This document shows positions 1-37,060 of a DNA stretch of 37,060 nucleotides, in pieces. The notes under the pieces were generated by a model. The model did no database searches and was not told the origin of the DNA. It was given only the letters and a program-made list of their open reading frames with translations. The translations under genes and the position numbers were made by a program. Source of the DNA: a virus (Duplodnaviria > Caudoviricetes). The DNA is taken from IMG/VR virus record IMGVR_UViG_3300022666_000349, positions 1-37,060 of that record; one strand, written 5' to 3'. Within the stretch, counting starts at the first letter, position 1, and the number at the start of each line of letters is the position of its first letter.

Positions 1-315
1 ATGGCAATGACGCGCGCGGAAATCAGGGAGATCGCCGTGGAGGTGGCCCAGTTGCTGGCGCCGATGCTGGCAAAGTTGATGCCTTCGGCGGCGCCCGCTC
101 CGTCCGTGGCTGCCGGTCTGGACCCGGACCGGGTGCGCTATGAGGATTCGCAGTTGCTGGATGCGCGGCGCACGATGACAGAGGCGGATTATGTGGTGTA
201 TCACGCGACCATCATGGCGGGCCGCGCGGAGACGCTGGGGCAGTTTTCTACGGCGGACCGCCTGATGAAGTCGGCCAAGGCCAGGGCGCGCAAGCTGGCG
301 AGCCAGGGGAGATGA
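1..315 (+). CDS. Hypothetical phage protein
   Basis: 104-aa ORF, ATGA overlap with the next ORF. Confidence 0.65.
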   Translation: MAMTRAEIREIAVEVAQLLAPMLAKLMPSAAPAPSVAAGLDPDRVRYEDSQLLDARRTMTEADYVVYHATIMAGRAETLGQFSTADRLMKSAKARARKLASQGR

Positions 316-524
316 GCATGAGGGTGGAGTTTGTGGCGGTGACGGAGGCGTTTTTCGACAATCTGGAGGCATTCCGGCGCCAGCATCCAAACGCGCGGAT
401 TGTGTCTGTGGATGGGCGGATGTGCTACGGGGAATGTTCGTCGTGCCGGTCGCTTATCCTGGGGAACGACCGGTACCTGATGTGGCCGGACGGCAAGATG
501 AGCTGCGCGAATTGTCGCAGGTGA
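312..524 (+). CDS. Small Cys-rich (CxxC...CxxC) hypothetical protein
   Basis: CSSC and CANC motifs; coupled to the upstream stop. Confidence 0.6.
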   Translation: MSMRVEFVAVTEAFFDNLEAFRRQHPNARIVSVDGRMCYGECSSCRSLILGNDRYLMWPDGKMSCANCRR

Positions 525-659
525 GCGGCGGGACGGGGGCGCTTCGTTATGGTCAATGCGTGGTGGCTGGTGGCGGGCGGCGGATCGGGACGTGGTTGGC
601 GATGAGATGCGAGCGGAGGCGAGGTATCGGGCAAACCAGTGGCTGAGGGAGGGCGAGCG

Positions 660-854
660 ATGAGCAGGTGGATAGCGTGTTCTAATGAGATGCCGGATGC
701 CTGCATGATGGTGCTGACATATTCCCCGGAATCCTGCGAGCCGGTCTGGCCGGCGGCATTTGACGGCGTGTCGTGGGTGGACGATTACGGCCTGCCGCTG
801 GCGCCGCCCGTGACGCACTGGATGATGTTTCCGGACCCGCCGGAGGTGCTGTGA
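660..854 (+). CDS. DUF551-like phage protein
   Basis: N-terminal WIACSNEMP and C-terminal VTHWMMFPDPP, typical of this family; GGAGG upstream. Confidence 0.8.
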   Translation: MSRWIACSNEMPDACMMVLTYSPESCEPVWPAAFDGVSWVDDYGLPLAPPVTHWMMFPDPPEVL

Positions 855-856
855 CG

Positions 857-1252
857 ATGAATACGGTCAGGGAGTTTGTTCCGGCGTATCAGGATATGCT
901 GGAGGCGGTTCCGAGCAGGACGGTGGCGATAGAGCGTTGCTATCAGTTGGCCGGTATGTCCGCCAAGGAGGCCGCCTGGGAGATGGGGATCGATTATTGC
1001 CATTTCATGCGGATGATGCGGGATACCGACCCGAATAATTTCCCTCAGAACAAGACTGTTTTGCTGATGAAGAAGATGGGCAACACTTTTCCGCTGGACT
1101 GGGAGGCCCGCCAGATGGGCCAGGTGTGCTACCCCCTGGACTTCATGCTGATTCTGGACGGTATCAGGGATGCCCTTTGTTCCGAGGGGCGGGCAGTCAG
1201 TTTTTCCGCGCTGTTGAGGGAGATGCGCCGCCGTGGCGAAAGGGGCGCATAA
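857..1252 (+). CDS. Putative phage transcriptional regulator (CII-like, HTH)
   Basis: HTH-like segment SAKEAAWEMGIDYCHFMRMM; GGAGG upstream of ATG 857. Confidence 0.55.
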   Translation: MNTVREFVPAYQDMLEAVPSRTVAIERCYQLAGMSAKEAAWEMGIDYCHFMRMMRDTDPNNFPQNKTVLLMKKMGNTFPLDWEARQMGQVCYPLDFMLILDGIRDALCSEGRAVSFSALLREMRRRGERGA

Positions 1253-1427
1253 GACGAGGCGTTTTCTTGCGCCATGTGAATGGTGCGCGCAGTCCCGCGA
1301 GTGCGCTCCGGAGAAGCGTACGGCCGTTGTGGTGAAGTATGCCGGCACTATGTTCGATTTGTATCCATATCAATGCCCGGACCATGAACCATTGTGGTAT
1401 CGGGGCATGGAAGGCGTGAGAGCCTGA
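1233..1427 (+). CDS. Small hypothetical protein
   Basis: 64-aa ORF with CEWC, fills the gap in the operon. Confidence 0.4.
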   Translation: MAKGAHKTRRFLAPCEWCAQSRECAPEKRTAVVVKYAGTMFDLYPYQCPDHEPLWYRGMEGVRA

Positions 1428-1494
1428 AAGGGGATTAACGGCTGCGGGGGCGGGACGGCAGGTTTCTTTCATCGATGTGAGAAAGGAGATAAGG

Positions 1495-1854
1495 ATGCCG
1501 GGTTTTGTGGATGAGGAGCGGGCGAGCCTGTTGACGCTGGCGCGCGGGGCGGCTATCGAGAGGTTTGACGATGAGATGCAGAGGGTTCTGGATAATATCG
1601 TGGACCCCAATACCCGCGGCGGGGTGCGCGAGGTTTCTTTGCGGGTGCGCATCAAGCCGGACGATAACCGGGTGACGGGCAATGTGGAGATTATCTGCAC
1701 GTCGAAGACGCAACCGGCGCAGCCGTGCAGCACTATTTTCTATATTGGCAGACAAGGCAACCGGGGCGTGGCTTTTGAGCACAATCCGGAACAGTTGACC
1801 ATGCCCTATCAGGCCCCGGCCGTGATAACGGGCGGAAAGGCGGGTAACGAGTAA
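1495..1854 (+). CDS. Conserved phage early protein (first of a common gene pair, YfdP-like)
   Basis: GAAIERFDDEMQRVLDNIVDPNT...REVSLRVRIKPD motif; AAGGAG RBS. Confidence 0.75.
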   Translation: MPGFVDEERASLLTLARGAAIERFDDEMQRVLDNIVDPNTRGGVREVSLRVRIKPDDNRVTGNVEIICTSKTQPAQPCSTIFYIGRQGNRGVAFEHNPEQLTMPYQAPAVITGGKAGNE

Positions 1855-2573
1855 TGGCGGATCTGACGGCGGAGTTTGTGAACAGGATTGTGGAGTTGTC
1901 GCCTATCGATATGGAGGTTATCGAGGGGAGATATTACGCGGACCGGAAGCTGTTTCCGGTGGTCCCCCCGGTGGTGGAGGAGATGAACGTGGCGACACTG
2001 ACCGGGTTGGGCGATTACCTGAACGCGAATCCGGACCGGCTGGAGCTGGATTCCCTGGTGGCGCATGTGCGGGGTCACAATGATGTGCAGGTGCGATCCC
2101 GCCTGACCGGCGACTGGAACCAGCGGTATCTGTTTCTGCATGCCTTCCATGAGCCGAAGGGGTATCCGTTTGGCAAATATCTGCCCATTGAGGATTTCAT
2201 CATCAATATGCAGACGCATTTTGTGCAGGACGCGGCCACGGCGGCCATAGTGCGGCTGGCGGGAAACCTGGTCCAGGAGGCGAATGTGACCTGTTCCGAT
2301 GACGGGATGACGCAGACGGTGACGGCCAGGACCGGCATTGCCCGGGTGGCTGAGGTGTCGGTGCCGAATCCGGTGGAGCTGGCGCCGTTCCGGACGTTTC
2401 TGGAGATTGACCAGCCGGTGTCGAAGTGCGTGTTGCGGCTCAAGAAGTCGGACGCCGGGCCGCTGGCGGCGTTGTTTGACGCTGATGGCGGGTGTTGGAC
2501 GCTGGAGGCTATCCGGCGGATCCGGGACTGGTTGAGGGCGAATATTCCAGAACAGGTGACGATTTTAGCTTAG
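1854..2573 (+). CDS. Conserved phage early protein (YfdQ/DUF2303-like partner)
   Basis: DDGMTQTVTARTG...VPNPVELAPFRTFLEIDQP...LFDADGGCW motif; TAATG coupling. Confidence 0.75.
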   Translation: MADLTAEFVNRIVELSPIDMEVIEGRYYADRKLFPVVPPVVEEMNVATLTGLGDYLNANPDRLELDSLVAHVRGHNDVQVRSRLTGDWNQRYLFLHAFHEPKGYPFGKYLPIEDFIINMQTHFVQDAATAAIVRLAGNLVQEANVTCSDDGMTQTVTARTGIARVAEVSVPNPVELAPFRTFLEIDQPVSKCVLRLKKSDAGPLAALFDADGGCWTLEAIRRIRDWLRANIPEQVTILA

Positions 2574-2579
2574 GGCATG

Positions 2580-2614
2580 GGCCGTGGGGCCCTCCATCTC
2601 CACGGCCGTTTTTT
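2580..2614 (+). terminator. Rho-independent terminator-like hairpin
   Basis: GGCCGTGGGG/CTCCACGGCC stem followed by GTTTTTT. Confidence 0.6.
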
Positions 2615-2630
2615 GCCCGGGGGAGGGGCG

Positions 2631-2771
2631 ATGAAGGAAACGAGGGGTTATGTGACGCATCCCTGCCAGGGGTGCGAGGCCGGATATTATGGTTGCGAGC
2701 TTTATTGCCGACTGCTGGAGAAGTGGAACATGAAGCGCCTGAGGGATGTGGCTGATGAAAACGTGTCCTGA
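2631..2771 (+). CDS. Small Cys-rich hypothetical protein
   Basis: GGAGG RBS; CQGC...CELYC. Confidence 0.5.
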   Translation: MKETRGYVTHPCQGCEAGYYGCELYCRLLEKWNMKRLRDVADENVS

Positions 2772-2844
2772 ATGCGGGGCGGATCTCCGGCACGAAGGGG
2801 GTTGCGTGACCTGCCCGGCGTGCGGGTGGAGTATGTGCGGGTGA
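2755..2844 (+). CDS. 29-aa zinc-ribbon peptide (not in ORF track)
   Basis: Translates to MKTCPECGADLRHEGGCVTCPACGWSMCG; GAGG upstream. Confidence 0.6.
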   Translation: MKTCPECGADLRHEGGCVTCPACGWSMCG

Positions 2845-2847
2845 TGC

Positions 2848-3153
2848 GTGGATGATTTGCTCTCCAGGGTGGTGGTGACCATCAGGAGCCGGTACGGGTT
2901 GGAGGTGGATATCACCGATGATCCGGAGGAGAGGGAGCGGAGGGTTGCCGTTGGGCGGATCGTGATGTCGGGCGGAGAGGTGGCGGCGCTGAAAGGTGCG
3001 CCGCCCCAGGCGGTGGTTGTGGCGATGGATATGAAAAAGCGGTTTCGCGGGGCGGAGGTGGAGAGCTGCGGCCCGAGCAGCGGGCCTTATCCTTGGGATG
3101 GGGTGGAGCTGCCGCGGCGGAAGGGTGAGACTTATAGGAAGTGGTGGAGGTGA
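2848..3153 (+). CDS. Hypothetical phage protein
   Basis: 101-aa ORF in operon context. Confidence 0.6.
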   Translation: MDDLLSRVVVTIRSRYGLEVDITDDPEERERRVAVGRIVMSGGEVAALKGAPPQAVVVAMDMKKRFRGAEVESCGPSSGPYPWDGVELPRRKGETYRKWWR

Positions 3154-3164
3154 GGGGATGAAAA

Positions 3165-3353
3165 ATGACAGTCGACTTGCATGACAACGTGAACCAGCAA
3201 CTCGATCTATTCAGGCAAACAGCAACCGCGATCCGTTGCTATTGGGGCAACGAATGTTGCCATGATTGTGAATGGTGCGAAGGCGGTCTTATGCTGAGAG
3301 AGGCCCGGGCTGGGGGGGAGTCATTTCTTCAAAATTCCACTTTCAAGGGCTGA
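3165..3353 (+). CDS. Hypothetical protein; 3' end may be altered by the island junction
   Basis: GAGG upstream; the last ~10 codons run into the AT-rich island. Confidence 0.4.
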   Translation: MTVDLHDNVNQQLDLFRQTATAIRCYWGNECCHDCEWCEGGLMLREARAGGESFLQNSTFKG

Positions 3354-3381
3354 CCCCTCATTTTTACCTGGTTTTAAATTT

Positions 3382-3864
3382 TTATTTCGGCTTCTTCTTG
3401 TCCCATCCATATTTAGCGTCTGTATCTGCAAGAAGCTTTTTAAGATAAGGCAGTTTGCTTGGGTCGCGTCGTTTTGCCAGTATATCTTTACGATTCTTTT
3501 CCATGGTTTCACATGTTTTGAGAATACGTTTAGCTTGTTTCTCGCGTGCAAGCCGTTGAAAGTCCGTTTGGCTTTTAAGAGCTACTTCAATCAATTTGAC
3601 GGCATCTTCTGGTGCAATGGCAAAGAACTCCCGCTTCCGACTGGTTCGCATATCATCAAAAGCACCGTGAACCTGCTTTTCAGCGCGGTCTGCATCAATA
3701 ACGGGGAAGGCTGCGTAGACATCAAATGGGGCGGGAGTACCAGTTCCTTGGCTAAGTTGTCTGGCCCGGTCCTCAGGATTACCTAATGTCATCCCGATTT
3801 TTACTAATCCTGGCATGGCAGAGTTTGTAAGAACATATATGAATCCGTTCTTGTCTTTAGTCAT
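3382..3864 (-). CDS. GIY-YIG (T5orf172/MUG113-like) domain protein
   Basis: GFIYVLTNSAMPGLVKIGMT...RARQL...AEKQVH...REFF signature; AAAGGA RBS before ATG 3864. Confidence 0.88.
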   Translation of the reverse strand: MTKDKNGFIYVLTNSAMPGLVKIGMTLGNPEDRARQLSQGTGTPAPFDVYAAFPVIDADRAEKQVHGAFDDMRTSRKREFFAIAPEDAVKLIEVALKSQTDFQRLAREKQAKRILKTCETMEKNRKDILAKRRDPSKLPYLKKLLADTDAKYGWDKKKPK

Positions 3865-3885
3865 TGTAATCAATCCTTTTGTTTT

Positions 3886-3949
3886 GGATAACGTGGCCGA
3901 GGCGCACCGGCGTAGCGCAGCGAAAACCGTGTGCCGCCGCGGGTTAGGC
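3886..3949 (-). other. Integron attC-like recombination site
   Basis: Minus strand: R'' GCCTAAC containing the HNH stop codon, L'' GCG[G]CAC pairing with L' GTGCGC, a second bulged A, and R' GTTATCC; 64 bp; L'-R' spacer ~3 nt longer than canonical. Confidence 0.65.
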
Positions 3950-4663
3950 AGATTCCTGTAGTTTTGCTCGAAGCTCATCTACACTTAACCAGGGCCTGCG
4001 CCTGTGAATCATGCGATGACAATTCGCACAGACAAGTGCCAAATCACTTACTTTGGTCTTCTCACCTGGTGTTAGGAAGCTGACTGGTTTGACATGATGA
4101 CACTCTACGAAACCATGCCCATGTAGCCCATAAGTTGCCTCATAGTCAAAACCACACACCTCGCACTTGAGATTACCTGTTGCAACCAAAATCTGATTTT
4201 TCTTTTTATCAGTTAACAATCTATTGCGCTCTCGTGACCGATGTAGCCGAGTTAGAACACGGCCTTCTTCTGCTTCAACATCTTCATCATCAACATATAC
4301 AGCAGTTGATTCTAGTGATCCACTCTCTACAACGGCAGCAATCGATAATGCAACCTTATGAAGTCGATCTTTGTCGTTTGCAAAGGTATTCCACACCTCT
4401 TCTTCAAGGTGTGATCCTCTTTTGAGACCTTCTCCTGGATAATCGGGGTCAAATCTGAGGAAGTTACTGAGTTTCATGCCGACACCGTTAGAATTTCTGA
4501 AATCTTCTTCTAGGTCGGAGCCTTGATGAATCGGAAGTTTATTAAGAAGGTTGCTCAGTTTTATTACTTCAGGGTGCGTCTTACTGCCTCTCGCAGTCGG
4601 CTCCCGAAAATAAAGGTCCAGGGCAAGTATGAGTTCATCTCGTGTCCAGTCTGGTTTTGCCAT
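3944..4663 (-). CDS. HNH endonuclease, McrA-like (candidate modification-dependent restriction/defence)
   Basis: N-terminal WTRDELILALDLY...GMKLSNF; C-terminal CEVC...ECHHVKP...VCANCHRMIH; AGAGGAG RBS. Confidence 0.9.
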   Translation of the reverse strand: MAKPDWTRDELILALDLYFREPTARGSKTHPEVIKLSNLLNKLPIHQGSDLEEDFRNSNGVGMKLSNFLRFDPDYPGEGLKRGSHLEEEVWNTFANDKDRLHKVALSIAAVVESGSLESTAVYVDDEDVEAEEGRVLTRLHRSRERNRLLTDKKKNQILVATGNLKCEVCGFDYEATYGLHGHGFVECHHVKPVSFLTPGEKTKVSDLALVCANCHRMIHRRRPWLSVDELRAKLQESA

Positions 4664-4818
4664 TAAACGCTCTCCTCTTTTAACGGACGGCTAGTTGGCG
4701 CTACTATGCGAACCTTTGCACATATATCGCCGCCTCAAAATGAGATAACTTCTAGGGGTAAGACAGCCTGGATGGATGCTGTGGGTGACCCGCCGAGGGT
4801 CGGTATCCACTCGCGTGT

Positions 4819-4938
4819 GTACGTCCGGCATGGGCATGAACTTATGGGGTGCAAGTCCCCTGTACGTGAATCCAAACACCGTCGAGATACGGGGTAACCA
4901 AGTACTAGCCGAAGGCAAGGGCGTCTCCGCGAGGTGGG
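4819..4938 (+). mobile_element. Truncated 5' end (part of domain I) of a group IIC intron, attC-targeting type; no RT
   Basis: GTACGTCCGGCATGGGCATGAACTTATGGGGTGCAAGTCCCCTGTAC...TAGCCGAAGGCAAGGGCGTC resembles IIC 5' ends as recalled; preceded by a hairpin (4770-4809); antisense to the cassettes. Confidence 0.7.
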
Positions 4939-5031
4939 CAACCATGGAAACAATCGAAAGCTGGGGGCTGGTCATGGTTGAACCAGCAAAAATTCAACTC
5001 GGATTGTTCAAGTAATACTGGAGATTTTGAT

Positions 5032-5304
5032 TTGCTTTTCCCACGAACTGTATTTGCTACCAGAAACAATATCATACGTCAATGGCTGCATTTGTTGTCG
5101 GAGGTCCTGGAAGTGGGCGGCGCGATGCTGCAGGCCTGGCTATCGGGGGACTGGAACCATGTGGCCGATGAGCTGGTGGATGTGCAGCAGTCGGCGGATA
5201 CGGCGCTGCATATCGCTATGGACCGGCATGGAGCGGACAGCTATGGCGCGTATACCAGGGTGACTGTGGGTTGCCGGAGACGGGGATATTATGATGAGCA
5301 CTAA
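5032..5304 (+). CDS. MazG-like nucleotide pyrophosphohydrolase-fold phage protein
   Basis: HLLSEVLEV...VADELVDVQQSADT acidic motif; probable TTG start after GGAG. Confidence 0.6.
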   Translation: MLFPRTVFATRNNIIRQWLHLLSEVLEVGGAMLQAWLSGDWNHVADELVDVQQSADTALHIAMDRHGADSYGAYTRVTVGCRRRGYYDEH

Positions 5305-5377
5305 GGTTTTCCCGACGCTCCTGATTATTCTGGATGTGCCGGCGGCTGCCGCGTTGACGTTTGTGGTGACGTTTTAG
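5291..5377 (+). pseudogene. Short hydrophobic phage gene, probably internally deleted
   Basis: MMSTKVFPTLLIILDVPAAAALTFVVTF: looks like the two ends of a ~45-aa phage membrane peptide with the middle missing (recalled, not searched). Confidence 0.4.
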
Positions 5378-5386
5378 GAGGCTCTG

Positions 5387-6271
5387 ATGTATTTCGAGTG
5401 GTTCCGATGGTATACCGGCACGCTGGACGATAAAAAGTTCACCGTGGTAGCTAGAAAAGCCCAGGTTCCGCGAGTGATTGTCCTGGGGGTGTGGCAGTCT
5501 ATCATCGAGCATGCGGCCACAAGGCAAGACCGTGGAAGTCTTGACGGTTATGATTTTGAGGAGAACGCTGCCTGCCTGGAAATTGAACCTGATGAGGTGG
5601 AGCGGGTTTATCGAGCGCTGGAAGAGAAGGATGTCATCGCGTCTGGGCGGCTGAAAAACTGGGAGAAACGGCAACCGAAGAATGAGGACCCCACGGCGGC
5701 AAGACGGAAACGGGAGCAACGGGAACGTGACAAAATTCGGGCGGATGTTGATGAACTGAAAGCCCTTTTGTCACAACTTCAAGCCGGATGCCACGATATG
5801 TCACGGACTGTCACGGCAAGTCACGACAGAGAAGATAAGAGAAGAGAAGAAGAAAAAAGAGAAGAAGAAAAAGCAGCAGCAGCAGAACCAGAGTCAGTCA
5901 GAACTGACAGCGAAACGCCGCCACCAGAGCCGGACGTTGCCGCCGCCGCGGAAGTCCGGAACATGCCGGTTTCGGAATGCCGCGCTCTGGTGCGGAAATA
6001 CCTCGGCCAGTTGATGGATTCGCCGGGCCAGACGTCGATTTTGCAGGATATCTGCCGCCTCTACCCTCGGGAACGCATCCGGGAGGCGTTCGAGGCTGCC
6101 GGATGTTCGGGAAAGACACAGCTCAACTGGGTGAAAAAACGCCTGGAGGGGAGGGGTGACGATGACGGACGAGGATCTGCAAAAGGCGCAATCAAGGCTG
6201 GAGGAAAAGCGAAGGGAATCAGGCCGCCATGCCCCGCTGACGCCGACTGGCTGGGCACTGGAGGAACGTGA
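5387..6271 (+). CDS. Phage replication initiator / replisome organizer
   Basis: WFRWY...DDKKF N-terminus, NWEKRQ...AARRKREQRER motif, low-complexity linker; upstream of a DnaC-like gene; AGGAGG RBS. Confidence 0.85.
   Translation: MYFEWFRWYTGTLDDKKFTVVARKAQVPRVIVLGVWQSIIEHAATRQDRGSLDGYDFEENAACLEIEPDEVERVYRALEEKDVIASGRLKNWEKRQPKNEDPTAARRKREQRERDKIRADVDELKALLSQLQAGCHDMSRTVTASHDREDKRREEEKREEEKAAAAEPESVRTDSETPPPEPDVAAAAEVRNMPVSECRALVRKYLGQLMDSPGQTSILQDICRLYPRERIREAFEAAGCSGKTQLNWVKKRLEGRGDDDGRGSAKGAIKAGGKAKGIRPPCPADADWLGTGGT
5769..5873 (+). repeat. Iteron-like repeats plus purine tract (candidate replication origin inside the initiator gene)
   Basis: 10-bp-phased TGCCACGATA/TGTCACGGAC/TGTCACGGCA/AGTCACGACA (5789-5828), extra TGTCAC at 5769, then an almost pure A/G tract. 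Confidence 0.55.
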
Positions 6272-7028
6272 ACTGCTTTGCCCGGACTGCGGCGGTTTGT
6301 TTTCCGGGAAAACCCCGGCGGCGCTGGCTGCGATAAGGCCCGCTCCCGTAGTGTGCCCGGAATGTTCGGCGAAACGGGCGGCGGCGCGAGCCGAGCTGCT
6401 CCGGCAGGAACGGGAGGCCGTGGAGAGGGACAGGAAAGGGCGGCAGATTGCCGGGTTTCTCAAGGCGTCGAACATCGGCGCCCGTTTCCAGGGGATGATC
6501 TTCGAGGACTACCGGCCGGTATGCGCGGATGCGGCAAAGGTCAAAGCGGAGTGCGAGCGCTGGGCGAAGTCTTTTGATCCGCGGGGAGGGGGATTTCTGG
6601 TGCTGCTGGGCCGCTGCGGCACCGGCAAGAACATGCTGGCCGCGATTGTGGGCCAGGAGGTGATGAGGCAAGGGTTTTCGTGCCTGCATACGACGGTGAT
6701 GAAGCTGGTGCGCCGGGTGATGGATAGCTGGCGAACCAGGGAGGGCACGGAGGAGGTTGTCAGGTCGTTTACGGTCCCGGACCTGTTGATAATCGACGAG
6801 GTGGGCGTGCAGTTCGAGAGCGCGACCGAGCAGTTGGTTTTGACGGAGATTGTGAACGACCGCTACGAGGCGTTGAAACCGACGGTCCTGATAAGCAATC
6901 TGACGATCAAGCAGTTGACGGAGGTAATCGGGGAGCGGGCTGTTGACAGGTTTTATGAGGGCAACAGCAGGTTGCTGGCCTTTACCTGGCAGAGCTACCG
7001 CCGGGCAAGCCTTCAGAGGGTTGTGTGA
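6162..7028 (+). CDS. DnaC/IstB-like AAA+ helicase loader
   Basis: CPDC/CPEC zinc motif, Walker A GRCGTGKN, Walker B LLIIDEVG, PTVLISNL. Confidence 0.92.
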   Translation: MTDEDLQKAQSRLEEKRRESGRHAPLTPTGWALEERELLCPDCGGLFSGKTPAALAAIRPAPVVCPECSAKRAAARAELLRQEREAVERDRKGRQIAGFLKASNIGARFQGMIFEDYRPVCADAAKVKAECERWAKSFDPRGGGFLVLLGRCGTGKNMLAAIVGQEVMRQGFSCLHTTVMKLVRRVMDSWRTREGTEEVVRSFTVPDLLIIDEVGVQFESATEQLVLTEIVNDRYEALKPTVLISNLTIKQLTEVIGERAVDRFYEGNSRLLAFTWQSYRRASLQRVV

Positions 7029-7048
7029 TATTTTCAGGGGGTGAGAGC

Positions 7049-7396
7049 ATGGATGAGGTCAGGCTGTGCGGCTACCCTGGTTGCGGCAGGCCGCTGGTTA
7101 TGAGGCTGGACGAGACGCCGGCAAGGTTTGCCCGGCGGCTGTACTGCGACAGGACATGCTGTACCCGGCAAAAGACGCTGAAGATAAGACAAAAGCGCGA
7201 AAAGGCGAGAAAGACGCACCGAAAAAGGGGCGAGAGGGTGCAGAGGAAGGCGCCCGTGGAGGTTGCGCCTGTGGCGAAGACGGTTTCCCGTGTCATTCCG
7301 GGCCTGTTGATGGCGCGCAGGCTTCGCGGTTCGGTTTATCAGGAAAGCGGTGTGTGGCTTGGTCACGATGAAGGGGAATTAGTGGCTGATATCTGA
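7049..7396 (+). CDS. Basic Cys-rich hypothetical protein
   Basis: CGYPGC...YCDRTC followed by a K/R-rich region. Confidence 0.55.
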   Translation: MDEVRLCGYPGCGRPLVMRLDETPARFARRLYCDRTCCTRQKTLKIRQKREKARKTHRKRGERVQRKAPVEVAPVAKTVSRVIPGLLMARRLRGSVYQESGVWLGHDEGELVADI

Positions 7397-7397
7397 T

Positions 7398-7439
7398 GTT
7401 CAAAAATATGTTGAACAATTGGGGGCGTTGATGTATTAA
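7398..7439 (+). promoter_or_regulatory. Operator copy 1 overlapping the -35 of a putative late promoter
   Basis: GTTCAA-AAATATG-TTGAAC (7398-7416); TTGAAC-17-TATTAA. Confidence 0.7.
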
Positions 7440-7446
7440 GGTGGTA

Positions 7447-7626
7447 ATGGTTAAAATCCTATTGTCGGATGGTCGGATGTTGAAGGTAGACCCTGAATGG
7501 AAAGCAAAGATGTTGGAGCAGTTGCGGGCGCTGGGCGTGATGGAGCCCGGTTTCACCGGTCAACTGGTGATTGATTGCAACCAGGGCGGCATTACTGCTT
7601 TGACAAGGACTGAGAAGATAAGGTAG
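7447..7626 (+). CDS. Small protein, DUF2292/YezD-like
   Basis: FTGQLVIDCNQGGITALTRTEKIR; such genes often precede terminase. Confidence 0.55.
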   Translation: MVKILLSDGRMLKVDPEWKAKMLEQLRALGVMEPGFTGQLVIDCNQGGITALTRTEKIR

Positions 7627-7661
7627 GGCGGTTAGTTCATTAACCCGCAGGGGAGCTTTTG

Positions 7662-7707
7662 AACCCGCATCATGTGGCTGTTTTTACGGCCGTGGTGCGG
7701 GTTTTTT
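7662..7707 (+). terminator. Terminator-like hairpin upstream of terS
   Basis: AACCCGCATCATG/CGTGGTGCGGGTT outer stem, GGCTGT/ACGGCC inner stem, T-run. Confidence 0.65.
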
Positions 7708-7724
7708 CGTTGAGGGAGAGTGTT

Positions 7725-8333
7725 GTGGCGGATGTGGATAAACAGACAAGCGTTCCAGGGCAAACGGTACTGCCGACCATGGCCGGAGAAATGGGGTACG
7801 ACTCCGCGTCCGCTGCGCTGAAGCCGTGGGAAGAGCGGTTCTGTTGGAAGTACGTGGAACTGGGCGTTGCCGTGCGGGCCTACCAGGCGGTGAAACCGAA
7901 ATCCACCTACGGGACCGCGCGCTCTGAGTCGGCGAAACTCCTGGCAAAACCCAGCATTTCCGCCCGAATTGCCGAGATACAGGAGGAGATAGGCCGCGAG
8001 GCAAAGGCGCTGGTGATGGGGTATCACCGGTCGGTGATGACGGTGGACCGGATCGCGCTGTTGCAGAAGGTGAATGAGGCGAAATCGCTTGAGGAGCTGG
8101 ACACGGAGGCCAGGTCGATTCTGGAGTTCGAGCAGGTTTCGGCCCGTGATGGCGTGCGAACCCTGCTGAAGGTCCCGACGCGGCATCAGTCGGCGATGGA
8201 GCTGGCCAGGATTACCGGCATGCACAAGGACAAGATGGAGGTGACGGGCAAGGACGGCGGGCCGCTGGAGCACTCCCACAAGTACGATCTGTCCGATGAG
8301 ATGCTGGCGAAGATTGCGGCGGGGGCGGTGTAG
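7725..8333 (+). CDS. terS: Terminase small subunit
   Basis: EERFCWKYV...AYQAV...SAKLLAKPSISARIAE and C-terminal EVTGKDGGPL; directly before terL. Confidence 0.9.
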   Translation: MADVDKQTSVPGQTVLPTMAGEMGYDSASAALKPWEERFCWKYVELGVAVRAYQAVKPKSTYGTARSESAKLLAKPSISARIAEIQEEIGREAKALVMGYHRSVMTVDRIALLQKVNEAKSLEELDTEARSILEFEQVSARDGVRTLLKVPTRHQSAMELARITGMHKDKMEVTGKDGGPLEHSHKYDLSDEMLAKIAAGAV

Positions 8334-9865
8334 TGGCGGGCGTTAGCCAACAGGAGGCGGCCCGGGAGCTGCTGCGCCGGAGACGGGCGAGAAAGAGCCT
8401 GGTGGATTTCTCCCAGGCGATTGAGATCCCGGGCGCGCCGGTTTCGGACGACCCGGACGAATGGCTGTTCAAGCCGGTGGAAACGGCGGTTGCTGTCCAT
8501 CACCAGATTATGATGGCGGCGCTGAACGAGGTGGCTGAGGGGCGGTTGAAACGGCTGATGATGATGCTGCCTCCCGGCTCGGCCAAGAGCTCTTACACTT
8601 CGGTGGTGTTCCCTTCGTATTTCCTGGGCCGCTTCGAGGGCACGAAAATCATTCTGGCGTCTTACGGTTCGGACCTGGCCAAGCGCATGGGCCGCCGGGC
8701 GCGTCAGATTATCCGGTCGGCGGCCTATCAGCCGATTTTTGATTGCGGACTGTGCGCGGATACCAGCGCGGCGGATGAATGGGGACTGACCAACGGCAGC
8801 GAGTATATGTCATGCGGGATTCTGGGAGGGATTACCGGTTCCCGCTGTCAGGGGCTGATTGTAGACGACCCGTTCAAGGGACGGCAGGAAGCGGATTCGA
8901 AGATTATCCGGGACAGGACGTTCCAGGCCTATCAGGACGACCTCCTGACACGGCTGGTGCCGGGCGGCTGGCAGGTTATCATCACTACCCGCTGGCATGA
9001 GGATGACCTTGCCGGGCGGATTCTGCCGGCCGATTGGATGGGAGAGTCGGGAGATATCGTCTGCCGCGATGGCGAGACGTGGCGGGTTGTGTGCATCCAG
9101 GCGCAGTGCGAACGGAGCGATGACCCGGTGGGGCGGGAGATTGGCGAATACCTGTGGCCGGGATGGTTCAGCGAGCAGCATTTCGCCCAGTTCAAGCGGG
9201 TGGCCCGGACCTGGAACGCCCTCTACCAGCAGATTCCGGCGGCGGATTCCGGGAGCTATTTCCGGGCGGATGATTGCCAGTGGTACGAGGAGAGACCGAA
9301 GCATCTGCGGATCTACGGGGCTTCGGACTTCGCGGTTACTGCGGACGGGGGCGACCACACCGAGCACGGGGTGTTCGGTGTGGACCCCAATGACGACCTG
9401 TACATCCTGGACTGGTGGTTCGGCCAGACGCAATCGGATGTGTGGATAGAGGAGGAGCTGGACCTCGTCAAGCGGCACAAGCCTCTGTCCTGGTACGGAG
9501 AGTCGGGGGTTATCAGGCGGAGCGTGGAGCCGTTCCTGTTGAGGCGCAGCAGGGAGAGGCGGGTTTACTGCGATTTCCAGTGGCTGGCTTCGATATCTGA
9601 TAAACCGACACGGGCAAGGGCCTTCCAGTCGCGCTGGGCGATGCGGAAAGTGTTTCTCCCCGCGGGGAAGGATTGGGCGCACCGCTTGTTGCGGCAACTG
9701 ACCCGCTTCCCGGCAGGCGCGGAGGATGACGGGGTTGACGTGTGCAGCCTGATAGGCCGCGCGCTGGATGATATCGTCGGGGCCAGCGTGCCGGAAGAGC
9801 CGAAGAAAGACCGCCGGGATTATGAGAGTGACGATGATTTCGAGGAAGACTGGAAGACCGCGTAA
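8333..9865 (+). CDS. terL: Terminase large subunit
   Basis: Walker A PPGSAKS, LIVDDPFKG, TRWHEDDLAG, C-terminal nuclease motif DDGVD. Confidence 0.96.
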   Translation: MAGVSQQEAARELLRRRRARKSLVDFSQAIEIPGAPVSDDPDEWLFKPVETAVAVHHQIMMAALNEVAEGRLKRLMMMLPPGSAKSSYTSVVFPSYFLGRFEGTKIILASYGSDLAKRMGRRARQIIRSAAYQPIFDCGLCADTSAADEWGLTNGSEYMSCGILGGITGSRCQGLIVDDPFKGRQEADSKIIRDRTFQAYQDDLLTRLVPGGWQVIITTRWHEDDLAGRILPADWMGESGDIVCRDGETWRVVCIQAQCERSDDPVGREIGEYLWPGWFSEQHFAQFKRVARTWNALYQQIPAADSGSYFRADDCQWYEERPKHLRIYGASDFAVTADGGDHTEHGVFGVDPNDDLYILDWWFGQTQSDVWIEEELDLVKRHKPLSWYGESGVIRRSVEPFLLRRSRERRVYCDFQWLASISDKPTRARAFQSRWAMRKVFLPAGKDWAHRLLRQLTRFPAGAEDDGVDVCSLIGRALDDIVGASVPEEPKKDRRDYESDDDFEEDWKTA

Positions 9866-9874
9866 AGGAAACCG

Positions 9875-11959
9875 ATGATGGCTAAAGGGTCGATAACACT
9901 GGCGCAGGCGATTGCCTATTTCGATGAGGCGGAAGATTTGTCGCTGGATTCCCGCAATGTGGCGGAGAAGTGCCGGGACTACTACGACCACAAGCAGTAT
10001 ACCGCGCAAGAGGCGGCGGCGATCCGCAAGCGCAAGCAGCCTGTTATCACCCGCAACCGCATCAAGCCGAAGGTGGATTTTCTGAAGGGCGTGGAACTGG
10101 AGACGAGAACGGACACGGAAGCGGCGCCGACAACTCCCGGCGACGAAAACGCCGCGAAGATAGCCACGGATGCCGTGAGGTTTGTTTACGATAAGGCGAA
10201 GTTTTCCCAGACCAAGTCGGATGTATTCGAGAATCTCCTGATAGAGGGAACCGGCGGAGTGGAAGTGTTCTGCAAGCCGGGCCGCCGGAACGAGATGGAG
10301 ATATTTATCAAGCGCTATCACTGGGACCGCCTCGGTTATGACCCTCATAGCCGGGAGCGGGATTTCTCCGATACGCTGTACCGCTATGCCGTGGCGTGGA
10401 TGGATTACGACCAGGCGGTTGACAGGTACGGAGACCGGGAGGAAATCCTGGCGGCGACGCTGAGCCGGGAGGGGGTTTTGTCCAGCACCTACGATGACGC
10501 TCCCCGTGTCCGGTGGGCGGACGCAAGGCGCAAGCGCATCCGGATTGTGAAGATGGAGTTCCTGCACGCCGGAGAGGTGTGGGTGTGCGAGTTCACCAGG
10601 GGCGGCTTTCTGGCGGACCCGGAACCATCACCCTACGTGGACTGCGACGGGATTCCGGAATGGTCGATTATCCTGCAAAGCGCCCATGTGGACCGGGAAG
10701 GAAACCGCTACGGCTATGTCAAGCCGTGGCTGGATGTGCAGGACGAGATCAACAAGAGGTCCAGCAAGCACCTTCACCTGGTTTCGGTGAGGCAGACCTA
10801 CAGTTCGGCAGGCGCTACGGAGGATATTCAGCAGCTGAAAATGGAGCTGGCCAAGCCGGATGGACACCTGAAGTTCGACAAGGGCGAGTACGGCAAGGAT
10901 TTCGGAGTATTGCCAACCATGGACCAGGCGGAAGCGCATTTCCGGCTGCTTCAGGAGGCCAAACAGGAAATCGATTCGGTGGGAGTGCATGCCGCTCTGG
11001 CCGGGGCCGAGGGGCGCGACCTCTCGGGCAGGGCGATCGGCAAGCTGCAGAATGGTTCCAGCACGGAACTGAAGCCGCTGTTCGAGGCTATTTCCCAGTT
11101 TGACAACCAGGTGTGCCGGGCGGTGTGGAACCGTATCAAGCAGTTCTGGACCAGTGAGAGATGGATAAGGATTACCGGCGATGAGGATGCGCCGGAGTGG
11201 ATAGGCCTGAACGTTCCCTATACCGTGGCCGATAAGCTGGCCGACGAGAACGGCGGGGTGATTCCGCCCGATATGCGGGATAACCCCAGGCTCAATGTGC
11301 CAATCGGCGTCAAAAACCATATCGCCGAAATCGATGTGGATTTCAAGATTGTGGAAGTCCCGGACGTGGTGAACGCGATGCAGGAGCAGTTCGAGGCCCT
11401 GATATCCATATACCCGGCCGTCCCGGACCATATGAAGCCGGTGGCCTTCGAGATGCTGATAGAGGCGTCTTCGTTGCGGAACAAGAAGAAGTTCCTGGAG
11501 CGGTTGAGGGGCGAAGGCGGCGAGGACGGGCAGTCTTGGGAGTCTGCCGCGTTGCAGGACAAGATGGCCGGGCTGCAATCGGCCCTGCTGGAAGCCAAGG
11601 TCAATATGACCAATGCCCAGGCGGAGAAGATCCGCGAGGATGCGGACCAGTCCCACGCCTCGAAGGTGGTGAAGATGATTGAGGCCCTCTACTCTGCCAT
11701 GCAAACCGCCCAGGTGGCTACCACGGCGCCGCCCGGCACAACACAGGTGGCGGACCAGATAGCCCTTTCGGGCGGGTTCGAAGACCAGAACCGGCCGCCC
11801 ATATATCCGCCGGTTCCCGGGGGAGGGGCGGGGGTGGTCGGCCCGCCGGTGAGGGAAAACACCTCTCCCATGTTTCCGCCTCAGCCAGTGGGGCCGGGCA
11901 AGGGGATGATGCGGGGAATTGAAACCAGGGAAAACGATGGTGTGCAGCCAGCAGTATAA
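9875..11959 (+). CDS. Portal protein (P22-like)
   Basis: DYYDHKQY...NRIKPKVD, QDEINKRSSK, SGRAI motifs; position after terL. Confidence 0.9.
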   Translation: MMAKGSITLAQAIAYFDEAEDLSLDSRNVAEKCRDYYDHKQYTAQEAAAIRKRKQPVITRNRIKPKVDFLKGVELETRTDTEAAPTTPGDENAAKIATDAVRFVYDKAKFSQTKSDVFENLLIEGTGGVEVFCKPGRRNEMEIFIKRYHWDRLGYDPHSRERDFSDTLYRYAVAWMDYDQAVDRYGDREEILAATLSREGVLSSTYDDAPRVRWADARRKRIRIVKMEFLHAGEVWVCEFTRGGFLADPEPSPYVDCDGIPEWSIILQSAHVDREGNRYGYVKPWLDVQDEINKRSSKHLHLVSVRQTYSSAGATEDIQQLKMELAKPDGHLKFDKGEYGKDFGVLPTMDQAEAHFRLLQEAKQEIDSVGVHAALAGAEGRDLSGRAIGKLQNGSSTELKPLFEAISQFDNQVCRAVWNRIKQFWTSERWIRITGDEDAPEWIGLNVPYTVADKLADENGGVIPPDMRDNPRLNVPIGVKNHIAEIDVDFKIVEVPDVVNAMQEQFEALISIYPAVPDHMKPVAFEMLIEASSLRNKKKFLERLRGEGGEDGQSWESAALQDKMAGLQSALLEAKVNMTNAQAEKIREDADQSHASKVVKMIEALYSAMQTAQVATTAPPGTTQVADQIALSGGFEDQNRPPIYPPVPGGGAGVVGPPVRENTSPMFPPQPVGPGKGMMRGIETRENDGVQPAV

Positions 11960-12093
11960 ATCCTACGAAAAGGAGAAAAGACGATGAGAGCATTGTCATT
12001 CAGGAGCAGTAGGTTTCAGCCAGGGTCGCCGCCGATGACCGGGCGGGTGTCGTCCACCGGGGAAACCAAAGGGACGCGGAAAGGAGCAGCGCA

Positions 12094-12996
12094 ATGCAGG
12101 ATATGAACGATATTTTGAATCCCCCCGCGGAGGAGCGGGAAACAACTCCATCGGAGGATATCGCAACGGAAGAAAGCCAGGGCAAGCAGTCAACGGATGA
12201 GGCCGCGGGCGAGACAGCTTCTCAGGTCGCCGCTGAGAGTGACGCCGATTCCGGCGCACAGACCAAGACCGAACTTGCCGCACTGGCCAAGGAGCGTGAG
12301 CGGCTGCGCCAGATGAAAGCCTCGCTGGAGTCGGAACGGGCGCAACTGGAAGCGGAGAGGGAGCGCCTTTCCGCCGCCAAGGAAACCAGGAAGGCCGATG
12401 AGGCCGAAGCGGGCGAGAAGGAGGAGTCAGGCGGCGGGAAAGCGGATTACCTTTCGGAGCTGAAGGAGCTGAACAGGAAATACCGCACGGCGTTGAAAGA
12501 TTCCATAATGGACCCCGACGACGAAGACATGGCGAAGGTGGTCGAGGACCTGGAAGACCGGATGGAAGGAGTCCGCCTGGCCATGTTGAGCGAGAAGAGC
12601 CGGGCCGCCAGCGAACAGGAAAAGGCGGATTCCGCCTACCGGGCGGCCTATACGGCGCTGCATGAGGAATTCCCGTTCCTGTCGCCCGAACATCCGCAAT
12701 GCGACCAGGAGCTTATCGACGATATCAACACCTATATGACCGGCAGGCTCCGGCAAGGGGATTCGAGCGTCGCCGCACTGGAGAAGGCCGTCAGACGCTT
12801 TGCGCCCGCATACGCGGAACGCACTGGTCTTGCGGGCGGTGGAAAGATGACGGATGGAAAAGAGGTTTCCGGCGAGATTGCGAGAAAGCTGTCCAAAGGC
12901 GGTTTCTCGGAGGTAAGGAGCGCCGGAAGGACGCAACAGAGAAAACCATTTACCGGCCCGACTCCCATGGCGGCAATACTGGGCGGCAAGGGCTAG
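12094..12996 (+). CDS. Putative capsid scaffolding protein
   Basis: Acidic coiled-coil protein between portal and capsid; AAGGAG RBS. Confidence 0.75.
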   Translation: MQDMNDILNPPAEERETTPSEDIATEESQGKQSTDEAAGETASQVAAESDADSGAQTKTELAALAKERERLRQMKASLESERAQLEAERERLSAAKETRKADEAEAGEKEESGGGKADYLSELKELNRKYRTALKDSIMDPDDEDMAKVVEDLEDRMEGVRLAMLSEKSRAASEQEKADSAYRAAYTALHEEFPFLSPEHPQCDQELIDDINTYMTGRLRQGDSSVAALEKAVRRFAPAYAERTGLAGGGKMTDGKEVSGEIARKLSKGGFSEVRSAGRTQQRKPFTGPTPMAAILGGKG

Positions 12997-13038
12997 TATC
13001 AACCTTTGCGGGATAACTACCCGCCAGGAGATTACACC

Positions 13039-14136
13039 ATGAGCGAAACTTTAACAGCTACAGCGGAACACGTCACCCAGTGGGATGACGATTTCTTTAC
13101 CTCGTATATCCGCACCAACCGCTTCAAGCGGTACATGGGCGTGGATGAAAACGCAATCATCCAGATCAAGGAAAACCTGACGAAGAAGAAGGGCGACGCG
13201 ATTACCATCAACCTGATTGGCGCCCTGGACGCGTCAGCCGGCCCCAACGATGGCTCCAGCGATCTGGTGGGGCACGAAAAGGCCCTTCCCAACGATGGCC
13301 ACAAGATCACCGTCAAGGTGGTCAGGGACGCAACCGTGGTCAACAACCTGGAAGAGCAGGCGTCCCCCATCGATATCCGTAACGCGGGCAAGGTCGCGCT
13401 GAAAGACCTTGCCATGCGCTATCTCCGCAACGGGATAATCGGGGCCTTGAGCACCATCAACGGCGTGGCCTACGCCAGCGCTACTGAAGTGCAGAAAGAC
13501 GCGTGGCTGGCGGACAATGCGGACCGGGTTCTGTTCGGTTCGGCCAAGTCCAATAATGCCGCCAACGACCATTCCGCCGCGCTGGCGCTGGTCAATTCGA
13601 CGGATGACAAGCTGTCCGGGCCAATCGTGGAGCTGGCCAAACGCATGGCGCAAACGGCGACCACCGCCAACGGAGACGGCATCCGCCCCTATGTATACGG
13701 GGAAGATGAAGAGACGTATGTGATGTTTGTTCCTTCCTTTGCCTTCCGCGATCTGCGGGCCTGGATGGTGGCTAACGAGCATTGGGACCAGGCCCTCGAG
13801 CGGAGCGAGAAAAACCCCCTGTTCTCCGGACCTAACTCCATCGTGTGGGACGGGGTGATTGTCCGCGAGATTCCGGAAATGCCGGTTCTGACCGGGGTGG
13901 GAGCGGACGGCATAGACGTGGCCCCCTGCTTCCTGTGCGGCGCGCAGGCCCTGGGTGTTGCCTGGGCGCAACGCACGAAGACCACCGTCCGCAAGGAAGA
14001 CGACTACGGATACCGGCAGGGCGTTGGTTTTCAGGAGCTGCGGGGTATCGAGAAGCTCCAGTGGGGCAAGGGCGGAGCGGATGCGGTTGACTGGGCGGTA
14101 TGCACCGTCTATGTAAGCGGCGAGGCCGACGCCTGA
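13039..14136 (+). CDS. Major capsid protein (N4-gp56/DUF4043-like)
   Basis: NRFKRYMG, LTKKKGDAIT, NPLFSG, CGAQALGVAW, DYG motifs; AGGAG RBS. Confidence 0.9.
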   Translation: MSETLTATAEHVTQWDDDFFTSYIRTNRFKRYMGVDENAIIQIKENLTKKKGDAITINLIGALDASAGPNDGSSDLVGHEKALPNDGHKITVKVVRDATVVNNLEEQASPIDIRNAGKVALKDLAMRYLRNGIIGALSTINGVAYASATEVQKDAWLADNADRVLFGSAKSNNAANDHSAALALVNSTDDKLSGPIVELAKRMAQTATTANGDGIRPYVYGEDEETYVMFVPSFAFRDLRAWMVANEHWDQALERSEKNPLFSGPNSIVWDGVIVREIPEMPVLTGVGADGIDVAPCFLCGAQALGVAWAQRTKTTVRKEDDYGYRQGVGFQELRGIEKLQWGKGGADAVDWAVCTVYVSGEADA

Positions 14137-14157
14137 AAAGCGCTGTTGTAGCGGATA

Positions 14158-14186
14158 CGCGGGGGAGGTTATCAGCCTTCCCCGCG
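14158..14186 (+). terminator. Stem-loop after the capsid gene (no U-tract; stabiliser or weak terminator)
   Basis: CGCGGGGGAGG/CCTTCCCCGCG. Confidence 0.45.
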
Positions 14187-14202
14187 CAACAGGAAGGCAC
14201 AT

Positions 14203-14895
14203 ATGACATTCGCTGAAATAGAGGAGCTCGCTCGATACGAAATCTGTGATGATACCGGCTTTTCACCAGATGATTTCAGGGTCAAGCCCGCGCAGATGCT
14301 GGCCTATGCCAACGAGGCCGAGATGGAAGCCTGCGTCAGGGGGCGGTTGCTGCGGGATTCCTCCACCACGGAGATCTGCCGGATAGCGATCAGTCCCGGC
14401 CTGGCCGTCTATGATTATGACCCTCGAATAATTCTGATACTCAGGGGCAGCATTACCGGCTCCACCAAACCGCTGACAAGGATAAGCCACACTGTCATGG
14501 ACGCCAAATTGCCGGGCTGGCAGGACATGACCGGCAATGTTCGGGCGTTCGTCACCGGCATGGACACGGGGAAGATCCGCTTCGACAGGATTCCCGCGGC
14601 CGGCGGAGTCCTCAACCTCACGGTATCCAGGGCGCCGCTGTCTCCGATGAAATCCTCGAAGGATGCTCCGGAGATACCCGCCAGGCTGCATCAACACCTT
14701 ATTCTCTGGCTCAAGCACAAGGTTTACAACAATCAGGATGCGGAACTGTTCGACAAAAACCGCGCAGATATCCACTTGGCGGAATTCGAACGGATATTCG
14801 GAAAGCGGCCCGCCGACCCGTATGACATTTTCGCTGCCATGGAGTTCACCAACGAAGTTCCAGGCATGGAATGTTGTGGAGAAGATTACTACTAG
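14203..14895 (+). CDS. Head-tail adaptor protein
   Basis: YANEAEMEAC...PEIPARLHQHLILW...AEFERIFG; position after the capsid gene. Confidence 0.7.
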   Translation: MTFAEIEELARYEICDDTGFSPDDFRVKPAQMLAYANEAEMEACVRGRLLRDSSTTEICRIAISPGLAVYDYDPRIILILRGSITGSTKPLTRISHTVMDAKLPGWQDMTGNVRAFVTGMDTGKIRFDRIPAAGGVLNLTVSRAPLSPMKSSKDAPEIPARLHQHLILWLKHKVYNNQDAELFDKNRADIHLAEFERIFGKRPADPYDIFAAMEFTNEVPGMECCGEDYY

Positions 14896-14906
14896 GAATT
14901 CCAGTC

Positions 14907-16298
14907 ATGCCCACCATCACCTACAAACACTACGGCCGCAACAATGTCGATGACGCCCTCAACGTCGGCGCTCCGGTCCCCAACATCCGCCGCCTGGTGT
15001 TTACCGAGGCGGTTGACCTGGTGAACGCGGATCCGGACAACGACGGAGGCTGTTCGCGGCGTGGCGGTTTTGTGAAACGCTGCACCGGCAACGTCCGTTC
15101 AATGTTCGCCAATGACGACATTATCCTGTTCCACGAAGGAAGTGCTCTGAAGAGGTTCGACCCGGACACATTCGGCTCCACGTTCGTCAATATCAACGTC
15201 CAGAACGGGGCCGATGTGGCGTATCAGGACGTGAACGGGCTCATCGTATGGTCCGACGGGACCATCATCCGTAAGGTTTATGGCGGAGTGGATTTTCCCT
15301 TGGCTGCTCCTGCGGCGGCATTCAAGGCCGCGACACCAGCGGGCCGCTGTTTTGCCGTGTTCAAACAACACCTGTTGGTGGGTCAGGATGACGGCTTTGT
15401 GGTCACCGATCCCGAGAGCGTTGACGAAATGGATTCCAATCAGTGCCGGTTTCCGATGGGAGGCCCGGCGATAGAGATTCTCCCGGTTGACAGCGGGCTC
15501 TATGTATCGCTGGACACCGTGACCTATTTTGTTGAAGGCCACGGGCTCCCTCAGTGGTTGCAGCCTGGAGCGGTTCGCCGGGTTCTGGATGTCCCAATCA
15601 TACCGGGTACTGGCATATCTCTCCAGGGGGAGCAGACCGGTCTCAAGGACGTGACGGGGAATATCTGCATGTTTGCGACCTCCGTGGGCTACTGTTACGG
15701 TCTTGCGGGCGGCATCGTGTTTACGACCCGGAACAAGGTGCGGCCGGGTGAGTTCTCGGCCGGTACCGCTGTGCTCCGCGAGCAGAACGGCATGCGGCAT
15801 TACCTGGCCGTGCTCCGGACCGCGGCCGGCGCGTTCCATGGCGAGGTGGTGAACACCAAGACCCAGGGGGCAGCCCGGTACACCGGCTTTGCTTTCCGGT
15901 CCATCGTGTCCCACAAGGGACGGCTGTTCGGCTGCAATGCGGCGGGGATTTTCGAGGCAACCGGTTCCACCGATGACGGCCAGCCGATTCAGGCCAGCGG
16001 CCTGAGCGGGGTTTCCACCTGCGGAAGTGATACGGTCCAGTATTTCCCCTACGCCTACCTGACCGGACGTTGTGAGGGTGAGATGGAATTCTCCCTGTCT
16101 GTAGACGAGCAGACGGCACTGACCTATCCGGTCACCTGGGGCCAGGGCCGGGAAGGTGTCCACCGGAAGCGGCGAAAGCTTGCCGGTGGCGTAAAGGGGA
16201 GTCAGGCTCAAATCGGCTGGCGGAATGTAGACGGTTGCGATTTCTATCTGCAACAGGCGGAGTTGGAGACAGTTCCGACGATGAGACGGGCGGGGTGA
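14907..16298 (+). CDS. Putative tail tubular/nozzle protein
   Basis: Beta-rich; N-terminal NADPDNDGGCSRRGG resembles podoviral nozzle starts. Confidence 0.6.
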   Translation: MPTITYKHYGRNNVDDALNVGAPVPNIRRLVFTEAVDLVNADPDNDGGCSRRGGFVKRCTGNVRSMFANDDIILFHEGSALKRFDPDTFGSTFVNINVQNGADVAYQDVNGLIVWSDGTIIRKVYGGVDFPLAAPAAAFKAATPAGRCFAVFKQHLLVGQDDGFVVTDPESVDEMDSNQCRFPMGGPAIEILPVDSGLYVSLDTVTYFVEGHGLPQWLQPGAVRRVLDVPIIPGTGISLQGEQTGLKDVTGNICMFATSVGYCYGLAGGIVFTTRNKVRPGEFSAGTAVLREQNGMRHYLAVLRTAAGAFHGEVVNTKTQGAARYTGFAFRSIVSHKGRLFGCNAAGIFEATGSTDDGQPIQASGLSGVSTCGSDTVQYFPYAYLTGRCEGEMEFSLSVDEQTALTYPVTWGQGREGVHRKRRKLAGGVKGSQAQIGWRNVDGCDFYLQQAELETVPTMRRAG

Positions 16299-16300
16299 AT

Positions 16301-16606
16301 ATGAGCATTATTCTGATGGCATTGATCCTTGCAGTTCTGGCGTATGCGCTTGGCTTCCTGCAGGGCGGCAGGTTTGGCTGGAAATCAGCAACTCTCAACG
16401 CAGTCAAAGAATACGATTCGGTGTATCAGGAACACGAAATGCGGATTGCAGCGGCGAATAAGAATGAATGTGCCGTCCGTAACCTGGAAGCAATCGCAAG
16501 CGGCCATTTAGATTCATTCAGTTTTGCGGACTTGCCAGAAAAGCCCGCGAACAACCGACTGCGACTTGATGCGGCAAAAGCCTTGGCAAGGATCGGAGAC
16601 GAGTAA
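16301..16606 (+). CDS. Membrane-anchored hypothetical protein
   Basis: N-terminal hydrophobic helix; TAATG coupling to the next gene. Confidence 0.6.
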   Translation: MSIILMALILAVLAYALGFLQGGRFGWKSATLNAVKEYDSVYQEHEMRIAAANKNECAVRNLEAIASGHLDSFSFADLPEKPANNRLRLDAAKALARIGDE

Positions 16607-17760
16607 TGGCCGACATTGACAGCTTTCACACCTTTGTCCAGGGAGCGTTGAGTGATGTGCTTTCAGAGGCCAGAGCAAAGGTGGATGATCTTGGCAATGC
16701 TGCGTCAGGGTATCTGGATTTCTTCACCTACAATCCGATCTCGGAACATGACGCGGCTGTTAATTACACTCCGGTCAATGTGACGCTTGGGGCTGTGACG
16801 GGATTCAGCAAGCCGACCAAGCCTGCTATTGATGTATCCGCCCTGGACGCCACGGAATCATTGACCCCGTTCCAGAAGCCCACAATTACAGGGTTTGCGC
16901 CTGAGGCGTTCGACCCCGCGACCATTGACGGCGAGATAACGGCTCTGGCGGAGAGGATTGTGTCAGCGATGGACTCCGGCGGCCCCGGAATCAGCGATGA
17001 CGTGCAGACGGCCCTGATGAACAACATGAGGGCGCGTGACCTGCAAACCCTGGACGATGTGCTCCTGAGAGTCCGCCAGGAAAACAGCATGTCCGGCTGG
17101 CCGCGCAGCAACTCTCTGACGGAAGCGGCGGAGGCGGAACACAGGAAGAAATATCAGGACACCTACGACAACCGCTCATTCGAGATACTGGCGCTCATGA
17201 CGGAGCGGGCGCACCAGACAGCCCTTGCCGGGCTGAACGCCGGGATACAGGCGACACAGATAAAGAGCAACCTGCAAGCCGACGTGTGGAAGCTGTATTA
17301 CTCCATGCAGGGGCTGATTCTGGAGAAATTCAAGGTGGAGACCTCGAGCGAAGTGTCCCGTGTCGAAAGCGACCTGAAAAAGATACTGGCGGATTACGAC
17401 CGGCTCAAAGTCAAGGTACAGGTTGAGAACGGTCTGAATCTGGACCTATTCAAGGTGGAGAGCGAGGGCGAAGAGATCCGCGTCAGAACGGATACGGCCC
17501 TGGAGACGGCCAAAGCGGAAATATCCCTGAAGTCGAATGACAACCTGCTCAACGCGGCGGTAAACGACGCCAAACTGAAGCTGGAGAAGTGGGTAACGGA
17601 AACAAACCATATTACCGAGAGGGGCAAGTCGAACATCCAACAACTGGCCAGTTCCAACAGTGTGCGCGTCGAGGCGGCGAAGAGTCAGGCAGCATATTAC
17701 CAGGGAGCAATTACCTCCCTCGCGCAGATGGTCAGCACCATCCAGCTCAAGGAGGAATAG
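16606..17760 (+). CDS. Putative virion structural protein
   Basis: 384-aa helical ORF in the structural operon. Confidence 0.65.
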   Translation: MADIDSFHTFVQGALSDVLSEARAKVDDLGNAASGYLDFFTYNPISEHDAAVNYTPVNVTLGAVTGFSKPTKPAIDVSALDATESLTPFQKPTITGFAPEAFDPATIDGEITALAERIVSAMDSGGPGISDDVQTALMNNMRARDLQTLDDVLLRVRQENSMSGWPRSNSLTEAAEAEHRKKYQDTYDNRSFEILALMTERAHQTALAGLNAGIQATQIKSNLQADVWKLYYSMQGLILEKFKVETSSEVSRVESDLKKILADYDRLKVKVQVENGLNLDLFKVESEGEEIRVRTDTALETAKAEISLKSNDNLLNAAVNDAKLKLEKWVTETNHITERGKSNIQQLASSNSVRVEAAKSQAAYYQGAITSLAQMVSTIQLKEE

Positions 17761-17761
17761 C

Positions 17762-17932
17762 GTGGGTATCTATCCTGACTGGCTGGGGCCGTCTATAGAT
17801 GTGGCGGTGGCAAACCCTCCCCCGGACGTGACCGGCCTGGGGTATGCGGCCAGACCGCCGGAGGTAGCCGGGCTGGAATACCAGCCGGTGCTGTACCCGC
17901 CGGAGGTGACGGGTCTTGAGTATGCGGAATAG
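17762..17932 (+). CDS. Small protein with three PP(D/E)V(T/A)GL(G/E)Y repeats
   Basis: GTG start after AGGAGG; three diverged repeats. Confidence 0.55.
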   Translation: MGIYPDWLGPSIDVAVANPPPDVTGLGYAARPPEVAGLEYQPVLYPPEVTGLEYAE

Positions 17933-17941
17933 GAGCAACTT

Positions 17942-18493
17942 ATGTCGGTAGTCATACAGTTTGCAGTCCCGGAGGCGGGAGCGGGAGAAGGCGAAGCGGT
18001 AACGGCGATCTGGTACGAGTCGGCGGATGGCACGGAATATACCGAAATAGGCCGGTCACTGCTATCTGCCCTGCCGGTGGAATCAGGGAAGTATGTGTGG
18101 GAACTGGCGGAGGCGGATAACACCAACTACCAGCTTGTCAAAACCGCCACGTCTGGCGGGGTTGTGAGTCCCTTCGGTGTGCTGCTTCCGCCCCTGCCCT
18201 CGGTTCCCGGTCTGCAAGCCCTCCACGGCAACGCCAAGGAGTTCGGCGCGGCAACCTGGAGCGAGGGCGATACCGTCACCATGACCCTGCAAGGTGAGCA
18301 ACTTGTCGGGGGCATTGTGCTGGAGCCGGTGACGAGAGTTACCGCTGTTAACGCGCAAGGGCTCTTCACCCTCACACCGGACAAGGGCGCAACCGTGACC
18401 ATCAAGATCGCCAACGTCACGACCGGCAAGGTATACTACACGCGGATCATCACGATCACTCAGGATAGCGCCAGAAACCTGTCGGATTATTAA
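17942..18493 (+). CDS. Putative virion/tail protein
   Basis: Beta-rich 183-aa ORF, AGGAG RBS. Confidence 0.6.
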   Translation: MSVVIQFAVPEAGAGEGEAVTAIWYESADGTEYTEIGRSLLSALPVESGKYVWELAEADNTNYQLVKTATSGGVVSPFGVLLPPLPSVPGLQALHGNAKEFGAATWSEGDTVTMTLQGEQLVGGIVLEPVTRVTAVNAQGLFTLTPDKGATVTIKIANVTTGKVYYTRIITITQDSARNLSDY

Positions 18494-18502
18494 GGAGCCA
18501 GA

Positions 18503-19399
18503 ATGCTTTCTTCATATTTTTACGGCGCGGGAGCGACAGCGGCGAATATCCTGGCCGATCAGGTCGCTATACTGACCGGGGAGACGAACGTTGCGAACCT
18601 GTCCGCCAGTTGCGACAAAGTTAACACGGTTATTGACGCATCGGTAACGGTCGCGGGGTGGACGCTCCACGATGCATCGGCAGGGACTAACGCCATCTGT
18701 CTCAAGGCGGCGGTGGCCGATAACGCCAGTCAATACAAGTATCTGGTGGTGGATACCAATTCCGCCGGATACATCCTCCTGAAGGGGTACGAAATCTGGG
18801 ACGCGGAAGGCCACTCTGGCACGAACCTGATCTACAACAGCAACACAACCTCGTACGCGCAGCGGATCAACACCACCCTGGGGGGCAGGCTGGATATATC
18901 GGCCTCTGTCCGGCATTGCTTCGCCTTCTCCTATCAGAACGGCGCATACGGATCGTCCAACGGAACCGCGCCGTGCGGGATACTGGAGCGGACCAGAAGA
19001 TCGCCCTGGGATACGGTGGCGAATGGCTATCCCCCGTTCGTGTTCCTGAACGGGTTCAGCGGGGGGATATGCTATGAACCGCGCAGCCTGAACGCAGCAG
19101 GCGCGGACGTGGTTTCCAATTCAGCAGCAGTTACCTCTGTTCACCTCTTCGGCACGGCAACGAACCCGACGACCACTGTGCCGAGTGATGCAGTGAAGAC
19201 GCCAAAGCACATGATGATACCATTTGGGGTCAACCAGATAACAGGCGGGCACCTGGGCGGAGACATATCATCACTGTGCGACATCTGGCTCACGACCTAC
19301 AACAACGGCAGCACCTACGATACCCTGGTTGTGGGTAGCGCAACCTATATGATATGGGCAGTTGCTGCTACATGGCGGTTTGCGGTTCGGAAGGGGTGA
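18503..19399 (+). CDS. Putative tail fibre/receptor-binding-associated protein
   Basis: G/S/T/N-rich 298-aa ORF, TAAGGAG RBS. Confidence 0.55.
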   Translation: MLSSYFYGAGATAANILADQVAILTGETNVANLSASCDKVNTVIDASVTVAGWTLHDASAGTNAICLKAAVADNASQYKYLVVDTNSAGYILLKGYEIWDAEGHSGTNLIYNSNTTSYAQRINTTLGGRLDISASVRHCFAFSYQNGAYGSSNGTAPCGILERTRRSPWDTVANGYPPFVFLNGFSGGICYEPRSLNAAGADVVSNSAAVTSVHLFGTATNPTTTVPSDAVKTPKHMMIPFGVNQITGGHLGGDISSLCDIWLTTYNNGSTYDTLVVGSATYMIWAVAATWRFAVRKG

Positions 19400-19402
19400 G
19401 CT

Positions 19403-19591
19403 ATGGCGCAATGGGCTACCGAGGGAACCTGTCTCAGCGGATTCTGTGTTGAAGAAGATCTGTTGTATGCCGCATATCAAATGCCGGGATTCTATACTGC
19501 TCCGAGCATCGGCGTCAGCGGCGAAGAACAGCAGGCCAGCGGCGGAAGCATTATCGGGTCCGCGATTGTGAGGGGTGTCAATGGTCCGTAA
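19403..19591 (+). CDS. Small hypothetical protein
   Basis: 62-aa ORF filling the operon gap. Confidence 0.5.
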   Translation: MAQWATEGTCLSGFCVEEDLLYAAYQMPGFYTAPSIGVSGEEQQASGGSIIGSAIVRGVNGP

Positions 19592-20798
19592 ACCAGGCGA
19601 TGGCTACCACGGAGAGTTCACCGTATGCAATCCGCAGACTGGCGGCGCGGTTGCCGCTGATTCCCTCCCTGTCGCATCGGCAGCAGTTAACGGGGTGGCG
19701 GACGCGGCATTTGTGCTGACGGTCGCCGCTATCGAGGTGGGGCGGTACTCGATTACTGGCGCTGTCCCGGCGTATTCGGCAGGGGATACGGTGGTGATAT
19801 CCGTTACCGCGGCGGTCGATACCGTGACCGGCAAGGGCGTTGTGGACCGGTTCACCATTGATACCGCCCTCCCAGGCGAAAACGCAACCGCGATTGAGTC
19901 TTTGCCCGTCCCGCCAACAGCGGCACAGATCCGGGCGGAGATGGACGGCAACAGTACGAAACTGGCCTATCTGAACGCGACCATATCCTCAAGGGCGACC
20001 GTTAACGATGTCTGGTCCGCCGCAACCAGGACCATTACCGACAAGACCGGGTTCAGCCTCTCGACCGCCGGTATCCTGGCGATCTGGAATCAGGCCACGG
20101 CAGCCGCCGGGATACTGGTGAATACCTTTGGCGCGAAGTTGCGGGATTGGGCTCTCGGGACGGACAACAAAGCCCTTGTTTCCACGGACGCGCAAGACCT
20201 GTCCTCAACTCTCGACGTTAACGCCAAGACGGTCGAGGACAAGGCCGGGTATGCGCTGACTTCGGCGTATGACGCGGCGAAGTCAGCGGCGACGCAGGCG
20301 AGCGTTAATGCTATCCCTACCACTCCCCTGCTCGCTGACGACCCGAGGTTGGACCGCATCGCTTCAATCCCCATTACTCCCTTGCTGGCGGAAGACTACA
20401 CCGAGCCCGATAACGCTTCCATATCAGCAATTCTGGCCGCATTGCAACACAATATGTACGGCCTTGCAGCTCTGGACAGCCAATTGAACGCTATCATCAC
20501 GGCGCTGGGCGGTGTTGCGGCAAACAGCGATATCCAAACCCTTCTTGTCCGGCTGACGGAGGCGCGGGCGACGCTTATCGGCAACCTGCAATACCTCACG
20601 GAGGTTCCCGGCCTCACGGCCGGGCAGATCGACATTCTCACCGAAGCGAGAAACGAGGCGAAGCTCGCCCGGCAACTGGCAGGGAATAAGGCGGCCATCT
20701 CGCCCGATGGCCAGACCGTTACCATCTATGCCGACGATGACACTACCCCCTTGTGGACGTTCAACATCCCCGACGCCAAGACCAGGATACCGGCATGA
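19581..20798 (+). CDS. Putative tail fibre-like structural protein
   Basis: A/T-rich; PTAAQIRAEMD, VWSAATRT and C-terminal TIYADDDTTPL segments. Confidence 0.6.
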   Translation: MVRKPGDGYHGEFTVCNPQTGGAVAADSLPVASAAVNGVADAAFVLTVAAIEVGRYSITGAVPAYSAGDTVVISVTAAVDTVTGKGVVDRFTIDTALPGENATAIESLPVPPTAAQIRAEMDGNSTKLAYLNATISSRATVNDVWSAATRTITDKTGFSLSTAGILAIWNQATAAAGILVNTFGAKLRDWALGTDNKALVSTDAQDLSSTLDVNAKTVEDKAGYALTSAYDAAKSAATQASVNAIPTTPLLADDPRLDRIASIPITPLLAEDYTEPDNASISAILAALQHNMYGLAALDSQLNAIITALGGVAANSDIQTLLVRLTEARATLIGNLQYLTEVPGLTAGQIDILTEARNEAKLARQLAGNKAAISPDGQTVTIYADDDTTPLWTFNIPDAKTRIPA

Positions 20799-22906
20799 TA
20801 ACGTCATTTATGGGCGACGGGACAAAGGTTTCCGTTGACTCGACGTACAACCTGCGGTGGCTCTCCTATGCCGAGCAGCAGCTGGCGGGACTGGCGAGGG
20901 CAAGGGAATCGGCCAATGTGCCATCTCTGGCGAAGAAGTACATCCCGGAAAACGGGATAATCGTTCACGTCAGGGTCTCGTCGGACGACAGGGAAATCGA
21001 GATCATCAGAGAGCGGGTGGACGGTTTCCTGTTCCACCCGCGTTCCGGAGAGATTGACTGGAAAGCCCATACTTTTTGGGCGGGATTGGCTTACCGGACG
21101 GTCCAGTTTCCCTACGTCAAGGGCGCAGGGTGGCAGCCGAACGGGAAGCCATTGGAATGGTTGCCGGTTGAGTATCCCCTGGCCGATGACGACAAGGGCA
21201 CTCGGAACATCAAGCGGCGCGGCAACGGGAAATGGAAGTACATCAAAAACCCTCCGGAAAATTACGGCAATATCGACTGGAAGGGGCGGAGTACGGCGGC
21301 CCCCGGCGAACGCTCCAACGCGCCTGTACTGACGTGGAAAGGGCCGCCATCCAGGTATTTTGCCGAGGGGATGGAGTTTCCGCCAACCGGGGAGCCATAT
21401 TACACTCCCAACGTCTACGAGTCCGGGCGGGCGCTGGTCTCTGTGCCGGTCTCGGAAGAACCGGCGCAATACATGGGAGAGCCGGTCCCTTATGTTGTCC
21501 TGGGCGCAGCGTTGACCAGGGACGCAGAAGACGAGATGTGGCTGGTGGTGGTCGCCAAGGAGTATTATTACAATGCCTCGACCGGAGAAAGCCGCAATGC
21601 GTTGAGGATAGCGGCCCGGAATTACAAAGATCTGGATGATAAGCTGAATGACTGGTATCACGAAGAAGATAATCCGGAAGGTTGGCGGATACTGCTCGAC
21701 GGGGGCAATTTCCCCGCCGCATCCCCATGGCACTTTAACGCATCCGGCACAGAGTCAAGTTCCGTTCACGCATTTACCATCCACACCATCACCGTCAACA
21801 TCAACACGCTATCCGCTGAAATGGCGGCGGTCGCGGCGGCAGATAACATCTCAGGGACCGGCCACCAGGAAGGGACCGGGATAATGACCGGGCCGTATAG
21901 CGGTTGGGACGGCGCAGTATATACCCCGAGGGGTGAGATGTACGACCCATATCTCGTTGCCTCATGGGAGGCGGGAAACATTGGTTCATGCCGTTACTAT
22001 CAGGGTGGGTATGGGGTTAGATCGGAACGTGCGGAGGCGGTCTGTGCCGTGGACTACAAGGGCGATACGAAGGTGGAAGCCCGTTTGATTTATACCTCAT
22101 CGGCCAAAAGAGAAACGGCCATAGTGATGGACATCTCCGCGACAGCCACCACCCTTCCGGGGTCGGACAATCTGCCCACAAAAGGCACCCATCACGGGAA
22201 GAACCGCTCCGGGACGGTGACCACATATGACTGCCAGGTGCAACTAAAGATTGGCAGCACAACCACGGACCTTTATTGCGAGAGCATCAGGGGACACAAC
22301 GGAACCAAGGGCGAACTCAAATACACGATTGTCGAATGGTATGGCAATGACCCGTCCAGGATATCCGGCACACTATGGTCGATGACCCTTAATGACGAGG
22401 AGCGGGACATCCGGGCAGGCGTGGTCATGTTTCTGGACCTTCAGCACGATATCGCGGTGATTGCCAAACGGCGAATCTACAGCAACGTCACCAACCATAC
22501 GAACCAGCATTTTTACAATTATGATACGGCAGAGGATTTGTACCCGGACAACGAATCCACGTCCACCGTAGATTACGAAACGACCATGAACATCGTTGGC
22601 CAGGGTGAGGACGAGCTGCCGTGGTATGACCAATTCGTTTTCACAGACGACGATGAGAACGTTACCATGCAGTATCCGGCCTGGGCCAGCATCACGGACA
22701 TATCAACTGATTACCCTGTCCAGTCCATCCATTTCCGGTATTCAAATCAGCCAGTGGGATCGTGGGCTGTGGACCGGCACGGCAATCATTTCTATTCCAT
22801 GCTGAAGAAGGATGGAGTCTACAACTATCTGACGGACGGGGAACCGGTCGAACTGACGGAGACGGAAGGGGAGAACCCGGTATTCTTTCCCATTGCGCCG
22901 GTATGA
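20795..22906 (+). CDS. Large putative virion/tail protein
   Basis: ~703-aa ORF with ATGA coupling; aromatic and beta-rich. Confidence 0.6.
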   Translation: MITSFMGDGTKVSVDSTYNLRWLSYAEQQLAGLARARESANVPSLAKKYIPENGIIVHVRVSSDDREIEIIRERVDGFLFHPRSGEIDWKAHTFWAGLAYRTVQFPYVKGAGWQPNGKPLEWLPVEYPLADDDKGTRNIKRRGNGKWKYIKNPPENYGNIDWKGRSTAAPGERSNAPVLTWKGPPSRYFAEGMEFPPTGEPYYTPNVYESGRALVSVPVSEEPAQYMGEPVPYVVLGAALTRDAEDEMWLVVVAKEYYYNASTGESRNALRIAARNYKDLDDKLNDWYHEEDNPEGWRILLDGGNFPAASPWHFNASGTESSSVHAFTIHTITVNINTLSAEMAAVAAADNISGTGHQEGTGIMTGPYSGWDGAVYTPRGEMYDPYLVASWEAGNIGSCRYYQGGYGVRSERAEAVCAVDYKGDTKVEARLIYTSSAKRETAIVMDISATATTLPGSDNLPTKGTHHGKNRSGTVTTYDCQVQLKIGSTTTDLYCESIRGHNGTKGELKYTIVEWYGNDPSRISGTLWSMTLNDEERDIRAGVVMFLDLQHDIAVIAKRRIYSNVTNHTNQHFYNYDTAEDLYPDNESTSTVDYETTMNIVGQGEDELPWYDQFVFTDDDENVTMQYPAWASITDISTDYPVQSIHFRYSNQPVGSWAVDRHGNHFYSMLKKDGVYNYLTDGEPVELTETEGENPVFFPIAPV

Positions 22907-22959
22907 GATGCATTAATCAGACGATGCGGGGCAGGCAGGCGTATTTTATCAGCTGCCAT

Positions 22960-22978
22960 GTTCAATATAATATTGAAC
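22960..22978 (+). promoter_or_regulatory. Operator copy 2, containing TATAAT, upstream of the ejection-protein genes
   Basis: GTTCAA-TATAATA-TTGAAC, directly before the AAGGAGG RBS. Confidence 0.7.
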
Positions 22979-22998
22979 GCTAAAGGAGGGGACACACA

Positions 22999-24324
22999 AT
23001 GGCCGTGAACAGCAAGAGAGGGATATGGGGAATAGGTGACGAGTACGAAACGGACCCGGCCAGAATCGCCGATGTGTCCACCCTTTCCGGCGGATTAAGG
23101 GGCATCGCGGGCGGTCTGGCGGGCAAGGTAGCCAACACCAACATCCGGACGGCCAGGGCGCTCAGGCGGGGTATTGGTGATTTCCTGTCCATGGGCGCGC
23201 CTCCAGCGGGAGCAAACCCCATAGAATACCGCACGATGAGCGGTAAGAAAAAGGCGGAAATAACCACGGATGTGGCGAAACTCAGGGGCGCTCCTGCCCC
23301 TGTTCCAGCTTCCAAACCGTCCGGAGTCATGTCGCAAGCGCAGGCGGCGGAAATACCCAAAAACCTGACCAATGCCGGAGCGGGCGCGGCGTTGGCCGCC
23401 ATGGGCGGCGCGATTGATGAATCGGCGCTGCCAACCCCTCGTCAGGATGCGGCAACGCCGCCTCCCACAGAGGCCGGAACAGGCGTCACCCCCTCTGATA
23501 CCGGCGCCGGCTTCGCCATAGTGGACGGCAAGCGCATCAACTACAGCGACATCGGGACCAGCCTCGACCCGCTGAAAAAGAACGGTGGTTTCGCCATGGC
23601 GGGCAGTGTCCCAGGCATAGGAGAGATCCCGGCGGACCCGGCAATCGGCGCCATGGACCGAGAAGTAAAAAGAATCCAGGGTGTCCAGGATGAAGCCAAC
23701 CTTGCCGGCATAGGTTACATGCGACCAAAGGCCGCCCGCCGGGCAATCGCCTTCCGCCAGCGCCAGCAGGACCTGGATCAGCAAGGGAGAGAGCTGGACA
23801 TCAAGGATCGCCGGGTGGCCGCGGAAGAGGATTTCCGTAACCGGGAACTGGCCGCCAAGACCCCGCTCATGGACGCCCAGGCGGCCAACACCCTTGCCGA
23901 GGCGCGGGCGAGAGAATTCGCCATCTCCCCGGAAGGCGTCAAGCAGGCGCAGTCGAAGGGCGAAGCGGCAGACTACAAGGAAAACGTGAACAGATATTTC
24001 AACATGGTAAAGGAGCGGAACCTGCCGCAATCATGGGCGGGCAAGCATATGGAAATAGCCAGGAAATACGCCATGGCCGACGACCCGGCAAACGATTACG
24101 GCATCTTCTTCAACCCGGCCACGCCGGACAGCATGGGCATCGGGACCAGCAAGAAGCTGTTCCTCCCCATCCTTCAGGAGTACATGAAAAAAGGCTATTC
24201 GCAAGGAGACGCCATGGCCCGCGCGTTCCAGTACCTGCAAGGCCTGGAGAAGACAAAAGGGAAACTCTATGAAGACGTGCCGAACATCGACCGTCTGCCA
24301 TACGAAACCAAGCCGCAATACTGA
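22999..24324 (+). CDS. Putative internal virion (DNA ejection) protein
   Basis: A/G/Q-rich helical protein preceding the giant ORF. Confidence 0.6.
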   Translation: MAVNSKRGIWGIGDEYETDPARIADVSTLSGGLRGIAGGLAGKVANTNIRTARALRRGIGDFLSMGAPPAGANPIEYRTMSGKKKAEITTDVAKLRGAPAPVPASKPSGVMSQAQAAEIPKNLTNAGAGAALAAMGGAIDESALPTPRQDAATPPPTEAGTGVTPSDTGAGFAIVDGKRINYSDIGTSLDPLKKNGGFAMAGSVPGIGEIPADPAIGAMDREVKRIQGVQDEANLAGIGYMRPKAARRAIAFRQRQQDLDQQGRELDIKDRRVAAEEDFRNRELAAKTPLMDAQAANTLAEARAREFAISPEGVKQAQSKGEAADYKENVNRYFNMVKERNLPQSWAGKHMEIARKYAMADDPANDYGIFFNPATPDSMGIGTSKKLFLPILQEYMKKGYSQGDAMARAFQYLQGLEKTKGKLYEDVPNIDRLPYETKPQY

Positions 24325-24339
24325 ACAGGAGCGCGACAA

Positions 24340-27300
24340 ATGGGCGTTTACGATAAAGAACTACCTGAATTTCTCAACGCGGACATAGATTCCATCCTTG
24401 CGGATTTCCGCTCCAGGCCGATCCCCCCATACACCCCTCCGCCAGCTCCGGAGGAAGAAGACGGCGAATTCGTCAAGGGCCTCAAGCGGGGTGTGGAGGG
24501 CCTGAAAAGCTCGGCCTACGGCGCGGCAGGCCTCGCCGGTTCCGCCCTGGGTATGGACGACGTGCGCGACTGGGGTTACAAGGGTTTTCTGGAGCATGAG
24601 GAAGAAGCGGCCAAACACGCGGGCCGGGTGCAGACCCTCGAAGACATCAAAGGCCTGGGCGATGTGCCGGACTATGTGACAGGGACGTTCGGCAGCCTGG
24701 TTCCATCCATGGCCGAAAGCGCCGTTACGGCGACAGTGGGCAGCCTTATCGGTTCAACCGCCGGTCCGGGGGGCACGGTCGCGGGAGCTGCCACCGGATT
24801 CTTAGGCAAGCAGGCCGTCAAATCCGCAATCCGCAAACTGGCGCGCAAGTATGTCAAGGAAGGCATGGAAAAGAAACTGGCCCGCGAGGCCGCCGAAAGG
24901 GCCGTGGGCTTGCTCCCGGCAAAGAAAATAGCCGCCAACCTCGGGGCCAAGGCGGGCATTGTCGCCGGAACGGCCCCCATCGAAGCGGGCGCCATGTGGG
25001 GCGAGGGGATGCAGCAGGGCAAGGACAACCCCTATTCCGCCGCGGTATTCGGCACCCTGTCCGGCCTGTCGGAACTGGTCGGCGGCGAAGGCGAATTGAT
25101 CGACATATTCACCAACCCGGCCAGGCAAGCGGCCAAGGGAAACATCATCAAGCGCATCGGCATGGAGATGGTCAAGACCATCCCCCAGGAAGCGGCGCAG
25201 GAGGCCACGCAGGAGACCCTTGCCATCATCAACCGCAAGGTGGTGGACCCGTCGTTCGACATGTTCGGCGAGGAAGCGCGCAGCCGCGTGCTCAACTCGG
25301 CGGCGGCCGGGGCCATCGGCGGTGTCGCCTTCGGCGCGGCCGGCGGCGTCAAGTCTGGCAGGGAGAAAGGCCCGCTCACCAGGGCGGCGGAAGCGGCGGT
25401 TCCTCCCGCCACACCTCAACCCGCGATGGAGCCGGACCCCTTCCAGGACGAACAACCGCCCCACTACTCCGAAAAGCTGGAACAGGAAGAACAGCAGATC
25501 CGGGAAGCGGCAGGAGTTAAGCCGAACGAAGAGACCCCTGGCGGAACGACCGCTGAACAGCAACAGGTCGACCAGGACGGACCACTGTCCGGCGCAGGCA
25601 TGGGGCAAACGGACACCGTTCTGTCGGAAGACGAGCAGGCAATCCAGCAGCCGGTGAATGAGCAACAGAGGTCAACGGACGAATTGCTCCTGGACGATGC
25701 GCGGGATTGGGCGGCTGGACAAATAAAACTCGGGAAGACTCACCTGATGCGCCAGATTGCGGAGCCTCCTGACTCATACTACAAACGCCTGATAGACTCC
25801 TACCAAAAGCGCAACCAGAAGCCCCCCGCGCAACCGGCGGACACCGGCCCGAAATACGCCAGCGTCCAGCTTGTCAATCCGGAGTCGGGCGGAATCGAGA
25901 TAGTCAGGCCCGAAGAAGTGGCGGCCCGTCTGCTGTCAGGATGGAGACCCGTTGAACAAGATGTTTCACCCGTCACCCGTCACACATCACCCATCACCGG
26001 CTTGAACGCCGTCACCGAAAAAGAGCGCGAATCGCTCAAATCCGCCATGGAAAGGCTGCAATACTGGGAGCATTCCGGCACGGACGGGGGAAAATCCAAC
26101 AGGGAACAGCTCTATCCGTGGCTCTCCTCCTGGCCCACTACCACCCCTGCCGAAGTCGGCAAGGCAATCGGGCGGTTCCTGGAAGGAAAGAAACTGGGAG
26201 ATGTTCAGCAAAGGCTCGTGGAAGCGGCGCTGGAGTACGAGCGGGAAAACTCCGTCCCCTTCGACATAGCGGAAGAAACAACCGAAGAAGACGCCCCCCA
26301 GGCGCAAAGCGCCCCGGCGGGAAAAACGCCTCTGTCCGGGACCGTTCGCGCCAAGGCGCAAGCCTACGCCCAGTCTGCGGGCATGGACCTGGACGGAGCA
26401 ACGGACGAAGAGATAGCAGCCTTCGTCGAGAAGTACAGAGCATGGAAATGGGCCAAAAGACAGGAAGAACACTTAACGAAGAAGATAGAAAAAACCAGGG
26501 AACCAAAGGCCCTGGAGCGGCTGGGCAAATCACTGGCAGAGGCGACCAGCAAGCGGAAGGAGCTGGAACCGAAAGGACCGGTCGGCGGCGCGGCGCCAAT
26601 TACTGATAACCCATCACCTATTACTGACGTTACCGCTGATCGCAAGGCCCGCTGGGCCGAAGCCAGAAGAAAGCATCTCCTGAATAAGCTGGCGCAGGAA
26701 AAAGAGCCCAAGGCACGGGAACGCATAAGAAATACCCTTGTACGGCTGGAGGCGGAACGCGTTCCGCGACAGGAAGAAAGAAGGGGAAAAGGCGACGCCG
26801 AAAAACCGGCTTCGCAGAATGCCCCTGAAACGGTTTTCGAGGGCAAGGCAATACCAGAGCCTGGCCCGGAAAAGGAATCAGAAAAACATAAAGCCACTGC
26901 TAAACAGTGGCTCTTGACTGCGTTTGACAAGAGAACCGGCGCTGATACGTCGGCAGACACTACCAGCCTTGCCAGCACGGGTGACACAGCTCGCCATGCT
27001 ACCGATTCTACTCTTGATAAAACATTACCATCGGAAGACGCAAGTGTTAAAGATAGCGCCGGGGCCGTTCCGCCTGCCTCGGGGGAAATGTCGAAGGCGC
27101 CAAGTATGGTCAGGGATTTTGCCGCAAAGGTATTGAATGGTGAAGACCATCCAAAAAGACTGGTCTTCAAAGTGACAACGGAAACAAAACGCCAAAAAGT
27201 TATTAACGATACCGGTGTTGATATAGGTGGATCAGTGGAAATGGTTCTTCCCGATTCAATTATCCATGTGAAAAAACGGCACTTGGATATTACTCTCGAC

Positions 27301-30300
27301 GACTGGGAAAGACTCCCTGAGATAGCGGAAACATTCAACGATTCATACATTGGGCGCGCAATTGGAGATCCCAAAACAAAAAGAATGATTTTCGTCATAG
27401 AAAGCGACCCTTATCAATATGTATATGTGGCTGAATTTGCAAGCGGGGGCAGGGGAAAAAGGCTTATCGTTAAAACCTATTTCAAGGATACGTCCAAAAA
27501 TGTAGAAGATTTCCTTGAAAAAAATGCGCAAAAAACAAAAGAGGTTCCTTCTGGTGTCGGGGATCTCACCCAACCTGCTTTACGCCCCCAGAATTCCACC
27601 TCTTCTGTGAATATTGTCGCCAATTCCGATGGCAATGTCAAGGAAAACGAAGGGAAAATAGACGACTTTGGAGAAAAGATAGGCAGTGCGCGGAAGGGCC
27701 GGTTGCGGCAGGCAGAGCAGGGCCAACAGCAGAGCGAACAGAAGAAAACCGTCGGCGAGGAAAAGCCGGTCAGGTTTGCCCTCCGTCCAGACATGAGCAA
27801 CAAGGAAGCCCTTCCTGGCCTGGTGGAAAGAGGCGTAAACAACTATGCGCCGGGAATGAAATTTCCGGATTTCGCCAAAAGGATGAAGGCGGAGCTGGGC
27901 GAATTATGGGAGCGCTTCAAGTCCATGATGTTCAAGGTGTGGCATCAGGTGCGGGCGAAGTTCGCCGAAGAACGGGGGAGCTTGTCGCGGGAACAAAGAG
28001 AGGAAAGCTTGTTTCCTGCCGACGCCAGGGCAGAAGAGGAGAATTTCCGAAAACAGTTAAACGATCCGGATTCTAACCGGAGGTCATTGGTTGAGGTGGG
28101 AAGTACCCCCAAGATTCTAGTCAGATTGGGAGCGCAACAGAAACCACTTTACATATCTCGAACGACCATTGAGAAGATAACAATGCCGGAAGGGGTCGGT
28201 AAAGGAAAACACAATTTGCCGATTGATGTTCTGGACGGTCTCTATCGAAACTTGCATGACCCGGTAATGGTCCTTGAATCAAAAGTTGAGAATATTAAAG
28301 CATTCGTTGTAGTTACCGAGATGTTCGTCAATCAGGGTGGACGGCGGGTACCGGTTATTGCTGCAATTCATATCAACGAGCAGCACGGGCGTAATGTGAT
28401 TAATAGAGTCGCGAGCGTTTACGGTAAGGATAGTCTGAAGTGGTTTGAAAATGAAATATTGGAACGGAGGGTAGTCTACCGTAGTAAACAGAAAAGCCCT
28501 TCATGGCTCATGACTGCTGGGCTCCAATTGCCCAGGGTGAGAGGAGCTATGAAGAGCTTCACTGATTCAAGAATACTTACCGAGGATGATGTTGTCAACC
28601 CGAAATTCGCCGTTACTGCGGAAGCTTACGGCATCCCGGCCGCCGACATTCAGGCGGCTTTCGAGCCGGTCTACAGGAACATGCCCAAGGCTCCGCCCTG
28701 GCGGGTAGTGCAGACGGCGGCGGAGCTGCCCAGGCGAGCGCTGGATGACGCGGCCAGACGCGGGATGCCGCAACGCTTTCTCCAGGCTGTCTACCTGGGT
28801 AATGAAGTCGTCTACGTGGCGGACCATTTCGGTTCCATCGAGGAGGCAAAACAGGTCATCCTCGAAGAGGTCGTAGTGCATCACGGCCTGCGCGCGATCC
28901 TGCCGCGGGATGCCTACGAAAAGCACATGCTCCATGCGGCGCTCTGGTACGCCAACAAGCGCACGGAAGACTGGAAGGCCCTGGCGGAGGGGTACGGGCT
29001 CGACCTCAAGACCCGCGCCGGACGCATCGAAGCGGCGGAAGAAATGCTCGGGCGGGACGCCAGAACCGGCAAGAACTCCACCATGCTCTCCCGCATCATC
29101 GCCGCCGTGAAAGAATTCCTCCGAAGCGTCGGTTTCGATGTGGGGTATGGCGAGGCCGAGATCCGGGAACTGCTCGGCAAGGCCCGCCGGTATATAGAAG
29201 GCAAAGAAGCGCCCTACGAAAAAGAGGGGGAGGGGGGCATCGACTACGGCGCGCTGCTGCGGAAGCTCAGGGAGCAGGGAATCACGGATGAGCAGCTTCA
29301 GGCATTCATGGCGTATGAGCCGGGCGGGGGAAAATTCGCGGGAGTAACTGTGAGGAAGTATCCCGCCACGATGAGTGCCGACAGTATACTGGAAACCCTC
29401 AATCCCAACGTCCGAAACGATGGCGGTTCTGAAATAATTGTAAGAAATGGACCCGAAAAGTCAAGAGATATGAGATTTGCCTTGGCCCTCCTCGAAGACG
29501 TGAAATCCCAAATCATCGAAAAGGGCGTCACCCTCAACACCACGGAACGGGAGGTCTTGGAGGCGGAGCGGCCGATAGCTCTGGAAGCCATCGCCGAGAC
29601 GGTGAAGGATTACGACGAACCGGGCCGGTTCCTGTTCCGGGCGTTCTACGTGGCCGACCAGGAACTTGCCCCCGGCGTGGTGCCATACAACCCCGAGCGC
29701 GGCCACTACGCCGCCGGGGAAGACCTGAAAGGCTCCTGGTGGACCACCTCCCTTTCCACGGCCCAGGAGATAGCCTGGAGCAAGGCCCGATCAGGGAAAA
29801 GGGTCAAGGTTGTCGCGCTGCCAGTGGACAAGTTGCCAAATGGCAACATATACATCCAGAACACCAATCCGCCTGGTTTCGTCTATGATCTCTTCGTGGG
29901 TCTGCCCTCGGACGTTTCCATGAAGGACGTTCGGGAAATGCCGGTGGACGGAGGCGTGCGCTACGCCCTGGCCGGCGACGGCCTGCTCAGATACACGGAA
30001 CAATGGGGGTCCGCCGATGCCTGGAAATCACTCGTGCGGCTCCTGAACCCTCTGGACTGGTCCAGGTTCAGGGAATGGATCGACGAGCACACCCCTGTTC
30101 ATATCATGAACACTGTCGGCCATTGGCTCAGAACCCCGGTGGAAGCGGCAGAAGCGGACCCGAACAAGGCCCCGCTTGTCGATACCGCCCTGGACCGGGA
30201 GAAAAACAAGAACTCCCTCATCCTCAAGCTCCTGGGCTGGTTCGGCGGCAAGGAAAAACCCGCCGGATTCGTGGAGAGATTGACGGAGCAAGTCACCAGC

Positions 30301-33222
30301 TGGGGCAACAAGGACCTGTCCACCGCCTGGGGCGTGATAGCGGACAACTACGCGCGGCTCTCCGGCGGGGACAAGAAGGGCGTCAACCTGCTCATCTGCC
30401 GGGGAGACATAGACGGCAAGGCATGGCGCACCTACGACATGGTGAAGGGCGAGAAAAAACTGGCCGAAAACCTCCCCTCCGAAGCGGCCTTTCAGGCCTA
30501 CCGGGACATCCGGACCCACATCGACACCGTAGTGGCCGACACCATAGAGGCCGAGATGAGAAAGTCGGCGGCGGAAAACGGCATGTCCATGGACGAGGTG
30601 GAAAAGCACATCTTCACCTTCCGCAACAACATGGCCAGACACCCCGGCTGGATGCCGCGCAACCATGGCGAAGGCGACTGGCAGGTAAACGTGTACCAGC
30701 GCATCACGGGCCTCAAGTGGGAAATCGGCCAGTACCGCGCCGCGCATCACTATCAATTCCTCAAGAAAAACGGCGACAGGGTAGACTTCGAAAAGAGCAT
30801 AGACGCCCTGTCCGCCTACCTCCCGTACTTCCCCGGCAAGGCCGTGGCCGACGAGATAAAGACCCTCGCCCGGCGGTTTGGCCTCGCCTACGAGCACGAG
30901 AGCGGCACGGGACGCCAGCGCGTCTATGTGGACCAGGGCGCGGAAAAGCGGCTTGGCAAGGCCATTGCGAAGCTGAAGAAAGACCTTTCCGTTGAGGGAC
31001 TTCCGGAGAAAAAGCGTTTCGAGCTGCAAAGCAAACTGACCGGCCTGGAAGACGCCCTGTTCTTCGTCAAGGGTAACAGCCCGCAAAAGCAGATCCGCTT
31101 CTTCGTCAAGCAGGCGGCCAAAATCATCGGCAAGCTGGAACTGCAAAACAGCGTGAACATCCGCCAGGCGGAAGAGAATCTTGAGCAGGCCATAAAGGAC
31201 AAAGAATCCGCGGCCGAGATAAAGCGGCTCAGGGACGAATTGCAACGCCTGGGGGACGGCAGCATCAAGGTCAAGGTCTACATGAAGCTCCAGTCCTCCC
31301 GCTCCAGGGCCAACAGGCACAAGAAAGAAGTCATGGCCGGCCTGAAAAGGTTCATGCCCGAAAACTACCTGGACTGGGCCTCCTACGAAACAAGGGTGGA
31401 CTTCAACGACCGCTTGACCGAAGCCACCTACGGCGACATGCAGAACGATTTCGCCATGGAACAGGCCCAGTTGCAGGCCGTGGAACGGGCCGCGTCCAAA
31501 CAGGACATCAGCAAGACCGAGGCCGCCGGCATCCGCCATCAGATCGTCCAGTCCCTGGCCGAAATCCTCATGGCCAGGGGCGCCGGGGCCCATCGCATCC
31601 AGCGGGCGCCCTATCTCATCGAGGGATACGAGACCGAAAACCCCATACTGGCCTATCAGGATTACATGACCTCCACGGCGGGCATGATATCCAAGGCCCA
31701 GTACGCCTGCGCCCAGTTCGAAAACTTCCGCTACGCCAGGCCCGAGGTAAAACCCTGGGCCGAGCAGTACATCAGGGACACCCTGCGCAACATGGGCGCG
31801 GCGGACCGCATCGGCGCCAACCTCCGATCCGTCGCGACCCTGGCCTATCTGGGCTTCAAGGTCTCCTCCATGGTAATAAACTCCACCCAGCCGTGGACGC
31901 TGGGGATTGCTGAACTGGGCAAGCACACCCGGCAGAACGCGCTTGTGGCCATCGCCAGAGCGCAAAAGGACATCTTCAGGGGTAAACTGAGCGACGAGGA
32001 AAAGGCGATATTCTCCTCCGAGATCTGGAAGGAGCAGGAACAGAACACCGTCATCCGGGAAATGGCGGGAGCAGGTGAAGGGACAACCGGCAAGATATCC
32101 GGCTTCTTCCACACCCTGACCGGCAAGGCCCTGTCCGGCTTCCAGGAAGTAGAAATGCTCAACCGCAAGACCGTCATCCTGGCCGCCTACAGGAGCTTCC
32201 GGGCGGACGGAATGGAACACGCCGAGGCTCTTGACAAGGCCCTCCGGGTCAACCGGCGGGTAAACTTCGAAATGTCCAGGGCCAACCTGCCGGGCTTCGC
32301 CCAGAAACCGCTGGGAAGGACCGTGTACGCCCTGCAATCGTTCCTGTGGAATAACTGGAACTGGGTCTACAACAACCTCACCAGCGGCAAGAAAGAGGAC
32401 ATGGCGGCCATGCTCCGCTATGCGGCGGCCATGGCCATCATCGGCGGGGCGGCGGCGCTCCCGGGCTGGGACGAGCTCGACAAGCTCTATCAGACCCTCT
32501 TTGGCGAATCGCCCCGGCTGGCCTTCAGGAAATGGACGAAACAACACGCCCGCCAATACGGCGCCCTGGGCGAGATGGTCAACGGCTTCGCCTGGCACGG
32601 ACTCGCCAGCGCCACGGGCGTCAACATCTCCAACGCCATGCGCCTCCAGATCCCCATTGTCTCCCCGCTCCTGTCGGGCGACTCCCTCCCCGAGGCCGCC
32701 GGGGGCGTGTTCACCGGCCTTGCGCAGAAGGGGGGCAGGGCGGTTACCGCGGCCAGCCGGGGGGATTGGCACCGGGCGCTGGAAAACATCTCCCCGGAGG
32801 CCCTGGCCGGAGGCATGCGGGCCTACCGCATGGCCACCAAGGGCGCCACCACCGGAACCGGCAAGGTTATCTTCGACGAAAACGGCAGGCCCATGAAATA
32901 CGGAACCGGTGAAGCGGCTGTCAGGATGCTGGGCTTCCAGCCATCCCGCATCGCGGAACGAAACGACCTGACCAACGTGGAAAAGGGCCTCTCGGCGCAC
33001 TGGAGGGAACAACGGGGGGATCTGCTGGCCGAACTGAGATTGTCAAAACCTGGCCAGCGTAAAGAGGTGATGCTGAAGATAATGAAGTTCAACCGGCGTC
33101 TAAGGACGTCCCAGGCCAACGGACTCGTCCCGGTCATCAAAACGGCGGCCATCCGCCGGACCCTGAGCGACAGGCCCAACAAGGGCAAAGCCGAATGGCA
33201 AAGGGAGCAGTTGAGCGGGTGA
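24340..33222 (+). CDS. 2960-aa polyvalent/internal virion protein with PBECR-like, MuF-C-like, degenerate zincin and possible ART-like modules
   Basis: G/A-rich N-terminus; DSIIHVKKRH...IVKTYFK (~27110-27490); KGKH...LHDPVMV...NRVASVYGKD (~28040-28490); LPD5-like IDDFGEKIGSARK remnant; EEVVVHHGLR; large helical C-terminus. Confidence 0.85.
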   Translation: MGVYDKELPEFLNADIDSILADFRSRPIPPYTPPPAPEEEDGEFVKGLKRGVEGLKSSAYGAAGLAGSALGMDDVRDWGYKGFLEHEEEAAKHAGRVQTLEDIKGLGDVPDYVTGTFGSLVPSMAESAVTATVGSLIGSTAGPGGTVAGAATGFLGKQAVKSAIRKLARKYVKEGMEKKLAREAAERAVGLLPAKKIAANLGAKAGIVAGTAPIEAGAMWGEGMQQGKDNPYSAAVFGTLSGLSELVGGEGELIDIFTNPARQAAKGNIIKRIGMEMVKTIPQEAAQEATQETLAIINRKVVDPSFDMFGEEARSRVLNSAAAGAIGGVAFGAAGGVKSGREKGPLTRAAEAAVPPATPQPAMEPDPFQDEQPPHYSEKLEQEEQQIREAAGVKPNEETPGGTTAEQQQVDQDGPLSGAGMGQTDTVLSEDEQAIQQPVNEQQRSTDELLLDDARDWAAGQIKLGKTHLMRQIAEPPDSYYKRLIDSYQKRNQKPPAQPADTGPKYASVQLVNPESGGIEIVRPEEVAARLLSGWRPVEQDVSPVTRHTSPITGLNAVTEKERESLKSAMERLQYWEHSGTDGGKSNREQLYPWLSSWPTTTPAEVGKAIGRFLEGKKLGDVQQRLVEAALEYERENSVPFDIAEETTEEDAPQAQSAPAGKTPLSGTVRAKAQAYAQSAGMDLDGATDEEIAAFVEKYRAWKWAKRQEEHLTKKIEKTREPKALERLGKSLAEATSKRKELEPKGPVGGAAPITDNPSPITDVTADRKARWAEARRKHLLNKLAQEKEPKARERIRNTLVRLEAERVPRQEERRGKGDAEKPASQNAPETVFEGKAIPEPGPEKESEKHKATAKQWLLTAFDKRTGADTSADTTSLASTGDTARHATDSTLDKTLPSEDASVKDSAGAVPPASGEMSKAPSMVRDFAAKVLNGEDHPKRLVFKVTTETKRQKVINDTGVDIGGSVEMVLPDSIIHVKKRHLDITLDDWERLPEIAETFNDSYIGRAIGDPKTKRMIFVIESDPYQYVYVAEFASGGRGKRLIVKTYFKDTSKNVEDFLEKNAQKTKEVPSGVGDLTQPALRPQNSTSSVNIVANSDGNVKENEGKIDDFGEKIGSARKGRLRQAEQGQQQSEQKKTVGEEKPVRFALRPDMSNKEALPGLVERGVNNYAPGMKFPDFAKRMKAELGELWERFKSMMFKVWHQVRAKFAEERGSLSREQREESLFPADARAEEENFRKQLNDPDSNRRSLVEVGSTPKILVRLGAQQKPLYISRTTIEKITMPEGVGKGKHNLPIDVLDGLYRNLHDPVMVLESKVENIKAFVVVTEMFVNQGGRRVPVIAAIHINEQHGRNVINRVASVYGKDSLKWFENEILERRVVYRSKQKSPSWLMTAGLQLPRVRGAMKSFTDSRILTEDDVVNPKFAVTAEAYGIPAADIQAAFEPVYRNMPKAPPWRVVQTAAELPRRALDDAARRGMPQRFLQAVYLGNEVVYVADHFGSIEEAKQVILEEVVVHHGLRAILPRDAYEKHMLHAALWYANKRTEDWKALAEGYGLDLKTRAGRIEAAEEMLGRDARTGKNSTMLSRIIAAVKEFLRSVGFDVGYGEAEIRELLGKARRYIEGKEAPYEKEGEGGIDYGALLRKLREQGITDEQLQAFMAYEPGGGKFAGVTVRKYPATMSADSILETLNPNVRNDGGSEIIVRNGPEKSRDMRFALALLEDVKSQIIEKGVTLNTTEREVLEAERPIALEAIAETVKDYDEPGRFLFRAFYVADQELAPGVVPYNPERGHYAAGEDLKGSWWTTSLSTAQEIAWSKARSGKRVKVVALPVDKLPNGNIYIQNTNPPGFVYDLFVGLPSDVSMKDVREMPVDGGVRYALAGDGLLRYTEQWGSADAWKSLVRLLNPLDWSRFREWIDEHTPVHIMNTVGHWLRTPVEAAEADPNKAPLVDTALDREKNKNSLILKLLGWFGGKEKPAGFVERLTEQVTSWGNKDLSTAWGVIADNYARLSGGDKKGVNLLICRGDIDGKAWRTYDMVKGEKKLAENLPSEAAFQAYRDIRTHIDTVVADTIEAEMRKSAAENGMSMDEVEKHIFTFRNNMARHPGWMPRNHGEGDWQVNVYQRITGLKWEIGQYRAAHHYQFLKKNGDRVDFEKSIDALSAYLPYFPGKAVADEIKTLARRFGLAYEHESGTGRQRVYVDQGAEKRLGKAIAKLKKDLSVEGLPEKKRFELQSKLTGLEDALFFVKGNSPQKQIRFFVKQAAKIIGKLELQNSVNIRQAEENLEQAIKDKESAAEIKRLRDELQRLGDGSIKVKVYMKLQSSRSRANRHKKEVMAGLKRFMPENYLDWASYETRVDFNDRLTEATYGDMQNDFAMEQAQLQAVERAASKQDISKTEAAGIRHQIVQSLAEILMARGAGAHRIQRAPYLIEGYETENPILAYQDYMTSTAGMISKAQYACAQFENFRYARPEVKPWAEQYIRDTLRNMGAADRIGANLRSVATLAYLGFKVSSMVINSTQPWTLGIAELGKHTRQNALVAIARAQKDIFRGKLSDEEKAIFSSEIWKEQEQNTVIREMAGAGEGTTGKISGFFHTLTGKALSGFQEVEMLNRKTVILAAYRSFRADGMEHAEALDKALRVNRRVNFEMSRANLPGFAQKPLGRTVYALQSFLWNNWNWVYNNLTSGKKEDMAAMLRYAAAMAIIGGAAALPGWDELDKLYQTLFGESPRLAFRKWTKQHARQYGALGEMVNGFAWHGLASATGVNISNAMRLQIPIVSPLLSGDSLPEAAGGVFTGLAQKGGRAVTAASRGDWHRALENISPEALAGGMRAYRMATKGATTGTGKVIFDENGRPMKYGTGEAAVRMLGFQPSRIAERNDLTNVEKGLSAHWREQRGDLLAELRLSKPGQRKEVMLKIMKFNRRLRTSQANGLVPVIKTAAIRRTLSDRPNKGKAEWQREQLSG
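26880..27050 (-). ncRNA. Candidate antisense small RNA unit A (promoter, fold-back, terminator)
   Basis: TTAACA(27050-27045)-17-TAATGT; stem AGAATCGGTAGC/GCGCCGGTTCT; terminator AGCCACTG/CAGTGGCT plus U-rich tail. Confidence 0.55.
27528..27641 (-). ncRNA. Candidate antisense small RNA unit B with a T-arm-like hairpin
   Basis: TTGACA(27641-27636)-17-GACAAT; AAGAGGT/ACCTCTT and TTCTGG/CCAGAA stems; GTTGGG-TGAGATC-CCCGAC; ends TTTTGTTTTTT. Confidence 0.62.
28485..28598 (-). ncRNA. Candidate antisense small RNA unit C
   Basis: TTGACA(28598-28593)-17-TATTCT; 16-bp stem AAGCTCTTCATAGCTC/GAGCCATGAAGGGCTT; inner CTGGGC-AATTGGA-GCCCAG; U-rich end. Confidence 0.62.
29352..29464 (-). ncRNA. Candidate antisense small RNA unit D
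   Basis: TTGACT(29464-29459)-16-TACAAT; CCGCCATCG/CGTGGCGG closing stem, CGTTTCGGACG hairpin, GATTGAG/CTCATC arm. Confidence 0.55.
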
Positions 33223-33339
33223 TGATTAAACGGCACGCTGGCCATGCAATTTAACGGTGCAAGCCTGGCCCATGGAGTGAAGCGGAGATAGGTCATCTTC
33301 CATGGGAATCCTTTACAAGGCGAAACTCCAGGCGCCCAA

Positions 33340-33377
33340 CCGAGCGCGAGGGCTTTTATCTCTTCATGGGTAAGCAT
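33340..33377 (-). pseudogene. N-terminal remnant of an XRE-type antitoxin
   Basis: AAGGAG RBS then MLTHEEIKALAL, resembling HTH-antitoxin N-termini; similarity is lost afterwards. Confidence 0.4.
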
Positions 33378-33405
33378 GCCTTGTCTCCTTCAGCTCCACA
33401 GGTTG

Positions 33406-33735
33406 TCACCGTGCCTGGGATGAAGTCTCCAGAAGCTGTTCGGCAATCCAGGCATTGAGGCTTTTTCCCGCCTGTTTTGCCGCGATATATACCTTGCGGT
33501 GCAGATCGGGGGATATGCGCAACATGAATTTCCCGGTAAAAGGTTTTTCCGGCGCATGTCCCAGTTGCGCGCAGAAATCAAGATAGTCTTCAACGGAATC
33601 GTGGAAAGCGGCGCGTATCTCTTCCACGCTTGTTCCCTGAAAGGTGATGACATCGCGGGTGTTGATGACTTCTCCGTGAAAAACTCCCGCGTCGTCGTCA
33701 AAATCCACTTTGCCGAGATAACCCTTGTATTCCAT
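33406..33735 (-). CDS. hicB: HicB-family antitoxin (no adjacent hicA)
   Basis: MEYKGY...FHGEVINTRDVITFQG...SVEDYL...PEKPFTGKFMLRISPDLH...SLNAW. Confidence 0.92.
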   Translation of the reverse strand: MEYKGYLGKVDFDDDAGVFHGEVINTRDVITFQGTSVEEIRAAFHDSVEDYLDFCAQLGHAPEKPFTGKFMLRISPDLHRKVYIAAKQAGKSLNAWIAEQLLETSSQAR

Positions 33736-34031
33736 CACGGCTTGACACCAGCTGTTTTCAGCAAGACCTCCGGATGCAGGGAAGCGATACGCAAAAGGAC
33801 GCGCGCCGGTCCTTCCGGCTTGCGCCGTCCTTGTTCCCAGTTCCGCAGGGTAGCGACGCTGATACCCACCAACCGCGCGAACTTCTCCTGCGAAAGACCA
33901 AACTGTTCCCGAAGTTCGCGCACCTCGGTTTCGGGGAAATCAAAAGAGCGCGAAGGCTGCATGGTCCCTTTCAGGATTGCGGCGCCCTGCTTCATGCTTT
34001 CCATAAGCTCCTGGAAAAGGTCATCTTCCAT
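33735..34031 (-). CDS. higA: HigA/NadS-like HTH antitoxin
   Basis: LFQELMESMKQ...LSQEKFARLVGISVATLRNWEQGRRKPEGPARVLL. Confidence 0.9.
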   Translation of the reverse strand: MEDDLFQELMESMKQGAAILKGTMQPSRSFDFPETEVRELREQFGLSQEKFARLVGISVATLRNWEQGRRKPEGPARVLLRIASLHPEVLLKTAGVKP

Positions 34032-34344
34032 GGTAGTCCTCCTCTACAATCTTCTTGAGTTGCTTCACCTGGTCCCGCGTAAGGTCGCCCTGAACGTTTT
34101 TCGGGTACATAAACAGCAACAAAATGGTTTCCATAGAAATAAACCAGTAATAAATTATCCGGACGCCGCCTCTTTTGCCGCGTCCGTCAGTTGACCATCG
34201 CACTTTGCGAAGGCCGCCCCCTCCGGGAATAGCCTTCCCTGCGTCGGGCCTGTCAAGAAGTACGGACTGAAACAGTCGATACTCCTCATCCGACAGCATG
34301 GAAAGCGCCTGTTTGGTAAATACTGGTGTTTCGATTATGACCAT
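34021..34344 (-). CDS. higB: HigB2/RelE-family mRNase toxin
   Basis: IETPVFTK...PDAGKAIPGGGGLRKVRW...GKRGGVRIIYY...YPKN. Confidence 0.92.
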   Translation of the reverse strand: MVIIETPVFTKQALSMLSDEEYRLFQSVLLDRPDAGKAIPGGGGLRKVRWSTDGRGKRGGVRIIYYWFISMETILLLFMYPKNVQGDLTRDQVKQLKKIVEEDYHGR

Positions 34345-34350
34345 ACGCAA

Positions 34351-34379
34351 ACTATACGCCATTGGCGTATAAAGAACAA
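34351..34379 (-). promoter_or_regulatory. higBA promoter with palindromic operator; probably leaderless transcript
   Basis: TTGTTC-17-TATAGT, 6 nt before ATG 34344; inverted repeat TATACGCCA-T-TGGCGTATA (34353-34371). Confidence 0.8.
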
Positions 34380-34390
34380 CCAAAAACCTG

Positions 34391-34436
34391 TTGACGGCTC
34401 AATTTGAAGGTGATAGCGTTCATCAATATGTTGAAC
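34391..34436 (+). promoter_or_regulatory. Antirepressor-operon promoter with operator copy 3
   Basis: TTGACG-17-TAGCGT; GTTCAT-CAATATG-TTGAAC (34418-34436). Confidence 0.7.
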
Positions 34437-34580
34437 ACATCAAGAAAAAACCCCTTGAAAAACCCTCCGGATACTGGTAAAGGTATCGGTATCCAACCCA
34501 AGGGCGGCCGCGACCTAACAGCGGAACTTTTGTTTTCGGGAGAGAAAACCCGGAAACCTTATCACCGGCAAGAGCAAACC

Positions 34581-34661
34581 AGCGTGCCGGTAGAGATGCG
34601 CGGTACCCGTGAGGGCCGCGGCGCCTTGGGCGTGGATAGTCTCTACCGGCACGCTTTTTTT
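34581..34661 (+). ncRNA. C4/CI-like structured regulatory RNA in the antirepressor leader
   Basis: Perfect 16-bp stem 34581-34596/34640-34655 plus T-run; inner CCC-GTGA-GGG; loop CCTTGGGCGTGGAT complementary to two ATCCAACCCAAGG copies. Confidence 0.7.
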
Positions 34662-34693
34662 GTGCCGAAAATCCAACCCAAGGAGGTAGTACC

Positions 34694-35473
34694 ATGAAAG
34701 GAGAATTGATTGTAGCTGGCGTAGGAATCAAGCAGGATGCGGAAGGCCGATACTGCCTGAATGACCTTCACCGGGCAGCAGTTTCAAGCGGGGCGAACGC
34801 AAGATCCAAGGAGCCTAACAAGTTCTTTGCTAGTCCGCAAACAATTGAGCTTGTTAAGGAATTATCCGATACCCAAAATTCGGGTATCGCTCCAGTCAAT
34901 GCAATAAGAGGTGGAATAGAGCAAGGTACCTACGTTTGTAAAGAACTCATCTACGCCTACGCCATGTGGATAAGCGCTGCTTTTCATCTCAAGGTCATCC
35001 GCGCATACGATGAAATGGTAACATCTCCACCGGCCATCGACCCCATGCAGATCCTCAACGACCCGGTCACCATGCGCGGGCTGCTTTTGAACTACTCCGA
35101 AAAAGTAATCACCCTCGAAACCAAGGTCGCCGACCTGGAACCCAAGGCCGAGGCCCTCGACCGCATCGCCACTGCCGACGGCAGCCTCTGCATCACCAAC
35201 GCTGCCAAGGATCTCCAGGTCCGGCCCAAGGTCCTCTTCGGCTACCTCTCCCAGAACAGATGGATATACCGCCGCCAGGGTGGAACCGGCTGGGTCGCCT
35301 ATCAGGACAAGCTCCAGCAGGGACTCCTCGAGCACAAGGTTACCGTGGTCACCCGTGGCGACGGTTCGGAAAAAATGACCGAGCAGGTGCTGATAACCTC
35401 GAAAGGCATGGCCAGGCTGGCGGAGCTTCTCAACCCGTCACCCTTGCGTCTCGTGGCGGGCGGTTTCAAATGA
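34694..35473 (+). CDS. Phage antirepressor (KilA-N plus ANT/KilA-C)
   Basis: QDAEGRYCLNDLHRA...GTYVCKELIYAYAMWISAAFHLKVIRAYD; C-terminal PKAEALDRI...QVLITSKG. Confidence 0.93.
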   Translation: MKGELIVAGVGIKQDAEGRYCLNDLHRAAVSSGANARSKEPNKFFASPQTIELVKELSDTQNSGIAPVNAIRGGIEQGTYVCKELIYAYAMWISAAFHLKVIRAYDEMVTSPPAIDPMQILNDPVTMRGLLLNYSEKVITLETKVADLEPKAEALDRIATADGSLCITNAAKDLQVRPKVLFGYLSQNRWIYRRQGGTGWVAYQDKLQQGLLEHKVTVVTRGDGSEKMTEQVLITSKGMARLAELLNPSPLRLVAGGFK

Positions 35474-35676
35474 GCCCCGTCGCGGCACTGGCCGCTGATA
35501 TCTCCCCGGACATGGACGACAGCCAGAAGATGGAACTGTTGCGAACCGTCTGGCGCTACCGCACATTACCTCTTCCCGTCCTGATTCTCTTCACCGTCAC
35601 CATAATCGACCACGAAACCGGAAAGAAACTGTACAAAAAACTGTCAAGCCTCGTGAAAACAGTAAAACCCCTCTGA
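35470..35676 (+). CDS. Small hypothetical protein coupled to the antirepressor
   Basis: ATGA overlap; 68 aa. Confidence 0.5.
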   Translation: MSPVAALAADISPDMDDSQKMELLRTVWRYRTLPLPVLILFTVTIIDHETGKKLYKKLSSLVKTVKPL

Positions 35677-35686
35677 AAAGCCCGCC

Positions 35687-35726
35687 GCCTTCCCGGCAAC
35701 CCGTCAACCGCGGCTTGCCGGGAAGG
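35687..35726 (+). terminator. Hairpin ending the antirepressor operon
   Basis: CCTTCCCGGCAA/TTGCCGGGAAGG 12-bp stem; weak U-tract. Confidence 0.5.
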
Positions 35727-35746
35727 TTAGAATAATCATAAACAAT

Positions 35747-35792
35747 TTGACTCACTGGAGGCTTTCTAGTATTGTTCAACATTATATTGAAC
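35747..35792 (+). promoter_or_regulatory. Lysis-cassette promoter with operator copy 4
   Basis: TTGACT-17-TATTGT; GTTCAA-CATTATA-TTGAAC (35774-35792). Confidence 0.72.
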
Positions 35793-35819
35793 ATCGAGAA
35801 ACCAGGGAGCGAGAAGGTT

Positions 35820-36080
35820 ATGACCGAATGGCGCAATCCAAGATATCCGGAGCACACGCTGACCGACCATGACATTGAAATCCTCCGGGCGATCATCAAG
35901 GAGAGCGGTCACACCTGCTCTTTTACCGATGAGGAGCGGCAACTGCTGAAAGACATGGCGTCCGGCGGCAAGCTCATGAAACGAGCCGTCATATATCTGT
36001 TTGTCGCCCTGGCGTTATGGGCCGTCATCTCGGATGCGGCCCTGAAAAAGGCCGCGCAGATGATGGGGTTCATAAAATGA
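35820..36080 (+). CDS. Single-TM membrane protein (holin/antiholin candidate)
   Basis: C-terminal hydrophobic helix AVIYLFVALALWAVI; first gene of the lysis region. Confidence 0.55.
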   Translation: MTEWRNPRYPEHTLTDHDIEILRAIIKESGHTCSFTDEERQLLKDMASGGKLMKRAVIYLFVALALWAVISDAALKKAAQMMGFIK

Positions 36081-36199
36081 GAGAATGCCCGAAAGATTGC
36101 CAGGCGAAAGGAAAGGGCGCCTTGGCCCATGTGGAAAATCCCGATTGCGTCTGGAGAGGCTACAACGTTGAAGATGTAAAACCGGAGGCTGAAAAGTGA
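36077..36199 (+). CDS. Small hypothetical protein
   Basis: ATGA overlap; MRECPKDC... 40 aa. Confidence 0.35.
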   Translation: MRECPKDCQAKGKGALAHVENPDCVWRGYNVEDVKPEAEK

Positions 36200-36369
36200 C
36201 CTGTAATATCAGATGCCCGCTGAACGGGCGGATCTGTGAAGACTGCATGAACAACGAATCCGAACCGGACGGCCCCGATCCGGCGATGTATGAAGGTGAC
36301 GGCCATCCGCGCGAAGATGATTGGGAATTCGGCGTTCAACCGCACGGCGCCGGAAGCTGGGGAATATAG
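36196..36369 (+). CDS. Small acidic Cys-rich protein (not in ORF track)
   Basis: GGAGG RBS, GTGA overlap; MTCNIRCPLNGRICEDC...WGI, 57 aa. Confidence 0.45.
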   Translation: MTCNIRCPLNGRICEDCMNNESEPDGPDPAMYEGDGHPREDDWEFGVQPHGAGSWGI

Positions 36370-36384
36370 TCAGAGAGGGGCAAA

Positions 36385-36849
36385 ATGAGAGAATTCGACA
36401 TGGTAGTCATTCACTGCTCGGCCACGCCAAACGGCCGGCGCAACACTGCGGAGGACATAGACCGGTGGCACCGGTCCAACGGATGGCAGCGCAAATCGGC
36501 GGCATTGCGCACTTTCAATCCCCGGATGACATCCATTGGTTACCACTACGTGATACAGGTTGACGGGACGATCCGCACGGGCAGGTCGGAAAACGAGATC
36601 GGCGCGCATGCCGCCGGATACAACATCCGGAGCATAGGAGTGTGTCTCATCGGGACCGATAAATTCACAGCCGCGCAATGGGAAAGCCTGGCCGACCTGA
36701 TACGGCGCATAAAAGAAGGCCGGAAGGTCTTGGTATTAGGGCACAGGGACCTGAAAGGTGTAAGAAAATCCTGCCCAGGCTTTGATGTATCCGAATGGCT
36801 CGCCAACGGAATGACACCGCCGGAACAGCAGATATTGCCTTGGGGCTAG
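36385..36849 (+). CDS. Endolysin, N-acetylmuramoyl-L-alanine amidase (Amidase_2, T7-lysozyme-like)
   Basis: VIHCSAT, IGYHYVI, GAHAAGYN, GHRDL...KSCPGFDV. Confidence 0.95.
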   Translation: MREFDMVVIHCSATPNGRRNTAEDIDRWHRSNGWQRKSAALRTFNPRMTSIGYHYVIQVDGTIRTGRSENEIGAHAAGYNIRSIGVCLIGTDKFTAAQWESLADLIRRIKEGRKVLVLGHRDLKGVRKSCPGFDVSEWLANGMTPPEQQILPWG

Positions 36850-36892
36850 ATGCTTTGTTAAAGAATAAATTAAACAAAGGAGGGATAATAAA

Positions 36893-37060
36893 TTGAAAAA
36901 CTGGAGAAGTAGTTTAGCGGGTCTTGCGACGGGAGCGGCCCTGATATATGCAGGAATTAAAACAGGGAACCACGAACTGGTTTTAGCAGGGATTGCCGCG
37001 ATTACGCAAGGTCTGGTGTCAAAAGATAGTAATGTTACTGGTGGCACAATACCCCAGTAA
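36893..37060 (+). CDS. Small two-TM holin-like protein (not in ORF track)
   Basis: TTG start after AAGGAGG; MKNWRSSLAGLATGAALIYAG...LVLAGIAAITQGLVSKDSNVTGGTIPQ. Confidence 0.7.
   Translation: MKNWRSSLAGLATGAALIYAGIKTGNHELVLAGIAAITQGLVSKDSNVTGGTIPQ

What the first reader, a model, noticed from the sequence alone, without database searches (positions are those of the whole stretch)
26880..29464. Four antisense small-RNA transcription units embedded in-frame in the giant virion gene, each at the end of a nuclease-like module
Seen: four minus-strand sigma70-like promoters within 2.6 kb of one ORF (TTAACA-17-TAATGT at 27050, TTGACA-17-GACAAT at 27641, TTGACA-17-TATTCT at 28598, TTGACT-16-TACAAT at 29464). 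Each is followed within ~6-12 nt by a 70-90 nt sequence whose two ends base-pair, and A, B and C end in U-rich tails. Each unit occupies the linker just C-terminal to a nuclease-like domain or its last strand, so linker peptides such as NIVANSDGNVK and RILTEDDVVN are the reverse-read promoters. Known: polyvalent phage proteins carry BECR-fold (Barnase/EndoU/Colicin E5-D/RelE) RNase domains. Inference: nuclease plus cognate RNA form a swappable dual-coding cassette. The RNA could be an antitoxin or decoy made by the lysogen against the injected RNase (a form of superinfection immunity), or a cofactor/guide. I do not know of a description of this arrangement.
Basis: partly seen in the sequence, partly recalled or inferred. 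Interest (0 to 1): 0.92.

Follow-up and report, generated by a model that had tools for sequence, protein, structure and literature searches.

The report
Phage nucleases with hidden antisense RNAs
A giant phage protein gene hides four small-RNA units on its opposite strand, each behind a predicted RNA-cutting domain or a remnant of one; the pairing recurs in phages of many bacterial groups, published data show two related RNAs starting in bacteria that carry such phages, and the RNAs likely act as antidotes to these enzymes.

Summary
The 2960-aa ORF carries MuF_C and PBECR3 domains. Unit C follows MuF_C and unit B follows PBECR3. Units A and D are orphan cassettes with only the last strand of a PBECR1 or likely PBECR3 domain. 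In 57 of 69 diverse MuF_C homologues an antisense sigma70 promoter lies 84-165 nt past the domain (synonymous recoding: mean 20). The downstream hairpin covaries, favours the minus strand and keeps its loop across reading frames. Published dRNA-seq of an E. coli lysogen maps antisense start sites at two homologous units. One overlaps the Hfq-bound EcOnc36, listed with unknown target. In Mu-like phages the RNA is tRNA-like and lies after the stop codon; it is absent from the 4 of 4 genes lacking the putative catalytic His, and from 2 of 29 that keep it. Best reading (0.55): RNA immunity that binds a virion-delivered BECR RNase. Rivals: cis-antisense silencing (0.2), guide or cofactor (0.15). 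Nuclease activity, binding and expression of this window's own RNAs are untested. No Rfam family matches the window, and ten literature searches found no description of the pairing.

The parts
24340..33222 (+). Giant polyvalent protein gene (2960 aa), last and largest gene of the virion block of a provirus with a P22-like portal; virion packaging is inferred from position
26881..26930 (+). Remnant of a PBECR1 domain: last strand only, with an internal deletion relative to the full domain in L121
   Evidence: L121 and L122 are PBECR1, E 4e-11 and 6e-11; no Pfam hit in the window region
27022..27050 (-). Promoter A, TTAACA-17-TAATGT with upstream TG; TTGACA in relative L001
26928..27015 (-). Predicted RNA A (PBECR1 type): multi-arm fold, two GUGUC motifs shared with L121 and L122; closing stem differs in sequence from L121 but pairs in both (read by eye)
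26880..26914 (-). Terminator-like hairpin and U tail downstream of RNA A, at the deletion junction
27175..27504 (+). PBECR3 domain (aa 946-1055; E 1.3e-5, below Pfam's cut-off here, above it in L001); His976 and Thr1046 fit the described active-site pattern
27613..27641 (-). Promoter B, TTGACA-17-GACAAT
27515..27607 (-). Predicted RNA B: 10-bp closing stem, two inner hairpins, U tail
28021..28500 (+). MuF_C (PBECR-type) domain, Pfam aa 1289-1387, E 4e-18; His1291 invariant and Ser1359 nearly invariant in 29 homologues; BECR-like predicted fold
28570..28598 (-). Promoter C, TTGACA-17-TATTCT; the homologue in prophage Sp5 has a mapped start site
28488..28563 (-). Predicted RNA C: rod with 12-bp closing stem, inner 4-6 bp stem with 7-nt loop (28519-28533), U tail
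29341..29362 (+). Likely remnant last strand of a PBECR3-type domain, starting right after a module junction
   Evidence: (loose end in run X24)
29437..29464 (-). Promoter D, TTGACT-16-TACAAT
29355..29430 (-). Predicted RNA D (PBECR3 type): closing stem, conserved small hairpin at 29409-29419, variable arm, no U tail

Best explanation
Each predicted BECR-fold RNase domain of this phage protein is followed by a convergent small-RNA unit with a sigma70-type promoter, and the folded RNA likely binds and blocks its cognate nuclease, so that it would serve as RNA immunity. Shown: the module anatomy, its conservation on the RNA strand, domain-linked RNA motifs, and start sites of two homologous RNAs in a lysogen. 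Inferred: (1) the polyprotein is packaged and injected with the DNA; (2) the domains cut host RNA, probably tRNA or ribosome-bound RNA; (3) the RNA is a substrate-shaped decoy, plainly tRNA-like in the Mu-type branch; (4) it protects the lysogen, protects the producing cell during late expression, and switches off the injected enzyme once the incoming DNA is transcribed by host polymerase. When modules are fused into a polyprotein, the frame is kept open across the RNA gene, which gives the dual-coding linkers. Orphan units A and D would be retained immunity against nucleases of rival phages, or leftovers of domain loss.
For: Promoter in 57 of 69 MuF_C homologues below 80% identity, against a mean of 20 and a maximum of 28 in 50 synonymous recodings; 42 of 57 have a perfect TTGACA and 53 of 57 a 17-nt spacer. 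Inner stem in 46 sequences: 94% of cells paired, 38 double-sided changes against 7 in shuffles. A 5' arm pairs best with its own 3' arm in 28 of 46 (mean -21.5 against -10.8 kcal/mol); G-U pairs 111 of 1076 on minus against 52 of 996 on plus; fold z below -2 against recoding in 37 of 46. The Leu codon forming the loop is TTG in 37 of 37 against 20% background, and the loop motif occurs in other frames in L024, L076, L068 and L012. Complementarity to its own mRNA would be kept whatever the loop sequence, so a conserved loop points to recognition by something else. 107 antisense against 3 sense units in 676 kb of long ORFs (loci were picked for MuF_C). Units also follow PBECR1, PBECR3 and LPD3 hits. 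Sakai lysogen start sites: 1301472 (-), enrichment 24.07, in ECs1242 and 5058595 (-), 14.58, behind the MuF gene ECs4971. The latter RNA scores 31.4 bits on the Rfam tRNA model, with conserved D- and T-loops and a hypervariable anticodon arm. The RNA is present in 27 of 29 His-bearing and 0 of 4 His-lacking Mu-type genes. The predicted fold resembles CdiA-NC101, BrnT, RelE and colicin D. No separate ORF lies between the fused domains to supply a protein antidote.
Against: No binding, toxicity or nuclease assay exists in anything I read. Iyer et al. argue that PBECRs may spare tRNA and rRNA and target mRNA or crRNA. One His-bearing gene (L163) has no RNA unit. The His-loss cases are about two lineages (the Mu clade and L162), and many of the 29 His-bearing rows are near-identical. 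12 of 69 MuF_C homologues fail the promoter rule, although two of these (L003, L004) carry the unit with a weaker promoter. The window's four RNAs have no tRNA or other Rfam match. The Sp5 RNA overlaps an Hfq peak, which suits a base-pairing RNA. Fold matches are modest (best Z 5.8; no Foldseek hit at E 0.001). Linkage of RNA type to domain type can also reflect shared descent. RNA B has arms unlike the other PBECR3-linked RNAs.
Confidence: 0.55

Rival explanations
1. Cis-antisense silencing (type I-like): the RNA pairs with the late mRNA just after each nuclease domain and triggers its cleavage or stalls translation, muting leaky expression in the lysogen.
For: Perfect complementarity by position. 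Hfq-crosslinked antisense reads far exceed sense reads over ECs1242 (for example 26613 against 1456; whole gene). Absence with the His is predicted here too. Orphan units A and D would still silence the same mRNA.
Against: Loop sequence and tRNA D- and T-loops are conserved although pairing to the own mRNA does not need them. The RNA is almost fully self-paired. Related hairpins stand alone in intergenic DNA (L187, L190). Silencing cannot act on an injected protein.
Confidence: 0.2
2. The RNA is a cofactor or guide: domain and RNA form a ribonucleoprotein, perhaps packaged in the virion, and the RNA aims or activates the nuclease, for example by docking tRNA-like on the ribosome or on a defence enzyme.
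For: Domain-linked conserved RNA motifs, tRNA-like shape, absence with the His.
Against: Variable parts stay paired and no single-stranded variable guide was seen. Expression in the lysogen, when the late gene is mostly silent, fits protection better. Orphan RNAs persist without a domain.
Confidence: 0.15
3. The RNAs act on host or rival-phage targets independently of the neighbouring domain, as Hfq-dependent regulators or as tRNA-like decoys for host anticodon nucleases and similar defences.
For: Hfq peak EcOnc36 in 5 datasets; orphan and intergenic copies; tRNA-like members.
Against: Fixed position behind BECR-type domains in many phyla, and absence where the His is absent.
Confidence: 0.07
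4. The signal is a by-product of protein linker conservation or A+T-rich DNA.
For: The modules are A+T-rich relative to the gene; the overall promoter count is not above shuffles; D alone folds at chance level.
Against: Synonymous controls, covariation, frame-independent motifs and mapped start sites.
Confidence: 0.03

Closest known systems
Phage polyvalent proteins with PBECR / MuF-C domains (Iyer et al. 2017, PMC5512222; passages and section 19 read)
   Same: Large multi-domain protein among virion genes; PBECR3 and MuF_C domains with His and Ser/Thr; mosaic modules.
   Different: The paper's main text has no occurrence of 'antisense' or 'noncoding'. The sections I read describe no RNA partner or immunity for these domains.
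Type III toxin-antitoxin systems such as ToxIN (PMC8860590, abstract read; AbiQ, AbiF and AvcID from search listings or recall)
   Same: RNase-type protein paired with a cognate structured non-coding RNA; a few loci here carry two RNA hairpins in tandem.
   Different: BECR fold; RNA mostly single-copy, on the opposite strand, downstream or inside the ORF, with its own promoter; no pseudoknot repeat array; located in a virion gene block.
MuF polymorphic toxins (Jamet et al. 2017, PMC5576092; passages read)
   Same: Temperate-phage head-associated proteins with C-terminal toxin domains proposed to be injected; a cognate element lies directly downstream.
   Different: Immunity there is a small downstream ORF. 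Here the downstream element is an RNA. The window's protein has no N-terminal MuF domain by Pfam.
EcOnc36 of prophage Sp5 (Tree et al. 2014, PMC4104026, supplement tables; review PMC7873438, one passage)
   Same: An Hfq peak at 1301433-1301515 (-) overlaps the homologue of unit C.
   Different: Listed only as an Hfq peak with unknown target, with no link to the MuF-C domain. The peak covers about the first 40 nt of the RNA and extends upstream of the mapped start.
Type I antitoxins with nuclease toxins (SymE/SymR, RalR/RalA; recalled, no call)
   Same: Antisense small RNA encoded opposite a nuclease gene.
   Different: Those act on translation initiation regions. Here the RNAs lie deep inside a 9-kb ORF or after the stop, and keep conserved loops.

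Membership tests
Polyvalent protein with PBECR domains | PBECR / MuF-C domain in a multi-domain protein | tested here: met
   MuF_C E 4e-18 above cut-off; PBECR3 E 1.3e-5 below cut-off, atlas 0.91
Polyvalent protein with PBECR domains | [quoted passage not shown] | tested here: met
   His invariant and Ser nearly invariant in 29 aligned MuF_C sequences; pattern
Polyvalent protein with PBECR domains | Encoded among virion genes of a phage | tested here: met
   Terminase, portal, capsid and adaptor genes upstream on the same strand; provirus record
Polyvalent protein with PBECR domains | Packaged, injected and active as an RNase | not testable with these tools
   Predicted only, also in PMC5512222
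Type III toxin-antitoxin (ToxIN-like families) | RNA inhibits the toxin by direct binding | not testable with these tools
   No protein-RNA tool or data
Type III toxin-antitoxin (ToxIN-like families) | Antitoxin is an array of pseudoknot repeats (upstream and co-transcribed: recalled) | tested here: not met
   Single hairpin or cloverleaf units, antisense and downstream; no Rfam match
Type III toxin-antitoxin (ToxIN-like families) | Toxin of a described type III family | tested here: not met
   Pfam assigns MuF_C and PBECR3; fold neighbours are BECR RNases
MuF polymorphic toxins | N-terminal MuF domain with a C-terminal toxin | tested here: not met
   No MuF N-terminal family in P0001; the Mu-type homologues are gene F products by annotation
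MuF polymorphic toxins | Small immunity ORF directly downstream | tested here: not met
   Domains are internal to one ORF; in Mu-type loci the 118-124 nt gap before gene G holds the RNA
Type I toxin-antitoxin | Antisense RNA overlapping the toxin transcript | tested here: met
   By position; start sites mapped in homologues
Type I toxin-antitoxin | RNA lowers toxin mRNA or translation by pairing | not testable with these tools
   No data
tRNA | Cloverleaf scoring on the tRNA model with a canonical anticodon arm | tested here: not met
   Window units have no match. The Sp18 RNA scores 31.4 bits but has an enlarged, variable anticodon arm. ARAGORN found 0 genes in 16 Mu-type loci. L157, L161 and L164 gave no match at E 0.05.

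The most novel reading that the evidence does not exclude
A widespread, undescribed class of virion-delivered RNase weapons whose immunity is RNA. Each BECR family has its own decoy RNA, some of them tRNA mimics. The RNA genes are written antisense into the nuclease polyprotein, so weapon and antidote recombine as one cassette, and phages collect orphan RNA cassettes as immunity against rivals' nucleases.
Probability: 0.4. Interest if true: 0.97.

Novelty: categorically new. Interest (0 to 1): 0.92.

Why it matters
PBECR domains occur in up to 26% of polyvalent proteins (PMC5512222), and the MuF_C module alone has 1493 relatives at the 50% cluster level. Their function is untested, and the sections of that paper I read name no immunity partner. 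A cognate RNA would supply the missing partner and make the question directly testable with a 150-aa domain and a 70-nt RNA. It would extend RNA antitoxins to injected effectors. It would explain a conserved 'protein motif' as the reverse read of an RNA gene, and give a role to an uncharacterised small RNA found in common Stx2-type prophages (187 phage records match the module). The anatomy is shown; the rating 'categorically new' rests on it. If the antitoxin reading holds, the system works like type III without being a member of the known families.

Tried and rejected
Rfam on the window gave nothing at the gathering threshold and only chance-level hits by E-value; 20 homologue loci gave nothing at E 0.05. 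No RNA holder was listed among sequencing runs. Two possible RNA runs were contigs, probably DNA, and did not cover A, B or C; this says nothing about expression. No close homologues of domain B were found by tblastn in phages or by the protein search, so RNA B has no covariation test beyond L001. A protein search with the D peptide found no relative. A 16-base pattern search gave 26 loci, many of them apparent chance matches. PBECR3 in 401 genomes of one phylum gave 5 matches; of these only L168 showed the D-type RNA clearly. RNAalifold did not recover the outer stem of the MuF_C RNAs or the closing stem of the A-type RNAs, because indels misalign the arms; the arm-swap test was used instead. 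Foldseek gave no significant match. A sense-strand mRNA hairpin was rejected on promoter, U-tail, G-U and start-site strand. An anticodon-loop mimic for RNA C was considered: the 7-nt loop lacks U33, so it is unsupported. A tally of His status against RNA presence within the polyvalent MuF_C set was not done, so that correlation rests on the Mu-type set only. Three look-ups of earlier findings returned nothing on this system. Ten paper searches found no description of the pairing; the library lacks most subscription papers, and bioRxiv supplements were closed.
Full report
Setting. The window is a provirus record with terminase, P22-like portal, capsid and adaptor genes, followed by a 2960-aa ORF at 24340-33222. 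Pfam finds MuF_C at aa 1289-1387 (E 4e-18) and PBECR3 at aa 946-1055 (E 1.3e-5, below the cut-off). An AlphaFold model of the MuF_C module has mean pLDDT 89.8. Its nearest solved folds are BECR RNases: CdiA-NC101 (Z 5.8, rmsd 2.8, 88 aligned) and BrnT (Z 5.1), then RelE and colicin D. These scores are modest, and Foldseek found nothing significant.

The observation. B, C and D are the three best of 9 promoter-like sites in 17 kb, although 9 is no more than shuffles give. Inside the ORF, three antisense sites of at least 10/12 compare with means of 0.10-0.19 and a maximum of 2 in 200 shuffles of each of three controls. C and B fold well (z -4.2 and -2.2), A moderately (-1.7, or -3.2 with its second hairpin), and D at chance level.

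Family-wide test on unit C. The module has 1493 relatives among 50% clusters. Loci from viral, genome and metagenome contigs plus three Stx2-type phage records gave 99 distinct MuF_C segments, 69 after removing those over 80% alike. Of the 69, 57 have a minus-strand promoter whose -10 ends 84-165 nt past the last conserved Tyr. Synonymous recoding gives a mean of 20 and a maximum of 28; at the 10/12 level the count is 46 against 7. For the 46 single-unit cases, the inner 4-bp stem shows 38 double-sided changes against 7 in shuffles and beats every slid register (relatedness can inflate the shuffle test). Each 5' arm pairs best with its own 3' arm in 28 of 46. G-U pairs are about twice as frequent on the minus strand, and 44 of 45 or so is not claimed for tails: 41 of 46 have six or more T in an 8-nt tail window. 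The Leu codon that forms the loop is TTG in 37 of 37 against 20% in the same domains. The loop motif was found in 53 of 69, five times in other frames; one of those five (L019) looks spurious. The conserved protein tail seen is thus the reverse read of U tail, RNA and promoter. Record titles span Pseudomonadota, Spirochaetota, Bacillota, Desulfobacterota-type, Nitrospira and others.

Other domains. A scan of 676 kb of long ORFs found 107 antisense and 3 sense promoter-stem-U units; the loci were chosen for MuF_C, so the total is biased. I sent 29 of the 43 units not already anchored to Pfam. The other 14 were recognisable MuF_C copies, unit B itself, one apparent false call inside a MuF_C domain, and one fragment. 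Upstream regions were LPD3 in 8 (one weak and probably false), MuF_C in 5, PBECR3 in 3, PBECR1 in 1, and unassigned or weak in 12. Whether LPD3 has the BECR fold was not tested. Unit A matches the end of full PBECR1 domains in L121 and L122, whose RNAs share its motifs. The window keeps only the last strand, after an internal deletion. The small hairpin of D follows full PBECR3 domains in L179, L182 and L195 (Pfam) and similar proteins in L174, L193 and L168, in different frames or after the stop. It also occurs as a D-like remnant in L184 and in intergenic DNA in L187 and L190. A is missing from the near-identical protein P0008, and D is replaced by another module in L001, so both are swappable inserts made almost wholly of the RNA unit.

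Expression of homologues. The Stx2-type phages carry unit C with a different outer stem and a matching inner hairpin; VT2-Sakai is identical to L003 there. In Dataset S1 of PMC7547250 (supplement searched, passages of the text read), an antisense start site lies at 1301472 (-) in ECs1242 with TEX enrichment 24.07, directly behind this promoter. The search terms of that call were set from the promoter's computed position. Sp5 has 59 rows in that table over about 63 kb, so a chance hit within a few bases is below 1% by my arithmetic. ECs1242 has one other antisense start, with no such unit. Tree et al. (PMC4104026, supplement tables) list an Hfq peak there as EcOnc36 in 5 datasets, and antisense reads over ECs1242 exceed sense reads in all five samples. 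A review lists its target as unknown. The peak overlaps only the first part of the RNA. In the Mu-like prophage Sp18, a start site at 5058595 (-), enrichment 14.58, lies behind the MuF gene at a promoter found. The window's own RNAs have no expression data.

The Mu-type branch. The Sp18 RNA lies after the stop codon and scores 31.4 bits on the Rfam tRNA model (gathering 29, E 8e-5), with an enlarged anticodon arm. Its domain family is MuF_C by Pfam (L126). Across 33 distinct rows, 29 keep the His and 27 of these have the RNA. L150 is broken at the gene end, and L163 keeps the His without an RNA. The 4 rows without the His (Mu, D108, Mu_3F6 and a Shewanella phage) have no RNA, and gene G abuts the stop. 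Iyer et al. call the Mu domain inactive. The acceptor stem covaries, D- and T-loops are conserved, and the anticodon arm varies freely. Many rows are close kin, so this amounts to about two independent absences and one exception.

Mechanism. The RNA is conserved in shape and in loop sequence, is tied to domain type, starts from a host-type promoter in lysogens, and is absent in most cases where the catalytic His is absent. Antisense pairing to its own mRNA would not constrain loops, whereas recognition by a protein would. A tRNA-shaped partner for a domain resembling tRNases suggests a decoy. I put RNA immunity at 0.55, cis-antisense silencing at 0.2, guide or cofactor at 0.15, an independent regulator or decoy at 0.07 and artefact at 0.03. 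Packaging, nuclease activity, binding and protection are all inferred.

Comparison and novelty. The protein is a member of the PBECR polyvalent family. The system would work like a type III toxin-antitoxin pair crossed with MuF toxins, but it fails the defining tests of both (repeat array and toxin family; MuF domain and immunity ORF). Ten searches found no description of the pairing. For the 2026 BECR preprint I saw three passages and zero counts for 'antisense', 'small RNA' and 'RNA antitoxin'; its supplements were closed. Subscription papers are largely outside the library, so prior description cannot be excluded. One member RNA was catalogued as EcOnc36 without function. Interest 0.92.

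Noticed in passing
window 33406-34383 (-): RelE, HTH and HicB genes, a toxin-antitoxin-like trio, directly after the giant gene.
   Followed up: no
window 3382-4663 (-) and 34694-35473 (+): T5orf172 and HNH nuclease genes on the minus strand in an A+T-rich patch; a KilA-N/ANT antirepressor near the right end.
   Followed up: no
L114, L117, L082, L081, L045 (after MuF_C): Two RNA hairpins in tandem behind one promoter or a doubled tail peptide, a possible step towards repeat arrays.
   Followed up: partly
L173, L177, L191 (801-816), also L188: The D-type hairpin motif lies in a structured intergenic stretch after a long ORF whose end looks like an AAA-HEPN anticodon-nuclease-type protein (label recalled, not scanned); no Rfam match for L173 or L188.
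   Followed up: partly
window 26890-26914 (-): The terminator-like hairpin after RNA A sits at the junction of the deletion that removed part of the PBECR1 domain (compare L121).
   Followed up: partly
L069, L074, L078, L085 (units): Antisense promoter-stem units behind domains with no Pfam hit, candidate new nuclease families.
   Followed up: no
L164:1321-1429 (-), L157-L159: Divergent cloverleaf-like RNAs behind Mu-type MuF genes of Pasteurella and environmental phages.
   Followed up: partly
L123, ECs1242: A second antisense start site (1300538 in the paper's numbering) with no matching hairpin unit.
   Followed up: partly

Follow-up and report, generated by a model that had tools for sequence, protein, structure and literature searches.

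The short peptide GLQLP, which trails the MuF-C domain of a large phage protein, is confirmed by comparison of homologous sequences to mirror a small RNA gene that is conserved on the other strand, with a promoter of its own, a covarying rod that ends in a fixed loop, and a U-tract. It is suggested here, with a probability of roughly 0.55, that this antisense RNA is an inhibitor that binds the domain encoded just upstream, a predicted RNase of the BECR fold, nuclease and RNA travelling as one in-frame cassette; it would thus be a domain-specific RNA antitoxin, similar in action to those of toxin-antitoxin (TA) systems of type III without being a member of that type. The earlier note on this DNA, in which an RNA constraint on the peptide was proposed, understated the case, as the hairpin is part of a whole transcription unit and the arrangement is family-wide and found also in satellite-like elements.

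The polyvalent gene and its MuF-C domain

The DNA analysed here (the window, 37,060 nt) is a 37-kb phage contig in which genes for a terminase, a P22-like portal and capsid proteins are followed by an ORF of 2,960 aa, the product of which matches PHROG 616 and the DarB-like phrog_10089. Two domains were recognised in it by Pfam, PBECR3 at aa 946-1055 and MuF_C (PF18819) at aa 1289-1387, the latter with an E value of 4e-18 and 65.9 bits against a curated cut-off of 27.6. Both are housed in low-GC islands. The gene, its MuF-C domain and the antisense RNA gene behind it (unit C) are as follows.

24340..33222, plus strand: polyvalent protein gene, 2,960 aa (ORF call; Pfam MuF_C and PBECR3; 3' of the terminase, portal and capsid genes)
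28084..28500, plus strand: MuF-C (PBECR-type) domain, BECR fold, predicted RNase (Pfam PF18819; structure model)
28570..28598, minus strand: sigma70-type promoter TTGACA-17-TATTCT (promoter scan; the complement encodes the peptide signature IL..DDVV)
28486..28563, minus strand: predicted small RNA of about 77 nt (fold; covariance-model hit; homologous Sakai start site)
28494..28559, minus strand: outer closing stem, arms 28559-28544 and 28509-28494 (fold; covariation across 56 sequences)
28517..28535, minus strand: apical hairpin CUGGGC-AAUUGGA-GCCCAG (reverse complement of the GLQLP codons; fold)
28486..28495, minus strand: terminator-like U-tract after the stem (the complement encodes a Lys-rich KQK signature)

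The predicted structure of the MuF-C domain (pLDDT 93.8) appears to have the BECR fold, with a helix followed by a meandering sheet, and its best structural matches are BrnT (Z 6.6), a CdiA tRNase (Z 6.5) and colicin D (Z 5.5). All of the top 11 matches are BrnT, CdiA, colicin D, RelE-type or other toxin-antitoxin chains, with middling Z scores of 5.0-6.6, and the fold is matched to toxin RNases that normally need an inhibitor. A Foldseek search with the model gave nothing at an E value of 0.001 or below, and a sequence search of solved structures gave no match. According to the available text of Iyer et al. 2017 (PMC5512222), MuF-C and PBECR domains are predicted BECR-fold RNases of polyvalent proteins, likely to be packaged and injected, and have a His in their N-terminal part and a C-terminal Ser or Thr. 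The domain of the window keeps Lys-His and the Ser of ASVY, which may correspond to these residues, and K36, H37 and S101 are invariant in the 10-sequence alignment A2. RNase activity of MuF-C is a prediction, in the cited literature too. In a model of the tail, the helix before GLQLP is confidently predicted, the ten residues that include GLQLP have a mean pLDDT of 71, and a disordered stretch follows.

The antisense RNA gene

The residues AGLQLPR are encoded, in the frame of 24340-33222, by GCT GGG CTC CAA TTG CCC AGG (28516-28536), and the minus strand from 28535 to 28517 reads CTGGGC-AATTGGA-GCCCAG, so that the codons are the reverse complement of a hairpin just as the earlier note had claimed. 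The rest of its description is also borne out. The 6-bp hairpin is nested within a stem of 16 pairs, an outer helix of 12+4 pairs around one A-C mismatch, and the TTGACA-17-TATTCT promoter is present on the minus strand at 28598-28570. After the outer stem, the minus strand continues with UUUUCUGUUU.

The promoter-like site alone proves little, because six such sites were found in 10.5 kb where 3.2 were expected. The minus strand from 28565 to 28485 folds at -37 kcal/mol (z -4.67; none of 200 shuffles was as good) and the plus strand of the same stretch folds equally well (z -5.29); the strand was for that reason assigned not from the fold but from the promoter, the U-tract, the asymmetry of G-U pairs in homologues and a published start site. 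By analogy with that start, mapped in E. coli Sakai, the +1 of the window RNA is predicted at 28563. The match of the covariance model at the window RNA holds by construction. Rfam gave only three chance-level matches in the window and no gathering-level match in 20 loci.

Codon and covariation analysis of homologues

Homologues were searched for with the domain core only, the tail being left out of the query to avoid circularity (alignments A1 and A2; A1 proved too diverse for pattern seeding and the closer A2 was taken instead). Word-indexed protein searches gave few relatives (2 and 4), a single-protein locus search gave one, and about 15 early pattern matches, with neither domain nor unit, looked like chance. 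From 118 loci came 122 domain hits and from these 78 distinct domains with a full tail, 63 of which had an XLQLX-like anchor, two of the 63 being spurious. The search was seeded with loci that have the motif, a bias toward this subfamily, and the loci are not phylogenetically independent.

Where the motif reads L-Q-L, the Gln codon is CAA in 55 of 55 cases and the second Leu codon is TTG in 55 of 55, compared with 54% and 24% in the cores of the same domains. The expectation of the earlier note that synonymous sites in L-Q-L would be invariant therefore stands for these two residues and fails for the first Leu, the third base of which is fairly free (CTC 42, CTG 8, CTT 5 and CTA 3 of 63). Its second expectation, of compensatory changes in the stem, agrees with the data even where the peptide is radically altered. 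The four core pairs of the hairpin are kept through AAGC/GCTT (KLQLL), GCGC/GCGC (ALQLR), GGAC/GTCC (GLQLS) and GGGG/CCCC (GVQFP), with 95.5% of their cells paired and compensatory changes at each; the outermost pair is broken in nine RLQLP cases and one inner pair in a single case. For the structure named by hand on the 56-sequence alignment, 76% of cells are paired and 20 of the 21 pairs show two-sided change. The covariation score, which relatedness and hand-naming inflate, is 0.447 against 0.199 for shuffled alignments (none of 500 shuffles reached it; slid controls gave 0.11-0.25), and the test leans toward the outer helix, which had been picked out manually in single folds. RNAalifold recovered only the 4-bp apical hairpin from alignment A4.

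The recurrence of GLQLP after related domains, given in the earlier note, is real. In representative proteins 194 domain hits yielded 158 anchored motifs, 93 of them GLQLP, the other 36 hits having no such LQL motif, and in 148 of the 158 the residues flanking LQL could be encoded by reverse-complement codons, where shuffling gave 120.6. The fixed CAA and TTG codons, the compensatory stems and the retention of the RNA in intergenic copies, where the reading frame is closed, together support the proposal that the peptide motif is conserved through constraint on the RNA.

The unit across the family and transcription of a homologue

Among the 61 anchored loci, a minus-strand promoter scoring at least 9/12 is present in 46 (34 of 425 control windows), a U-tract of at least 6 U in 8 in 55, and a fold with z below -2 in 53. 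The distance from start to hairpin is mostly 24, 27 or 30 nt, that is, it changes in whole codons. G-U pairs in the homologues number 156 on the minus strand versus 66 on the plus strand. When promoter, closed stem and U-tract were combined in one unit test, 67 of 78 tails were positive; the sense strand of the tails and the interiors of the domains each gave 0 of 78. Nine anchored tails were missed, six of them tandem arrays, and 15 of the 17 tails that have no peptide anchor were positive, the RNA unit being thus retained more widely than the peptide. Tandem RNA units are found in frame inside the polyvalent gene at nine loci (L034, L050, L109, L114, L117, L160, L163, L164 and L169), and tandem copies are often two different variants under one promoter.

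Gene ECs1242 of the Sp5 prophage in E. coli Sakai carries a homologous unit. In the available part of the Sakai dRNA-seq table an antisense start is given at 1301472 with an enrichment of 24.07, a value that is distinct from abundance (PMC7547250 Dataset S1), and the sequence upstream of it is the predicted promoter, TTGCGA-17-TATTTT. The check covered the start of this RNA, and antisense starts are common in Sp5, with 59 rows in all. A second antisense start in ECs1242 (1300538) was considered as another unit and rejected, as it lies in an HEIIHH peptidase region with no such RNA.

In some phage loci the RNA has no MuF-C domain detected nearby (L005, L013, L060, L068 and L082), and in others it is retained beside a broken one (L216, L236 and L207). 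Recent loss of the domain, action in trans, or another target would fit these cases.

Other domain families

The same kind of unit test was applied to 45 genomes already known to hold MuF-C. A unit follows 10 of 12 PBECR3 hits (the 12 above the cut-off, of 19 rows) and 15 of 18 LPD3 hits (7 of 9 among the strong hits and 8 of 9 among the weak ones, all 18 rows being counted). It follows only one of 22 ART-PolyVal (ADP-ribosyltransferase) hits, these being 22 of 30 rows after removal of one near-duplicate and of partial or sub-cut-off rows. In 19 inspected ORFs no unit lies directly after LPD1, LPD5, RadC, ArdC-N, MPTase, LPD23 or LPD39, and PBECR1 gave one weak match in 59 genomes or records. 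The RNAs linked to LPD3 (L259, L275, L274, L276, L264 and L273) are of several sequence types, which suggests that LPD3 may also be a BECR-like domain with subfamily-specific RNAs. Those linked to PBECR3 are branched, with a CGYUYYGGRCGU-type hairpin common to nine of 12 loci. The MuF-C covariance model was run on five loci of PBECR3 and LPD3 and matched none of them, and the type of RNA therefore follows the domain family.

Three further units of the window can be placed in this context.

27175..27504, plus strand: PBECR3 domain, protein part of unit B (Pfam PF18812, E 3.5e-07, isolated domain)
27528..27641, minus strand: antisense RNA gene of unit B, after PBECR3 (TTGACA-17-GACAAT promoter, branched RNA, U-tract; z -3.79)
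26922..27050, minus strand: unit A, a tentative remnant (TTAACA-17-TAATGT, weaker branched RNA, z -1.91 only)
29407..29464, minus strand: unit D, a remnant (TTGACT-16-TACAAT promoter; PBECR3-type CGUUUCGGACGUU hairpin; no domain and no closing stem)

Unit A follows an apparent domain remnant, with no Pfam match upstream, and a tblastn search of unit B against phages gave no match. In a close relative, L001, about 1.6 kb of other domains stand in place of the unit D region.

Copies of the RNA without the protein

The RNA is also found apart from the protein. In L122 an intergenic copy (at 1-616, between two ORFs) has a near-consensus TTGACA-17-TATACA promoter and a z of -7.4; the ORF downstream may encode a relaxase-like protein, which its start resembles. 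L307 is a complete circle of 10,832 nt with an integrase, AlpA and a P4-type primase (Pfam on 11 ORFs), and contains, with no MuF-C, an intergenic copy of two hairpin units for which no promoter was found at the scan threshold. One of the two is nearly identical to the Aeromonas-phage-type unit of L006 and L128, with both arms of the outer stem changed. The E. coli islands L308 and L309, which lack MuF-C, contain arrays of five and three variant units under a TTGCTC-17-TATAAT promoter, all the opposite frames being interrupted by stops, in the company of AlpA-type, Icd-like, primase, SSB, ProQ/FinO and PerC genes (RefSeq annotation of 18-kb stretches). In gene content L307, L308 and L309 appear to be PICI/P4-like satellites, with integrase, AlpA and primase and no capsid or tail genes of their own, the 18-kb stretch of L309 ending before it reaches an integrase.

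In these arrays the stems are GGGC/GCCC, GAGC/GCTC and GTGC/GCAC. The units mirror GLQLP, ELQLL and VLQLH of phages, and unit 1 can be traced to a prophage copy, L323. The satellite units are 88-92% identical to phage units; their loops are mostly AACUG (four of five in L308, three of three in L309) where the phage copies have AAUUG. We infer the helper phages of the three elements from similarity of RNA sequence only. At least 80% of the L308 array is present in 113 of 5,426 E. coli genomes, and it is intergenic in eight of eight among the matches listed, its context having been examined in two islands. The promoter of the satellite array has no entry in the Sakai TSS table.

Two further strong hairpins of about 100 nt, of a non-MuF-C type (L308 8790-9270; L309 8790-9230; L120), separate units 1 and 2 in the satellite arrays and are possibly the partner RNA of another domain family. 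The array lies directly 3' of genes for a ProQ/FinO-family protein and PerC (L308 8075-8804; L309 8176-8803), and the ProQ/FinO protein might bind to the RNA of the array or stabilise it.

Relationship to known systems

The arrangement shares several features with type III TA systems (ToxIN, CptIN and TenpIN, to which AbiF and AvcID are related), namely a structured small RNA beside a predicted RNase, a host promoter, sometimes tandem non-identical repeats and, as proposed here, direct inhibition of protein by RNA. In type III systems, according to the available text of PMC12283969, an array of pseudoknot repeats lies upstream on the same strand and is co-transcribed with the toxin, a terminator standing between them, whereas the RNA of unit C is antisense, nested in the coding sequence and downstream of the domain. 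It appears to form a plain rod or a three-way junction. Covariation supports the nested rod, with tandem copies in some loci. The protein is likewise a BECR-fold domain within a phage protein of 2,000-4,000 aa and not a solo toxin of the ToxN type, and neither ToxN, CptN, TenpN or AbiF nor an Rfam antitoxin was recognised, the Pfam assignment being MuF_C.

Type I TA and cis-antisense RNAs such as those of hok/sok pair with the leader or the end of a short toxin mRNA. Unit C resembles them in that a small RNA, equipped with a promoter and a terminator of its own, faces a putative toxin gene on the other strand. It differs in that it lies in the middle of the ORF, is fully folded, keeps its loop across phyla and occurs without its mRNA; the overlap is at codons ~1383-1408 of a 2,960-aa ORF and not with the leader or end of a gene for a small membrane toxin.

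Integrase, AlpA, primase, Icd-like, SSB and PerC genes make up the gene set of PICI/P4-type satellites. The elements described above, of 10-15 kb, resemble these in such genes and depart from them in their non-coding array of helper-derived RNA units, of which a search of the literature on satellites found no description.

The domains themselves conform to the PBECR and MuF-C domains known from polyvalent proteins (Iyer et al. 2017, PMC5512222; PF18819, PF18812 and PF18798), being above the Pfam cut-off, BECR-like in the model and set among structural genes. The available text of PMC5512222 describes no cognate RNA or immunity partner, the words antisense and noncoding each occurring 0 times. 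A 2026 preprint on BECR domains (10.64898/2026.08.28.747851) discusses, in its available part, protein immunity only, and an antisense RNA of MuF-C is mentioned neither there nor in that of PMC13502914. Searches of the open literature found no description of this RNA, single instances being possible in subscription papers, bioRxiv supplements and motif collections outside Rfam. EHEC sRNA lists such as the EcOnc set could include single instances. With no Rfam match and no published description found, the domain-linked antisense RNA families appear to be new.

Function of the RNA

The loop is fixed across phyla, each nuclease-like family has one type of RNA, other domains have none after them, the promoter is of host type, and the RNA is of use to a parasite that lacks the protein. 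Taken together these argue that the RNA is a ligand of its domain. Inhibition would be the most likely role of such a ligand, since this is a fold of toxin RNases and a protein partner for immunity has not been described; RNA antitoxins of RNases are established in type III systems (PMC12283969, available text). In the mechanism that we infer, which takes in binding to the domain, its toxicity, its delivery by the virion and the relation of satellites to helpers, the RNA would be made from the host sigma70 promoter in lysogens and during virion production, and would keep the nuclease domain quiet in both. It might also shield lysogens when sibling virions bring in that same domain, to which a naive cell without the RNA would be exposed. 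Satellites dependent on such helper phages may collect variant RNAs and so disarm the domains of several helpers. The AACUG loop of the satellites, as against AAUUG in phages, is not directly explained by an antitoxin, and some MuF-C members may have nothing to neutralise, as the available text of Iyer et al. 2017 (PMC5512222) calls the MuF-C of Mu inactive and probably RNA-binding. A broader version of the proposal, which we put somewhat short of even odds, is that every BECR-fold RNase domain of polyvalent proteins carries its own RNA immunity gene, antisense in the linker behind it, that this gives lysogens an RNA-based defence against nucleases delivered by virions and allows shuffling of domains with no need of a partner gene, and that satellites pirate the RNAs into multi-specific arrays with changed loops against several helpers.

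A different role for the same ligand would be that of a cofactor, forming a ribonucleoprotein for loading, ejection or anti-defence of the virion protein, with satellites using or reprogramming the helper protein through their own RNA. The domain-specific pairing would be identical, RNA binding is what has been predicted for the inactive Mu domain, ECs1242 is essential for Sp5 morphogenesis (PMC5155283, available text), and in the AACUG loop peculiar to satellites the ligand might have been reprogrammed. The RNA is, however, almost fully paired, with no variable guide-like single-stranded segment, its host sigma70-type promoter is active in a mainly lysogenic culture and not obviously late, and domain content differs between close relatives such as L001, so that no single domain looks structurally essential. 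We consider this role unlikely, if worth keeping in view.

It seems improbable that the RNA acts on the mRNA instead, silencing leaky expression of a toxic domain by cis-antisense pairing or transcription interference, with satellite copies pairing to the late mRNA of the helper. Complementarity to the mRNA is full by construction, a strong promoter is convergent, and satellite units have 88-92% identity to phage units, yet cis pairing has no need of a loop that is kept from Enterobacteria to Clostridia while the stems turn over. The RNA is moreover a closed rod, with its end at the boundary of the domain; it lies well within a 9-kb ORF and far from any translation start, and the AACUG loop of the satellites mismatches the helper mRNA.

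A host factor might instead be the target, the RNA serving for instance to decoy a protein of defence or one that binds RNA, and its link to the domain being one of descent only. The orphan copies without a domain (L122, L307, L308 and L068) would agree with this, and there is a loose likeness to an anticodon arm in the 7-nt loop and its short stem. U33 is invariant in the anticodon loop of tRNA and is missing from the loop here, and three domain families each have their own type of RNA where non-BECR domains have none, which makes a host target more doubtful still. Anticodon mimicry in particular is weak, the central triplet being an anticodon by construction, and the GVQFP and AACUG variants speak against a kissing loop through the palindromic CAAUUG. 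Of the 12 loci found in a scan for CAG-type loops, none had MuF-C and most were due to chance. Lastly, although G146, Q148 and P150 are at least 90% conserved in alignment A6 and the preceding helix is confidently modelled, so that a small protein-level role of GLQLP is possible, protein function as the sole cause of the motif, with the hairpin as a by-product, is refuted by the fixed synonymous sites, the reverse-complement coding of flanking residues, the units in motif-less tails and the non-coding copies, and has almost no probability left.

If the RNA is an antitoxin, it would be a candidate for the missing partner of PBECR-type domains, the control of which has been in question since 2017. 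Peptide signatures at the C-terminal end of several phage domains in Pfam (GLQLP, the TSET/NVQN type, IL..D.V and KK motifs) can be read as shadows of an overlapping RNA gene, the RNAs form uncatalogued families from Enterobacteria to Clostridia, and the satellite-like arrays in 113 E. coli genomes point to an arms race between satellite and helper at the level of RNA.

Other features of the window

Near-palindromic AT-rich sites of the form TGTTCAA...TTGAACA occur at 7395-7419, 34418-34447 and 35763-35795 and are probably repressor operators. At 17819-17922 the end of an ORF contains three short repeats that encode units of the PP(D/E)V(T/A)GL type. An open frame of 994 codons (30028-33012, minus strand) runs antisense to the C-terminal part of the large gene and is probably a by-product of high GC. 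A KilA-N and ANT antirepressor gene (34694-35473, plus strand) follows the structural module.
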